Part shown: one piece after another, positions 1-44,694 of the stretch
Layout of the letters: the number at the start of each line of letters is the position of its first letter
How positions within the stretch are numbered: the stretch's first letter is position 1
IMG/VR virus record: IMGVR_UViG_638341196_000008
From: a virus
Lineage: Duplodnaviria; Heunggongvirae; Uroviricota; Caudoviricetes
DNA length: 44,694 nucleotides
Reading direction: 5' to 3' (one strand)
The notes under the pieces: generated by a model
Told to the model about the DNA's origin: nothing
Database searches by the model: none
The model's input: the letters and a program-made list of their open reading frames with translations, nothing else
Translations under genes and position numbers: made by a program

Positions 1-2164
<2,164 letters not shown>

Positions 2165-2363
2165 TACGTATCCTTATACCTGAAATCTTCGCAAGTATGC
2201 CTGGCCGCGAGATTATGGCACACTTGTCCGGTTAACTCTCGTCTCATACAGGTAACACAAACGTGAAAATCCTTGTTGATGAAAAAAATGATGACTTAAT
2301 TTATTGATGTAAAAGGATTTATGTCAGCGAGTGTCCACGCAGTGACCACATTTTCGAGTACAG

Positions 2364-2400
2364 ATAACACAAAGCCCGTTTTCACGGGCTTTGTGTTATC
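2364..2400. terminator. Perfect 17-bp stem hairpin (gataacacaaagcccgt / acgggctttgtgttatc), likely terminator of the upstream minus-strand two-gene islet
   Basis: Inverted repeat read directly; lies 32 bp downstream of the 297-aa ORF stop; no strong U-tract on either strand. Confidence 0.45.
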
Positions 2401-2431
2401 TGTGATTGTGGCTAAGCCACATGATTTAATA

Positions 2432-3325
2432 CTATTTCCAGTTACAAGCAGCTTGAAGCGGTTTTAGCGCGTTTGACAGGCCGTTTAAATTGAAAGTTGC
2501 ACTTACGGGGCTCTCATTATAAGGCGTTATTTTTGTATACATTTTGCTTGAGTTGGCTAGTTTTCGGATGAAATCAATGTCATTACCTTTATAAAAAACA
2601 GCCTTTGTATCTGTAGATACTAGCCAGTTTCGCTCAACTGCTTTCTGTTTATCAAGGCGATAAAGCATGCTGGTTTGTTCAAGGCCTAAATATACATCCC
2701 AACTAAGAAATACTTCGGTTTTCTTTTCTCGGCAAGCTATAAACAGAGTAGGAGTAACCGCTTCTCCAAATGGAGTTCTGATATAATCATCACTTTCTAA
2801 CGATAGAATTACATTTTTCGAATCATCAATTGGCGATGTAGTAATGGATGTGTGCCATTTTCCTACATCTGTGGCTTTCTCTAATTTTGATTCAGCTTGA
2901 ACGGCTTTATCCTGTGGGAATAGTTTATCGTAGCAGTTTAGTCTGGCTTCTTTATCATTTTCTGCACGACATTTAGATATCTCAGAAAAATTTGGTTGCT
3001 GAGCCTCTGTTGTTACTGGCTTTTCCGTTTTAGATTTTGAGTTTACAGATGGAGTAAATGTTGGAGAAAAGAAACGATCATAACAAGATAAACGTCTATC
3101 ATCATCTTTCTCATCAGGGCATTGATCTCTGCTTTCGAATTTTTCAGCAACTTTCGTTCGAGTCGGTTGTATTGACTTATCGTAACAAGAAAGTCTGTCT
3201 TTATTATTTTCTATTGCTCGGCACTGGAGTACTGCATTGAAGTTCTTATGTTCAGTTGCTGCGTGAACAGGCAGTACACTAATTGATATAAATGATGCAC
3301 CTATAGAAAAAATTATATTTTTCAT
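2432..3325 (-). CDS. Secreted protein with three RL[S/N]CYD[K/R] repeats and a C-terminal domain; function unknown (possibly T6SS-associated VasI-like, uncertain)
   Basis: N-terminal signal peptide (MKNIIFSIGASFISISVLPVHA); repeats RLSCYDK, RLSCYDRFF, RLNCYDKLF; AT-rich codon usage. Confidence 0.6.
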   Translation of the reverse strand: MKNIIFSIGASFISISVLPVHAATEHKNFNAVLQCRAIENNKDRLSCYDKSIQPTRTKVAEKFESRDQCPDEKDDDRRLSCYDRFFSPTFTPSVNSKSKTEKPVTTEAQQPNFSEISKCRAENDKEARLNCYDKLFPQDKAVQAESKLEKATDVGKWHTSITTSPIDDSKNVILSLESDDYIRTPFGEAVTPTLFIACREKKTEVFLSWDVYLGLEQTSMLYRLDKQKAVERNWLVSTDTKAVFYKGNDIDFIRKLANSSKMYTKITPYNESPVSATFNLNGLSNALKPLQAACNWK

Positions 3326-3329
3326 TTTA

Positions 3330-3662
3330 TTACCCCTTTGGTTTAGTAAGAAATACTAAAATTCCGATAATGATATCGCCAATAACCCATAAGCTTCCAA
3401 TGGTAATTAAACCTAAGCCTGTACCAATAACTGCACCGGCTTTTTCGGCATCGGATGTGGCATTATTTATTATTTCACTAGTGCCTCCTAGTCCAACTAA
3501 AAGCGTATAGGTCATAAAAATATTAAATAATATAAAAACCCACTTAATGATCCGTCCAAAAAATGAACGCTTAAGTTTTTGTAGTTGTTTACCACAAGCA
3601 GGGCAATACAATGCTGAATCGCTTACCTCTTTCTGGCATTCAGGACATTTGATTAATGCCAT
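3330..3662 (-). CDS. Zinc-ribbon membrane protein (CPxC...CPxC followed by two hydrophobic helices), unknown function
   Basis: CPECQ...CPACG motif then TM segments; 4-nt gap to downstream ORF (operon); strong SD AAAGGAGG upstream. Confidence 0.6.
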   Translation of the reverse strand: MALIKCPECQKEVSDSALYCPACGKQLQKLKRSFFGRIIKWVFILFNIFMTYTLLVGLGGTSEIINNATSDAEKAGAVIGTGLGLITIGSLWVIGDIIIGILVFLTKPKG

Positions 3663-3699
3663 GTAATCCGCCTCCTTTGGATTAATACGAGTTGATATT

Positions 3700-3755
3700 T
3701 GTTACAAAACATTTTGATTTTATCAGATTTTTTTTATTGATAAGTGTCAATTGAT
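3700..3755 (-). promoter_or_regulatory. Putative promoter of the islet operon (TTGACA ... TGaTAAAAT extended -10 on minus strand)
   Basis: Hexamers read on the reverse complement upstream of the 3330..3662 ORF; -35/-10 spacing is longer than optimal. Confidence 0.3.
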
Positions 3756-3923
3756 TAGCTGGTATAGAGTGAGGCATATAGAAGGGCTGAGCTGCGTCAG
3801 TATGTGATGCAAAAATCCCACAGTTTCATGGAATTTTTGCATTTAGAGCTGTGAGATAGGGTGCCTTATCGACCTTACCCTGGCAACCGATTGACGGGGG
3901 ATTGCTCCCCCGTCGCGGTTTCC

Positions 3924-4064
3924 TTACTGCTTACACTGTAAGAACGCCGCAAACTCCGCTCCCCAGAAGCTCATCCGTATTTCACACAGCGAACCGTGTA
4001 GCATCCAGATGATGAGGATTACCGTCACGCAGAACGTGATGGCCGTAAGCGATTTTTGCGACAT
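3924..4064 (-). CDS. Hok/Gef-family type I toxin-like small membrane protein, 46 aa (MSQKSLTAITFCVTVILIIWMLHGSLCEIRMSFWGAEFAAFLQCKQ)
   Basis: Hand-translated (below the 60-aa ORF track cutoff); TM helix followed by conserved SLCEIR and E(F)AAFL motif as in HokA/Hok; SD AAGGAG 8 nt upstream. Confidence 0.6.
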   Translation of the reverse strand: MSQKSLTAITFCVTVILIIWMLHGSLCEIRMSFWGAEFAAFLQCKQ

Positions 4065-4255
4065 AGCGCTTGCTCCTTTGTTGGAGAGGCGCTAACCTAT
4101 CACTTGCTTAAGGTAGATATGTTAGGGCCTCGGTTAAACAAAAATGTTTTCCGGGGCCTTTCCACATCTGGCCTTCGGGTATTCCCTCCGACCATCAGCC
4201 GAAAGGCACCCGCGCGTAATCTATCGCTTTTTTGTTACTCCGGCAATTCTGCCTG

Positions 4256-4516
4256 TTAATTCTGAGGTAAAGGCAAACTCATCTGATTGTTTCCCCTGTG
4301 TGAAGCTGGCAGTTCATGCCACGGGATACCTTCTGAAGAGTGAACGCCGGAGGCATGTTTCGATGTGAATTTATGGAAAGCTTCCAGTGTTGAGAAGCAT
4401 ACGCCGCATTCCAAGTTGTTACACTGGTAATACTTTTGCCGCACGGTGTTTGAATCATTTTCCGGACGACTGGTGCGGATACGGGCAGATGCGCCACAAA
4501 GCGGACAACGGAACAT
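4256..4516 (-). CDS. ogr: Ogr-like late transcription activator (C4 zinc finger)
   Basis: MFRCPLCG...C..C motif and similarity to P2 Ogr; sits next to D as in P2. Confidence 0.8.
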   Translation of the reverse strand: MFRCPLCGASARIRTSRPENDSNTVRQKYYQCNNLECGVCFSTLEAFHKFTSKHASGVHSSEGIPWHELPASHRGNNQMSLPLPQN

Positions 4517-4558
4517 AGCGACCTCCCTTAACGTGGTGCTGCCGCTATTCTAAGTTGC

Positions 4559-5668
4559 TCACTCTGTTTCCGCTATCCATTCCGGGATTTTTGCCTCAAG
4601 CTCAAGCTGCGTGGTAAAGCCGCTGTTATCAATGGTGTGCTCGACTTTCGCAATAATCCAGTCCTGATTATCAATCTCGCTTTTAAATCCTGTTACCGTG
4701 CCATGCATTTCGGGGTAGAGTTCTGCGCGTCCACGTGCCAGTGTGATGGAGAACGCTGCGGCTCCGCGTTGTAGCTGCTGCCACTTTGCCGCCGCTGCGC
4801 GTCTTGCTGCCTGCTCGTTCTGATAAGTCTTGCGTAACACAAACACATTGCCTTCCGCGCCTTCCATATAATCACCTTCACGGCTGCTGCTTTTCTCCTT
4901 TTTCGGTTTGGGTGGTTTGCGGCGTTTCACGCTGACTTTTTTCTTTTTCCCATAGTTAAGATCAAGCCAGTAGGCGCGCACCCCCGTATACGCCTCGCGG
5001 TCAGCAATGCGGAACTGATGGCGATCGCCGCTGCTGCGTGTGATGGCGAACGATGGCAACGGCTGGCCCTGTGCGTTCACGCCACCACCTGGCATGATGA
5101 ATAACAGATTGCCGCTTTTTACCGTGGTGATTGCGCCCAGCATTTCCGCCATGCGCGTAAGGAAGGACATGTCGCTTTCTTCGGTCTGGTCGGCGTGGTC
5201 GATTTCGATCTCCATCAGCATTTCGCTGATTTGCGGTTTCAGACCGTACCGATGAGCGATGGCAGATACCACGCGCTCAACGGTCACATCATGCCAGGAT
5301 ACTTCATGTTTAACGTTAAATTCATCCCGAAAATCTGCGCTTCTGGCTGAAACAGTCAGCCTGTCCGGCGGTCATTCGTGAGCGATTTCATCAACAATGT
5401 AAGTGCCTTTTTCTGTCAGCGGTTCTCCTTTCCAGCCAATGAGAACCGTCAGGCGCGCGCCCCGTGGCGGTAGCTGCAACTGACCATCCGCATCATCCAG
5501 CGTGATGGTGAGCTGGTCCGCCTCAAATCCCCGGTTGTCGGTCAGTGACAGGCTCATCAGGCGCTCTGCCACGCCTGACAGCGCTTTACCCTCCGCGAGA
5601 ATATCAAAATCCGGCATTTTCACGGGGTCTGTGCCCTGACTGAGCAATTGCATGGTGGTGTCGGTCAT
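4559..5668 (-). pseudogene. D: P2 gpD-like tail protein interrupted by an in-frame TGA at 5372-5374
   Basis: ORFs 5372..5800 and 4559..5287 are in the same frame (start offset 87 nt); hand translation across the gap reads ...DEIAHE*PPDRLTVSARSADFRDEF...; SD GGGAGGG before ATG at 5668. Confidence 0.7.
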
Positions 5669-5825
5669 CTGTTCCCTCCCTGTGCGGCATGGTCGCATGT
5701 GCGTGCGGAGGGGGTTACTGCTTTTTGTTGTCGCCGTGGCGGGAGAACGGCGCAGGGGTGAGATTACGCGCGTGGTGGGTGATGATTGTTGCCGAATCAT
5801 TTAACGGATACAAGGGGCTGAAGCT

Positions 5826-7010
5826 ATGAGTGAAACTCGTTTTCATGGTGCCCGTGTTACGGAAAATACCGACCTGGTAACAGCGATTAACGATGTTGAT
5901 TCCAGCATTATCGGTATCGTGGCAACGGCGGATGATGCGGACGCGAAGCTGTTCCCGCTGAACAAGCCCACACTGCTGACCCGCGTCAATGACGTGCTGG
6001 GAAAATGCGGGACAACGGGGACGCTTTATCGTGCGCTTAAGGCCATCGCAGACCAGGTGAGCACAAAGGTGATCGTCGTTCGCGTGGCTGAACACAAAGA
6101 AGAAGACGGAAAGACGCAGGATCAACTGGTTATCGGTGGTTCTGAGGATGACGGCAGCTATACGGGGATGTATGCGCTGCTTGTTGCAGAGCAGGATGAA
6201 AGCATCGGATACCGTCCGCGTATTCTGGCCGCGCCGGAGCTGGACACGGAGGCGGTAACAAAATCCCTGTGCGTGATTGCGGGTAAACTGCGCGCGTTTG
6301 TGTATGCCTCATGTCACGGCTGTAACACGATGGCTGAGGCGATTATCTACCGCCAGAAATTCAACGAACGTGAGGTGATGCTTCTGTGGCCGGATTTTAT
6401 CGCTTACAACCCGAAAAGTGGTAAAAACGAAACGTTCCCCGCGCCTGCTTATGCGTGCGGCCTTCGTGCGTATATTGACCATGAGCAGGGCTGGCACAAA
6501 TCGCTGTCCAATGTTCCGGTTAAAAATGTCCTGGGCATGTCAAAACATGTTTTCTGGTCGTTACAGGCCGAGGACAGTGACGCCAACAGCCTCAACAACA
6601 AGGAAATCACCACCATCATTCGCCGCAACGGGTTCCGCTTCTGGGGCAACCGCACACCGGAAACGAACGCCTACATCTTTGAGGTGTATACCCGAACCGC
6701 ACAGGTGCTGGCTGATTCAATTGCGGAAGCGCAGTTTGAAACCATCGACAGTCCACTGACACCTGCGAACGTGAAGGATGTTATCAGCGCCATCAGGGCA
6801 AAACTGGATTCGCTGGTTACTGCCGGGAAACTGATTGGTGCGGAGTGCTGGTATGACGTGGTGGATAACGGCACCACGGATTTACGTCAGGGACGTGTGC
6901 GTATTCGCTACAAATATACGCCCGTTCCGCCACTGGAAGACATGGAGCTTTACCAGACGTTTACTGATGAATTCTTTGGTCCCGCATTTGCGGTGCTGGG
7001 AGGTGCCTGA
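5826..7010 (+). CDS. FI: Tail sheath protein (P2 gpFI-like)
   Basis: 394-aa ORF, length and sequence typical of contractile tail sheath; followed by tube gene. Confidence 0.85.
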   Translation: MSETRFHGARVTENTDLVTAINDVDSSIIGIVATADDADAKLFPLNKPTLLTRVNDVLGKCGTTGTLYRALKAIADQVSTKVIVVRVAEHKEEDGKTQDQLVIGGSEDDGSYTGMYALLVAEQDESIGYRPRILAAPELDTEAVTKSLCVIAGKLRAFVYASCHGCNTMAEAIIYRQKFNEREVMLLWPDFIAYNPKSGKNETFPAPAYACGLRAYIDHEQGWHKSLSNVPVKNVLGMSKHVFWSLQAEDSDANSLNNKEITTIIRRNGFRFWGNRTPETNAYIFEVYTRTAQVLADSIAEAQFETIDSPLTPANVKDVISAIRAKLDSLVTAGKLIGAECWYDVVDNGTTDLRQGRVRIRYKYTPVPPLEDMELYQTFTDEFFGPAFAVLGGA

Positions 7011-7520
7011 TGGCTGTACCAAAACATCTTCGCTTTTTTACGTTGTTTGTGGATGGTGAAAACGAAGTGGGCAAAGTGACATCCGTCACGCCGCCCAAAC
7101 TGACGCGCAAAACCGACAGCTATCGTGGTGGTGGCATGATGGGGGCGGTAAGTATTGATCTCGGTCTGGACGACTCCGCGCTTGATGCGAGTTTTGTCAT
7201 GGGGGGAGCTGTTCGTGCGCTGTTCCTTAAATATGGCGGCACGATTGACGGCACGCTGCTGCGTTTTGCGGGTGAATACTACACCGATGCAGAAAGCGAT
7301 CTGTATGAAATCGAGATGCGCGGGCGTGTGACGGAAATTGATATGGGGAAGCCAAACAGGGCGAAGCCACATCACACACTTACGCTGTCAAAAACACCTA
7401 CTACAAGCTGAGCGTTAACGATCGCCCGCTGTGGGAAATCGACCTGTTGAACCACATCTACCGGAAGGACGGCAAGGACATTGTGCCTGACCGTATCCGT
7501 TCCGCGCTTGGGCTTGGCTG
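7010..7520 (+). pseudogene. FII: Tail tube protein (P2 gpFII-like) with C-terminal frameshift
   Basis: ORF ends at 7411; the conserved C-terminus (...YKLSVNDRPLWEIDLLNHIYRKDG...GLG*) continues in another frame to 7520. Confidence 0.7.
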
Positions 7521-7576
7521 ATAAGTAATATGCAGGCGGCGCAGTGCGTCGCCTCTGACTGAAAAGGAGACAACTA

Positions 7577-8115
7577 ATGAAAGACATCGATACTGAAACC
7601 CGGAATAACACCGTGGCGGATGATGTGACGGCAGGTGAGGATATGGCTGTCGAACGTGGCGTAAAACTGACCCGACCAATTGAGCGTGGTGGCGAAAAAA
7701 TCACGTATGTGGAGATCACCGGGGCTATTGAGCAGGGTGGATCCCTGCGTGGTCTGTCGCTGTCTGATGTGCTGAATCTGAAAGCGGATACCATGTTTAC
7801 GCTGTTGCCTCGCGTGACCTCGCCACGACTGGATGAAGTGATGATTAAAAAAATGTCGTCACGCGATTTTATTCAGTTGTGCGCTGTGGCTGTAAATTTT
7901 ATGAGCGAGCCAGACTCTGGCGCGAAGAGCGTGCAGGAGACGGCAGCGTAATCACCCTGGTGTGCTTTGAGCACATCGAAGATCTGGTGGCGGATATTGC
8001 CGCCATTTTTAACTGGTCGCCCGCCGAAATCTTCATGATGACGCCCGGCGAAGTGGTTAGCTGGCGCGAGCGGGCGGCACTTCGCAGCGGGAATGCAGAT
8101 AATGAAGACTCTTGA
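7577..8115 (+). CDS. E: Tail assembly chaperone E with -1 frame extension E' (gpE/E'-like); shift site not identified
   Basis: E ORF 7577..7951; a -1 frame is open from 7849 to 8115 and overlaps the T start, as in P2 E/E'; A7 run at 7846-7852; E is longer than P2 E. Confidence 0.55.
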
Positions 8116-10909
8116 TATCCGGGTCGCTTTCAGCGCCGTTGACAGGCTGACCCGGCCTGCCGAAAACGCCCGCCGCCTGATGGGGCAGTTTGGTGACTCC
8201 ATCCAGCGAACTCAGGGGGCGATCAAAAATCTCGAGCGTCAGGCGCGTTCATTTGAGCGCGCCCGTGACGCTGTCAGTAAAGCGGATGCGGGCATCGTGA
8301 AAGCACGACGCCAGCTTAACGCCCTTAATCAGTTACAACGCACGGGTACAGTGCTCAGCGAAAAACAACAAAAGCTGATGCAGCAGTTAAGCACCCGGCT
8401 TGAACGCCTGAATGAATCGCGCACACGGGAAATTCAGAAAATGCGGGAGCTTGGCGGAGAGCTGAAACGCCACGGCATTTCCCTGACAGGCAGCGATAAC
8501 ACCATCCAGCAGGCCATCAGACGCACCGAACAGTACAACAACCAGCTTGAACGCGAACGGCAGGCGCTTGCGCGTGTAACGCGGGCGCGTGAGCGGTATT
8601 CGCGCGCGCAGGAAACAGCGGGAAAACTGAAAACAGGTGGTGCGCTGGCAATTGGGGCGGCAGCGGCGGGCGGCTATGCTGCCGGGCGTTTTTTGCAGCC
8701 CGCGATCGGGTTCGGCAAAGAGATGTCCCGCGTTCAGGCACTGACGCGAATAGACAAAAACAGCCCGCAGTTTAAAGCGCTGCGTGAGCAGGCGTTAAAA
8801 CTTGGCTCTGAAACACAGTTTACTGCGAGTGATGCCGCCAGTGGGCAGAGCTTTCTGGCAATGGCTGGTTTTACTCCGCAGACCATTCAGGCCGCATTGC
8901 CCGGTGTTCTTAATATGGCGCTGGCAGGTGGCGTCGAACTCGGCGAGACAGATGATATAGGCTCCAATATCCTCACACAGTTCAACCTGACAGCCGATCA
9001 AATGGACCGGGTCGGCGATACGCTGACAGCGGCATTCACCCGGACCAATACTGATTTACGCGCGCTGGGCGAAACCATGAAGTATACCGGTCCGGTTGCC
9101 GCAAAACTTGGTATCAGTCTTGAAGAAGCGGCAGCCATGGCCGGGATGCTTGCCAATAATGGTCTTCGTGGAAGCGATGCTGGTACGGCCATGCGCGCAA
9201 GTCTGTCCCGCCTTGCATCACCGCCAAAAGCTGCGGCTGATGCGCTGAAAGAGCTTGGGGTGTCAGTTGCTGACGCCAGAGGCAAAATGCGCCCGATGGA
9301 GGATGTGCTGCTTGATCTCTATAAGGCGACACAAAAATACGGACAGGTGGACCAGGTCTCCTTCTTCAAGGACATCGCCGGAGAAGAGGCGTTCGTTGGT
9401 TTGCAGACGCTTGTTGCGGCGGCTGGTTCAGGAGAGCTGCAAAAACTGACCAGAGAATTGCAGGGGGCAAGGGGAGAGGCCGATCGCGTTGCAAAAGTAA
9501 TGGCCGATAATCTTGATGGGGACCTGAAAAATCTCGACAGCGCATGGGAAGGTCTTCGTATTCGCATCAGTGATCTGGTTGACGGTCCGCTGCGTTCTGT
9601 CACGCAGTGGCTCACGCGGGTGCTTGAAAAAATCACCTCGCTGGCGCAGGCCCATCCGGTACTGACGCGCCAGCTACTGATAGCAGGCGGTGCGTTGCTG
9701 GCAATGACTGCAACGATTGGCTCATTGTCGCTGGTTATTGGGGCGCTTTACGGGAAGCTGGCCACCCTGCGTCTTGGTTTTGACATTCTTACCCGGTCAA
9801 TGAATGTCGTCAGGGTTTTGCCTGCGCTGTGGGGAATGGTGACGGGTTCCGTTTCTTTACTGGGAGGCGCTATCGGGGCGCTGTTCAGTCCGGTTGGTCT
9901 TATCGTAGCTGCGCTTGCCGGAGCTGCCGTTCTTATCTGGAAATACTGGGATCCCATCAGGGCATTTTTTGCCGGGGTGTTCAGCGGGATTATGGAAAGG
10001 CTGACCCCGTTGCGCGAAACCTTTGAACGGTTTGGTCCTGTTTTTGAAGCAATCGGAAGCGGGATCAGCCAGGTGTTTAACTGGTTTAAATCGCTGCTGT
10101 CACCGATGGAGTCCAGCAAGGAAACGCTGGATAAATGTACCAGTGCTGGCGAGATATTCGGTAACGTTCTTGGCGGTGCGTTACAACTTGTTCTGACACT
10201 TGCAAAAATGTTGCTGGATACGCTGGCGTGGATACTTGAAAAGCTCGGTGTGCTTCCGGATGAAGCGGAAAGGGCGCGCAAGAAAATCGAAGACGCACAG
10301 CGTGCGGCCATTCTTCAGGACAAGGTTGCCTTGCTTCAGGGGGACCTGGCGAAAATCAATCCGCCGAAGCCTGTGGAAAATGGCAATGGCACCGGAGGTG
10401 ATAAGCCCAAAGACAACAAACCGCTCACAGATAGCAATACCGGTACGCTACGCAGACTCAGCAAAATTGCTGATAACACAGGTAAGCTGGTTGATGAGAC
10501 GAAAAAACGCATTGGCCCCGGCGATATTGTCTTTAAGAACCTGCCCCGCGCACTTGCTGTTCGTGGGGAGTGGCAGGAGCGGAAGATTGCGCAGGTCAGT
10601 AAGCCTGCCCCCGCAATTAATATCACCCCCGTGGTTCCGGCTCCGCTGCCTCCTGCGCTGGTCCCTGTTATTGCGGCCAGCTCCCGCCCGGTGGCGGAGG
10701 CCATACGATCGCCAGTGGCATCAGTTCCTGCAACTTCCCGTAACCGGGAGCCTGTTGCCTCCGGATTTGGCGGTGAAATTCATGTTCATCTGCATAACGT
10801 TGTTACGCAGAATCCCCGCGAACTGGCGAAACTGGTCGGTGAAATGGTCAGGGCAGAAATGGAACGGCGCGCCCGTGCCTGGCGTGGCAGTTTTTACGAT
10901 AAAGATTGA
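8093..10909 (+). CDS. T: Tail tape measure protein (gpT-like)
   Basis: 938-aa ORF with coiled-coil N-terminus and hydrophobic central region, downstream of E/E'. Confidence 0.85.
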   Translation: MQIMKTLDIRVAFSAVDRLTRPAENARRLMGQFGDSIQRTQGAIKNLERQARSFERARDAVSKADAGIVKARRQLNALNQLQRTGTVLSEKQQKLMQQLSTRLERLNESRTREIQKMRELGGELKRHGISLTGSDNTIQQAIRRTEQYNNQLERERQALARVTRARERYSRAQETAGKLKTGGALAIGAAAAGGYAAGRFLQPAIGFGKEMSRVQALTRIDKNSPQFKALREQALKLGSETQFTASDAASGQSFLAMAGFTPQTIQAALPGVLNMALAGGVELGETDDIGSNILTQFNLTADQMDRVGDTLTAAFTRTNTDLRALGETMKYTGPVAAKLGISLEEAAAMAGMLANNGLRGSDAGTAMRASLSRLASPPKAAADALKELGVSVADARGKMRPMEDVLLDLYKATQKYGQVDQVSFFKDIAGEEAFVGLQTLVAAAGSGELQKLTRELQGARGEADRVAKVMADNLDGDLKNLDSAWEGLRIRISDLVDGPLRSVTQWLTRVLEKITSLAQAHPVLTRQLLIAGGALLAMTATIGSLSLVIGALYGKLATLRLGFDILTRSMNVVRVLPALWGMVTGSVSLLGGAIGALFSPVGLIVAALAGAAVLIWKYWDPIRAFFAGVFSGIMERLTPLRETFERFGPVFEAIGSGISQVFNWFKSLLSPMESSKETLDKCTSAGEIFGNVLGGALQLVLTLAKMLLDTLAWILEKLGVLPDEAERARKKIEDAQRAAILQDKVALLQGDLAKINPPKPVENGNGTGGDKPKDNKPLTDSNTGTLRRLSKIADNTGKLVDETKKRIGPGDIVFKNLPRALAVRGEWQERKIAQVSKPAPAINITPVVPAPLPPALVPVIAASSRPVAEAIRSPVASVPATSRNREPVASGFGGEIHVHLHNVVTQNPRELAKLVGEMVRAEMERRARAWRGSFYDKD

Positions 10910-10915
10910 GGAGTC

Positions 10916-11410
10916 ATGGCCATGATGATGATCTACGGCATGTTTGTTTTTGAGCTGCGCACGTTGCCGCATCAGCAGTTACAGCAAAACAAAAGCTGGC
11001 GACATGTGAAAAATGAACGCGTTAACCGTTCAGCAAGCTGGCAGTATATCGGTGCAGGTGATGATCGCATCGTTCTTTCTGGTGTTCTTTATCCTGAGAT
11101 TACTGGTGGCGAAGTGTCGCTGTCGTTGTTGACCACGCAGGCATATACAGGACGTCCTTGGCCTTTGATTGATGGCGTCGGGCAGATTTACGGCATGTAT
11201 GTCCTGACCGGAACGAATACGACCCGCTCCGAGTTTGATCGCTACGGTAAGGCGAAAAAGATAGAATTTTCACTGACTCTTGAACGCTGTGACGAGGATT
11301 TGCGGGAGCGCCTGCAATCCTCATCGTTCAGCGATATGCTGTCCGGCTTCAAAGATAAGGTGACATCATCCCTTAATAGCGCGGCCAGCTCAGTTAAGGG
11401 GCTGCTCTGA
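10916..11410 (+). CDS. U: Tail protein gpU-like
   Basis: 164-aa ORF immediately after T; position matches P2 U. Confidence 0.75.
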   Translation: MAMMMIYGMFVFELRTLPHQQLQQNKSWRHVKNERVNRSASWQYIGAGDDRIVLSGVLYPEITGGEVSLSLLTTQAYTGRPWPLIDGVGQIYGMYVLTGTNTTRSEFDRYGKAKKIEFSLTLERCDEDLRERLQSSSFSDMLSGFKDKVTSSLNSAASSVKGLL

Positions 11411-11566
11411 TTTAACGTATGTCGCCAATTTCCTGATGAAGGTGACTGGCGACTTGCTGTTGTATGTCCTTCTCAGAAAATTGTTTTTGAATAACAAATA
11501 ACAGGATTTTATAATCTCTTAACCTTATAACATGTGTGGTCTGAAATAATAATTAAGGAGATTATC

Positions 11567-12139
11567 GTGCTATCTTACTTAATGGCAATTCACTTTGTTT
11601 TATTTGGAAACTCTACTAATTTAAAAAACTTCTGGAAACATGAAGTAATTCGGCGGAAACGTATGGATATCTGGAGGCTTTTAAGAGAGAAAAAGCAGCG
11701 TAACCGGAATTTCCTTTTCTGGTGGCGGTTGGCTAACGAAATGTATATTAATGGTAATAAATTACATAAGAAAGCAGCCAAAAAGTTAAACAGTAAAATA
11801 ATTAACAAGTTTGGTTGTGAAATAGGATTGGGCGCAAATATTGGAAAAGGGTTGACAATTCCCCATCATGCTGGAATTGTTGTTCATTTTGCTGTTGATG
11901 CGGGTGAAAATCTGGTATTACGACAGAATACTACCATTGGACAGATAGATGGTGATATGCCTGGTTCAAGAGTAAAAATTGGTAGTAACGTTGATATCGG
12001 AGCTAATTGTTGCATCATTGGATTATCACGTAAAATTGGGGATAATGTAAAAATAGGTGCAATGTCTTTTATAAATAAAGATATACCATCAAATTGCACA
12101 TATATAACTAAAAAGAGTGGTGTTGTATTGTATAAATAG
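11567..12139 (+). CDS. Hexapeptide-repeat (left-handed beta-helix) acetyltransferase, cargo gene in AT-rich segment
   Basis: Repeats IGLGANIGKGLTI / VKIGSNVDIGANCCIIG / IGDNVKIGA typical of CysE/NeuO/WcaB-type O-acetyltransferases; SD AAGGAG then GTG at 11567. Confidence 0.75.
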   Translation: MLSYLMAIHFVLFGNSTNLKNFWKHEVIRRKRMDIWRLLREKKQRNRNFLFWWRLANEMYINGNKLHKKAAKKLNSKIINKFGCEIGLGANIGKGLTIPHHAGIVVHFAVDAGENLVLRQNTTIGQIDGDMPGSRVKIGSNVDIGANCCIIGLSRKIGDNVKIGAMSFINKDIPSNCTYITKKSGVVLYK

Positions 12140-12148
12140 AGTACATAA

Positions 12149-22038: not shown

Positions 22039-22083
22039 TTTTTCTCTCCGTTACAGGCGGGCATGATGCCCGCCGTGAGTTGA

Positions 22084-23136
22084 TTAGCTGTCGGCGAACT
22101 TCAGGCCAGTGACCATCGCGTACTTGCCATAGTCTTCAACGACATAAGCGTCATTGATGGACTGGTAGGTGGCGATGCGGTTGTATTCCGGTTCGTCTTT
22201 CATCAGACGACGCATTGAACCTTTCTGCCAGTAAATCGACAGGTTGTTGAACGAGGTGATCAGCATCGTTGAATCCGGGAAGAACGGCGCAAGGAACACG
22301 CCCAGCCCGCCAATGGTGCGCGATGACAGAATGAGCTGCCCGGCGAGTAATTCCGCATTAGGATTCTGGCCGCTGATGCTGTTCAGCACGGACAGACGCA
22401 GCGAGTTAAACAGGTTGCGCCCCATAATCACCACGAGGTCGTCAGCTTCCTTGTGCCATTCATCCAGCAGGGATGAGCGCGCGTCCTGTACCAGAGCATC
22501 AGCGTTCGCATACTTACCCGCGTGCGCCACGGTGTTGTCCATGTTACGGGAGGTCAGCGTCACGTCATTCATAACGCGTTCGCTGGCGTCGGTTCTGATG
22601 TGCTCCAGCCACCCCACGTTAACGTCCTGAAGCAACTTGTTGGTGCTGAAGTTGGACTCATCCGCGTGAGACGTGCCGTTGAAACCGATCATGATGCGGT
22701 CAAGTGCCACCTGTCGGGCAATCTGTGCGCTGATGCGGGACTGAAAATCAGGGTGTGCCGCCCAGGCATCAAGCTGCGGATATGAAATAAACGTGTCGTA
22801 GTTCACCTGTTCGCACTGGTATTTGCGGTTTTTCAGATCAACCACGTTATTCGGGTTACGGCGTTTTGTGCCGTCATAACTGGTATTCGTGCGCGCAATC
22901 GGCCCGGTGGTATCCAGGAGGATTTTTTCGCCTTTCTGGTCGGTCACGCCGATCACGTTAATTCTTTTTGTAAATTCGGTGCTTTCCTTTGAGGCGTTTT
23001 CAAAACGCTGCTGTACCGAGGGTTCCACGGTAAATCGCGATACCAGTGCGGAAACCGGGATATTGTTAAGCGACGCCTGCTGCGCCATATAGCAACCCAG
23101 CTTGTTGCGGGTAATATCTGACATCACCAGATTCAT
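22084..23136 (-). CDS. N: Major capsid protein gpN-like
   Basis: 350 aa with conserved P2 N blocks (FTVEPSV, VGWL, DLVVI.GR, YVVEDY). Confidence 0.85.
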   Translation of the reverse strand: MNLVMSDITRNKLGCYMAQQASLNNIPVSALVSRFTVEPSVQQRFENASKESTEFTKRINVIGVTDQKGEKILLDTTGPIARTNTSYDGTKRRNPNNVVDLKNRKYQCEQVNYDTFISYPQLDAWAAHPDFQSRISAQIARQVALDRIMIGFNGTSHADESNFSTNKLLQDVNVGWLEHIRTDASERVMNDVTLTSRNMDNTVAHAGKYANADALVQDARSSLLDEWHKEADDLVVIMGRNLFNSLRLSVLNSISGQNPNAELLAGQLILSSRTIGGLGVFLAPFFPDSTMLITSFNNLSIYWQKGSMRRLMKDEPEYNRIATYQSINDAYVVEDYGKYAMVTGLKFADS

Positions 23137-23159
23137 AAAAAATTTGCTCCTTTGTCTTA

Positions 23160-23996
23160 TCAGAAGTCAGCCAGCTGGTCGGAGGCAGCGCCCGTTGCGG
23201 TGAACCGGTTCTGCGGATCGCCGTCCTGCGTGCGCAGTTTTTCCTTCAGTGCTGCCAGCTCTGTGGTCAGTAAAGTGATTTTCTGGCTGTCCTGTTGATG
23301 GCGGGTTTCCAGCACATTAAAACGGTCGATAATGTCGGCCTGTGACGTTGCGACACCTTCCACCGCTTCCTGAATACGGGAGAAACTGGCGTCATCCGCT
23401 TTGCGTCCACGGCCAATAATCCCCATAACGCGGTTAAACCACTGGGTGCCTTCTTCCTGACGTTGTTCGGTGAGTTCGATAAGTTCTGACTCCATAGCGG
23501 CGGTAAACATCGCTACGTCTCCCTGCTGACAGTTGAATGTCATCAGTTGCATACGTTGTTGTGCCGCAAAGGCCAGACGTTCCGTGCCCAGGCTGGCAGG
23601 GGTGTCGGTCATTGCCAGCCCGCGCAGGTAAGGGCCTCCCGTGATGGTTGACTGTGGTTCCAGCTCAATACTGGAGTAAATTTTTTTACCATCGTTAAGC
23701 AGGGACATCATGCGAGCGGTCGGCTCAATTTCGGCATACAGTGCCGTGCGACCTGCCAGCGGGCCATCGGTTATGTCTTCGGTGCTCAACCCCACAACAT
23801 CGCCCATAGCGGAAAACTCGCTGCCGGGGAGTGGTGACAGGATGTGCTCAATATTCACACGTGCACCATAAACGGACGGGTTATAACTGGTGGCGGCAGC
23901 TTTCAGCATGTCGCCGTTGATTTCGCGCCCGTCTGCCGTTACACCGGAGACAGCCACGCGAAACTTTTTGCGGGATGTCTTTTTTTCATTAGCCAT
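23160..23996 (-). CDS. O: Capsid scaffold protein gpO-like
   Basis: Start set at MANEKK...; similarity to P2 O N-terminus; acidic coiled-coil C-terminus. Confidence 0.8.
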   Translation of the reverse strand: MANEKKTSRKKFRVAVSGVTADGREINGDMLKAAATSYNPSVYGARVNIEHILSPLPGSEFSAMGDVVGLSTEDITDGPLAGRTALYAEIEPTARMMSLLNDGKKIYSSIELEPQSTITGGPYLRGLAMTDTPASLGTERLAFAAQQRMQLMTFNCQQGDVAMFTAAMESELIELTEQRQEEGTQWFNRVMGIIGRGRKADDASFSRIQEAVEGVATSQADIIDRFNVLETRHQQDSQKITLLTTELAALKEKLRTQDGDPQNRFTATGAASDQLADF

Positions 23997-24029
23997 AGTT
24001 TTTGCCCCTCTGACTGGTTCTTCAGTCAT

Positions 24030-24150
24030 GATGGCAAAGCGTAACAGGCTGATACAAAGGGCTTTTGTTGTAAGAAAACGGCCAGAACAGGGGGTTAAGG
24101 AGAACAGTTTCGCGCGCGGGTAATCTTCCTGTAATTACTCAGGGGGAGCA
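24030..24150. promoter_or_regulatory. Divergent late-promoter region between O and P
   Basis: Inferred from P2 organisation (divergent O and P operons); no clean TGT-N12-ACA Ogr site found by eye. Confidence 0.35.
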
Positions 24151-25902
24151 ATGATTCAGGACGCTTTTGTGCGCCAGCGTGCGCGGCAACTTTACTGGCA
24201 GGGTTATCCGCCCGCAGAGATATCACGTCTGATGGGAATAAACCCGAACACGATTTATGCGTGGAAAAAACGCGACCAGTGGGATGAAACACCACCCGTG
24301 CAGCGTGTTACGCAGTCCATCGATGCGCGCCTCATCCAGCTTACTGAAAAACAGAATAAAACAGGCGGTGACTTTAAGGAAATAGACCTGCTGACCCGGC
24401 AGCTTAAAAAGCTGCATGATGGCCAGCCGGATGTGATGGCCGCAGGAAAGAAAGGCCGGGCGAAAAAACTCAAAAATCATTTCACGCCGGAACAGATTGC
24501 CGCACTGCGGGAAAAAATCATCAGCAGGCTGGAGTGGCATCAGCGGGGCTGGTTTGACTCCCTGACACTTTGCAGGGAAGCCGGGATACGTAACAGGATG
24601 ATCCTGAAATCCCGACAGATTGGGGCGACCTGGTATTTTGCACAGGAAGCTCTGCTGACGGCGCTGCGTGACAATGTGGCGCAACCTTACCAGCGTAACC
24701 AGATTTTTTTGTCTGCGTCGCGTCGTCAGGCGTTCCAGTTTAAAAGCATTATTCAGAAGGCCGCGGCTGAAGTTGATGTGGAGCTGAAAGGGGGCGATAA
24801 AATCATCCTCTCCAACGGCGCAGAGCTGCATTTTCTCGGCACTTCTGCTGCGTCGGCACAGTCCTATACGGGCAATTTTTATTTTGATGAATTTTTCTGG
24901 GTCAGTCGCTTTGCTGAACTGCGCAAGGTGGCTGGCGCTATGGCAACCCTCAGCGGACTGCGGCGCACCTACTTCTCCACGCCATCCACCGAAACGCACG
25001 AGGCATACGCCTACTGGAACGACGACCGCTGGAACGAGAAAAAGGCCTCGCATAAACGCCAGCGTTTTTCTGTGGACTGGAAAACGCTGCATAACGGGCT
25101 TATCTGCCCTGACCGGACGTGGCGGCAAATTGTCACGCTGGAAGATGTGGTTAATCACGGCTGGAAACACACCGATATTGACGAAATCCGTGATGAAAAC
25201 ACCGAAGACGAGTTCCTCAATCTCTATATGTGTGAGTTTGTTCGCGAAGGGGAATCGGCATTTAACCTGAATATCCTGATTGGCTGCAGTGTTGACGGAT
25301 ACGACGACTGGAAAGACTGGAAACCTTTTGCTCCCCGCCCGATGGGGAATCGTCCGGTATGGATTGGGTATGACGCAAACGGCAGCAGTGGCAACGGCGA
25401 CAGCGGCGCTGTGTCCGTGGTGGTTCCTCCGGCTGTTCCTGGTGGCCGTTTTCGAACGGTGGAGACGCGACGCGTTCAGGGGCTGGAGTTTGAAGAACAG
25501 GCCAGAGTCATTGAAGAGTTCACGTATCGCTACAACGTGGAACACATCGGCATTGATGTGACGGGCGGGAACGGGGAGGCTGTTTATCAGATAGTGAAAC
25601 GGTTTTTCCCTGCTGCTATTCCGTACACCTTCACGCTGTCATCAAAACGGTCGCTGGTACTGAAAATGCTGCAAATAATGCGTGCCGGGCGGTGGGAATA
25701 CGATCGCGCCGAACGCGAGCTGGTCGCGGCCTTTAACGCCGTGCGTAAGGTGAAAACACCGGGCGGCTTTATCACTTACGAAACGGACCGCGCGAGGGGG
25801 ATCAGCCACGGCGACCTTGCGTGGGCAACCATGCTTGCTGTCATTAACGAACCGATTGGCGGCGAAGGAGAAAACGAGCGTTTCACGGTTATGGAGTTCT
25901 GA
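24151..25902 (+). CDS. P: Terminase large (ATPase) subunit gpP-like
   Basis: 583 aa; N-terminal HTH-like region and ATPase core; upstream of portal. Confidence 0.85.
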   Translation: MIQDAFVRQRARQLYWQGYPPAEISRLMGINPNTIYAWKKRDQWDETPPVQRVTQSIDARLIQLTEKQNKTGGDFKEIDLLTRQLKKLHDGQPDVMAAGKKGRAKKLKNHFTPEQIAALREKIISRLEWHQRGWFDSLTLCREAGIRNRMILKSRQIGATWYFAQEALLTALRDNVAQPYQRNQIFLSASRRQAFQFKSIIQKAAAEVDVELKGGDKIILSNGAELHFLGTSAASAQSYTGNFYFDEFFWVSRFAELRKVAGAMATLSGLRRTYFSTPSTETHEAYAYWNDDRWNEKKASHKRQRFSVDWKTLHNGLICPDRTWRQIVTLEDVVNHGWKHTDIDEIRDENTEDEFLNLYMCEFVREGESAFNLNILIGCSVDGYDDWKDWKPFAPRPMGNRPVWIGYDANGSSGNGDSGAVSVVVPPAVPGGRFRTVETRRVQGLEFEEQARVIEEFTYRYNVEHIGIDVTGGNGEAVYQIVKRFFPAAIPYTFTLSSKRSLVLKMLQIMRAGRWEYDRAERELVAAFNAVRKVKTPGGFITYETDRARGISHGDLAWATMLAVINEPIGGEGENERFTVMEF

Positions 25903-26945
25903 TGAGCAGAAAAAATAAAAAAGTGCGCATGAGTTCACGCATTGATCTCGCTGATGCGCTCAGGAAAGAATCATCGCTCAGTGCATTCACATTTGATGGT
26001 CCTTATCGCCTGACCGGGCATGACCTGCTGGACAATATGTACTGTGCTGATAACGGACGGTGGTATGAAACCCCGGTGGACTGGTACGGTCTGGCAAGAG
26101 CAGCCCGTCAAACGTCCTGGCATCAGTCTGCGCTTTACTTTAAGCGCAATGTATTACTCGGTTGCTACATCCCGCACCCGCTGCTTTCCCGGCAGGATTT
26201 CTCGGCGCTGGCGCTGGACTGGTTTGTGTTCGGTAACGCATTCCTTGAGCTTAGAAGCAATATGCTCGGCGAACCGCTTAAATTACGGCACGCACTGGCG
26301 AAATACATGCGACGCGGAAGCGATCTTGAATCATGGTGGTATGTGCAGGATGGCAAGGACGCGTTCCAGTTTCGCCCTGGCAAAGTGTGCCACCTGATGA
26401 ATCCGGATATTAACCAGGAAATCTACGGCATGCCGGAATATCTTGGCGCATTACTCTCGGCCAGCCTTTCTCATTCGGCGGACATGTTCAGAAAACTGTA
26501 CTACGACAACGGATCCCACGCCGGGTGCATCATCTACATCGGTGCAGCGCAGGTAAACCGCGAAAGCATGGACTCCCTGAAAGAAACGTTACAGGGCGCG
26601 CGTGGTGGTGCGTTTAAAAACGTGCTCATCCATGCGCCCAACGGGGGCAAAGAAGGTGTGCAAATTTTGCCGTTCCAGCAGATCACTGCAAAGGATGAGT
26701 TCATGAATGTTAAGGCGGCATCCCGTGATGATGTGCTGGCTGCGCACCGCGTTCCGCCGCAACTGATGGGGGCGATGCCGGGCGAAAAAAGTGCGTTTGG
26801 TGATGTGGAGAAGGCCGCGCGGGTTTACGCAATTAACGAGCTGATGCCCGTCATGGAGGCCATGAAGCACATCAATGACTGGCTTGGCGAAGAGGTGATC
26901 CGCTTTAACCCTTACGCACTGCTAGATACCCAGCCCACATCCTGA
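25902..26945 (+). CDS. Q: Portal protein gpQ-like
   Basis: 347 aa; start overlaps P stop; P2 Q is similar in length. Confidence 0.85.
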   Translation: MSRKNKKVRMSSRIDLADALRKESSLSAFTFDGPYRLTGHDLLDNMYCADNGRWYETPVDWYGLARAARQTSWHQSALYFKRNVLLGCYIPHPLLSRQDFSALALDWFVFGNAFLELRSNMLGEPLKLRHALAKYMRRGSDLESWWYVQDGKDAFQFRPGKVCHLMNPDINQEIYGMPEYLGALLSASLSHSADMFRKLYYDNGSHAGCIIYIGAAQVNRESMDSLKETLQGARGGAFKNVLIHAPNGGKEGVQILPFQQITAKDEFMNVKAASRDDVLAAHRVPPQLMGAMPGEKSAFGDVEKAARVYAINELMPVMEAMKHINDWLGEEVIRFNPYALLDTQPTS

Positions 26946-26960
26946 CGCGCTTCGCTTGTC

Positions 26961-26987
26961 TGCTGCTTCGCCGGGGCATAAAAAATT
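26961..26987. other. 10-bp-stem palindrome (ggggcataaa/tttatgcccc) just after Q; terminator or cos-proximal structure
   Basis: Read directly; no U-tract; canonical P2 cos 19-mer not recognised. Confidence 0.3.
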
Positions 26988-27368
26988 TATGCCCCGACTC
27001 TCCAGCTCCTGTATCAATCAGATAATTTCACGACGCTTTTCTGCTTATTGTCATCATCGGCGGTCAGACTCTTACGCAATCCCACCGCGTTGACTGCATG
27101 TTCTCGCCGCCTCAGTGCGATTTTGACGGCCTTATCTGCCACCCATCAAATCAAAAGCCCTCACGTCTTTTTCACGCTCAGCGTAAGAAATATAGCCATT
27201 CTGTTGTGTCTCTGCGACATCGTTCAGGGAATGCTATTTACCCCCTGAAACGCGGGCTGTTCCCCCGTCACCTGCGCGCAGAAAAAGCGCGTTTTTTTGT
27301 GCACGCACGGATCCTTGACGGATCCAGCCGCCACGCGGGCTGGAAGGGTAAAAAGTCGTTCAAAAAAA

Positions 27369-27395
27369 TTGTGCAAATTTGTGCACTATTGTGCA
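27369..27395. repeat. Three direct TTGTGCA repeats at 10-bp spacing (plus one more at 27297-27303)
   Basis: aaTTGTGCAaatTTGTGCActaTTGTGCAtt read directly; lies between the cos-proximal region and the cargo operon terminator. Confidence 0.6.
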
Positions 27396-27402
27396 TTAAA
27401 AT

Positions 27403-27425
27403 AAACGCCCTGGAAGAGGGCGTTT
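27403..27425 (-). terminator. Rho-independent terminator of the minus-strand cargo operon
   Basis: Stem aaacgccct/agggcgttt with 5-nt loop, followed on the minus strand by AUUUUAAU. Confidence 0.6.
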
Positions 27426-27435
27426 GGGCTCATTT

Positions 27436-27696
27436 CTATAGCTTTGATGCAGGCTGGGCTAGATGCAAGGGTTGGACATACCAGCCTTTTGATAACCAAC
27501 TCTCTGCAACCTCTTTACTCCTTGTTATTGCTGGTATTCCGATGCCGTTATTTACATGCATCCATGCTACTGGCTCTGCTTCCAGTGATACCAGTGCAAT
27601 TTCATAAGCACGGCGCTCAATATTGTCTCGAACGTCCAGGCTGCCTATGCGCTCTTTGATTTCTTTAATCAGTTCTTTGTCGGTGAAAGTTGTCAT
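27436..27696 (-). CDS. Hypothetical protein, 86 aa (last gene of cargo operon)
   Basis: ORF tightly packed in operon; no recognisable motif. Confidence 0.5.
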   Translation of the reverse strand: MTTFTDKELIKEIKERIGSLDVRDNIERRAYEIALVSLEAEPVAWMHVNNGIGIPAITRSKEVAESWLSKGWYVQPLHLAQPASKL

Positions 27697-27706
27697 GTGT
27701 TAGTCC

Positions 27707-27970
27707 TTATCCTGCTGTGCTTTCAACTGATGAGGGGAACAAAATCTTTTCATCAAACCCTGCATTCATATCATGAACAGCAACACACCAATCCATTGAC
27801 GAACGATTATCAAGAGCCTCCATGATTTCATCCATGTGGCGCAGGTCATACAGGTAAATGCTTTTATCGCCAATGGTGTAAAAACCAATTTTTTTCGGTG
27901 ATGGGCAGCGATCAAGAACGTCCTGTAATTCATTCAACCATGCCCGTTCTTTTTTTGTTAAAGTTGCCAT
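27707..27970 (-). CDS. Hypothetical protein, 87 aa
   Basis: ORF in operon; no recognisable motif. Confidence 0.5.
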   Translation of the reverse strand: MATLTKKERAWLNELQDVLDRCPSPKKIGFYTIGDKSIYLYDLRHMDEIMEALDNRSSMDWCVAVHDMNAGFDEKILFPSSVESTAG

Positions 27971-27971
27971 A

Positions 27972-28463
27972 TCACTCTCCTTTGATGCGAATGCCAGTGG
28001 TACTCATTCTCCTGATTTCCCAGAGCACACGAGGAACACCACCGTTTCCGACCGGATCGCGTTTACTCCGCAGGGCGACGCTTGATTCCGCCCAGCTTTT
28101 TCTTGGAGGAAGCTCTTTCACACGAACAAAACCAGCTGCGCGAAGAGATGCTCCTGATTCATCTGCCCGGGTGTACGTAATACAACGTTGATAACCCATA
28201 GCTTTTGCTGCCCGCCAGACAGCACCATAAAGCGCGCTGTTAGCGTTGCGTTCTCCTGTGGTACATGTGCGATTTACTTCAAGCGTTAATCCATCGTCCA
28301 AATGTCGTGCAACAGGTCGACCGGCTGTCGCCACACCTATCAATTCTCCGGCATCATTTCTCAGACCAATGCTGAATTTATGCCCCACCGGGGGTTTATT
28401 GTGTCGGTGATGTCTGGATATAAATGCCTTCGCAACACGAAGAGTAACCGGTGAAATCTGCAC
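27972..28463 (-). CDS. Hypothetical protein, weak GNAT-acyltransferase-like C-terminal motif (uncertain)
   Basis: Start set at GTG 7 nt after SD AAGGAG; ...GYQRCITYTRADESGASLRAAGF resembles the acetyl-CoA binding motif region. Confidence 0.4.
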   Translation of the reverse strand: MQISPVTLRVAKAFISRHHRHNKPPVGHKFSIGLRNDAGELIGVATAGRPVARHLDDGLTLEVNRTCTTGERNANSALYGAVWRAAKAMGYQRCITYTRADESGASLRAAGFVRVKELPPRKSWAESSVALRSKRDPVGNGGVPRVLWEIRRMSTTGIRIKGE

Positions 28464-28465
28464 TC

Positions 28466-28780
28466 TCACTCTCCTTTGATACCAATGTTTACAGTCTGGC
28501 AAGCTTCTCTGAGCACCCAGTCAACAGCGTCTTTCCATGCTCCGGTTTCAGTTGGCGGATTCTCACGCTTTACCAGTTCATAGAAACGTACTGCTCTAAC
28601 CAGTCCATCTGACGGTTTTGCCTGTAGTGCAGCCTGAGCTATACGGTATGCCTGGAGCATACGGGCGTCGTTGATATCCATTCCGAACGGAATTTCTGAT
28701 GATCGTGATTCTGCATCTTCAAGCCTGGCAATTTCTTTACGTAAAAAGTATTTCAACTCTTGTTTTTGTTTTCTGTTCAT
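28466..28780 (-). CDS. Hypothetical protein, 104 aa
   Basis: ATGA overlap with upstream gene; no recognisable motif. Confidence 0.5.
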
Positions 28781-29109
28781 GTGTTTTTTCCCTTTTTGTC
28801 TGCCACTTCTCTCCTGATAATTTCATTGCACAAATCCACGCACTCATTGCAGATGTAAACAGACGGTCCAGCAATCACCTTTGTGACTTCGTACTGGGAT
28901 TTATTGCAGAAGCTGCAATAAATCGTTTCCTCGCCTGAAGCCCATGTTTTGCTGGTTTTGCCAGACATCAGTTGTTTGAGGTCTTTTTCACGACGAAGAA
29001 CTATCTGGCCACATTCAGCTATTTTTTGGATGTTGACATTTTCTTCTTTCGCCAGCGCTTCCATCCGCTCAATCAGTCGCTGCGCTTTTTCTCTGTCAAT
29101 GTGTTGCAT
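28777..29109 (-). CDS. Small protein with C-terminal ClpX-type C4 zinc-binding domain and N-terminal coiled-coil region
   Basis: [39 protein letters not shown] is near-identical in pattern to the ClpX N-terminal zinc-binding domain (LYCSFCGKSQ...VYICDECVDLCNDII); SD AAGGGGG. Confidence 0.7.
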
Positions 29110-29172
29110 TGTGTCCCCCTTGTTTATGTTCCCGGGTTAAAGTCATCAGGGCGGATGCGCCCTGATGTTGTG

Positions 29173-29484
29173 TTATTCGGGAAATAACGCCCGGATATTT
29201 CCGGCCATCTGACTGGTTATCTGTGCGGTTGATACTGGCTGTGATGCGGGGCGTTCTGTCCTGGTTTGTGTCACTGATAACGCCTCATCATCAGCCCATG
29301 CAGCCAGTCGGTAAGCCTCTGCCGGATTCATTTTCAGAAGTGCCAGCCCGGCCAGAAAAGCCACGCGTTGGCCGCTTTTGCGGGCTTCTGGTGTAAGGCT
29401 GTCCAGCCAGGCGCATGCTTCGCCTTCGTTCTTGACGGCGGCGGGCTTCAGATAGAAACTTATTCGTCTGGTTGGTGTCGTCAT
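29173..29484 (-). CDS. parR: ParR-like partition adaptor/repressor
   Basis: About 103 aa starting MTTPTRRISFYLKP; resembles R1 ParR (RRTIAFKL..., ...LFPKE); SD AAGGAG; immediately downstream of parM. Confidence 0.6.
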   Translation of the reverse strand: MTTPTRRISFYLKPAAVKNEGEACAWLDSLTPEARKSGQRVAFLAGLALLKMNPAEAYRLAAWADDEALSVTQTRTERPASQPVSTAQITSQMAGNIRALFPE

Positions 29485-29488
29485 TGAT

Positions 29489-30448
29489 TTACTCCTTGTC
29501 CATTGCGTACAGCCCATTAACCAGAGCAAACTGTGGCACCCCGTCCGCGATGAAAGTCGCATTAACTCCGCAGGCTTCGCGGATAGCGGGTGCCACAATC
29601 TCCGCTCCTCCACCTACAACCATCACCCGCCCGTAACCCGAAAAACCCGCCAGCGCGCGGATCACGCGTTGTTTCAGTGTTTCTTCCTTTTCACGAATAA
29701 CCGCCATCAGGCTGGCGTAATGTGCGTCATTGTGGATGTGCTGGCGCAGCCAGGCTTCATCATGGCGATGTTCGATAATGGTATTGGCGATGTGGTGACT
29801 GGTACGCATACCGTTAGTGGCCATCACCGACAGTACGGCATCGGCCATCAGGGAAACGCCTACGTGTGGATCGCAAAATACCTGGCTGATACCTGCCAAC
29901 TGCCCCTGAACCTTTGCCACATCCAGCGTGGTTCCGCCCAAATCCACAATCAGCAGGGATTCAAACGGACTCATGTCAGCCAGTGTTTTAAAGCCAGTTG
30001 GAATGGATTCAGGCATAACCCGTACGTTACGGATAGTGAATGCTTCGCCGTTCTGGTACTCCACCGGGCGCATAACGTTCGCTTTTTTGCGGTTGATGTT
30101 GGCCATGTCCGGCTGTGCGTTTGTGTCGAAATACTCGCTCAGTGGCAGGGTGACAACCACATCCACCTCCTGTGGCGTGATGCCTGATTTGACCAGCGCG
30201 TGATGAATGGCAATGACATTCACATCGCTGTACTGGTATTGCGTGTCGGTCGTCTGGACAAAGCGATCGCTGACCGGATCAAAACCATAGCGCACGCCAT
30301 CAAGCATGTAGTTCGCGGGCTGCGTGCCACCGAACGGCGCAGACCATTCCGACTTGAAGCTGTTCGGGCTGATGGCGTTGCGGCGTTCGCCGTTCTCAGT
30401 CCATGCCAGCTTGATGTTGGTGGAGCCGTCGTCGATACAAATTTTCAT
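29489..30448 (-). CDS. parM: ParM/StbA-like actin-family partition ATPase
   Basis: 319 aa; strong similarity to R1 ParM throughout (IDDGSTNIKL, YSDVNVIAIHHAL, MPESIP, DLGGTTLD, GGGAE). Confidence 0.8.
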   Translation of the reverse strand: MKICIDDGSTNIKLAWTENGERRNAISPNSFKSEWSAPFGGTQPANYMLDGVRYGFDPVSDRFVQTTDTQYQYSDVNVIAIHHALVKSGITPQEVDVVVTLPLSEYFDTNAQPDMANINRKKANVMRPVEYQNGEAFTIRNVRVMPESIPTGFKTLADMSPFESLLIVDLGGTTLDVAKVQGQLAGISQVFCDPHVGVSLMADAVLSVMATNGMRTSHHIANTIIEHRHDEAWLRQHIHNDAHYASLMAVIREKEETLKQRVIRALAGFSGYGRVMVVGGGAEIVAPAIREACGVNATFIADGVPQFALVNGLYAMDKE

Positions 30449-30591
30449 GTCGCTTTTCCTTATGTTGATTAATTAATCGTTTACGGGATTCTGAAATCCC
30501 GTTTTTTCCGTAAGCGCCCCATCAGCGACGTCTTGTGAAAATTGTCCTGTCTGGCAACAATCGCGCCCATCTATATTGATGGACACGAACG

Positions 30592-31077
30592 ATGAATTCC
30601 CAGACAACAAAAGATATTCCCTGCTTCCGTTCTTATTTGCCTGATGCCCTGCGTTTAAGATTTGAAGATAAACTGACCATCCGGGCCATCGCTCAGCGTC
30701 TGGGTCTCAGTCATTCCACAATACATACGCTTTTTCAGCGATTTCTTGCATCCGGTATCGCATGGCCATTGCCCGATTCAGTTTCATTCGCTCAACTTGA
30801 CGCCATCCTTTATGCCAACAGAAAGAAGGAATTAACAGAGCCTCAAATCAGAGAAGGCTCATGGCGAAAAGAACGGCGAACCAGCTATAGCCGTGAATTT
30901 AAGGTCCGTCTGGCTAAGCAGGCGTTACAGCCTGGGGCTGTTGTTGCCCGGATCGCCAGAGAACACGATATCAATGATAACCTGCTGTTTAAATGGAAAA
31001 GCCAGTACGAGGACGGCTTACTGAGCGATGATGACATACAGGCATACAGGAATGCATGCCTGTCCCGGTGGCACTGA
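30592..31077 (+). CDS. IS66-family accessory HTH protein (transposase_8-like)
   Basis: 161 aa with ...YSREFKVRLAKQALQPGAVVARIAREHDINDNLLFKWKSQY HTH region. Confidence 0.65.
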   Translation: MNSQTTKDIPCFRSYLPDALRLRFEDKLTIRAIAQRLGLSHSTIHTLFQRFLASGIAWPLPDSVSFAQLDAILYANRKKELTEPQIREGSWRKERRTSYSREFKVRLAKQALQPGAVVARIAREHDINDNLLFKWKSQYEDGLLSDDDIQAYRNACLSRWH

Positions 31078-31274
31078 CTGATACGCCGGAGCCGACCAGA
31101 CCAGTTACAAATCCCTTCTGGCGTAACAAGCATGATGAGCGCCCTGAGGGGGCTCCCGGAAACGTCCCACGGTGCGAGCTGCATCTTAAATCAGGTGTGG
31201 TAAAACTGTTTGACCCTCTCACTCCGGAACTGTTACGGGCGCTAATCCGCGAAATGAAAGGGGGTATCCGATGA
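31056..31274 (+). CDS. IS66-family small ORF (TnpA-like), ATGA-overlapping tnpB
   Basis: 72-aa ORF whose stop overlaps the TnpB start. Confidence 0.45.
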   Translation: MPVPVALTDTPEPTRPVTNPFWRNKHDERPEGAPGNVPRCELHLKSGVVKLFDPLTPELLRALIREMKGGIR

Positions 31275-31618
31275 TAACGCTGCCGACCGGTACCAGAATC
31301 TGGATCATCGCTGGCATCACAGATATGCGTTGTGGCTTCAATGGCCTGGCTTCGAAGGTGCAGAACACGCTGAAAGATGACCCGTTCTCCGGGCATATCT
31401 TCGTCTTCCGGGGCCGCAGTGGCAAAATGGTGAAAATACTGTGGGCCGATCGTGACGGGTTATGCCTGTTCGCCAAACGCCTGGAACGGGGCCGCTTCGT
31501 CTGGCCGGTGACCCGGGAAGGGAAAGTGCACCTGACGCCAGCTCAGTTATCCATGCTACTGGAGGGGATCGCGTGGCAACATCCCACACGGACAGAACGG
31601 CCTGGCATCCGGATATAA
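31271..31618 (+). CDS. tnpB: IS66-family TnpB
   Basis: 115 aa, MITLPTGTRIWIIAGITDMR... typical of IS66 Orf2. Confidence 0.8.
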   Translation: MITLPTGTRIWIIAGITDMRCGFNGLASKVQNTLKDDPFSGHIFVFRGRSGKMVKILWADRDGLCLFAKRLERGRFVWPVTREGKVHLTPAQLSMLLEGIAWQHPTRTERPGIRI

Positions 31619-31637
31619 CCCGTGATAAAACAAGGGA

Positions 31638-33195
31638 ATGAACAATGAACTCCCCGATGATATTGAGCTGCTTAAAGCCATGTTGCGTAAGCAACAGAGT
31701 CGGCTTCGACAGTATGCCTGTCAGGTCGCGGGCTATGAGCAGGAAATTGAACGGCTGAAAGCGCAACTCGACAGGTTGCGTCGTATGTTGTTCGGCCAGA
31801 GTTCAGAGAAAAAGCGTCATAAGCTTGAAAATCAGATCCGACAGGCAGAAAAACGACTGTCGGAACTGGAAAACCGGCTGAACACAGCCAGAAATCTTCT
31901 GGAAGATGCATCGTCAGTCACAGATTCACCTGACACCAGTCCCCCGTCAGAAAACCCGATCGCCAGTAAGCCTGAATCCCCGGGAGACACATCGCCTTCT
32001 GCCTGCTGAAACCAGTTGCCCGGCCTGTGGAGGTGTTCTGAAAGAAATGGGGGAAACAATCTCAGAGCAACTGGATATCATTAATACCGCCTTTAAAGTT
32101 ATCGAAACCATACGTCCCAAACTGGCCTGTAGCCGGTGTGATGTCATCGTTCAGGCACCACTTCCCCCTAAACCGATCGAACGCGGTTATGCCAGTGCAG
32201 GGTTACTTGCACGGATCCTGGTCAGCAAATATATGGAACATATCCCTTTATATCGCCAGTCAGAAATATACGCGCGACAGGGCGTGGAGCTGAGCCGTAA
32301 TACCATGGTGCGCTGGGTATCAGAAATGGCAGACAAACTCCGTCCTCTGTATATAGCGCTGAATGACTATGTTCTGGAGGCAGGAAAGGTGCACGCAGAT
32401 GACACTCCGGTGAAAGTACTGGCCCCGGGGAACGGAAAGACGAAAACGGGTCGTCTGTGGGTATACGTCAGGGATGATCGTAATGCGGGTTCATCCCTGC
32501 CGGCAGCCGTCTGGTTCGCGTATTCGGCAGATCGCAAAGGAGAACATCCGCAGCTCCACCTGGCAAAGTATCAGGGCGTACTGCAGGCTGATGCCTATGC
32601 AGGTTATAACGTACTGTACGAAACGGGCCGGGTGAAGGAAGCCGGGTGCCTGGCCCACGCCCGCCGAAAAATCCATGACGAGGATGTGCGCCGTCCGACA
32701 GAAATGACTCAGGAAGCGCTCAGACGGATAGCAGAGTTATACGACATAGAAGCGGAGATACGTGGCAGTCCGGCAGAGGAACGGCTTGCAGTCAGAAAAG
32801 CCAGAAGCGTCCAGTTGATGCAGTCGTTGTACGACTGGATACAGTTGCAGAGGAAAACGCTGTCGAAACATGCGGAGATGGCGAAGGCGTTCGACTATAT
32901 CCTGAATCACTGGAATGCGCTGAACGAGTTCTGTCGTGACGGCTGGGTGGAAATAGACAACAACATCGGTGAAAACGCGTTACGATCGGTGGCGGTTGGA
33001 AGAAAAAATTATCTCTTTTTCGGCTCAGACAAGGGAGGAGAAAGTGCGGCGATCATCTACAGTCTGCTGGTCACCTGCAAACAGAACGAAGTGGAGCCGG
33101 AGGACTGGTTGCGCGAAGTGATCGAGAAGCTCAATGACTGGCCGTCGAACCAAGTGCATGAACTGCTGCCCTGGAACTTCTCGTCTGTAAAATAA
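31638..33195 (+). pseudogene. tnpC: IS66-family transposase TnpC, split by a frame change between 31906 and 32009
   Basis: N-terminal leucine-zipper ORF (31638..32009) and main ORF (31906..33195, containing CPACGG zinc finger) are in different frames; same in copy B. Confidence 0.7.
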
Positions 33196-33227
33196 TCCTT
33201 ACGCTACGTACTTCTCGGGGCGCTTAC

Positions 33228-33235
33228 ATTTCTCC
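33228..33235. repeat. 8-bp target-site duplication half (ATTTCTCC) at copy A right end
   Basis: Reverse complement of GGAGAAAT at 43653..43660, flanking copy B outer end. Confidence 0.7.
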
Positions 33236-33276
33236 AGCCTCTTTCCAGCAATAATCAGACCAGACAAAAAGCAGGT

Positions 33277-33615
33277 CTAACCAGTTTTCTGGCCTCCGCG
33301 GGATAATTTTTGGATTGTTTCGGTTGAAACGCGATCTCCCTCCGAATTGCAGGAACCATCAAGAGAGAGAGCCGGAGAAATTTGCCCGACCTCCGGCATC
33401 GTTTCATCTGTTGATAACCAATAAGCATACTTCTTAAATTTAGGGTGTTTCGTAACCTTAAGTAAGGCACCCTCTGTTACTTGCTTCCCCCTCACCTCAT
33501 AGTTAGTTACCGTCCCATAAGGCAGCCCAACACAATCCGCAAACTCCTGGCGGGTCATACCTTCTGCTTCACGAATCAGGCGAAATTTTTCACCCATGCT
33601 TGACAAAGATGCCAT
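33277..33615 (-). CDS. C: P2 C-type immunity repressor
   Basis: ...GLPYGTVTNYE...KHPKFKKYAYWLSTDETMPEVGQISPAL...GGQKTG parallels P2 C; start approximate. Confidence 0.75.
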   Translation of the reverse strand: MASLSSMGEKFRLIREAEGMTRQEFADCVGLPYGTVTNYEVRGKQVTEGALLKVTKHPKFKKYAYWLSTDETMPEVGQISPALSLDGSCNSEGDRVSTETIQKLSRGGQKTG

Positions 33616-33728
33616 ATCGGGCATGTCCTCCATCGCAACATGCCACATCGGGCACAAACATAAAAACACTCAAATAAGCCGATATAAGCCATTTTGAGCC
33701 ATTCGAACGAATTAGGGAGATTACCACA
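33616..33728. promoter_or_regulatory. C/cox divergent promoter-operator region (Pc/Pe analogue)
   Basis: Position between divergent C and cox; AAGCC/AGCC direct repeats at about 10-bp spacing may be operator half-sites. Confidence 0.4.
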
Positions 33729-34016
33729 ATGAGCGAATCAGAGTTTGGGGGGGGCATTCAGGTAGCACCATATCCACTTGAAGCGGTGCCATATCAACTA
33801 TTCGCCAAGATGATCGGCCGCAAGGAATCCACAGTCAGAACCATGATTGACGCAGCAAAGCTACCGACAATTGACTTTGTGAAACCAGGTTCAGTAAAGA
33901 CGCGTGCATCAGAAAACTGGGTATATCTGCCAACATTTAACGAAGGCATGCGCAAAGCGTTTTTTGAGCAACCGAAAGAACGCCGCGACGCATGGTTGTT
34001 GTGGCTGGGACTTTAG
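33729..34016 (+). CDS. cox: Cox-like excisionase/repressor
   Basis: 95 aa; ...PYQLFAKMIG...WVYLP..N.G...LWLGL parallels P2 Cox. Confidence 0.75.
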   Translation: MSESEFGGGIQVAPYPLEAVPYQLFAKMIGRKESTVRTMIDAAKLPTIDFVKPGSVKTRASENWVYLPTFNEGMRKAFFEQPKERRDAWLLWLGL

Positions 34017-34022
34017 TCATAA

Positions 34023-34229
34023 ATGACCAGCCATATCATCAGCGCCATTCTGACCCTTGTTTTTATTGAGATAGGCGTAATAGAGATCTATTTGTTTCGC
34101 AAGTTAACGGGACATGAAGAACGCTTTATTGAACTCAGCATTGAATATATCGCCGCTTATACCAAAGGACTTTTCCCGGCAGCTATTGGGGCGGTGTTTA
34201 TAGCGTTTGTTATCTGGTTTATCGGGTGA
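34023..34229 (+). CDS. Small membrane protein, 68 aa
   Basis: Two hydrophobic helices; first gene after cox. Confidence 0.4.
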   Translation: MTSHIISAILTLVFIEIGVIEIYLFRKLTGHEERFIELSIEYIAAYTKGLFPAAIGAVFIAFVIWFIG

Positions 34230-34334
34230 GAAACCTGACAACCTAGACTGGCCCCCTGAATCTCCAGACAACCAGTATCACTTAAATAAGTGATAGTCTT
34301 AATACTAGTTTTTAGACTAGTCATTGGAGTACAG

Positions 34335-34700
34335 ATGATTGATGTCTTAGGGCCGGAGAAACGCAGACGGCGTACCACACAGGAAAAGATCGCAATTGTT
34401 CAGCAGAGCTTTGAACCGGGGATGACGGTCTCCCTCGTTGCCCGGCAACATGGTGTAGCAGCCAGCCAGTTATTTCTCTGGCGTAAGCAATACCAGGAAG
34501 GAAGTCTTACTGCTGTGGCCGCCGGAGAACAGGTTGTTCCTGCCTCTGAACTTGCTGCCGCCATGAAGCAGATTAAAGAACTCCAGCGCCTGCTCGGCAA
34601 GAAAACGATGGAAAATGAACTCCTCAAAGAAGCCGTTGAATATGGACGGGCAAAAAAGTGGATAGCGCACGCGCCCTTATTGCCCGGGGATGGAGAGTAA
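34335..34700 (+). CDS. insC: IS2 InsC (OrfA)
   Basis: [47 protein letters not shown]... matches IS2 InsC. Confidence 0.9.
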
Positions 34701-35563
34701 GCTTAGTCAGCCGTTGTCTCCGGGTGTCGCGTGCGCAGTTGCACGTCATTCTCAGACGAACCGATGACTGGATGGATGGCCGCCGCAGTCGTCACACTGA
34801 TGATACGGATGTGCTTCTCCGTATACACCATGTTATCGGAGAGCTGCCCACGTATGGTTATCGTCGGGTATGGGTGCTGCTTCGCAGACAGGCAGAACTT
34901 GATGGTATGCCTGCGAACAATGCCAAACGTGTTTACCGGATCATGCGCCAGAATGCGCTGTTGCTTGAGCGAAAACCTGCTGTACCGCCATCGAAACGGG
35001 CACATACAGGCAGAGTGGCCGTGAAAGAAAGCAATCAGCGATGGTGCTCTGACGGGTTCGAGTTCTGCTGTGATAACGGAGAGAGACTGCGTGTCACGTT
35101 CGCGCTGGACTGCTGTGATCGTGAGGCACTGCACTGGGCGGTGACTACCGGCGGCTTCAACAGTGAAACAGTACAGGACGTCATGCTGGGAGCGGTGGAA
35201 CGCCGCTTCGGCAACGATCTTCCGTCGTCTCCAGTGGAGTGGCTGACGGATAATGGTTCATGCTACCGGGCTAATGAAACACGCCAGTTCGCCCGGATGT
35301 TGGGACTTGAACCGAAGAACACGGCGGTGCGGAGTCCGGAGAGTAACGGAATAGCAGAGAGCTTCGTGAAAACGATAAAGCGTGACTACATCAGTATCAT
35401 GCCCAAACCAGACGGGTTAACGGCAGCAAAGAACCTTGCAGAGGCGTTCGAGCATTATAACGAATGGCATCCGCATAGTGCGCTGGGTTATCGCTCGCCA
35501 CGGGAATATCTGCGGCAGCGGGCTTGTAATGGGTTAAGTGATAACAGATGTCTGGAAATATAG
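34658..35563 (+). CDS. insD: IS2 InsD transposase (OrfB)
   Basis: 301-aa DDE transposase characteristic of IS2. Confidence 0.9.
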
Positions 35564-35817
35564 GGGCAAATCCACAACCCACAACTACTGCAATGAGGGT
35601 AATTATGTGTGGCATGGACAAATTGGACCTTATGTTAATTGTAATACTATCAATTAACTTCGGTTACCTCTTAAGCGGCGCAATTCTCATGTGCGGAGGC
35701 AAACGAAAATGAACCAGCAGTCCGCAAAACGTGAAAACAATGCGATGCGATTTAATCGCAAATATTTTGAGTTCGGCCTCTATGCCGGAATAATTAAATC
35801 TGTACAGAGTCTTTAAC

Positions 35818-36159
35818 ATGAAACAGCAACGTAATTCACGCTTTCGCAATGGTGCAGAACGCCACGCTAACCGTTTTGCTACCAGTGCATCACGCAGCAA
35901 CATCCGCTACAGCCTGAGTGATACACGCGCAACGCCGGATGGCTACCCAGTAAAACAAATCGGCGAGCATGCCTGGCTGATTGAGAAAGCTGGAATCGTG
36001 ATCCACAAATGCCCACGCAATCCGTTTACCGGAAACCGCATTTTTGCTCTAAGCTGTGGCGACAATCAGTTCGGGCAGGATTTCACATTATACGAAGCAC
36101 TTCGCACGGTTGATCGTCTGCTTCGCGGGCAAAGTTTTATTAAACAGGCTGATTTATAA
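35818..36159 (+). CDS. Hypothetical early-region protein, 113 aa
   Basis: ORF in early operon orientation. Confidence 0.45.
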   Translation: MKQQRNSRFRNGAERHANRFATSASRSNIRYSLSDTRATPDGYPVKQIGEHAWLIEKAGIVIHKCPRNPFTGNRIFALSCGDNQFGQDFTLYEALRTVDRLLRGQSFIKQADL

Positions 36160-36169
36160 CAGGTGCTTT

Positions 36170-36457
36170 ATGACCAAAGACCATGCACAAGGTGTATTTA
36201 TCCGTTTTATTGATTTTCGCGGTGAACTGTTATTACGTGCATCCGCTATTGACGGAGTGACTCCGGCGGGTAAAAACGGAGCCGACGAAGCCACTTACGT
36301 TTATCTGAACGGCACGCGACTGCTTGTGGAACTTCCGTACCAGACCGTACGAAAAATCATTAGCGAAGCTGAAAAGGCACGCCAGGTTAATGGCGATGAA
36401 CCCTATATCGAAATTATTTGTATGGATTCAGAAGCTGAAATACAGAAAGCAGATTAA
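36170..36457 (+). CDS. Hypothetical early-region protein, about 95 aa
   Basis: Start set at ATG (MTKDHAQ) after SD-like AGG. Confidence 0.45.
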   Translation: MTKDHAQGVFIRFIDFRGELLLRASAIDGVTPAGKNGADEATYVYLNGTRLLVELPYQTVRKIISEAEKARQVNGDEPYIEIICMDSEAEIQKAD

Positions 36458-36465
36458 AGGGCGTT

Positions 36466-36711
36466 GTGATGGGCAAAGAATATAAAACTCTCATTAACAA
36501 AGCACTTGAGCGTTTTTATTTTCGCTTAAGTGCATCAGGCGCTCATGCTGAACGTGCGGCCCGTGACTCATTGACCAGAGCAATCCGAAGTCTGTATGAC
36601 GTGGCTTTTTACGCTGATGATCTGGATGCACTTAACGAACTTTCCGAGCTGATCTGTGCCGCAGAATGCGGGGAACATATTGAACCGTATAAGCTGGGGA
36701 ATATCGCATGA
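36466..36711 (+). CDS. Hypothetical early-region protein, 81 aa
   Basis: ORF in operon. Confidence 0.45.
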   Translation: MMGKEYKTLINKALERFYFRLSASGAHAERAARDSLTRAIRSLYDVAFYADDLDALNELSELICAAECGEHIEPYKLGNIA

Positions 36712-36907
36712 GTATATTTATCTCATGGCTTGTTCTGATTATTTCGGTGGCCTGCGCTATTGGGATTATGCGAATTATTCATTCAATAAAAAAGATTGAA
36801 CGCTTTTTCACTGGCGAATAACAGAGCAAATAAAACCACAGATTAAATAAGAAAATGTAAAAACAATCCGCATTCGCGGAGGTATTCGCACACGCCAAGG
36901 AGGCGTA

Positions 36908-37111
36908 ATGGCAATTAAGCATTTTCCTGTCGTTCGTTTTACCTCCAGAGGGCGTGAATACGAAGTCGACGAACGCCTGATTACCACAATCGACAAACAC
37001 CGTTCAGAAAAGGATGCACATCACATCTATCTCACTGACGGCACTTACTTCTGCGCCACGAATGTGGTGCGGGTGAACCTTATCCGACAGGTACAGGAGT
37101 CACGCAGATGA
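36908..37111 (+). CDS. Hypothetical early-region protein, 67 aa
   Basis: ORF; SD-like AAGGAGG upstream. Confidence 0.45.
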   Translation: MAIKHFPVVRFTSRGREYEVDERLITTIDKHRSEKDAHHIYLTDGTYFCATNVVRVNLIRQVQESRR

Positions 37112-37353
37112 CCATTCTGGACTATATCGCCGCCAATCCGGGGTGTAGCGGTGGAGAAATCGCCGCAGCACTGAATACCCCAACCACAGCCATTAATGCG
37201 GAGTTACGCCGACTCTGGCGCAGTGGTTCAGTCATAAGAAAAGAGCGCAAAACAGGCGGTCGCTTTTCTTACCAGATAAACCCGATGCCGTTCGGGTGCG
37301 GCAATCCACTTACCAACACGTTTAACCAGCTACTGAAGGAAGCCAGAGCATGA
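37108..37353 (+). CDS. Small winged-helix-like DNA-binding protein, 81 aa
   Basis: ATGA overlap with neighbours; MTILDYIAANPGCSGGEIAAALN... HTH-like. Confidence 0.45.
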   Translation: MTILDYIAANPGCSGGEIAAALNTPTTAINAELRRLWRSGSVIRKERKTGGRFSYQINPMPFGCGNPLTNTFNQLLKEARA

Positions 37354-37649
37354 GCGCCATCAACCACCAGGAATTACGCGAACTGGCGACTGACCTGCAA
37401 CGAATGGCAACGCCTCAAAAATTACTGGCGTTTCGCGCAATGCTCTCGCCGTCTGCTGTGCTGGCGCTGCTGGATGAGCTGGAGCACGCCAGAACCACAC
37501 CTCTCGCCATTCGCCTGACGCTCCGTCATGAAATCGAGGATTTCTGCGCGACGTTGGAGGCGCCAGGCGAACCGGAAACGCCGGAAGCAATACAGCAAGA
37601 GCTGCTGCAACGCATTGACAAGGTTTTTGATTTTTTTCTGAACCACTAA
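37350..37649 (+). CDS. Hypothetical early-region protein, 99 aa
   Basis: ORF overlapping previous stop. Confidence 0.45.
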   Translation: MSAINHQELRELATDLQRMATPQKLLAFRAMLSPSAVLALLDELEHARTTPLAIRLTLRHEIEDFCATLEAPGEPETPEAIQQELLQRIDKVFDFFLNH

Positions 37650-37771
37650 GAAACCAGAACATGCACACACAAAAAAACCGCTTGCCATGCCGCAATCAGT
37701 CAGGTTACATTTCCGCTGCACCTCACAAAACGGGTGCCGGGTTTCGCAGCCTGCTGACTACACAAGCGCAC

Positions 37772-37792
37772 AACCGCGCCAGCGGTTTTTTT
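37772..37792 (+). terminator. Possible weak terminator (short stem accgc/gcggt followed by T7)
   Basis: caaccgcgccagcggttttttt read directly; short stem. Confidence 0.3.
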
Positions 37793-37971
37793 GTGCGTAC
37801 TGTATTGCTACGTTTTTTTCGCGTCAGAATTATGGCGGGGCGTACGGGGCCGACTTCGGTCGGGCCGGGTTCTTGTGTAGCCGGTACTGCGAACCTCGTA
37901 CGTCTCGCCACCCACAGTTTCGCAGCTCTGGATGGTGAGTTTTCACAACTTACTACACAAGGGGCCACACC

Positions 37972-38202
37972 ATGGCAAACCGCAAACCACACCGCGCTAT
38001 CGCGGAGCGTCGTCACATCCAGACTGAAATCAACCGCAGACTTTCCCGCGCATCACGCGTCGCGCAAATCATGCACATCAATATGTTGCATGAGCGCAGC
38101 CACGCACTATCAAACATTTATTCCGCCTCTGTTTTCAGCTATCTGGCGGATGATCTGCACGAGCTTCAACAGCTCATCCAGCAGCAAAACAAACTCCATT
38201 AA
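37972..38202 (+). CDS. Hypothetical early-region protein, 76 aa
   Basis: ORF. Confidence 0.4.
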   Translation: MANRKPHRAIAERRHIQTEINRRLSRASRVAQIMHINMLHERSHALSNIYSASVFSYLADDLHELQQLIQQQNKLH

Positions 38203-38274
38203 TTCCTGTTCCGGGCCTTTCCTGCACCTTGCGGCGGGAGGCCTTCGCACATCTGTAACAAGAGGATTGCCGCA

Positions 38275-38640
38275 ATGATTCTCGCCAACGACTTTCTTGA
38301 ATACCTGCTCAACACAGAGCGTGATCTTGCCGCTCGCGTGCGTGATCGTTATGACATGTACCTGAAATCCCTGCCTGTACCGCAGCTCGCTGACGGAAAG
38401 ATTGTTATTGATGGTCGCTACATGATTGACAGCCACGAGGGAAATTACAGGCTTTACCGCATTGAAGGTGGCACCCCGTCCGTTATTGGCATTTACCAGC
38501 GCCCATCCTCTGCAATCGTCGATGTGATTGCCGACAGCATCCGCATCACACATCGCCATGCCGACACAGAAGACACCGTGCTGGAAATTCAGCGGCTGGC
38601 TACAGTCTGCCGCGACACCCTGAATGGCATGACGAAGTAA
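38275..38640 (+). CDS. Hypothetical early-region protein, 121 aa
   Basis: ORF immediately upstream of A. Confidence 0.45.
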   Translation: MILANDFLEYLLNTERDLAARVRDRYDMYLKSLPVPQLADGKIVIDGRYMIDSHEGNYRLYRIEGGTPSVIGIYQRPSSAIVDVIADSIRITHRHADTEDTVLEIQRLATVCRDTLNGMTK

Positions 38641-38646
38641 ATCACT

Positions 38647-40938
38647 ATGACGGCAGAGTACATCAGGGACTGGCAACAACCGCGCCACGCAGTGGGGCGT
38701 GAAGGAACGGGGATCCCCGCTCCTGAATCCGTGCTTTCCTCCTGGCTGGATGCCTACCGGGTAGAGAACGAGCGCCGCCAGGAAATGGCTAATGCGGCGT
38801 TCTCCGCCACGCCGCTGGGCAACCTGATTAATAAAAGCCTGGACGCACAGGAAAAACAGGACAAAACCATCACACTGGCAGGAGACGCCAGAAAACAGGC
38901 ACGCGGCGCGGTGGATGAAGCCATGGCCTCGCTGCACCTGCTGCCGTCCTATCTGCGCGATCCGCTTATTCGCCACCTCTCCTTCCTGCGCAAAAAACAG
39001 GAAGCCGATCGCCGGAAAGGCAAAAAGAGCTGGCAGGCGGAACGCTATGCACGCGGAACCCTGCGCAAAATATTCGAACGTCTGGATCGCACTGACGGAC
39101 ACTGGCTGACACCGGGTTATCGCTCCCTTGCCGGACGCGAACGCCTGGACGATTTGCTTTACCTGCCGCAGCTCAACAAACACCAGATACAGACGCTGGC
39201 CACCATGACGGCGGCGATGTTCAGCAGCACCTTCGAAAAACTCTGCGATGGCTTTGGCGCGACCGATGGCGAACTGACCATGGATGTAACGCTGAAGGCG
39301 TATCAGATGCTGGCCCGCATGGCGTTACACCTGCACGCCATGCCTCCACATTATGACGCACTGACAACAGACAAAGACCGGAGGAACGAACCGGACACGG
39401 AGCTGCTGCCGGGCGCAATCCTTCGCCTGACCTGTGCGGAATGGTGGAAACGCAAACTGTGGCTGTTACGTTGCGAGTGGAGAGAAGAACAACTCCGCGC
39501 CGCCTGTCTGGTTTCCAGAAAAACATCACCCTATCTGAGCCAGGACGCGTTAAGCGAGTTTCGCGCACAGCGCGAGAAAACACGCGATTTCCTGAAAAGT
39601 TTCATGCTGGAAAACGAAGACGGGTTCACGATTGATCTCGAGACAGTGTATTACGCGGGAGTAAGTAACCCGGTTCACCGTAAGGCAGAAATGATGGCCA
39701 CCATGAAGGGGCTGGAACTTCTGGCCGAAGCCCGTGGCGACAAAGCGGTGTTTCTGACTGTCACCTGCCCGTCAAAATACCACGCCACAACAGAGAACAG
39801 TCATCCGAATCCCAAATGGAACGGGGCCACCATGCGCGACTCCAGCGATTACCTGGTTAACACGTTTTTTGCAGCGGTCCGCAAGAAACTGAACCGCGAC
39901 GGCCTGCGCTGGTATGGCATCCGCACGGTGGAGCCTCACCATGACGGCACCGTGCACTGGCATATGATGGTCTTTGCTCATCCGGAAGAAATCGACACCA
40001 TTGTGTCCCACACCCGCGATATTGCCATTCAGGAAGATCGTCACGAGCTGGGTGATGATATTACCCCACGCTTTAAGGCGGAGTACGTCGACGGCTCAAA
40101 AGGCACGCCAACCAGCTACATCGCCACCTACATCGGAAAGAACCTGGACAGCCGCGCCGTGGATGGCATCGACCCGAAAACGGGCAAGCCACGCGTTGAC
40201 CACGAAACAGGTAAATCAATGGCCGAGAGCGTGGAGCGCGCCATCGGCTGGGCGCGCCTTCACCGGGTCCGCCAGTTCCAGTTCTTTGGCATCCCCTCCC
40301 GTCAGGTGTGGCGTGAACTCCGCCGCCTTGCCAGCCAGATAGCACGCAACCCAGAAGGCCCGCAACGGCTGAAGGATGACGCAATGGATGCGGTTCTTGC
40401 TGCCGCTGATGCCGGGTGTTTTGCCACCTACATTGAAAAACAGGGTGGCGTACTTGTTCCGCGCAAGGACTACCTGATTCGCACAGCCTACGACCTCGCA
40501 GATGAGCTGAACGATTACGGCGAACAGAGTGTACAGATTTACGGGATCTGGTCGCCATTCATCGGGGAATCCTCCCGTGTGTGCACGCATCCGGATAACT
40601 GGAAGCTGGTAAGACGTAAACCGGAAGCGGAGGACAGCACCCGCGAAAATGGTTTTGACCTTCAGGGCGGCCCTGCCGCCCCTTGGACTCGTGGCAATAA
40701 CTGTCCCCGTGTACAGGAAACGGACAACAACGGGACAGAACAGCCGAAAGAACGGCCAGCACCGTGGCCGCAGCTCCCTGACGGCGTTGAAGTGAACGAA
40801 TGGATGCGCTCACTGAAACGGCACGAACGCCGGGCGCTGATGCGTTCGCTTCGTGACAAACAGGCAAAAAACAGCAGTGATGAAATGCAGAGCTGGACAC
40901 AGAGCCGCAAACAGCAGCGGCCTTTGCCTGATAAGTAA
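38647..40938 (+). CDS. A: Rolling-circle replication initiator gpA-like; last codon and stop supplied by the IS66 end
   Basis: 763 aa; HUH-type motif HWHMMVF and active-site tyrosines YIATYIGK; stop TAA lies inside GTAAGCG of the IS terminus. Confidence 0.8.
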   Translation: MTAEYIRDWQQPRHAVGREGTGIPAPESVLSSWLDAYRVENERRQEMANAAFSATPLGNLINKSLDAQEKQDKTITLAGDARKQARGAVDEAMASLHLLPSYLRDPLIRHLSFLRKKQEADRRKGKKSWQAERYARGTLRKIFERLDRTDGHWLTPGYRSLAGRERLDDLLYLPQLNKHQIQTLATMTAAMFSSTFEKLCDGFGATDGELTMDVTLKAYQMLARMALHLHAMPPHYDALTTDKDRRNEPDTELLPGAILRLTCAEWWKRKLWLLRCEWREEQLRAACLVSRKTSPYLSQDALSEFRAQREKTRDFLKSFMLENEDGFTIDLETVYYAGVSNPVHRKAEMMATMKGLELLAEARGDKAVFLTVTCPSKYHATTENSHPNPKWNGATMRDSSDYLVNTFFAAVRKKLNRDGLRWYGIRTVEPHHDGTVHWHMMVFAHPEEIDTIVSHTRDIAIQEDRHELGDDITPRFKAEYVDGSKGTPTSYIATYIGKNLDSRAVDGIDPKTGKPRVDHETGKSMAESVERAIGWARLHRVRQFQFFGIPSRQVWRELRRLASQIARNPEGPQRLKDDAMDAVLAAADAGCFATYIEKQGGVLVPRKDYLIRTAYDLADELNDYGEQSVQIYGIWSPFIGESSRVCTHPDNWKLVRRKPEAEDSTRENGFDLQGGPAAPWTRGNNCPRVQETDNNGTEQPKERPAPWPQLPDGVEVNEWMRSLKRHERRALMRSLRDKQAKNSSDEMQSWTQSRKQQRPLPDK

Positions 40939-43652
40939 GCGCCCCGAGAAGTACGTAGCGTAAGGATTATTTTACAGACGAGAAGTTCCAGGGCAGCAGT
41001 TCATGCACTTGGTTCGACGGCCAGTCATTGAGCTTCTCGATCACTTCGCGCAACCAGTCCTCCGGCTCCACTTCGTTCTGTTTGCAGGTGACCAGCAGAC
41101 TGTAGATGATCGCCGCACTTTCTCCTCCCTTGTCTGAGCCGAAAAAGAGATAATTTTTTCTTCCAACCGCCACCGATCGTAACGCGTTTTCACCGATGTT
41201 GTTGTCTATTTCCACCCAGCCGTCACGACAGAACTCGTTCAGCGCATTCCAGTGATTCAGGATATAGTCGAACGCCTTCGCCATCTCCGCATGTTTCGAC
41301 AGCGTTTTCCTCTGCAACTGTATCCAGTCGTACAACGACTGCATCAACTGGACGCTTCTGGCTTTTCTGACTGCAAGCCGTTCCTCTGCCGGACTGCCAC
41401 GTATCTCCGCTTCTATGTCGTATAACTCTGCTATCCGTCTGAGCGCTTCCTGAGTCATTTCTGTCGGACGGCGCACATCCTCGTCATGGATTTTTCGGCG
41501 GGCGTGGGCCAGGCACCCGGCTTCCTTCACCCGGCCCGTTTCGTACAGTACGTTATAACCTGCATAGGCATCAGCCTGCAGTACGCCCTGATACTTTGCC
41601 AGGTGGAGCTGCGGATGTTCTCCTTTGCGATCTGCCGAATACGCGAACCAGACGGCTGCCGGCAGGGATGAACCCGCATTACGATCATCCCTGACGTATA
41701 CCCACAGACGACCCGTTTTCGTCTTTCCGTTCCCCGGGGCCAGTACTTTCACCGGAGTGTCATCTGCGTGCACCTTTCCTGCCTCCAGAACATAGTCATT
41801 CAGCGCTATATACAGAGGACGGAGTTTGTCTGCCATTTCTGATACCCAGCGCACCATGGTATTACGGCTCAGCTCCACGCCCTGTCGCGCGTATATTTCT
41901 GACTGGCGATATAAAGGGATATGTTCCATATATTTGCTGACCAGGATCCGTGCAAGTAACCCTGCACTGGCATAACCGCGTTCGATCGGTTTAGGGGGAA
42001 GTGGTGCCTGAACGATGACATCACACCGGCTACAGGCCAGTTTGGGACGTATGGTTTCGATAACTTTAAAGGCGGTATTAATGATATCCAGTTGCTCTGA
42101 GATTGTTTCCCCCATTTCTTTCAGAACACCTCCACAGGCCGGGCAACTGGTTTCAGCAGGCAGAAGGCGATGTGTCTCCCGGGGATTCAGGCTTACTGGC
42201 GATCGGGTTTTCTGACGGGGGACTGGTGTCAGGTGAATCTGTGACTGACGATGCATCTTCCAGAAGATTTCTGGCTGTGTTCAGCCGGTTTTCCAGTTCC
42301 GACAGTCGTTTTTCTGCCTGTCGGATCTGATTTTCAAGCTTATGACGCTTTTTCTCTGAACTCTGGCCGAACAACATACGACGCAACCTGTCGAGTTGCG
42401 CTTTCAGCCGTTCAATTTCCTGCTCATAGCCCGCGACCTGACAGGCATACTGTCGAAGCCGACTCTGTTGCTTACGCAACATGGCTTTAAGCAGCTCAAT
42501 ATCATCGGGGAGTTCATTGTTCATTCCCTTGTTTTATCACGGGTTATATCCGGATGCCAGGCCGTTCTGTCCGTGTGGGATGTTGCCACGCGATCCCCTC
42601 CAGTAGCATGGATAACTGAGCTGGCGTCAGGTGCACTTTCCCTTCCCGGGTCACCGGCCAGACGAAGCGGCCCCGTTCCAGGCGTTTGGCGAACAGGCAT
42701 AACCCGTCACGATCGGCCCACAGTATTTTCACCATTTTGCCACTGCGGCCCCGGAAGACGAAGATATGCCCGGAGAACGGGTCATCTTTCAGCGTGTTCT
42801 GCACCTTCGAAGCCAGGCCATTGAAGCCACAACGCATATCTGTGATGCCAGCGATGATCCAGATTCTGGTACCGGTCGGCAGCGTTATCATCGGATACCC
42901 CCTTTCATTTCGCGGATTAGCGCCCGTAACAGTTCCGGAGTGAGAGGGTCAAACAGTTTTACCACACCTGATTTAAGATGCAGCTCGCACCGTGGGACGT
43001 TTCCGGGAGCCCCCTCAGGGCGCTCATCATGCTTGTTACGCCAGAAGGGATTTGTAACTGGTCTGGTCGGCTCCGGCGTATCAGTCAGTGCCACCGGGAC
43101 AGGCATGCATTCCTGTATGCCTGTATGTCATCATCGCTCAGTAAGCCGTCCTCGTACTGGCTTTTCCATTTAAACAGCAGGTTATCATTGATATCGTGTT
43201 CTCTGGCGATCCGGGCAACAACAGCCCCAGGCTGTAACGCCTGCTTAGCCAGACGGACCTTAAATTCACGGCTATAGCTGGTTCGCCGTTCTTTTCGCCA
43301 TGAGCCTTCTCTGATTTGAGGCTCTGTTAATTCCTTCTTTCTGTTGGCATAAAGGATGGCGTCAAGTTGAGCGAATGAAACTGAATCGGGCAATGGCCAT
43401 GCGATACCGGATGCAAGAAATCGCTGAAAAAGCGTATGTATTGTGGAATGACTGAGACCCAGACGCTGAGCGATGGCCCGGATGGTCAGTTTATCTTCAA
43501 ATCTTAAACGCAGGGCATCAGGCAAATAAGAACGGAAGCAGGGAATATCTTTTGTTGTCTGGGAATTCATCGTTCGTGTCCATCAATATAGATGGGCGCG
43601 ATTGTTGCCAGACAGGACAATTTTCACAAGACGTCGCTGATGGGGCGCTTAC
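40935..43652 (-). mobile_element. IS66-family insertion sequence, copy B, identical to copy A and inverted
   Basis: All ORFs mirror copy A with a constant coordinate sum (74162); ORFs 43085..43570, 42888..43106, 42544..42891, 42153..42524 and 40967..42256. Confidence 0.85.
40967..42524 (-). pseudogene. tnpC: IS66-family TnpC of copy B (same frame change)
   Basis: Mirror of 31638..33195. Confidence 0.7.
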
Positions 43653-43660
43653 GGAGAAAT
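43653..43660. repeat. 8-bp target-site duplication half (GGAGAAAT) at copy B outer end
   Basis: Reverse complement of 33228..33235. Confidence 0.7.
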
Positions 43661-43689
43661 TGTAGAGCGGTTCATTGGAGGGCTTCGTA

Positions 43690-44694
43690 ATGTCGATTAA
43701 GAAGCTCGAAGATGGTCGTTATTTGCTGGACATCAGGCCGAACGGACGCAAGGGAAAGCGCGTGCGTAAGGTATTTGACAAAAAATCGGTAGCGGTGGCC
43801 ACTGAACGCTACATCATGGCGAACGCTGAAAAGCGGGAATATATACAGGGCTACCGTGATCGTCGAACGCTAAATGATTTGCTTGAGTTGTGGTGGATGT
43901 ATCACGGCCAGCACAGGCGTAAGGCGGAAGAAGACCGAAAACAACTGCGCAACATAATCAATGAGCTTGGCGCTGATATGCAGGCTGTGGATCTTGATAA
44001 GCTGAAAATTATCGCGTGGCGTTCTCAAAAGATAGCTGAAGGATTGAAACCGTCATCTGCTAACAGGTACATGAATCGGTTATCCGGAATGTTTACCGTG
44101 CTGAAAAAAATAGGTCTTTGGGATGCAGAACATCCAGTAAGGGGAATTTCTATTCTTTATGTATCTCCACGAGAAATGGCGTTCCTGTCACAGAAGGAAG
44201 TGGCGCTATTGCTCGATACACTGGAGGGCGACTATTGGCGTGTTGCGCTTTTGTGTTTAAGCACAGGGGCGCGCTGGAGTGAAGCTTGTAAGCTTCGTGG
44301 TGAACAGATAGTTCATAACCGTGTAACGTTTCTTGAAACCAAAAATGGCCGGAAGAGAACAGTGCCAATTTCGCAGGCAGTTTGTGAGGCGATCAAAACC
44401 AGAGAAACAGGCGGCTTGTTTGAGGTGAAGTACCGGGAATTCTGCCTGGCGCTGAAAAGAGTTAAGCCCGATTTACCAAAAGGCCAGGCTGCACATGTGC
44501 TGCGGCATACGTTCGCCAGCCATTTTGTGATGAACGGAGGAAACATTATTGCGCTTCAGAAGATTCTTGGTCACGCAACCATTCAGCAAACAATGGCATA
44601 TGCGCATTTTGCACCGGATTACCTGCAGGATGCGGTGGCCCTTAATCCGCTGAAAGGTGGCGTAAGTGTCCACGCAGTGTCCACTGGGGATTAA
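43690..44694 (+). CDS. int: P2-type tyrosine integrase
   Basis: MSIKKLEDGRY...; conserved R..H..R..Y catalytic region (LRHTFASH...MAYAHF) closely parallels P2 Int; stop at window end. Confidence 0.85.
   Translation: MSIKKLEDGRYLLDIRPNGRKGKRVRKVFDKKSVAVATERYIMANAEKREYIQGYRDRRTLNDLLELWWMYHGQHRRKAEEDRKQLRNIINELGADMQAVDLDKLKIIAWRSQKIAEGLKPSSANRYMNRLSGMFTVLKKIGLWDAEHPVRGISILYVSPREMAFLSQKEVALLLDTLEGDYWRVALLCLSTGARWSEACKLRGEQIVHNRVTFLETKNGRKRTVPISQAVCEAIKTRETGGLFEVKYREFCLALKRVKPDLPKGQAAHVLRHTFASHFVMNGGNIIALQKILGHATIQQTMAYAHFAPDYLQDAVALNPLKGGVSVHAVSTGD

Follow-up and report, generated by a model that had tools for sequence, protein, structure and literature searches.

Do the two AT-rich genes found next to flk, at the edge of a prophage, belong to the chromosome or to the phage, and what might such a pair do? 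We addressed these questions in the window, meaning the whole stretch of 44,694 nucleotides that was analysed. Both genes lie on the minus strand: an open reading frame for a predicted inner-membrane protein of 110 aa with a zinc ribbon (positions 3330 to 3662) is followed, after a gap of 4 nt, by one for a predicted secreted or periplasmic protein of 297 aa that belongs to the VasI/TagO family (positions 2432 to 3325). The two reading frames were confirmed, as was their low GC content, which the first-pass annotation had noted as unlike that of the flanks: it is 0.36 and 0.37 in the two genes, compared with 0.52 in flk and the prophage tail genes.

The same annotation had placed the islet between flk and the prophage, and this boundary had to be moved. 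Homology between the window and the uninterrupted flk-pdxB locus of K-12 stops at about position 2285, within the first codons of pdxB, where a 20-bp att core, AAAATCCTTGTTGATGAAAA, marks the junction of chromosome and prophage (positions 2266 to 2285). The core is present in one copy within the window, and a second copy adjoins int/pdxB at the opposite prophage end in strain C7. Since the core lies on the flk side of the gene pair and recurs at the other end in strain C7, the pair must be inside the prophage. Phage genome records that carry the pair, namely, those of PhiR44_2, Citrobacter PhiSM, 500465-2, P884B11, and Klebsiella 3LV2017, likewise contradict the original placement. The pair belongs to the prophage, in which it forms the final module behind D-ogr-hok/sok, and is not a chromosomal island. 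The host element is a P2-like prophage (Peduoviridae, Xuanwuvirus-type) that has inserted into the 5' end of pdxB. This particular prophage is defective, with a nonsense codon in gene D and copies of IS66, and the pair is still kept.

The cargo region is bounded by a conserved phage gene, the late-gene activator ogr/Delta (positions 4256 to 4516, minus strand), and includes a hok/sok toxin-antitoxin module on the same strand (positions 3780 to 4211, with the hok coding sequence at 3924 to 4064 and the sok RNA at 4054 to 4211). The hok gene is annotated as Hok/Gef in RefSeq and matches phrog_251 at 2.5e-23; the Rfam match for sok (47.6 bits, E 6e-9) is under the gathering score. This module is a separate neighbor and no part of the pair, and the versions of the locus in Klebsiella, Dickeya, and Brenneria lack it. 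The interval between ogr and att gathers a RES-domain gene and a hydrolase as well as hok/sok.

The pair was found at the same position in 240 of 5426 complete E. coli genomes and is thus no conserved core-genome locus of this species. It is also carried by P2-like prophages of Klebsiella, Dickeya, Brenneria, and Salmonella, and the order D-ogr-(hok)-zinc-ribbon gene-VasI-like gene is kept across att sites and genera (E. coli pdxB and fieF, Klebsiella, Raoultella, Dickeya, Brenneria, and Salmonella). Horizontal acquisition, possibly together with the prophage, had been proposed from the sequence; it is borne out by the location of the pair within the att boundaries and by its presence in P2-like phages of several genera. 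Among the IMG/VR contigs with a VasI-like gene, tblastn located the zinc-ribbon gene immediately 5' of it and in the same orientation in 64 of 74, most of them with an intergenic gap of a few nucleotides, and D-ogr in 66 of 74. At the GTDB species loci, the VasI-like gene stood beside phage D-ogr in 6 of 10 cases (tblastn). The association is not absolute: the VasI-like gene stands by itself in Salmonella, in Pantoea coffeiphila, and beside integrases of other elements, as does the zinc-ribbon gene in Pantoea and Haemophilus. In some related P2-like prophages, the zinc-ribbon gene is missing or a different partner protein takes its place, and in another E. coli P2-like prophage a VasI-like gene is accompanied by a nonhomologous partner, a zinc-ribbon/two-TM protein with a TM2 domain.

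The two genes are arranged as an operon with a strong ribosome-binding signal, as had been claimed. A Shine-Dalgarno sequence, AGGAGG (positions 3671 to 3676, minus strand), lies 8 nt ahead of the ATG of the zinc-ribbon gene, and AAGGGG (positions 3333 to 3338, minus strand) precedes the VasI-like gene. Further upstream, on the same strand, we identified a candidate sigma-70-like promoter region by its conservation across genera (positions 3698 to 3750). It comprises a -35 element, TTATCA (3738 to 3743), with an extra TTGACA beside it (3745 to 3750); a -10 element, TAAAAT (3717 to 3722); and, downstream of the -10 element, the palindrome TTTGTAACAAA (3698 to 3708). In the E. coli copy, the spacer between the -35 and -10 elements is short (15 nt). 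The block CTTGTCAAT-N14-TCCGATAAAAT is near-invariant in E. coli, Klebsiella, Raoultella, Enterobacter, and Pantoea, whereas coding DNA identity across the same genera is merely 62 to 71%; in phages without hok, it directly follows the ogr terminator. This conservation suggests that the pair has an active promoter of its own.

At the other end, the operon is closed by a bidirectional terminator-like hairpin (positions 2360 to 2403, with arms at 2360 to 2379 and 2384 to 2403). A perfect hairpin of 17 bp had been described downstream of the genes; its existence was confirmed, but its length had been underestimated, and the stem is stronger than claimed, with 20 perfect base pairs, a 4-nt loop, a GC-rich core (GCCCG...CGGGC), and A- and T-rich arms beside that core. 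The folding energy of the region is -43.4 kcal/mol (z = -8.7 compared with shuffled sequences), and relatives have hairpins of the same type and different sequence 3' of the gene. A generic promoter/terminator scan called neither the conserved candidate promoter nor the 20-bp hairpin; the former was recognized by comparison and the latter by folding. Weak Rfam matches of the hairpin to the rimP leader and MIR2600 were far under the gathering scores and were dismissed as chance.

The first-pass annotation had found no recognizable function in either protein. That statement is correct only in part: the 297-aa protein scores 89 bits (E 3.9e-25) with Pfam VasI (PF11319), above the gathering cutoff of 26.5 bits. 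The match spans residues 118 to 296 and profile positions 1 to 184 of 184. The protein scores 76.2 bits with the VasI equivalog model of NCBIfam, TIGR03360, under the curated cutoff of 124.2 bits, and its RefSeq name is "type VI secretion system-associated protein TagO." As described earlier, it combines a signal peptide with three RL[S/N]CYD[K/R] repeats: the predicted signal-like sequence occupies residues 1 to 22 and ends in VHA/AT, and the repeats are CRAIENNKDRLSCYD (residues 35 to 49), CPDEKDDDRRLSCYD (residues 69 to 83), and CRAENDKEARLNCYD (residues 119 to 133). These repeats are predicted to be helix hairpins of a disulfide type with the pattern C-x11-CYD. The C-terminal part (residues ∼150 to 297), which includes C198 and C294, is an IalB-like beta-sandwich, the protein giving a significant structural superposition on PDB entry 3dtd; a comparison of the VasI alignment profile with PDB sequences gave only chance-level matches. 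RB16 and KP15 are examples of lytic T4-like phages in which the same IalB/VasI fold is present. The gene has already been listed as phage cargo, since PhiSM ORF1 is described as T6SS VasI family virulence cargo (PMC6456863), and the role of TagO/VasI is given as unknown even within T6SS loci (PMC13584744).

In the 110-aa protein, residues C6, C9, C20, and C23 make up two CxxC knuckles and match Pfam Zn_Ribbon_1 (PF13240; 31.8 bits, E 1.1e-7, cutoff 25). Among 25 homologs, C6, C20, and C23 are invariant and C9 is nearly so. An AF2 model places a beta ribbon at residues 1 to 26 and long helices at residues 34 to 66 and 71 to 105, with basic residues flanking both ends. The four cysteines and the two predicted helices agree with the earlier description of a zinc-ribbon/two-TM protein, and the predicted topology is that of an inner-membrane two-TM hairpin with a cytoplasmic C4 zinc ribbon (residues 1 to 27) as a putative metal site. 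The protein matches phrog_6586 at 8e-41, and a profile search with its family returned 336 clusters at ≤1e-10, many of them without the ribbon.

Several comparisons point to DrpB. The DrpB model NF038392 gives 19.2 bits (E 1.1e-3) for the 110-aa protein, under its cutoff of 50 bits; hhalign of the family against K-12 DrpB gives an E value of 1.1e-3 with a probability of 21%; and precomputed PF28000 (DrpB/YedR) matches exist for six homologs, with that for one Klebsiella gene flagged as weak. An invariant C-terminal motif of the family, T106-x-P108-K109, is aligned with YTRPRP of DrpB. The membrane part of the protein thus appears to be weakly related to DrpB/YedR. DrpB localizes to the septum, suppresses ftsEX defects, and activates Rcs (PMC7648144, PMC11709261); Rcs activation by multicopy DrpB requires T89 of its C-terminal TRP motif (PMC11709261), and this residue aligns with the invariant T106. 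Kinship with the TM2-domain protein of the other E. coli prophage was considered and rejected: hhalign covers the zinc ribbon alone, so that the membrane parts of the two proteins are analogous and not demonstrably homologous.

Both genes are under purifying selection, with dN/dS values of 0.06 to 0.10 against distant homologs, and the pair has been retained in degraded prophage remnants of Enterobacter cloacae and on plasmids of enterotoxigenic E. coli (ETEC). One ETEC lineage has a frameshift in the VasI-like gene, and any benefit is therefore dispensable; in the same lineage, dN/dS of the partner is raised to 0.52.

Gene identity, position in the prophage, conserved synteny, and purifying selection are thereby established. 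In the literature on TagO/VasI, VCA0118, P2-like cargo at ogr/att, and superinfection exclusion, including a 2026 survey of P2-like phages, we found no functional study of this pair, nor did we find expression data or an experiment on this operon. Searches against the defense models of PADLOC-DB v2 gave no match for either protein or for Hok at E ≤ 1. We favor, with a probability of roughly 0.6, the explanation that the two genes make up a moron. Such a self-contained cargo operon, at the prophage end next to ogr, would act at the cell envelope, likely against contractile injection. Three hallmarks of morons were observed: residence in a prophage, atypical GC content, and variable presence among related phages. 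The conserved sigma-70-like block that follows the ogr terminator and the strong hairpin downstream of the genes may supply a promoter and a terminator of their own. Action at the envelope, which had been suggested from the outset, is backed by prediction (the signal peptide of one protein and the zinc ribbon and two TM helices of the other). We infer that the moron serves lysogenic conversion at the envelope and that its role is probably exclusion or defense.

According to this explanation, the operon would be transcribed in the lysogen from its own sigma-70-type promoter. The 110-aa protein would reside in the inner membrane with its C4 ribbon in the cytoplasm and a DrpB-like two-helix hairpin, and the 297-aa protein would be exported by Sec to the periplasm, where it would present three disulfide-stapled helix hairpins and an IalB-fold beta-sandwich. 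Together, the two proteins would alter the envelope to the benefit of the lysogen. The likeliest benefit would be a shield against contractile injection by superinfecting phages, tailocins, or T6SS. The two proteins might achieve this either by interfering directly, in the periplasm or at the inner membrane, or by triggering an envelope response such as Rcs in a DrpB-like manner.

Other explanations have to be weighed against the moron. The name TagO suggests that the phage gene plugs into the type VI secretion system of the host. Many of the bacteria that these phages infect possess T6SSs, the score with Pfam VasI exceeds the gathering cutoff, and PhiSM ORF1 has been placed among T6SS VasI family virulence cargo (PMC6456863). 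However, the equivalog cutoff of TIGR03360 is missed (76 versus 124 bits), no T6SS genes were found in the flanks of any locus with gene calls, and the neighbors detected by tblastn are phage D/ogr (66 of 74 IMG/VR contigs, 6 of 10 GTDB loci) or an integrase. The usual partner, moreover, is a small membrane protein that is not known to occur at T6SS loci, and the T6SS role of TagO itself is unexplained (PMC13584744). The pair is probably no T6SS component, and we regard even an accessory role as quite unlikely. Alternatively, readthrough of the late D-ogr transcript could bring the pair into play during lytic growth, for example, in a division block or septal-wall remodeling (DrpB-like) or as an aid to tail penetration or lysis. 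The orientation that it shares with D and ogr, the very stable synteny in one large P2-like clade, and the occurrence of the IalB/VasI fold in the lytic T4-like phages RB16 and KP15 would all fit such a function. A conserved candidate promoter past the ogr terminator, the moron-like GC content, and the survival of the pair both in remnants of dead prophages and in the form of single genes on chromosomes speak against it, as does the fact that the known essential P2 functions are encoded elsewhere; a function in the phage life cycle, including any of these examples, therefore seems unlikely.

Because each gene also occurs without the other, the two may be independent cargo genes and not one system, for instance, a virulence or host-interaction factor of the IalB type beside an unrelated membrane protein. 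IalB is tied to host-cell invasion by Bartonella (through the name of PDB entry 3dtd), and the hosts of the pair include enteric pathogens. Chance neighbors, however, would not be expected to stand adjacent on one strand in 64 of 74 viral contigs, mostly with gaps of a few nucleotides, or to have their slot filled by a nonhomologous zinc-ribbon/two-TM protein in another phage, and the partner's dN/dS of 0.52 where the VasI-like gene is broken (ETEC lineage) also argues for a connection. We consider independence of the two genes decidedly improbable. The pair had further been proposed to be of the effector/immunity type, and a toxin-antitoxin pair would look similar, in that two small proteins, one exported and one membrane bound, are encoded by a two-gene operon on a mobile element. 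This proposal was not sustained: no toxin, enzyme, or delivery domain was found in either protein, each of the two is encoded in places where the other is missing, so that co-occurrence is not obligate, and strong purifying selection on both genes shows no polymorphic-toxin pattern. The nearby hok/sok is a separate module, and the chance that the pair itself is of this kind appears close to negligible.

Both genes are already annotated in databases, and the locus offers little out of the ordinary apart from one lead of interest. Throughout Enterobacterales, temperate phages with contractile tails stably carry a member of a family that had been known only as a T6SS accessory without explanation, and a gene for a small zinc-ribbon protein with a DrpB-like membrane domain accompanies it almost every time. 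The RefSeq name TagO is misleading for this widespread prophage gene, and the gene is not suited to serve as an indicator of T6SS or of virulence. The function of TagO/VasI, IalB-like, and DrpB-like proteins also becomes testable in E. coli. A bolder and rather unlikely extension would be that VasI/TagO proteins are perhaps not T6SS parts at all and are instead mobile-element envelope factors directed against contractile injection machines in general, the phage version forming with its zinc-ribbon/DrpB-like partner a two-component exclusion system, not recognized before, that blocks injection by phage, tailocin, or T6SS or triggers Rcs from the inner membrane. If true, this would provide a first mechanistic handle on the orphan families TagO, IalB, and DrpB.

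With VasI/TagO proteins (PF11319, TIGR03360; V. cholerae VCA0118), the 297-aa protein shares the C-x(10-11)-RLxCYD motif, a homologous C-terminal domain, and the signal peptide. It has three N-terminal repeats where VasI/TagO has one, and its gene lies at the att-proximal end of P2-like prophages instead of in a T6SS cluster, usually 3' of a zinc-ribbon membrane protein gene, unlike VasI/TagO. The identity to Bartonella IalB (PDB 3dtd; PF06776) is 14 to 19%, and IalB, in contrast to the 297-aa protein, lacks CYD repeats and is not phage borne. The 110-aa protein is predicted to form an N-in/C-in two-helix hairpin equal in length to that of DrpB (YedR), a septal-ring protein and RcsF-independent multicopy activator of Rcs, and the two can be aligned collinearly through to the C-terminal T-R-P motif. 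The 110-aa protein differs from DrpB in its additional, predicted cytoplasmic C4 zinc ribbon and belongs to a far larger family (at least 336 clusters) in which DrpB would count as a divergent member.

Phages are known to encode envelope proteins for superinfection exclusion: T4 has Imm, a two-TM protein of the inner membrane, and Sp, which acts at the periplasmic face, and the P2-like vibriophage K139 carries the periplasmic protein Glo as cargo. These are small phage-encoded proteins of the inner membrane or periplasm that are dispensable for virions, and the pair resembles them in location and cargo status; we know of no kinship in sequence or fold. Genomic counterparts are the cargo hotspots of P2, namely, one that holds old/tin and separates A from the portal gene, one in the tail region with Z/fun, and a third hotspot, reported between a tail protein and CI, to which the ogr-att-int interval corresponds. 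All of these hold AT-rich variable cargo at a fixed position, as is the case for the pair. Unlike P2 hotspot cargo, the pair matches no known defense model of PADLOC-DB v2, and as a module it is much more conserved across genera than such cargo typically is.

The window represents E. coli chromosome, with yfcJ followed by flk (1169-2164, minus strand) and a P2-like prophage. The pair lies beyond flk, also on the minus strand, and comprises a 110-aa open reading frame (3330-3662) and a 297-aa one (2432-3325), the latter starting 4 nt past the end of the former. The first-pass annotation had placed these genes between flk and the prophage, which turned out to be wrong. In the uninterrupted flk-pdxB region of K-12, identity to the window extends to ∼2285, inside the first pdxB codons, with no similarity beyond. 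E. coli strain C7, a reference with a prophage at pdxB, is 99.6% identical to window positions 2200-4100 and has the 20-bp core AAAATCCTTGTTGATGAAAA repeated ∼36 kb away, adjoining the phage integrase and the remainder of pdxB. We thus locate the att core at 2266-2285, on the flk side of the pair, which therefore resides inside the prophage in the order att, terminator hairpin, 297-aa gene, 110-aa gene, hok/sok, ogr, D, and tail genes.

The insertion point falls within the first codons of pdxB (2263-2290). At the integrase-side prophage end of a comparison locus (L040, 6638-6700), the phage supplies AAGGAG and a TTG start in the reading frame of what is left of pdxB, which would thus probably remain expressed, its product gaining a short extension at the N terminus; the RefSeq call there differs, being shorter and using an internal ATG. 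Upstream, yfcJ (1-1172, plus strand) has a 7-bp deletion relative to K-12 at ∼882 that shifts the frame; barring a sequencing error, this strain thus seems to have a pseudogene in place of the transporter gene.

Every sequence feature listed in the first-pass annotation was found in the window. The GC content of the 110-aa and 297-aa genes is 0.36 and 0.37, respectively, compared to 0.52 in flk and the phage tail genes. An AGGAGG (3671-3676) lies 8 nt ahead of the ATG of the 110-aa gene, and the ATG of the 297-aa gene is preceded by AAGGGG. The previously described downstream hairpin is also present, but its length had been underestimated: it is a perfect 20-bp inverted repeat with a 4-nt loop (arms 2360-2379 and 2384-2403), located 3′ of the 297-aa gene. 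Its A- and T-rich arms around a GC-rich core and the folding energy of the region (-43.4 kcal/mol; z = -8.7 against shuffles) give it the look of a bidirectional intrinsic terminator, and relatives also have a GC-rich hairpin 3′ of the second gene, with a different sequence.

Upstream of the zinc-ribbon (110-aa) gene, the block CTTGTCAAT-N14-TCCGATAAAAT is nearly invariant in E. coli, Klebsiella, Raoultella, Enterobacter, and Pantoea, while the coding DNA is only 62 to 71% identical among these taxa. The block is consistent with a sigma-70 promoter whose -35 would be TTGTCA and whose -10 would be TAAAAT; the candidate elements of the window copy are TTATCA (3738-3743) and TAAAAT (3717-3722), separated by a 15-nt spacer. 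A generic promoter scan did not call a site at this block. Where a phage lacks hok/sok, the intrinsic terminator of ogr is immediately followed by the block. Just downstream of the conserved -10, the 11-bp palindrome TTTGTAACAAA (3698-3708), kept from E. coli to Pantoea, could be the operator of some regulator or a 5′-untranslated-region element.

The pair encodes one predicted periplasmic and one predicted inner-membrane protein. The last 180 residues of the 297-aa protein match Pfam VasI (PF11319; E = 3.9e-25), with a weaker match to IalB. Against the NCBIfam VasI equivalog it scores 76 bits, below the cutoff of 124, and despite this shortfall RefSeq labels it "type VI secretion system-associated protein TagO." Its N terminus carries a signal-like sequence ending VHA/AT, in which no lipobox was found, followed by three C-x11-C-Y-D repeats with an RL[S/N]CYD motif (residues 35-49, 69-83, and 119-133). 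VasI-like homologs have three, two, or one repeats, with lengths of ∼297, 250, or 210 to 218 aa, respectively. In an AlphaFold model built with 23 homologs, the repeats are helix hairpins and residues 150-297 form a confident beta-sandwich (pLDDT > 90). Among BFVD models, the same fold is present in the lytic T4-like phages Escherichia RB16, Klebsiella KP15, and Aeromonas 65.2 as well as in Serratia phage MTx, in each case in an uncharacterised protein.

The 110-aa protein has four cysteines that match zinc-ribbon models and are conserved in 25 homologs. Its model contains two long helices (34-66 and 71-105), and the basic residues at both ends suggest an N-in/C-in hairpin. An exhaustive profile search showed that the membrane domain belongs to a large family (336 clusters at or below 1e-10), in which ribbon-less members of 85 to 100 aa are numerous. 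This membrane part aligns collinearly, if weakly, with E. coli DrpB/YedR (NF038392, 19 bits, E = 1.1e-3; hhalign E = 1.1e-3, probability 21%), and 6 of 10 scanned family members likewise gave a borderline DrpB match. The invariant C-terminal T106-x-P108-K109 aligns with YTRPRP of DrpB. Petchiappan et al. (PMC11709261) found that T89 in this motif is critical if multicopy DrpB is to activate the Rcs phosphorelay independently of RcsF, and according to Yahashiri et al. (PMC7648144) the best-conserved part of DrpB is the distal end of TMH2. We regard the DrpB relationship as a lead from sequence comparison rather than as family membership.

The identity of the two genes and their nature as phage cargo are almost certain. 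Five independently deposited phage genomes have both genes in the same terminal position: Escherichia phage PhiR44_2 (98.6%), Citrobacter phage PhiSM (98.4%), phage 500465-2 (97%), Xuanwuvirus P884B11 (91.6%), and Klebsiella phage 3LV2017 (66%). Among 5,426 complete E. coli genomes, 240 contain the pair, and all chromosomal copies examined are at the end of a P2-like prophage, at pdxB or fieF. Plasmids account for nine E. coli copies, of which one was examined (enterotoxigenic E. coli [ETEC] p204446_146): it is a broken prophage end, D'-ogr-hok-ZnR-TagO (ZnR being the zinc-ribbon gene), with TagO frameshifted. A related chromosomal lineage (O166:H15) has this frameshifted allele at pdxB. The copies of this lineage are ∼91% identical, with the VasI-like gene split by the frameshift and the zinc-ribbon gene intact; the fragment has moved onto large ETEC plasmids, where it adjoins a group II intron. 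In IMG/VR, the VasI-like gene was found in 74 viral contigs, usually at the extreme end of a 31- to 38-kb contig; in 64 of them (86%) the zinc-ribbon gene directly precedes it in the same orientation, and 66 have D-ogr. A scan of one genome per species yielded 10 loci with the VasI-like gene, 8 with the zinc-ribbon gene directly upstream and 6 with D and ogr alongside. No phage genes were detected around the pair in Enterobacter mori, and the E. cloacae copy belongs to a prophage remnant located between cueR and copA.

Each gene also occurs without the other. D-ogr-VasI lacks the zinc-ribbon partner in 3 of the 74 contigs, and the VasI-like gene stands alone in 7, both inspected cases adjoining the integrase of a different element. 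Single-repeat (RLxCFD) VasI-like genes without the partner, L108 4926-5555 and L113 4932-5591, lie directly beside tyrosine integrases of non-P2 elements, pointing to a family of recurrent att-proximal cargo beyond P2-like phages. Conversely, the zinc-ribbon gene alone is a widespread conserved chromosomal gene of Pantoea, between cueR and copA, an interval which is also a P2-like att region, and there it keeps the conserved promoter block; in Haemophilus paracuniculus it lies between uvrB and leuB. Such solitary copies look like domesticated remnants. The VasI-like gene of a further E. coli P2-like prophage, located at ytfP, encodes 250 aa and is convergent with that of a different small protein, which likewise has a C4 zinc ribbon and two transmembrane helices, though it belongs to the TM2 domain family.

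As a site for cargo, the ogr-att interval has also taken up other genes. A hok/sok-type toxin-antitoxin module (3780-4211, minus strand; hok 3924-4064, sok 4054-4211) separates ogr from the pair (phrog_251, 2.5e-23; Rfam sok at 47.6 bits, short of its gathering score of 59) and is missing from the Klebsiella, Dickeya, and Brenneria versions. In one E. coli lineage, hok is separated from the pair by a gene for a RES-domain (NAD+ phosphorylase-type) toxin (L039 6746-7573), and another prophage has an alpha/beta-hydrolase gene between D and ogr (L007 10204-10962).

Comparison with distant homologs revealed purifying selection on both genes (dN/dS 0.06 to 0.10), and the pair is intact even though the prophage in the window is probably defective, given the in-frame stop (5372-5374) in gene D (minus strand, ∼4559-5668). 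C7 has an intact copy of this essential tail gene, and annotations of other strains mark it as truncated. Two inverted, 100% identical IS66-family copies of 2,730 bp (30503-33232 and 40930-43659) bracket the 7.7-kb replication region, which contains gpA (38647-40938) and an IS3-type integrase-core ORF (34658-35563). Relative to int (43675-44694), gpA is flipped compared to C7, suggesting IS-mediated inversion. A ParM-type plasmid-segregation ATPase gene (29489-30448, minus strand) lies just before the first IS66 copy, between virion and replication genes.

Both genes already have RefSeq annotation, and the VasI-family gene is cargo ORF1, labelled "virulence," of the functional phage PhiSM (PMC6456863); a 2026 review lists TagO/VasI function as unknown (PMC13584744). 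Our literature search, of incomplete coverage, found no study of the pair, its prophage position, its promoter, or the DrpB-like nature of the partner. We class the pair as uncharacterised prophage cargo of the lysogenic-conversion kind, with one modestly interesting lead.

A T6SS accessory role for the VasI-like gene, suggested solely by the family name, is improbable, as the equivalog cutoff was failed and gene neighborhoods contradict it: T6SS genes were absent from all examined loci having gene calls. Service in the phage's own lytic cycle would agree with the shared strand with D-ogr and with the DrpB link to the divisome, yet the dedicated predicted promoter, the atypical GC content, and persistence in remnants make this doubtful, if slightly less so. 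The solitary copies of each gene might mean two unrelated cargo genes, a reading rendered improbable in turn by the 86% adjacency and the analogous partner in the ytfP prophage. An effector/immunity pair, as initially proposed, or a toxin-antitoxin pair is also unlikely, since no toxin domain was found and either gene occurs without the other.

We tentatively favor, at about one chance in three, a moron (a self-contained phage cargo unit) that would be expressed in the lysogen and alter its envelope to the lysogen's benefit, possibly by exclusion of or defence against incoming contractile injection by superinfecting phages, tailocins, or T6SS. PhiSM uses the LPS core as its receptor (PMC6456863), and envelope or capsule changes could mask it. 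Exclusion or defence is further favored by the location in the ogr-att interval, matching a third P2-like cargo hotspot already reported in the literature, by retention of the module after phage death, and by the fact that both products face compartments crossed by an injected genome. The pair might trigger an Rcs response in a DrpB-like manner, or it might block injection directly in the periplasm and inner membrane, as is the case for Imm and Sp of T4 and Glo of K139.

Follow-up and report, generated by a model that had tools for sequence, protein, structure and literature searches.

A probable hok/sok-type toxin-antitoxin cassette without a mok frame, carried downstream of ogr in a P88-like prophage

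The window, which is the whole stretch of 44,694 nucleotides analyzed here, holds a P2-family prophage in which a small toxin gene lies between the late-gene activator gene ogr and the left att core. The genes at this end of the prophage, and the att core, are:

2330-2349, no strand: left att core of 20 bp, a direct repeat with a 19/20 copy at 44665-44684
2432-3325, minus strand: VasI/TagO-like cargo gene, 297 aa (Pfam VasI 89 bits, below the TIGR03360 cutoff)
3330-3662, minus strand: cargo gene for a Zn-ribbon membrane protein, 110 aa (Pfam Zn_Ribbon_1; hydrophobic C-terminal half)
3924-4064, minus strand: hok coding sequence, with an ATG start, 46 aa and a TAA stop; profile matches in Pfam, PHROG and NCBIfam
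4256-4516, minus strand: ogr, late-gene activator (Pfam Ogr_Delta 52.4 bits, E 5e-14), directly upstream of hok on the same strand

The peptide encoded at 3924-4064 reads MSQKSLTAITFCVTVILIIWMLHGSLCEIRMSFWGAEFAAFLQCKQ, and its ATG is preceded by the Shine-Dalgarno (SD) sequence AAGGAG, which ends 8 nt 5' of the start codon. The initial annotation had singled out this 46-aa ORF for its Hok/Gef hallmarks and its good SD, and both observations hold. A search with Hok-family profiles, which had been proposed as the check, gave a Pfam match above the gathering score (HOK_GEF, PF01848; 30.1 bits, E 3.7e-7, gathering score 22), with Hok residues 7-44 aligned onto positions 5-42 of the 42 in the profile. 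PHROG 251 (‘MokW-like host killing’) also matches, at E 2.5e-23. In NCBIfam the matches to HokA and to the Hok family (subfamily-type) model are weak and both fall below the cutoff; HokA is the best-scoring named model, and its equivalog NF007290 gives 35.8 bits against a cutoff of 89, so that the peptide is not assigned to HokA by this model. A PDB sequence search with Hok returned no match.

By hydropathy the 46-aa peptide has the form expected of a Hok toxin, about 50 aa long with one transmembrane helix at the N-terminus; the Kyte-Doolittle peak (17-residue window) is 2.58 at residues 6-22. Seven positions are each conserved in over 80% of Hok peptides (n = 1264), namely M1, C16, T18, L30, C31, E32 and E41 in logo numbering (bioRxiv 10.1101/2025.08.07.668861). 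All seven are found here with identical spacing, as M1, C12, T14, L26, C27, E28 and E37, and C44 of this Hok corresponds to logo position 48. In an alignment of Hok relatives most hallmark residues are invariant, the length of 46 codons is kept in 10 of the 11 relatives of hok, and dN/dS against diverged relatives lies at 0.26-0.45, with dS up to about 1.2. As judged from three profile libraries, the ORF at 3924-4064 is a genuine Hok-family membrane toxin gene. Toxicity on overexpression, the other check proposed for the peptide, is reported for a near-identical protein. The preprint tested 45 Hok peptides, including 72_1621 and 72_1589 from cluster 72, and only 19_179, 60_1482 and 69_1540 were non-toxic (bioRxiv 10.1101/2025.08.07.668861). 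Peptide 72_1621, which is reported toxic, is identical to the window Hok at 45 of the 46 residues, the sole difference being V15A.

The gene had been placed at the ogr-proximal end of the prophage. It does adjoin ogr, which PGAP also annotates in a locus 99.5% identical over 3700-4560, but hok lies about 1.5 kb inside the prophage, with the VasI/TagO-like and Zn-ribbon genes between it and the att core. The right att copy (44665-44684) is located inside the 3' end of int (43675-44694, Pfam). The contrast drawn with P2 stands: in P2, a terminator and attP are all that lies between ogr and int, within about 100 bp, whereas hok is carried here as cargo next to ogr. The trio of hok, VasI/TagO-like and Zn-ribbon cargo genes is shared with the sequenced phages Shae_phiSM (Citrobacter rodentium) and PhiR44_2. 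Next to the left att core, on its prophage side, 2360-2403 form an inverted repeat whose two 20-bp arms match perfectly around a 4-nt loop; this is probably a bidirectional terminator insulating the cargo operon from flk.

Other parts of the prophage carry several features of their own. Tail gene D (4559-5668, minus strand) has an in-frame stop at codon 99 (5372-5374, in the context IAHE-stop-PPD), while E. coli C7 has an intact D of 369 aa that shows zero indels relative to the window D; from this stop codon, the prophage is probably tail-defective. Two copies of an IS66-family element, each 2730 bp, 100% identical and inverted, are found at 30503-33232 and 40930-43659. The 7.7 kb between them contains C (33277-33669, minus strand), cox (33729-34016, plus strand) and gpA (38647-40938, plus strand), in an orientation opposite to that expected beside int (43675-44694, plus strand); this points to an inversion of the early region mediated by IS66. 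A third insertion, an IS3-family element (rve integrase core, HTH_21), is also in the early region at 34290-35563 (plus strand). Rfam matches above the gathering score include isrK (64 bits) followed by C4 antisense RNA (83 bits) at 37718-37915 (plus strand), adjoining an Ash-family ORF at 37661-38278, and the tail region holds an IS009 RNA at 12220-12418 (minus strand; Rfam 191 bits). Within a tail-fibre-like ORF of 708 aa (13690-15816, minus strand), a 132-bp unit occurs three times in tandem at 14795-15288, the repeats being 79-82% identical over 230-nt registers. At 29489-30448 (minus strand) the prophage encodes an actin-like segregation protein of the ParM/StbA type (Pfam 272 and 230 bits), and the small protein encoded at 28777-29109 (minus strand) has a C4 zinc finger of the ClpX type. 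For an integrated P2-like phage, partition cargo of this plasmid-like kind is surprising.

Around the coding sequence, the following regulatory and structural RNA features are predicted:

3807-3842, minus strand: terminal AU-rich hairpin and U run, the probable hok terminator in the window allele (sequence reading; present in the fold)
3811-4211, minus strand: predicted full-length hok mRNA of about 400 nt, with +1 at G4211 (start of the Rfam sok model)
3859-3875, minus strand: fbi-like element AGGUCGAUAAGGCACCC, pairing with mRNA nt 1-15
3891-3915, minus strand: 3'UTR GC hairpin (scan and family alignment)
4054-4211, minus strand: hok leader, 147 nt (Rfam RF01794 ‘sok’)
4064-4095 (+117 to +148), minus strand: SD-sequestering hairpin, in which GGAG at 4073-4076 pairs with CUCC
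4070-4098, plus strand: predicted Sok promoter, -35 TTGCTC (4070-4075), 17-nt spacer, -10 TAACCT (4093-4098)
4100-4195, minus strand: leader ORF of 31 codons, AUG +17 to UGA +110, not a mok equivalent and not conserved among relatives
4105-4162, plus strand: predicted Sok antisense RNA of about 58 nt, with a 19-nt single-stranded 5' tail, a GC hairpin and then UUU; its ends are putative
4197-4211, minus strand: tac-like 5' element GGGUGCCUUUCGGCU, pairing with 3859-3875 in the full-length fold
4218-4246, minus strand: predicted hok promoter, -35 TTGCCG (4241-4246), 17-nt spacer, -10 TAGATT (4218-4223)

The region upstream of hok had been expected to contain mok/sok-like regulatory elements, and for the sok part there is support in a sub-gathering match. 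Rfam RF01794 matches over its full model length at 47.6 bits (E 4.8e-9), below the gathering score of 59, and the strand matched is that of hok sense. Since the RF01794 consensus begins like the 5' ends of hok mRNAs, the match marks the hok leader, with +1 at G4211. The predicted hok promoter lies upstream of this position, its -35 box beginning 10 nt past the ogr stop codon. Both boxes are kept in aligned relatives, and they fit the consensus at 8 of 12 positions, which explains why the promoter was missed by a consensus scan. On the opposite strand, the -35 box of the predicted Sok promoter overlaps the complement of the hok SD, and the complement of this promoter, AGGTTAGCGCCTC...GAGCAA, is invariant over 11 relatives that have a mean identity of 72%. 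Both promoters are predicted and weak by consensus. When 3650-4350 were scanned for consensus promoters and terminators, no promoter came up, and the sole terminator-type find was the GC hairpin, read on the plus strand. As the scan missed both promoters as well as the Sok and hok terminators, these features rest on homology and conservation.

The predicted Sok RNA folds at -20.6 kcal/mol with a free 5' tail, and the Sok region (4104-4172) has a structure z of -4.55. It would be fully complementary to hok leader nt +50 to +107. A free 5' tail followed by a terminator-like hairpin is the Sok architecture, which the modelled RNA reproduces.

The predicted full-length hok mRNA has a minimum free energy of -170.6 kcal/mol (z -8.3 versus shuffles). 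In this in silico fold, the 5' end is closed by tac/fbi pairing, with a probability of being unpaired of 0.03 for nt 1-15, and when the 3' end is removed in silico, the 5' end refolds as a local hairpin. The fbi-like element includes GGCACCC at 3859-3865, and the tac-like element is invariant among relatives. Neither the full-length fold nor the 3'-truncated one leaves the hok SD free (mean probability of being unpaired 0.20). A GC hairpin downstream of hok had been suggested at about 3889-3911 as a possible 3' structure of the mRNA. The hairpin does exist, at 3891-3915 or, as read by the scan, 3892-3915, and it is a real conserved helix, 99% paired in relatives with compensatory changes in 4 of 9 pairs, but it is internal to the 3'UTR and not the mRNA 3' end, since the fbi-like element and the terminal hairpin lie further downstream. 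Likewise, the range 3924-4255 first assigned to the locus holds the coding sequence, leader and promoter, but omits the 3'UTR at 3807-3923 with fbi and the terminal hairpin; the whole cassette is wider, at about 3807-4246, or about 440 bp. At the position of the 3807-3842 hairpin, relatives carry another, canonical terminator, because the cassette junction falls at about 3849-3859.

Conservation of the structure was assessed in an alignment of 11 sequences from P2-like prophages, lambdoid/Stx phages, an IncI1 plasmid, E. coli chromosomal sites and two Salmonella genomes. A scan of genome contigs gave only 6 loci, two of which are probably E. coli contigs in other assemblies. In the alignment 88.5% of cells were paired, compared to 38-46% when the partners were slid, although this percentage is inflated, since the structure tested on the family had been taken from the window sequence. 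There were 24 covarying pairs, against 6-16 in the slid controls. The individual helices differ in this respect. Helix 1 (tac/fbi) is 93% paired in the 11 relatives with a compensatory change in just one pair, so covariation adds little for tac/fbi, and helix 6 (the SD hairpin) is 95% paired with zero compensatory changes. RNAalifold on the family alignment preferred a 5' hairpin of the tac/ucb type over tac/fbi, and tac/fbi was therefore checked with an explicit structure. The tac/ucb-type consensus fold fits an alternative active conformer, and it would not count as independent proof of the fbi pairing.

The mok part of the expectation was not borne out, as all three leader frames are closed between +102 and +120. 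The stops are UAA at +102, UGA at +110 and UAG at +113 in one frame, and UAG at +118. After these stops there is no start codon in the leader up to the hok AUG (+148), and there is no mok ORF that reaches the hok SD. The leader ORF from AUG +17 ends 38 nt 5' of the hok AUG. At the site equivalent to the R1 mok start, the window has AUA, and it is UAA +102 that closes the R1-like mok frame. The frame closed by UGA +110 was considered as the R1 mok frame and rejected, since an 8-nt length difference between the Sok -10 box and the hok AUG shifts the frame. In 80 IMG/VR loci whose Hok is 98% identical or more, hok is reached by a leader ORF in 22, where a long frame opening at AUG +17 or +45 runs into hok, and in the other 58 there is no such ORF. 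The count of 22 is close to the chance expectation for an open frame of 20-30 codons. This polymorphism has its source in indels of the Sok-terminator loop and in single-base changes, e.g., UAA to UCA at +102. From these sequences, mok is not a conserved part of this Hok cluster (cluster 72).

The absence of mok bears on translation. In R1, the start codons of mok and hok are at 116-118 and 174-176, translation of mok at least to the hok SD is mandatory for Hok synthesis, and premature mok stops upstream of hok abolish toxicity (PMC9841398). Given the closed frames and the paired SD, the native locus could be translationally silent. Speculatively, the SD hairpin (+117 to +148) could be melted by a ribosome that ends translation at +110 to +120, which would place it at the base of this helix.

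In most other respects the cassette resembles R1 hok/sok (parB), in which the hok mRNA is 398 nt long. The shared traits are a single-helix LCE toxin, tac/fbi closure, an mRNA of about 400 nt and a GC hairpin past the stop codon, and in the prediction made here also a Sok with a free 5' tail and hairpin whose promoter is just upstream of the hok SD. Unlike R1, the window has no mok start (AUA) and no leader ORF to the hok SD, its leader is 147 nt compared to 173 nt, its Hok is 46 aa compared to 52 aa with 39% identity over 31 residues, and its carrier is a prophage and not a plasmid. Identity is higher to K-12 HokA, the closest relative that has a name, at 43%, and includes the MxQK N-terminus, the W at the helix end and AAFLxCK. 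The tac (GGGTGC) and fbi (GCACCC) elements are recognisable in the K-12 hokA locus, which is disrupted by IS150. HokA and the window Hok nevertheless belong to different 60%-identity clusters of the preprint, 93 and 72, respectively.

The hokW-sokW locus of the Stx2 prophage Sp5 is likewise borne by a prophage and belongs to the same PHROG family (PMC8621323). HokW has 51 aa, starts with MKQQKAM, has another leader and is 34% identical to the window Hok over 35 residues. RefSeq phage records use the label ‘MokW-like’ because PHROG 251 is shared. We considered whether the present locus is hokW and rejected this, as the published primers and protein show that HokW is a different 51-aa paralogue (PMC8621323); the label is misleading for the window Hok. 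The protein that is identical to the window Hok is gp52 of phage P88 (YP_009113095.1, ‘hok/gef family protein’). P88 and the window diverge only downstream of about 3849, where P88 has another terminator and other neighbouring cargo.

P88-like phages and 1170 E. coli genomes likewise have hok beside ogr. The 861-bp stretch 3700-4560, comprising the cassette, ogr and the start of D, is at least 80% covered in these 1170 of 5426 complete E. coli genomes, and wherever a PGAP label beside ogr is shown in them it is ‘Hok/Gef family protein’. Ogr is directly upstream of hok in 79 of the 80 IMG/VR loci. The exact Hok protein is found on at least 1000 contigs, and RefSeq WP_000078920.1 (‘Hok/Gef family protein’) is among its closest known counterparts. 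The ORF is absent from the annotation of the Shae_phiSM record, i.e., it is missed by some gene callers. The cassette also travels beyond ogr: about 375 bp (3859-4232) of it recur next to lom in Stx2 phages, and IncI1 and IncF plasmids have them too. In some Stx2 phages, an 83%-identical cassette copy lies by lom and is separate from hokW-sokW (L005 2066-2206; L007 320-460; Stx2/O157 prophages), and phages with two different hok loci raise the question of cross-talk between Sok RNAs. A catalogue of 32,532 hok loci shows a 4-fold enrichment in prophages (2026 preprint, Escalera-Maurer et al., bioRxiv 10.1101/2025.08.07.668861). We found no paper discussing the ogr-adjacent cassette in the literature on hok with P2-like phages, Peduoviridae or P88. 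The gene itself is already known, as a routine and widely annotated Hok/Gef gene.

Taken together, the locus is very probably an intact type I toxin-antitoxin cassette of the hok/sok type, carried as cargo of a P88-like (Xuanwuvirus, P2-family) prophage directly downstream of ogr. Its anatomy was derived in silico, and its function would follow the R1 hok/sok paradigm. A weak promoter would give a hok mRNA of about 400 nt that is locked in a stable, inert fold by tac/fbi pairing. Slow 3' trimming would then take off fbi, allowing the 5' end to refold. The short-lived Sok of about 58 nt would silence the mRNA by binding the leader at +50 to +107, probably via RNase III cleavage. Once the Sok supply stops, the 46-aa Hok would be made, enter the inner membrane and kill or arrest the cell; the peptide has one transmembrane helix and carries the conserved C..T......LCE....E motif.

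What such a cassette would do for the prophage can be read in several ways. Our first choice, held tentatively, is a selfish addiction cassette that would penalise loss of its carrier; this cassette is also borne by plasmids and by several types of phage. The retention of the prophage by hok, as suggested in the initial annotation, would be an effect of this kind. It is less likely that Hok helps lysis, such that at induction Sok vanishes, or read-through from ogr and the late genes enters hok, and Hok damages the inner membrane before holin and endolysin act, making phage release faster or greater. The Sp5 hokW-sokW locus doubled phage release, with HokW appearing about 1 h ahead of endolysin (PMC8621323), but HokW is the other paralogue, with 34% identity, 51 aa and a different leader. 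The arrangement would suit read-through, as hok is on the ogr strand, its -35 is 10 nt past the ogr stop, and the scan gave no terminator-like site between them, whereas P2 has a post-ogr terminator; a 5'-extended transcript would, however, still hold the SD-sequestering hairpin. The cassette is retained in P88, Shae_phiSM and PhiR44_2, which were recovered and sequenced as phage genomes (PMC6456863), yet it is also found on plasmids, where lysis timing is meaningless.

Temperate phages, P2-like ones included, commonly carry accessory or defence cargo genes, and the cassette could in principle serve abortive infection or exclusion, a reading we consider unlikely. A lytic phage that halts host transcription would cause Sok to decay, and Hok would kill the lysogen and protect the clone and its resident prophage. 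R1 hok/sok on a high-copy plasmid cut T4 plating by 42%, in the account cited by PMC8621323, but this effect is small and was seen at high copy number. PADLOC gave no defence model match for Hok or either of the neighbouring cargo proteins, and hok is not enriched near defence systems, going by the preprint's statement on this point (bioRxiv 10.1101/2025.08.07.668861). Slightly less probable still is that the cassette is a silent passenger, transcribed without Hok ever being translated for want of a mok-type leader, and persisting through its linkage to ogr and its mobility. The closure of all three frames upstream of the SD, which 58 of the 80 near-identical loci share, would agree with this, as would the near-chance frequency of open leaders in the other 22 and the loss of toxicity on stopping R1 mok (PMC9841398). 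Against it, 46 codons are kept in 10 of 11 relatives, purifying selection is seen, with dN/dS below 0.5 (0.26-0.45) where dS reaches about 1.2, the hallmark residues do not vary, the mRNA structure covaries and the Sok promoter boxes are invariant, all of which a never-toxic locus could do without. A dead locus is therefore unlikely.

One tentative and rather doubtful proposal is that cluster-72 cassettes, that of the window among them, work without mok, with the sequestered SD opened in some other way, for example by termination at the conserved stop cluster at +102 to +120 or by RNA refolding alone, and with the terminator-less site after ogr coupling Hok to the late programme. If true, the hok/sok switch would have here a variant that needs no mok and is wired to the phage.

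The importance of the locus beyond correct annotation is small, as the enrichment of hok in prophages and the toxicity of the cluster are already reported. Within the P88-like lineage the cassette is a fixed feature, located in an ogr-att interval where P2 has almost nothing. The single point that is not trivial is the absence of mok: an abundant cluster that lacks the mok frame required in R1 offers a handy natural test of how general mok coupling is in hok/sok systems.

Follow-up and report, generated by a model that had tools for sequence, protein, structure and literature searches.

Heptamer repeats downstream of the portal gene

Four copies of the heptamer TTGTGCA, three of them in exact 10-bp phase, lie beyond the portal gene of the prophage described here, and the question raised by this locus is what such an array is for and which protein reads it. 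Phased repeats of this kind usually bind a protein, and the initial annotation of this DNA offered two candidate functions for them, a displaced parC-like centromere for the partition protein ParR and a packaging or replication accessory site. The window, by which we mean the whole stretch of 44,694 nucleotides that was analyzed (IMG/VR record IMGVR_UViG_638341196_000008), is a P88-like prophage (Xuanwuvirus, Peduoviridae, P2-family), and its intergenic region beyond the portal gene matches those of P88-like phages at 90–95%.

Direct sequence search placed TTGTGCA on the plus strand at 27297–27303, 27369–27375, 27379–27385 and 27389–27395, which confirmed all four of the positions that had been reported. 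The start-to-start spacing within the distal trio is exactly 10 bp and the lone copy precedes the first of these by 72 bp. The heptamer showed no overall enrichment in the window, where seven matches were found on both strands versus 11.0 ± 3.4 in dinucleotide shuffles. Its clustering was non-random, as none of 1000 mononucleotide-shuffled versions of the window had three copies within 30 bp or four copies within 100 bp.

The genes around the repeats form a standard P2-type packaging and head module, gpL/M/N/O/P/Q. These are gpL (20642–21145), a gpM-like small terminase subunit (PF05944; 21238–22038, minus strand), the capsid and scaffold members of the head module, gpN and gpO, a gpP-like large terminase with an N-terminal helix-turn-helix (PF06056/HTH_23; 24151–25902, plus strand) that is the presumed nuclease/ATPase, and a gpQ-like portal (25902–26945, plus strand). 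In P2-like genomes cos sits just beyond Q and is followed by an accessory/defence hotspot (PMC9122126), and the repeats are therefore in the region where cos is expected. They had been placed between the Q/cos side and the terminator of the cargo operon, and this was correct, as they lie between the portal gene and an intrinsic terminator of the minus-strand cargo operon (27425–27403). The conserved block to which the repeats belong begins about 290–300 bp past the portal stop, the variable cargo comes after it and the terminator is outside it. This is the position of a P2-family cos site, between portal Q and the right-end accessory region, in an element that also has the gpM and gpP genes.

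The cargo operon adjoining cos (27436–29109, minus strand) consists of two small ORFs without a Pfam match (27436–27696 and 27707–27970), an ORF with a weak match to the Mom family under the Pfam cut-off (27972–28502), an ORF with no match (28466–28780) and a gene for a ClpX-type C4 zinc finger protein (28777–29109). Elsewhere in the window there are two inverted copies of an IS66-family element (30503–33227 and 40935–43659), each of 2725 bp and 99.96% identical to one another, with the transposase (zf-IS66/DDE_Tnp_IS66) of the first at 31906–33195. The C-terminal piece of a P88-type replication gene was found at 40555–40932 on the plus strand, beside the second IS66 copy and not upstream of parM. 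Based on this displaced position, the replication gene seems to be split and the segment flanked by the two IS66 elements to be inverted, which probably leaves the prophage defective.

Homology to the cos sites of P2, 186 and P4

The circular junctions of P2, 186, PSP3, Wphi and P4 were rebuilt in the orientation of the window. All five had the same order of elements, namely GCGCGC, the 19-nt cohesive end, a short hairpin, TTTT(A/G)ATGCA, a spacer of ~68 nt and three phased ATGCA units, and the window aligned to this layout without large gaps. Positions 27251–27303 aligned with the P2/186/P4 core from GCGCGC to TTTTAATGCA, in which the 19-nt end is GGCGAGGCGGGGAAAGCAC. Intermediate forms of the core present in other contigs, e.g., GCTTGCTCCCCCGCCTCGCC, link the P2-type with the window-type sequence.

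The whole conserved cos block of the window, a predicted packaging signal, spans ~160 bp on the plus strand (27236–27395). Its most conserved part is a GC-rich core, CGCGGGCTGTTCCCCCGTCACCTGCGCGC (27251–27279), which aligns with GCGCGCA-GTGCTTTCCCCGCCTCGCC-CGCCCGC of P2/186/P4. Within the core is the predicted cohesive-end 19-mer, GGGCTGTTCCCCCGTCACC (27255–27273, referred to here as site A), 13 of whose 19 positions agree with the P2 cos end in reverse complement. The core is followed by a short GC hairpin and then a T-run (27274–27292), a terminator-like arrangement that is present in the window and in P2/186/P4 and is not universal among relatives. The proximal unit, P (27294–27303), is made of the last five T's of the T-run and then GTGCA. 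It contains the heptamer at 27297–27303, which is about 24 bp from the core, and it is the homologue of TTTTAATGCA, the sequence that closes the 55-bp core common to P2 and P4.

Beyond P there is a spacer (27304–27368) that is poorly conserved in sequence and fixed in length, such that the TGCA of P and that of the first distal unit are 72 bp apart. The spacer contains a GC-rich inverted repeat, 27323–27329/27338–27344 (TCCAGCC...GGCTGGA), and ends in an A-run (27362–27368). The three distal units are D1 (27369–27375), D2 (27379–27385), which overlaps the palindrome GTGCAC, and D3 (27389–27395), with whose final A conservation ends ahead of the variable cargo. Among 29 non-redundant spacers, 17 had their best inverted repeat centred at the equivalent place (spacer index 28–32.5), with stems that differed in sequence, and P2 and Wphi have no such repeat; this repeat might serve as another site for a protein or have a structural role.

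Two reports quote a “55-bp cos region” for P2/P4 (PMC3931495, PMC5247547). By our own count this region extends from GCGCGC to the first ATGCA, the homologue of the heptamer at 27297, and so takes in the proximal unit and leaves out the distal triplet. Among P2-type phages, BLAST similarity stops past the proximal unit, and the distal units of these phages are short (ATGCA) and sometimes degenerate, as in the third unit of Wphi. The window therefore resembles the cos sites of P2, 186, PSP3 and P4 in genomic location and in the succession of core, T-run plus TGCA, spacer and three phased TGCA units with the 72-bp proximal-to-distal distance, whereas it differs in its repeat unit, which is (A)ATGCA in those phages and TTGTGCA here. 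It also differs in the spacing of the distal units, strictly 10/10 in the window versus 10/12 in P2, 10/13 in P4 and 10/9 in 186 and PSP3, and in the extra ~300 bp between the portal gene and the core.

The cos sites of P2, 186, PSP3 and P4, with 19-nt 5′ cohesive ends, are reportedly the subject of a primary deletion study by Ziermann and Calendar, said to be in Gene 96:9 of 1990. In the literature accessible to us, which excluded that study, we found no explicit description of the bipartite layout of one plus three units with an invariant 72-bp spacing. The papers on P4-cosmid engineering gave no minimal-cos anatomy, and none of the papers found by literature search mentioned P88_4B11, the P88-type phage whose record is considered below.

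Small ORFs run over the block (e.g., 27268–27396 on the minus strand, and the “hypothetical proteins” of P88 records). These were not treated as genes, since the motif peaks and a spacer of fixed length and free sequence are unlike coding DNA.

Could the array instead be a transcription signal for the cargo, either a promoter or operator or a minus-strand back-up terminator formed by GTGCA...TGCAC and a T-run? In P2 the distal units adjoin the old promoter and transcript starts are annotated about 30 bp beyond them, and a terminator scan of the window did return a weak minus-strand hairpin at 27386–27371 followed by T's. However, the stem of this hairpin is only 5 bp and it arises because TGCA is self-complementary, a scan for promoters detected nothing resembling a sigma-70 site in the block, and the strong terminator at 27425–27403 already closes the cargo operon. 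In addition, the array is conserved whatever cargo follows it and in either orientation of that cargo, no Rfam family matched the block, and its single-strand folding was unremarkable (z = −2.1). We consider a transcriptional function to be very unlikely.

Conservation and fixed geometry of the repeats

A motif search in relatives found the repeat block across related phages, contigs and satellites. Eighty viral contigs were anchored on their portal genes (portal identity 57–100%), from which 69 unique blocks were aligned and 53 non-redundant blocks were profiled. Information content in the 53 blocks peaked at 27251–27279, at 27294–27303 and at 27364–27395, the last of these comprising the A-run and the distal heptamers; it was low in the spacer and fell to background right after 27395. 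The TGCA of the proximal unit was invariant in this set.

The heptamers themselves were scored in 133 distinct blocks of the TTGTGCA class, in which the distal spacing is 10/10. TTGTGCA was present at the proximal position in 93% of these blocks and at D1, exactly +72 from P, in 89%. The units at D2 (+82) and D3 (+92) were perfect in 84% and only 67% of the blocks, respectively, with TCGTGCA and TTGTGCG as variants of D3. The idea in the initial annotation that the phased repeats are a site for a protein fits this strong, position-specific conservation.

The distance of 72 bp between the TGCA of P and that of D1 was found in the window, P2, 186, P4, PSP3 and 53 of 66 scored blocks, and was 71 bp in six blocks and in Wphi. 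It has been kept across spacers of unrelated sequence, such as those of the window and P2. A protein assembly in contact with both ends of the spacer would be expected to fix its length and leave its sequence free. The 10-bp phasing would keep the distal units nearly on one face of the helix, and 72 bp would correspond to about 6.9 turns.

Of 5426 complete E. coli genomes, 1142 contained the block, and homology ended at 27395 in the majority of the matches sampled from these 1142. As both these matches and the conservation profile stop at this position, the boundary of the hotspot is the last base of the third heptamer. A boundary of this kind could suggest that the repeats are a landmark for recombination, at which defence and cargo genes are exchanged, and that they have no role in packaging. 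Homology between prophages does break off exactly with the last base of D3, a second, degenerate cos-like copy is present in one contig (L059), and Rousset et al. have speculated that exchange at this hotspot is promoted by cos ends (PMC9122126). Yet a sharp boundary is expected at the edge of any essential cis-acting site that is beside a variable region, the P4-like satellites have their hotspot on the other side of cos and conserve the distal units nonetheless, and no recombinase is linked to the array. We therefore regard a purely recombinational landmark as highly improbable.

The second copy in contig L059 consists of a core, a T-run plus GTGCA and decayed distal units. It is located about 250 bp past the intact block, about 505–640 nt after the portal stop, and looks like the trace of a past recombination at the cos-adjacent hotspot.

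Satellites without a terminase carry the same block

Satellites of the P4 type, which were collected via Psu and belong to six genera (Psu identity 60–99%), have retained the core and proximal unit together with a distal triplet that hardly varies. Their block is of the ATGCA type and is beside psu. The spacers of these elements drift, and directly to the left of GCGCGC the DNA is unrelated.

A block of the TTGTGCA type was found in an island of ~12 kb in E. coli JML285, located between hpt and gcd (NZ_AP024114, about 3987241–3999113). The genes annotated in the island encode two integrases, a toprim/alpha-like primase, Icd-like and ogr/Delta-like proteins and a “P2 family major capsid protein”, and its annotation lists no terminase, portal or tail genes. 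The block of the island has an identical core, perfect copies of P and D1–D3 with the spacing 72/10/10, and a diverged spacer. Similarity between the island and the window is confined to about 27236–27395, and the island shares exactly this interval. The functional unit is thereby delimited, and the heptamers travel with the packaging signal and not with the neighboring genes. Based on its gene content and its block, the island may represent a capsid-encoding lineage of P4-like satellites that depends on helpers of the P88/Novemvirus type.

The cos signal is common to helper phages and to satellites that have no terminase of their own. The suggestion of a packaging accessory site made in the initial annotation is supported by these findings, in that the repeats are an integral, conserved piece of the P2-family cos block and are carried by satellites, which borrow nothing but the packaging signal from their helpers.

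The array is independent of ParM and ParR

The second suggestion was that the repeats are a parC-like centromere for the StbB-like ParR of the prophage that has been displaced from parMR. The window does encode ParM (29489–30448, minus strand) and a Plasmid_stab_B ParR-like protein (29173–29613, minus strand), type II centromeres are typically phased direct repeats, and a search for iterons upstream of parM and throughout 28700–30900 found none. The resemblance to parC of the R1 ParMRC system is in the phased short direct repeats and in the presence of a ParM/ParR pair. In contrast to R1 parC, however, the array of the window is not beside parMR, from which it is separated by 1.8 kb and five ORFs counted from parR, and it is tied to the cos core at the fixed distance of 72 bp.

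The distribution of the array is also unlike that of the partition genes. Matches to ParM were confined to Xuanwuvirus records and phage D6, and among the contigs ParM/ParR were present only in those that are P88-like. A tblastn search with ParM found nothing in the complete phages phiT5282H and 500465-2, both of which carry the array, and diverged contigs with the array had no ParM/ParR within 2.5 kb of cos. The JML285 satellite carries the array and no partition gene is listed in its annotation, and homologous arrays of the ATGCA type are present in P2, 186, PSP3 and P4. As ParM/ParR are limited to P88-like phages, and the repeats are also in elements without them, the idea of a centromere is unsupported and is largely refuted by these distributions. 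We give a displaced parC only a minimal chance of being correct.

As a separate observation, this P2-like prophage, an integrating element, carries ParM/ParR of the StbA/StbB type, and only an 8-bp inverted repeat (30483–30502) precedes its parM.

Comparison with phage lambda and phiCTX

In phage lambda, cosB adjoins cosN and contains the gpNu1-binding repeats R3, R2 and R1 plus the IHF site I1. The arrangement in the window is analogous to the extent that short repeats, one of them proximal to the nick and others distal, are on one side of the nick, where they would presumably serve terminase as an anchor and source of specificity. There is no sequence similarity to lambda cosB, the repeats of the window are on the side of cos that is away from the terminase genes, and the PF05944 small terminase is unrelated in sequence to gpNu1. 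The IHF consensus (WATCAANNNNTTR) is absent from the block, and no homology to the IHF site or R sites of lambda was found in it. The resemblance to lambda cosB is consequently functional only, as there is no IHF match and the small subunit is of PF05944 and not of the gpNu1 family.

A distant member of the Peduoviridae with an experimentally defined cos is phiCTX, in which short repeats with a TGCR core (CTGCR) are found on the corresponding side of the 21-nt cos. One of the CTGCR units follows a T-run beside the cohesive end, and others are at distances of about 9, 55, 71 and 81 bp from it. The GenBank record of phiCTX (NC_003278) annotates a “region 3 containing R4, R5, R6 repeats” across cos, as well as IHF sites in the att-cos region. 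The differences from the window are in the sequence of the unit, in the geometry (about 55 bp to the first distal unit, followed by intervals of 16 and 10), in the 21-nt cohesive end and in the position of cos beside attP/int, not beside a cargo hotspot. Based on the CTGCR units and the R4–R6 annotation, the repeat theme reaches family members in Pseudomonas with a different geometry. Repeats near cos had thus already been annotated in phiCTX, and TTGTGCA is a new sequence class of the P2-family cos site.

These comparisons also bear on whether the protein that binds the heptamers is not terminase but a nucleoid or bending protein of the host that would shape the cos DNA for terminase, as IHF does at I1 of lambda. 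A host factor would be consistent with the TGCA core common to phage lineages whose terminases have diverged, with the A-run directly before D1 and with the IHF sites in the phiCTX record. Nevertheless, the block lacks the canonical IHF consensus, and the flanks of the unit vary by lineage (TTGTGCA, ATGCA, CTGCR), with the satellites matching one of the helper classes. A reader encoded by the phage fits these lineage-specific flanks and the matching of satellites to a helper class better. We also know of no E. coli factor matched to direct repeats of TTGTGCA, which counts against a host protein, and we consider this explanation unlikely, although less so than those discussed above.

A proposed role in terminase recognition

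Together, the homology, the pattern of conservation, the fixed geometry, the presence of the block in satellites and the independence of the array from ParMR lead us to propose that the heptamers are cis-acting parts of the cos site of a P88-type prophage and are bound by an oligomer of terminase, in the manner of lambda cosB. Terminase binding is a prediction from sequence, and the explanation as a whole is one that we consider to be probably correct. In this proposal, a terminase oligomer would bind the four direct repeats through its small subunit, gpM, or, with lower likelihood, through the helix-turn-helix at the N-terminus of gpP, a choice that is a guess between the two. Sequence searches with gpM and gpP found no solved homologue. 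The 72-bp spacer would act as a ruler or form a loop, the DNA being looped or wrapped such that the distal array and the proximal unit are held together. The nuclease would thereby be placed on the GC-rich core and the DNA marked for packaging. Should the analogy with lambda be valid, the end that carries the repeats, on the right of the P2 map, would be packaged first.

A broader reading, which we put forward tentatively and regard as doubtful in its full extent, is that the one-plus-three arrangement with its invariant 72-bp ruler is a family-wide terminase-recognition module of P2-like phages, equivalent to cosB. Its sequence classes, ATGCA (P2/186/P4), TTGTGCA (P88/Novemvirus-type) and CTGCR (phiCTX), might then define specificity groups of helpers and satellites, and the TTGTGCA class might be exploited by uncharacterised satellites of ~12 kb that encode their own capsid, such as the JML285 island.

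These findings delimit to the base the predicted packaging signal of a prophage type that is present in about one-fifth of complete E. coli genomes. They also indicate that the edge of the defence-gene hotspot in P2-like phages is nothing other than the final base of the cos signal. If the class of heptamer does set recognition by terminase, it would predict which helpers mobilise which satellites, including their defence cargo, and a portable packaging tag of ~160 bp would be available for P88-type transducing particles. Such a tag would stand alongside the P2/P4 cosmid systems that are already in use for antimicrobial delivery.

Position of the nick and the ends of deposited genomes

Cleavage within the core, at site A, is what homology to P2 would predict. 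An alternative candidate for the physical end of the DNA, site B (27332–27350, plus strand), is in the spacer and is suggested by two sequence records. In LR595891, the linear record of P88_4B11, the cut is at 27350|27351 and no bases are duplicated, and the IMG contig L032 stops at the position corresponding to 27333, exactly the centre of the GC-rich inverted repeat of the spacer. These two ends are independent of one another, are 17 nt apart and are in the spacer rather than in the P2-homologous 19-mer. They could mark a genuine end of the DNA in P88-type phages or be an artefact of assembly caused by the inverted repeat.

The P2-type records from the depositors of LR595891 start exactly at the canonical cos. 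One of them, LR595869 (P2_2H4), has remnants of the Nextera adapter/mosaic end at both of its ends (CGTGGGCTCGGAGATGTGTATAAGAGACAG... and ...CTGTCTCTTA), and its break is inside the cos 19-mer. As the P2-type records begin at cos and Nextera remnants flank the break, the ends of these depositors' records appear to reflect physical ends.

A scan of metagenomes found two contigs with informative ends; both are complete, begin at or beside the core (positions 27260 and 27279) and continue across site B without a break. Among the deposited linear records of Klebsiella-type relatives, none was found that ends in the block. Site B is also disfavoured by its poor conservation and by its divergence in the JML285 satellite, in which the core is identical. 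Although the exact positions of the nicks are predicted from homology, we favour the core over site B as the probable place of cleavage. Whether the nick is at site A or at site B, the heptamers are within about 125 bp of it.

Follow-up and report, generated by a model that had tools for sequence, protein, structure and literature searches.

ClpXP determines how long sigma-S, the proteins of SOS and mutagenesis, antitoxins, cell-division proteins and a number of phage proteins persist, and most of its selectivity is exerted through a small zinc-binding domain (ZBD) at the N-terminus of ClpX. The window analyzed here, by which we mean the whole stretch of 44,694 nucleotides from a tailed virus, contains on its minus strand a gene whose product resembles this docking domain. 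This raises the question of what a phage might gain from a docking domain that is not attached to an unfoldase. The gene and its parts are located as follows.

28777-29109, minus strand: complete coding sequence of the predicted stand-alone ClpX-ZBD protein, ATG start, 110 amino acids plus stop (from the open reading frame list and the sequence)
28966-29109, minus strand: N-terminal helical hairpin, amino acids 1-48, with helices at 6-22 and 27-48, as predicted by AF2
28924-28965, minus strand: linker, amino acids 49-62, variable in length and sequence (low pLDDT; indels in the family alignment)
28804-28923, minus strand: ClpX-type C4 zinc-binding domain, amino acids 63-102, with Cys65, Cys68, Cys87 and Cys90 (Pfam PF06689; 1OVX, 2DS5)
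28777-28803, minus strand: short charged C-terminal tail, amino acids 103-110, ADKKGKNT, plus stop (from the sequence)
29114-29121, minus strand: Shine-Dalgarno sequence AAGGGGGA, 5 nt upstream of the ATG, read from the sequence (complement)
29144-29167, no strand assigned: perfect hairpin with a 10-bp stem and a 4-nt loop between the stop of the parR-like gene and the ZBD gene (-22.9 kcal/mol, z=-5.1)

The first-pass annotation had assigned the C-terminal 40 residues or so to the C4 zinc-binding domain of ClpX, and the comparison with ClpX ZBD profiles that it proposed bore this out. The profile zf-C4_ClpX (PF06689) matches residues 64-99 over profile positions 2-38 of 39 with E=2.8e-18 and 66 bits, the Pfam gathering score being 27, and no Pfam family besides this one matched the protein at E<=0.01. 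The best match among PDB sequences is the isolated ZBD of E. coli ClpX (1OVX, E=2.4e-19, residues 59-104), and the other E. coli ClpX ZBD structures, 2DS5/6/8, match at E=6.4e-19. The zinc cysteines C65, C68, C87 and C90 show the CxxC...CxxC spacing, occur without exception in the 14 family members compared and correspond to C14, C17, C36 and C39 of ClpX in the numbering of the literature. A direct comparison with E. coli clpX at the protein and codon level showed that 31 of the 43 aligned residues are identical, with about 82% identity over the YCSFC...IIRxE core. The identity to host ClpX (75-82%) extends across the whole domain and is not restricted to a single patch. The pocket residues F16 and I46 of ClpX correspond to F67 and I97 of the phage protein; F67 is replaced by leucine in one of the 14 family sequences, and the position of I97 is occupied by isoleucine or valine.

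The AAA+ module is missing, as had also been claimed. The ClpX equivalogs TIGR00382 and NF003745 reached 49.9 and 48.6 bits, compared with cutoffs of 370.75 and 359, and matched only at model positions 6-52 and 3-49, respectively. The protein stops 8 residues past the ZBD, and the next downstream ORF is unrelated. Since the equivalog matches are limited to about the first 50 positions and the protein ends soon after the ZBD, there is no AAA+ module. Judged by its sequence, the product of 28777-29109 is a free-standing ClpX-type ZBD.

The description of the N-terminus as a short coiled coil had to be corrected. In place of the coiled coil, which may or may not be formed, stands a predicted helical hairpin followed by a linker. 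The AF2 model, calculated from an alignment of 17 sequences, places the two helices at residues 6-22 and 27-48 with pLDDT values of 79-96 in blocks of ten; the linker 49-62 is predicted to be disordered, with pLDDT <50 at residues 53-61. For the ZBD part the monomer model gave low pLDDT values (45-71), which would not be surprising in a domain that binds zinc and dimerizes. A fold search of this model against the PDB gave no match at E<=0.001, which says little, as the ZBD is poorly modeled and a helical hairpin too generic. In the family alignment the hairpin residues I4, E17, E23, K29, L38, R39 and R40 are nearly invariant, and the C-terminal tail differs among the homologues. Using the first 60 amino acids as query, we obtained 11 matches among 1.84 billion representative proteins. 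Ten of them are family members or fragments, and the eleventh, a 1,212-aa protein matching in six stretches, was taken as coiled-coil noise. As the matches thus fall within the family, we regard the hairpin as a family-specific invention.

The ZBD ORF is intact and its ribosome-binding site is strong. The end of the ORF shares 4 nt (ATGA) with the beginning of the following one, which has a length of 104 aa. A sequence scan directly upstream of the ZBD gene revealed no sigma-70 promoter-like site. The intergenic hairpin at 29144-29167 is followed by a T-run on the plus strand only and is therefore not a classical terminator for the minus-strand operon; it marks a mosaic junction of the cargo slot. 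Neither this hairpin nor the repeats described below matched Rfam at E<=1.

The window represents a P2-like E. coli prophage that has been rearranged; it is collinear with the prophage of UTI89 that adjoins dmsABC (97% identity). The ZBD gene itself shows 99.7% nucleotide identity to UTI89_RS04545 (WP_001163786.1), annotated as 'ClpX C4-type zinc finger protein'. It is surrounded by the following features.

29489-30448, minus strand: parM, operon neighbor
Stop at 29173, minus strand: StbB/ParR-like gene, operon neighbor, followed by a 63-nt spacer before the ZBD gene
27972-28502, minus strand: XF1762/Mom-like GNAT gene (Pfam Mom E=1.2e-4; NCBIfam XF1762 E=1.3e-60; PHROG annotation 'Mom-like DNA modification protein')
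27425-27403, minus strand: terminator-like hairpin after two small ORFs

On the minus strand the order is thus parM, the StbB/ParR-like gene, the spacer, the ZBD gene, the 104-aa ORF, the XF1762/Mom-like gene, the two small ORFs and the terminator-like hairpin, beyond which the portal gene Q is located on the opposite strand. Judging from how the genes are arranged in UTI89, in P88 and in P2-like loci of Salmonella and of other E. coli, the ZBD gene occupies the variable, cos-proximal slot between gpA and gpQ. In P2 the same slot holds old and tin, and Rousset et al. reported 1,650 different gene arrangements at this locus, including many anti-phage systems (PMC9122126). Alignments to other E. 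coli prophages with parMR break at about window positions 29118-29173, and such a break at the junction of parR and the ZBD gene is consistent with a variable slot. None of the seven operon proteins, the ZBD protein included, matched a family of PADLOC-DB 2.0 at E<=0.01. A known defense system was rejected on this ground, and a defense role is left without support from this database.

The protein belongs to a family that has already been catalogued, as PHROG 6797 and under the NCBI name 'ClpX C4-type zinc finger protein'; its domain is a member of PF06689 and the protein is not a ClpX. The first-pass annotation had missed this family membership as well as the minus strand and the position in the gpA-gpQ slot. 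The match to PHROG 6797 covers the full length (E=4.6e-58, residues 1-106 versus profile positions 5-107 of 107). PHROGs annotates phrog_6797 as 'unknown function', the NCBI name is derived from the domain alone, and older database records misname the family 'carboxylate--amine ligase'. Full-length relatives with hairpin and ZBD, 45-97% identical to the window protein, are confined to temperate enterobacterial phages and were found in the following elements.

P2-like phage P88, gp19: 97% identity
P2-like phage PhiR44_2: 94% identity
Other E. coli P2-like prophage (P0013): 50% identity
Salmonella P2-like prophages (P0019, 128 aa): 45% identity
P1-like phage D6, orf93: 48% identity
Non-mobilizable plasmids of about 83-113 kb from E. 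coli, Salmonella and Shigella, e.g. pECOH89: about 47-52% identity, 95 plasmid records at a coverage of at least 80%

We take pECOH89 to be an SSU5-like phage-plasmid. The Salmonella protein contains an insertion of 11 aa in the linker according to the family alignment. Among 5,426 complete E. coli genomes the ZBD gene was covered to at least 80% in 112, and any match was found in 221.

The neighborhood of the gene changes from carrier to carrier. According to BLASTP, the ORFs located downstream of the ZBD gene in the window and P88, in pECOH89 and in D6 are mutually unrelated. In D6 and in the elements of the pECOH89 type the gene lies among ordinary early accessory genes and not in a defense island. 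In the Salmonella P2-like prophages no other ORF lies between ogr/portal and a small ORF that follows gpA, and the gene has on either side a direct repeat of 71 nt. The two repeats are 97% identical and fold into a long hairpin; this repeat had no match in the window. As the neighbors are unrelated across the carriers, the ZBD gene is a single-gene module or cassette.

Two closer associations were considered and rejected. A two-gene system with the overlapping downstream ORF, either toxin-antitoxin-like or with a coupled partner, disagrees with the unrelated downstream proteins and with the Salmonella loci, which have no downstream partner; in addition, pZ1323PEC0009-2 contains a gene like that for the 104-aa protein and no ZBD gene. 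An obligate link to ParM/ParR or to a plasmid lifestyle disagrees with the Salmonella and the other E. coli P2-like prophages, which carry the ZBD gene without ParMR. Furthermore, about half of the 2,621 E. coli records matching the 3.1-kb region have ParMR, and most of these lack the ZBD gene.

The sequence of the ZBD is under selection. Over this domain the gene agrees with E. coli clpX at 82 of 129 nt (64%), and for 20 of the 31 shared residues the two genes use different codons, which indicates that the protein sequence has been held by selection and does not stem from a recent capture. Between copies of the P2 type and the D6/pECOH89 type the ZBD shows a dN of 0.18-0.24 and a dS of 0.56-1.19, corresponding to a dN/dS of about 0.2-0.3. 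This low ratio and the diverged codons argue that a ClpX-like protein surface is selected for. In the same comparison the hairpin has a dN of about 0.56 and a saturated dS; it drifts within a conserved pattern (E17, E23, K29, L38-R39-R40). A non-functional fragment of a captured clpX is a reading to which we give hardly any credence. It could point to the presence of only the first ClpX domain, but intact ORFs that begin at the same start occur in many E. coli genomes and also, at 45-97% identity, in several lineages of phages. The low dN/dS of the ZBD and a codon usage diverged from clpX speak against it as well, and the ZBD lies C-terminal to a conserved extra module without an AAA+ remnant behind it. 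The conservation data effectively refute such a fragment; a recent capture or a pseudogene was rejected likewise, given the nucleotide identity of 64%, the diverged codons and an intact family under purifying selection.

What the retained surface might do is suggested by published work on ClpX. Mutagenesis ties the pocket residues F16 and I46 to the docking of trigger factor (TF); they are part of a hydrophobic region of the ZBD on which lambda O, SspB and RssB rely as well, and lambda O and MuA are ZBD-dependent clients (PMC7804408). The ZBD of E. coli ClpX on its own, supplied in trans at 5-20 µM, inhibits the RssB-mediated breakdown of sigma-S by ClpXP in vitro and cross-links to the C-domain of RssB, where its docking site was proposed to overlap that of the anti-adaptor IraD (PMC7226468). 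ClpX without the ZBD still degrades ssrA-tagged proteins but not sigma-S delivered by RssB or lambda O (PMC7226468, PMC7804408). The ZBD is a dimerization domain (PMC7226468; Wojtyra et al. 2003).

The explanation that we put forward, tentatively and at somewhat less than an even chance, is that the phage protein mimics the ZBD and competes for adaptors and substrates that dock on the N-domain of ClpX. The phage ZBD would probably fold and dimerize like the ClpX N-domain, with its hydrophobic docking pocket exposed in the same manner. As a free cytoplasmic protein it would rival the ZBD dimers of ClpX hexamers for proteins that have to dock there, among them trigger factor, the adaptors SspB and RssB, and substrates that depend on the ZBD, for example lambda O and MuA. 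One would expect that N-domain-dependent degradation and remodeling by ClpXP are selectively weakened and the direct recognition of ssrA-type tags at the pore is spared, which would resemble a partial phenocopy of ClpX without its N-domain. The N-terminal hairpin may oligomerize the protein and thereby raise its avidity for bivalent adaptors, or it may bind one particular partner. Because the gene moves alone, as a cassette in an accessory slot of temperate phages, the payoff would be expected in host modulation or in competition with other phages, for example by stabilizing sigma-S or by blocking phages that require ClpX, such as Mu.

Three points make this decoy idea more plausible: the docking-pocket residues are retained as F67 and I97, the isolated ClpX ZBD is inhibitory in trans (PMC7226468), and the ZBD has remained under purifying selection despite its synonymous divergence from clpX. 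As the free ZBD is effective in vitro only at micromolar excess, a simple decoy needs high expression or extra avidity. Moreover, a pure decoy model leaves the conserved N-terminal hairpin unexplained.

The hairpin has a central place in another reading, a hijacking adaptor. Here the phage ZBD would heterodimerize with the ZBD of ClpX, or dock otherwise, and the tethered hairpin would recruit a specific phage or host protein to be degraded or remodeled, or shield one from this fate. The conservation of the whole ZBD, at 75-82% identity to host ClpX despite synonymous divergence, is what a match to the host dimer interface would require, and the dimerization of this domain mentioned above fits in with it. 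The hairpin is conserved across subfamilies and unique to the family, suggesting a ligand of its own; on the other hand it evolves fast, as the dN between the subfamilies indicates, and no conserved partner gene lies beside the ZBD gene. ClpX ZBD dimers are reported to be stable within the hexamer, and we know of no exchange with a free domain. On the whole we consider a hijacking adaptor unlikely. Similarly improbable in our view is a dedicated role in superinfection exclusion comparable to that of old and tin, in which the free ZBD would sequester incoming phage proteins with ZBD-docking signals (lambda O-like or MuA-like) or block required ClpX functions. This reading involves the same molecular mechanism as the ZBD mimic and differs in the biological role alone. 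Mu requires ClpX for lytic growth, and lambda O and MuA are among the ZBD-dependent clients, but a stabilized lambda O would not obviously hurt lambda. The gpA-gpQ locus is a defense hotspot (PMC9122126), and in the Salmonella P2-like prophages the ZBD gene is its sole ORF apart from the small one next to gpA; many cargos of the hotspot are, however, non-defense genes, the protein has no match in PADLOC, and the copies of D6 and of the pECOH89 type lie outside defense islands.

A function unrelated to ClpX is very improbable, although the operon offers an analogy. The small zinc-finger protein Com of phage Mu activates the translation of mom, and by this analogy the zinc ribbon might bind RNA or DNA and control its neighbors. 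The XF1762/Mom-like GNAT gene is located two ORFs downstream in the same operon, and the ZBD ORF is linked to the next ORF by the overlap of 4 nt. However, no XF1762 gene accompanies the ZBD gene in D6, in pECOH89, in P88 or in the P2-like loci of Salmonella and of other E. coli, and most loci with the ZBD gene thus lack it. Since zf-C4_ClpX is the sole Pfam match at E<=0.01, no Com-type profile was found, and an obligate mom-type linkage does not exist; a Com-like translational activator of mom was rejected as the main reading on these two grounds. The identity of 82% to the core of the ClpX ZBD points to protein contacts of the ClpX type, and we know of no nucleic-acid binding by this domain.

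Returning to the ZBD mimic, a wider claim would be that temperate phages of enterobacteria, namely D6, P2-like phages and large phage-like plasmids, possess a dedicated mimic of ClpX's docking domain that rewires proteolysis in the lysogen and/or excludes phages that depend on the ClpX N-domain, e.g. Mu, the small ZBD ORFs of Pseudomonas, Klebsiella and Caulobacter phages being independent instances. This is possible, though rather doubtful. If it holds true, the mimic would be the first viral modulator of adaptor and substrate docking on ClpX, and the ZBD cassette would amount to a horizontally transferred anti-adaptor that stabilizes, for example, sigma-S, UmuD' or SspB cargo, a natural tool that turns off N-domain-dependent proteolysis without killing ClpXP. 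Its confirmation would add ClpX docking to the host hubs hit by viral mimicry and could explain stress tolerance, mutagenesis and phage exclusion in lysogens, uropathogenic UTI89 being one carrier. It would also make available a selective inhibitor, encoded by a gene, with which adaptor-dependent degradation could be dissected, and would tell what PHROG 6797 and related phage families with small ZBDs do. Should the protein have no effect on ClpXP, one would have to account for the strictness with which a ClpX-like surface is conserved. A literature search found no characterization of a stand-alone or phage ClpX ZBD.

Compared with E. coli ClpX, the phage protein has the same C4 zinc ribbon with all four cysteines and keeps F16 and I46 as F67 and I97. 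In contrast to ClpX, its ZBD is free of an AAA+ ring, is located at the C-terminus instead of the N-terminus, is encoded by a prophage and lies behind a phage-specific hairpin of helices, with a flexible linker in between. Other stand-alone ZBD proteins exist. They comprise PHROG 12435 and PHROG 5259, with gp081 of Pseudomonas phage PP9W2 as an example, as well as proteins of about 136 aa from metagenomes that combine a ZBD with a C-terminal domain, and they share with the window protein a ClpX-type zinc ribbon without an AAA+ module. They differ from it in that they lack the N-terminal hairpin, the ZBD being N-terminal or making up the whole protein. Gp081 of Pseudomonas phage PP9W2 is a stand-alone ZBD ORF of 65 aa in the nin region, and Caulobacter phage Cr30 has a small stand-alone ZBD ORF. 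In Klebsiella phage ST846-OXA48phi9.2 an unannotated ZBD ORF of 73 aa ends 14 nt before a 302-aa ORF, which precedes a DnaC-like gene. That small ZBD ORFs recur in such unrelated phages counts in favor of the ZBD mimic. Our literature search found no characterization of any of these other ZBD proteins.

Phage inhibitors of host AAA+ proteases are PinA of T4 and Gp4.5 of T7, which act on Lon, and Gp53 of SPO1, which acts on ClpCP. Like these, the ZBD protein is proposed to be a small phage protein that reprograms ATP-dependent proteolysis of the host. To our knowledge none of the three is a copy of a domain of its target, and we know of no phage inhibitor or modulator of ClpX docking, nor was one described in the literature searched. 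With old and tin of P2 the ZBD gene shares the cos-proximal gpA-gpQ locus with its accessory, often anti-phage, genes (PMC9122126), but the ZBD protein is unrelated to them in sequence and matches no PADLOC model.

The decoy principle has a counterpart in mycobacteria. ClpC2 of these bacteria, a partial ClpC1 homologue, binds cyclomarin A, an antibiotic directed at ClpC1, and thereby protects the cell (PMC10030653). Like the phage ZBD it is a separate, truncated copy of an unfoldase, and it diverts a ligand of the full-length enzyme (PMC10030653). Unlike the phage ZBD, it derives from another unfoldase, has another fold and is encoded by a bacterial chromosome, and its ligand is an antibiotic. 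Together with ClpC2, the closest functional analogues are IraD, IraM and IraP of E. coli, small proteins that stop the delivery of sigma-S to ClpXP by RssB. Because IraD and the ClpX ZBD are proposed to dock at one and the same site of RssB (PMC7226468), the effect of a free ZBD would be that of an anti-adaptor. The Ira proteins have no relationship to the phage ZBD in sequence or fold, and whereas they target RssB only, a ZBD mimic should affect all clients that dock on the ZBD.

Two IS66-family copies flank the early region of the prophage, and the window contains an additional transposase of a different type.

Window 30503-33232: IS66-family copy (tnpA/tnpB/tnpC), 2,730 nt, inverted relative to the other copy.
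Window 40930-43659: IS66-family copy (tnpA/tnpB/tnpC), 2,730 nt, inverted relative to the other copy.
Window 34290-35563: IS3-type transposase with an rve integrase core, within the inverted early region.

The two IS66-family copies are 100% complementary and lie in opposite orientation. They enclose an early region of 7.7 kb that runs in the opposite direction to its counterpart in the P2-like prophage of E. coli UTI89. Replication gene A has lost about 553 bp of its 3' end, and the repA ORF (window 38647-40938) comprises 763 aa versus 940 aa. The prophage is probably replication-defective, but the gene for the protein with the ClpX-type zinc-binding domain (ZBD) is nonetheless intact.

Further genes and one structured element were identified next to the ZBD gene and at the edge of the window.

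Window 27972-28502, minus strand: XF1762-family/Mom-like GNAT protein (NCBIfam E=1.3e-60; PHROG 'Mom-like DNA modification protein').
Window 29144-29167: hairpin with a perfect 10-bp stem and a 4-nt loop (z=-5.1).
Window 29173-30448: ParM/StbB(ParR)-type actin-like partition cassette, on the integrated P2-like prophage.
Window 2432-3325, minus strand: gene for a VasI-like type VI secretion protein (Pfam E=3.9e-25).

The VasI-like gene is located in the first few kb, upstream of the part that aligns to the UTI89 prophage. The XF1762/Mom-like gene shares the cargo operon with the ZBD gene, and its product may have a DNA-modification or anti-restriction function. The hairpin coincides exactly with the point at which the cargo diverges among the prophages carrying ParMR. 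Since it is followed by a T-run on the plus strand only, it does not qualify as a classical terminator of the operon containing it. Of 2,621 E. coli records with a match to the 3.1-kb region, about half have the partition cassette, and it is also present on pZ1323PEC0009-2, a 34-kb circular P2-like 'plasmid'. This occurrence both on prophages and on a circular molecule hints that phages of this group are able to live as plasmids.

In Salmonella P2-like prophages direct repeats were found, with a divergent ZBD gene between them.

L011 5891-5961 and 6390-6460: direct repeats of 71 nt.
L010 5909-5949 and 6391-6431: direct repeats likewise.

The 71-nt repeats share 97% identity, and both fold as long hairpins (z -2.9 and -3.5). 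Neither Rfam nor the window yielded a match to this repeat, which may represent a cassette boundary or a recombination element.

Small stand-alone ZBD ORFs were also detected in other phages.

L008 2501-2722: unannotated ORF with a ClpX-type ZBD, 73 aa, Klebsiella phage ST846-OXA48phi9.2.
L007 2495-2692: stand-alone ZBD ORF gp081, 65 aa, Pseudomonas phage PP9W2.
L009 ~1480-1719: stand-alone ZBD ORF of up to 79 aa, Caulobacter phage Cr30.

A 302-aa ORF begins 14 nt beyond the end of the Klebsiella ORF and is a putative replication initiator because a DnaC-like gene comes next. As initiators of the lambda O type are ZBD-dependent ClpXP substrates, this placement is suggestive. PP9W2 and Cr30 are unrelated phages; gp081 is located in the nin region and adjoins a DksA/TraR-like gene. 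Stand-alone ZBD proteins also occur in a second, bacterial form, the ~136-aa family of P0036, P0061 and their relatives from metagenomes and genomes, which combines an N-terminal ClpX-type ZBD with a conserved C-terminal domain (...SWARIGEALGMTRQSAWERF...) and contains no AAA+ module.

Many records of the ZBD family in the window (P0001, P0003, P0013; P88 gp19; D6 orf93) bear the name 'carboxylate--amine ligase'. This name is a propagated misannotation, as it finds no support in the sequence. Within helix 2 of the family, L38-R39-R40 is nearly invariant (residues 36-45 of the window protein, nt ~28975-29004), and this segment is a lead for possible self-binding or ClpX binding. The ClpX-binding tail of SspB is LRVVK, which residues 36-45 loosely resemble.

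Follow-up and report, generated by a model that had tools for sequence, protein, structure and literature searches.

Inverted ISSfl3 copies and a split target-site duplication bracket an inverted early region in a P88-like Shigella prophage

The window, meaning the whole stretch of viral DNA analysed (44,694 nt; IMG/VR record IMGVR_UViG_638341196_000008), is a defective P88-like prophage of the P2 family lying beside pdxB in a Shigella dysenteriae lineage. Phage_GPA and Phage_Cox proteins and a tyrosine integrase, encoded in an int-C / cox-...-A early region, place it among the P2-like phages (Peduoviridae, P88-like), and the native order int-C-cox-...-A returns only when the window is re-inverted. 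It shares 98-99% nucleotide identity across the early region with Escherichia phage P88_4B11 (Xuanwuvirus, Peduoviridae) and with the pdxB-site prophage of E. coli 1442. The order int-C-cox-...-A-parM is common to both relatives and the re-inverted window. The integration site adjoining pdxB is the same as in the E. coli 1442 prophage; the window ends at the int stop codon, and pdxB comes next in related contigs. The window differs from the two relatives by two copies of ISSfl3, one IS2, a 550-bp deletion truncating A, and an inversion. The features of the locus are as follows.

29489-30448, minus strand: parM-like partition gene (Pfam StbA_N 1.9e-81, ParM_N 1.3e-68)
30502-30509, unstranded: left flank of ISSfl3 copy A, TTTTTTCC, unduplicated; parM-side breakpoint of the 550-bp deletion
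30510-33227, plus strand: ISSfl3 copy A, IS66 family, 2,718 bp (sequence comparison, Pfam domains)
33228-33235, unstranded: ATTTCTCC, one of the two separated halves of the 8-bp target-site duplication; single at the empty site in P88_4B11 (4001-4008) and E. coli 1442
33228-40934, unstranded: inverted early-region segment, 7,707 bp, with C, cox, IS2, early ORFs and truncated A (from alignment strands)
33277-33615, minus strand: C-type immunity repressor gene (position equals that of gp39, 'transcriptional regulator', in P88_4B11)
33729-34016, plus strand: cox (Pfam Phage_Cox 3.6e-22)
34244-35574, plus strand: IS2, 1,331 bp, a simple insertion in the early operon with an intact 5-bp duplication, CAACC, at 34239-34243 and 35575-35579
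38647-40938, plus strand: truncated replication gene A, 763 aa versus 940 in full (Pfam Phage_GPA 1.1e-130, residues 179-503)
40927-40934, unstranded: inner flank of ISSfl3 copy B, CCTGATAA, unduplicated; A-side breakpoint of the 550-bp deletion
40935-43652, minus strand: ISSfl3 copy B, exact reverse complement of copy A (sequence comparison)
43653-43660, unstranded: GGAGAAAT, the remaining half of the target-site duplication, with 29 bp (43661-43689) between it and the int ATG downstream
43690-44694, plus strand: int, complete, 334 aa (Pfam Int_N 3.4e-23, Phage_integrase 1e-22)

The product of C gives a weak HTH_3 match (E = 3.6e-4) that lies under the Pfam cut-off, and C is called as a 112-aa gene in related loci. 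The truncated A retains the GPA domain and has lost the C-terminal 178 aa of the 940-aa A of E. coli 1442; its final codon and stop are supplied by the IS end. The parM-like gene follows directly after A in intact P88-like phages, while in the window it adjoins IS copy A, and window positions 29118-30509 align to P88_4B11 12309-10921 on the minus strand. The left flank of copy A (30502-30509) is directly beside a hairpin found downstream of A.

The two ISSfl3 copies are identical. Copy A and the reverse complement of copy B match at 2718 of 2718 positions, and both align along 100% of their length, at 99.4-99.6% identity, with elements annotated as ISSfl3 in E. coli. They carry consecutive tnpA (Pfam HTH_Tnp_1), tnpB (TnpB_IS66 7.8e-39) and DDE transposase tnpC (LZ_Tnp_IS66, zf-IS66, DDE_Tnp_IS66 1e-101, DDE_Tnp_IS66_C) genes between ends GTAAGCGCCCC...GGGGCGCTTAC. 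The terminal repeats start with GTAAGCG, GTAAGCGCCCC being present at both ends; the same start is seen in other IS66 members (PMC12888890). The layout of the three genes, these termini and the 8-bp target duplication are shared with the named ISSfl3, from which the window copies differ in length (2,718 versus 2,754 bp), in an 8-bp tandem duplication in tnpA and in an out-of-frame 44-bp deletion in tnpC. In copy A the duplication splits tnpA at 31035-31050, tnpB is intact (31271-31618), and the deletion leaves tnpC as two ORFs at 31638-32009 and 31906-33195. Since tnpA and tnpC are frameshifted in both copies, neither can supply its own transposase. A pair of inverted IS66-family copies was what a reading of the sequence alone had reported at this locus, and the domain content and full-length identity bear it out.

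Both copies carry the tnpA duplication in some genomes and neither does in others. Gene conversion between the prophage copies was considered as the cause and rejected. The variant sits at many other loci, so the pattern is genome-wide rather than specific to this pair, and one orthologous ISSfl3 copy elsewhere (with target duplication GTTATTAA) shows the same difference between lineages. Another ISSfl3 copy is flanked by the duplication GGCTTATA. Target duplications are absent at 8 of the 11 other ISSfl3 copies of these genomes, and therefore recombination between IS copies is rife in the lineage. This agrees with the high published rate of inversion in Shigella, in S. dysenteriae above all (PMC8072062).

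The outer flanks of the two copies form an 8-bp duplication, the length of target duplication in the IS66 family, that is now split. The octamer right of copy B, GGAGAAAT, is the reverse complement of that right of copy A, ATTTCTCC, as the sequence-only reading had noticed; a match of a specified 8-mer has a chance probability of p = 1.5e-5. Window sequences beginning at 33228 and at 43660 align onto the same eight bases of P88_4B11, 4001-4008. The uninterrupted sequence AACCGCTCTACA-ATTTCTCC-AGCCTCTTTCCA occurs once each in P88_4B11 and E. coli 1442, with the single octamer exactly at the int/C join. Because these intact relatives have one copy at that join, the octamer is a genuine target-site duplication that has since been split. 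The two remaining flanks, TTTTTTCC and CCTGATAA, are not a duplication. They lie 550 bp apart in both relatives (P88_4B11 10370 and 10921; E. coli 1442 9879 and 10430), and the 550 bp lost comprise the 178 codons at the 3' end of A and a further 15 bp. The deletion beside the 3' end of A suspected from the unduplicated ends is thus real.

The segment 33228-40934 aligns to the plus strand of P88_4B11 and E. coli 1442, and both outer flanks align to the minus strand. Long identical inverted repeats are located exactly at both breakpoints. When the segment is re-inverted in silico, the alignment with E. coli 1442 becomes colinear on a single strand, and a perfect direct 8-bp duplication surrounds one IS; the proposal that re-inversion would restore such a duplication therefore holds, and this exact form occurs in three long-read assemblies. 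The C-cox-...-A' block (A' being the truncated A) is indeed inverted relative to int and parM when compared with intact relatives, and A is out of its normal context. The structural predictions of the initial reading thus all stood, with a correction on the uncoupling of int. The 2.7-kb IS parts int from C and the C promoter in both orientations, and the int-IS junction is the same in both; int is uncoupled from C by the IS insertion and not by the inversion. A scan for sigma-70-like promoters from the IS end to the int ATG found none, and a scan of the C-side junction was also uninformative. The inversion probably has no functional effect, because the prophage was crippled beforehand by truncation of A, IS2 in the early operon and an IS between int and C.

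The inverted and un-inverted forms share all four junctions between flank and IS, and for this reason the sequence itself cannot prove which IS left end joins which right end. PCR across the four junctions, which had been put forward as a check, cannot discriminate the two orientations; only reads or amplicons that span a whole IS can. By the same token the gene order of prophages in draft Shigella genomes is provisional, as orientation between identical inverted IS copies is unreadable from junctions or short reads.

Both orientations are present among Shigella assemblies. The un-inverted order int-IS-C...A'-IS-parM, with direct ATTTCTCC around the int-C IS, is found in three long-read assemblies (CP026824, CP027027 and UYIS01000011). 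A gapless alignment of the re-inverted window to UYIS01000011 runs for 16,695 nt and has 4 mismatches; outside the IS copies the two differ by one SNP. Three separate assemblies, all of them drafts, have the orientation of the window: AFFZ01, AMJQ01 and AAMJ02, the last being from S. dysenteriae 1012 and matching the window at 100% identity across 16,048 nt. Beyond these strains, the window arrangement was found in none of 5,426 complete E. coli genomes, where the best-matching place accounts for 38% of the query and is the intact early region. A scan for the A'-IS junction gave no match among GTDB species representatives and two in IMG/VR, namely a fragment of 5.4 kb and an un-inverted locus whose indel pattern is that of CP026824. 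Informative characters are few: a derived T at 44685, an insertion of 23 bp in parM and the 8-bp duplication in tnpA, the last also derived and common to the UYIS01000011 locus and the inverted genomes. They are compatible with a single change from an ancestral un-inverted state to the inverted one, a polarity drawn from very few characters.

Assembly type tracks orientation perfectly in these six genomes. The inverted order could thus be an artefact, in which the source strain is truly un-inverted and a draft assembler misoriented a 7.7-kb piece between identical 2.7-kb inverted repeats. Reads shorter than the IS could not decide between the two orders, a Sanger draft contig of the 2006 era matches the window at 100% identity, and the un-inverted UYIS01000011 is as close as described above. 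Against this, assemblies from three independent projects agree on the inverted order within single contigs that are unbroken at the IS, and they hold separate consensus sequences for different ISSfl3 copies. The inverted genomes are also compatible with a single clade, and Sanger paired-end libraries usually span 2.7 kb. We consider an assembly artefact improbable.

The presence of both orientations in closely related strains could also suggest a programmed site-specific switch of the Gin/Hin/Cin type that controls expression of int or the early genes. This was rejected and is effectively refuted. By their Pfam lists, no gene of the segment or its neighbours has a resolvase or invertase domain, the repeats are entire 2.7-kb IS copies and not short crossover sites, and the prophage is otherwise decayed.

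The history that we regard as likely, from the arrangement of the sequences, comprises two insertions and a deletion followed by homologous recombination between the inverted ISSfl3 copies. One ISSfl3 would have inserted near the 3' end of A, with the adjacent 550 bp lost then or later, leaving no target duplication there. A second, oppositely oriented ISSfl3 would have entered the octamer ATTTCTCC between C and int and duplicated it. The resulting un-inverted two-IS form would be the ancestral state, which persists today. Host homologous recombination, predicted to be of the RecA type, would then have flipped the 7.7-kb C-cox-IS2-...-A' segment between the two 2.7-kb copies. After the flip each IS would keep one half of the duplication, the halves now being reverse complements of each other. 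We infer this order of events, and favour homologous recombination over transposase for the flip because tnpA and tnpC carry frameshifts in each copy and homologous recombination needs no transposase.

The flank pattern is formally equal to that produced by one-step intramolecular replicative transposition (PMC4471558). In such an event 'in trans', a single ISSfl3 at A/parM would attack the int-C octamer on the same molecule, so that the inverted second copy, the flipped segment and the divided 8-bp repeat all arose at once; un-inverted genomes would be later re-inversions by homologous recombination. Identical inverted IS copies with inverted 8-bp repeats are the signature described for IS26 (PMC4471558), though homologous recombination leaves it too. 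The copy without duplication and its adjacent 550-bp deletion would be consistent with a previous intramolecular event 'in cis', and the number of events is no higher than in the two-insertion history. However, genomes exist in which the two IS bracket an un-inverted segment and a perfect direct duplication surrounds one of them, and this form is the more parsimonious ancestor. No contig carrying the A'-IS fusion combines the IS-truncated A' with an empty int-C site, in a limited sampling: of 61 blocks with the A' fusion protein none is on a 10-20 kb contig and most are on 2-10 kb contigs only, as expected from a break at the C-side IS. Transposase would also have to come in trans. The IS66 family is not known to transpose replicatively. 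That ISSfl3 itself made both the inverted form and the deletion in this way is therefore quite doubtful; if true, the locus would be natural evidence of replicative transposition by an IS66-family element.

The locus is a clean, self-documenting case of an IS-bracketed inversion, with the split duplication, the empty site of relatives and the un-inverted two-IS parent all in hand. It also illustrates how prophages are dismantled in Shigella through IS expansion. Intramolecular transposition of IS26 by the replicative route in trans gives the same end product (He et al. 2015, PMC4471558): a segment lies inverted between two IS copies of opposite orientation, each of them flanked by one copy of the 8-bp target, in inverted configuration. 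The window differs in that the element belongs to IS66 and not IS6, the copies are transposase-defective, and an un-inverted two-IS form exists while a single-IS form was not found. The Shigella chromosomal inversions that arise through homologous recombination of inverted IS (Seferbekova et al. 2021, PMC8072062) have inverted identical IS at both breakpoints, as here. The present inversion is an ordinary, known kind of Shigella rearrangement and reveals no new mechanism or function. Compared with those chromosomal cases it is small (7.7 kb), wholly within a prophage and below the scale of that study (5-kb blocks, whole chromosomes), and both of its states are seen in strains that are nearly identical, where the target duplication serves as an internal marker.

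Two repeats bracket the early region. By sequence comparison both are ISSfl3 elements of the IS66 family (IS below, unless IS2 is named); along the entire element they share 99.4–99.6% identity with copies annotated as ISSfl3 in E. coli, and they have Pfam domains TnpB_IS66, zf-IS66, DDE_Tnp_IS66 and DDE_Tnp_IS66_C. The surrounding DNA is assigned to the P88-like group of the P2 family, and 33228–40934 is 98.4% identical to Xuanwuvirus P88_4B11. Comparison with P88_4B11 and Pfam placed parM, C, cox, truncated A and int.

29489–30448, minus strand: parM
30510–33227, plus strand: ISSfl3 copy A; left flank octamer TTTTTTCC, right flank octamer ATTTCTCC
31035–31050 (tnpA) and about 31976: defects of copy A, with mirror positions in copy B
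33277–33615, minus strand: C repressor
33729–34016, plus strand: cox
34244–35574, plus strand: IS2, 1,331 bp, with an intact 5-bp duplication CAACC
38647–40938, plus strand: truncated A (A'), Phage_GPA domain intact
40935–43652, minus strand: ISSfl3 copy B; left flank octamer CCTGATAA, right flank octamer GGAGAAAT
43690–44694, plus strand: int

Position 1 is the ATG of a 297-aa ORF and position 44694 ends the int stop codon. In the tail region, a 132-bp unit is repeated in tandem three or more times (14795–15288; 79–82% identity) within a 708-aa ORF (13690–15816, minus strand).

A repeat search of the window found only one long inverted repeat, whose arms span 30503–33232 and 40930–43659. The sequence-only reading had described two identical inverted IS66-family copies, and direct comparison matches the reverse complement of copy B to copy A at all 2,718 positions. 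Both IS ends carry the terminal sequence GTAAGCGCCCC. As also claimed there, the octamer right of copy B, GGAGAAAT, is the exact reverse complement of ATTTCTCC, right of copy A. In the intact relatives, phage P88_4B11 and the prophage of E. coli 1442 at the same pdxB integration site, the gene order is int(-) C(-) cox(+) ... A(+) parM(+). The host gene pdxB likewise lies next after int in the related contigs. The parM-side and int-side flanks align to the minus strand of both relatives and 33228–40934 to the plus strand, so this segment is inverted relative to its own flanks. Positions 33228–33235 and 43653–43660 align to one shared octet (P88_4B11 4001–4008), and AACCGCTCTACA-ATTTCTCC-AGCCTCTTTCCA is uninterrupted and occurs once in each relative. 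ATTTCTCC is therefore a true target-site duplication, its halves now divided between the two IS copies. The remaining two flanks map to 10370 and 10921 in P88_4B11 and to 9879 and 10430 in E. coli 1442; the 550 bp between them, comprising the final 178 codons of A and another 15 bp, is gone. The absence of a duplication at these ends had been read as an adjacent deletion. The absence holds; the 550-bp loss could reflect either such a deletion or a recombination event involving two direct copies close to each other.

A look-up with the A'-IS fusion protein gave six long contigs, and both orientations are present among them. AAMJ02000010, AFFZ01000072 and AMJQ01000141 have the window's order, parM(-)-IS-C...A'-IS-int(+)-pdxB, while CP026824, CP027027 (complete chromosomes) and UYIS01000011 (a 1.4-Mb contig) have the un-inverted order, pdxB-int(-)-IS-C(-)cox...A'-IS-parM(+). 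The window is 100% identical to AAMJ02000010, the TIGR draft of Shigella dysenteriae 1012 (PMC2974192), over 16,048 nt. In the un-inverted records the int/C IS has perfect direct ATTTCTCC on both sides, and the second IS lies between CCTGATAA and GGAAAAAA. The parent structure predicted by re-inversion thus exists: the window re-inverted in silico aligns end-to-end with UYIS01000011 over 16,695 nt with 4 mismatches and 0 gaps. The four flank-IS junctions are the same in both forms, so only linkage through the whole 2.7-kb perfect repeat decides the orientation. Only drafts show the inverted form and only long-read assemblies the un-inverted one, as mis-orientation during draft assembly would give. 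However, three independent drafts concur, they resolve single ISSfl3 copies within contigs, and the inverted genomes could form a single clade; we therefore regard such an artefact as quite unlikely.

The inversion probably arose in two stages: ISSfl3 inserted twice, independently, and the inverted copies then underwent homologous recombination with each other. One-step intramolecular replicative transposition in trans, documented for IS26 (PMC4471558), would leave the same flank pattern. We favor two insertions and recombination because the obligatory intermediate, the un-inverted two-IS form, is observed, and no contig found through the fusion-protein look-up joins the A'-IS junction to an empty int-C site. 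Intact tnpA and tnpC are also missing from both copies. Relative to the intact 2,754-bp copy of E. coli FDAARGOS_943 (TnpA 224 aa, TnpC 533 aa), an 8-bp tandem duplication, CATACAGG, splits tnpA into 161 + 72 aa and a 44-bp out-of-frame deletion splits tnpC into 123 + 429 aa. By parsimony, the few informative characters also place the un-inverted form as ancestral and require one inversion: a derived G to T at 44685 (window, AFFZ01, AAMJ02), a derived 23-bp parM insertion, and the derived 8-bp tnpA duplication (UYIS01000011 and the inverted genomes). The parM insertion, found only in CP026824 and CP027027, splits the gene into 110 + 223 aa; it adds to the signs that the prophage is decaying and is useful for marking lineages. 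Among 11 other ISSfl3 copies in these genomes (L013–L033), the 8-bp target duplication is kept in 3 and missing in 8, so most copies in this S. dysenteriae lineage took part in rearrangements. Such widespread IS-IS recombination also favors the recombination route and agrees with the published finding that Shigella has an excess of inversions (PMC8072062). In related genomes, variants with the same tnpA and tnpC defects sit at 10 or more further sites on the chromosome and virulence plasmid, either mobilized in trans or with defects passed by gene conversion. One orthologous insertion with identical flanks and duplication GTTATTAA (CP026824 versus UYIS01000021) lacks the 8-bp duplication of tnpA in one of these lineages and carries it in the other. 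The prophage IS pair differs likewise, which points to concerted change among IS copies genome-wide, via gene conversion or repeated slippage.

P2-type phages have int downstream of C, and its transcription is believed to start at the C promoter. The sequence-only reading had int uncoupled from this promoter by the inversion. The uncoupling stands, but the 2.7-kb IS separates int and C in either orientation, and it was the insertion, not the inversion, that uncoupled int. A promoter scan from the IS end to the int ATG found no sigma-70-like promoter. Inversion changes only which promoter points at int from beyond an IS, either the C promoter or, via cox-A', the early one. The early operon is interrupted by IS2 downstream of cox and the 68-aa ORF; every related Shigella locus has this IS2, and neither P88_4B11 nor E. 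coli 1442 does. With A truncated and the early operon interrupted, it is almost certain that the prophage is defective, and the inversion is probably neutral. The earlier observation and its interpretation are correct and independently supported. The event is a textbook one, in which IS copies mediate an inversion in a Shigella genome laden with them; the instance is new and well marked, the mechanism is not new.
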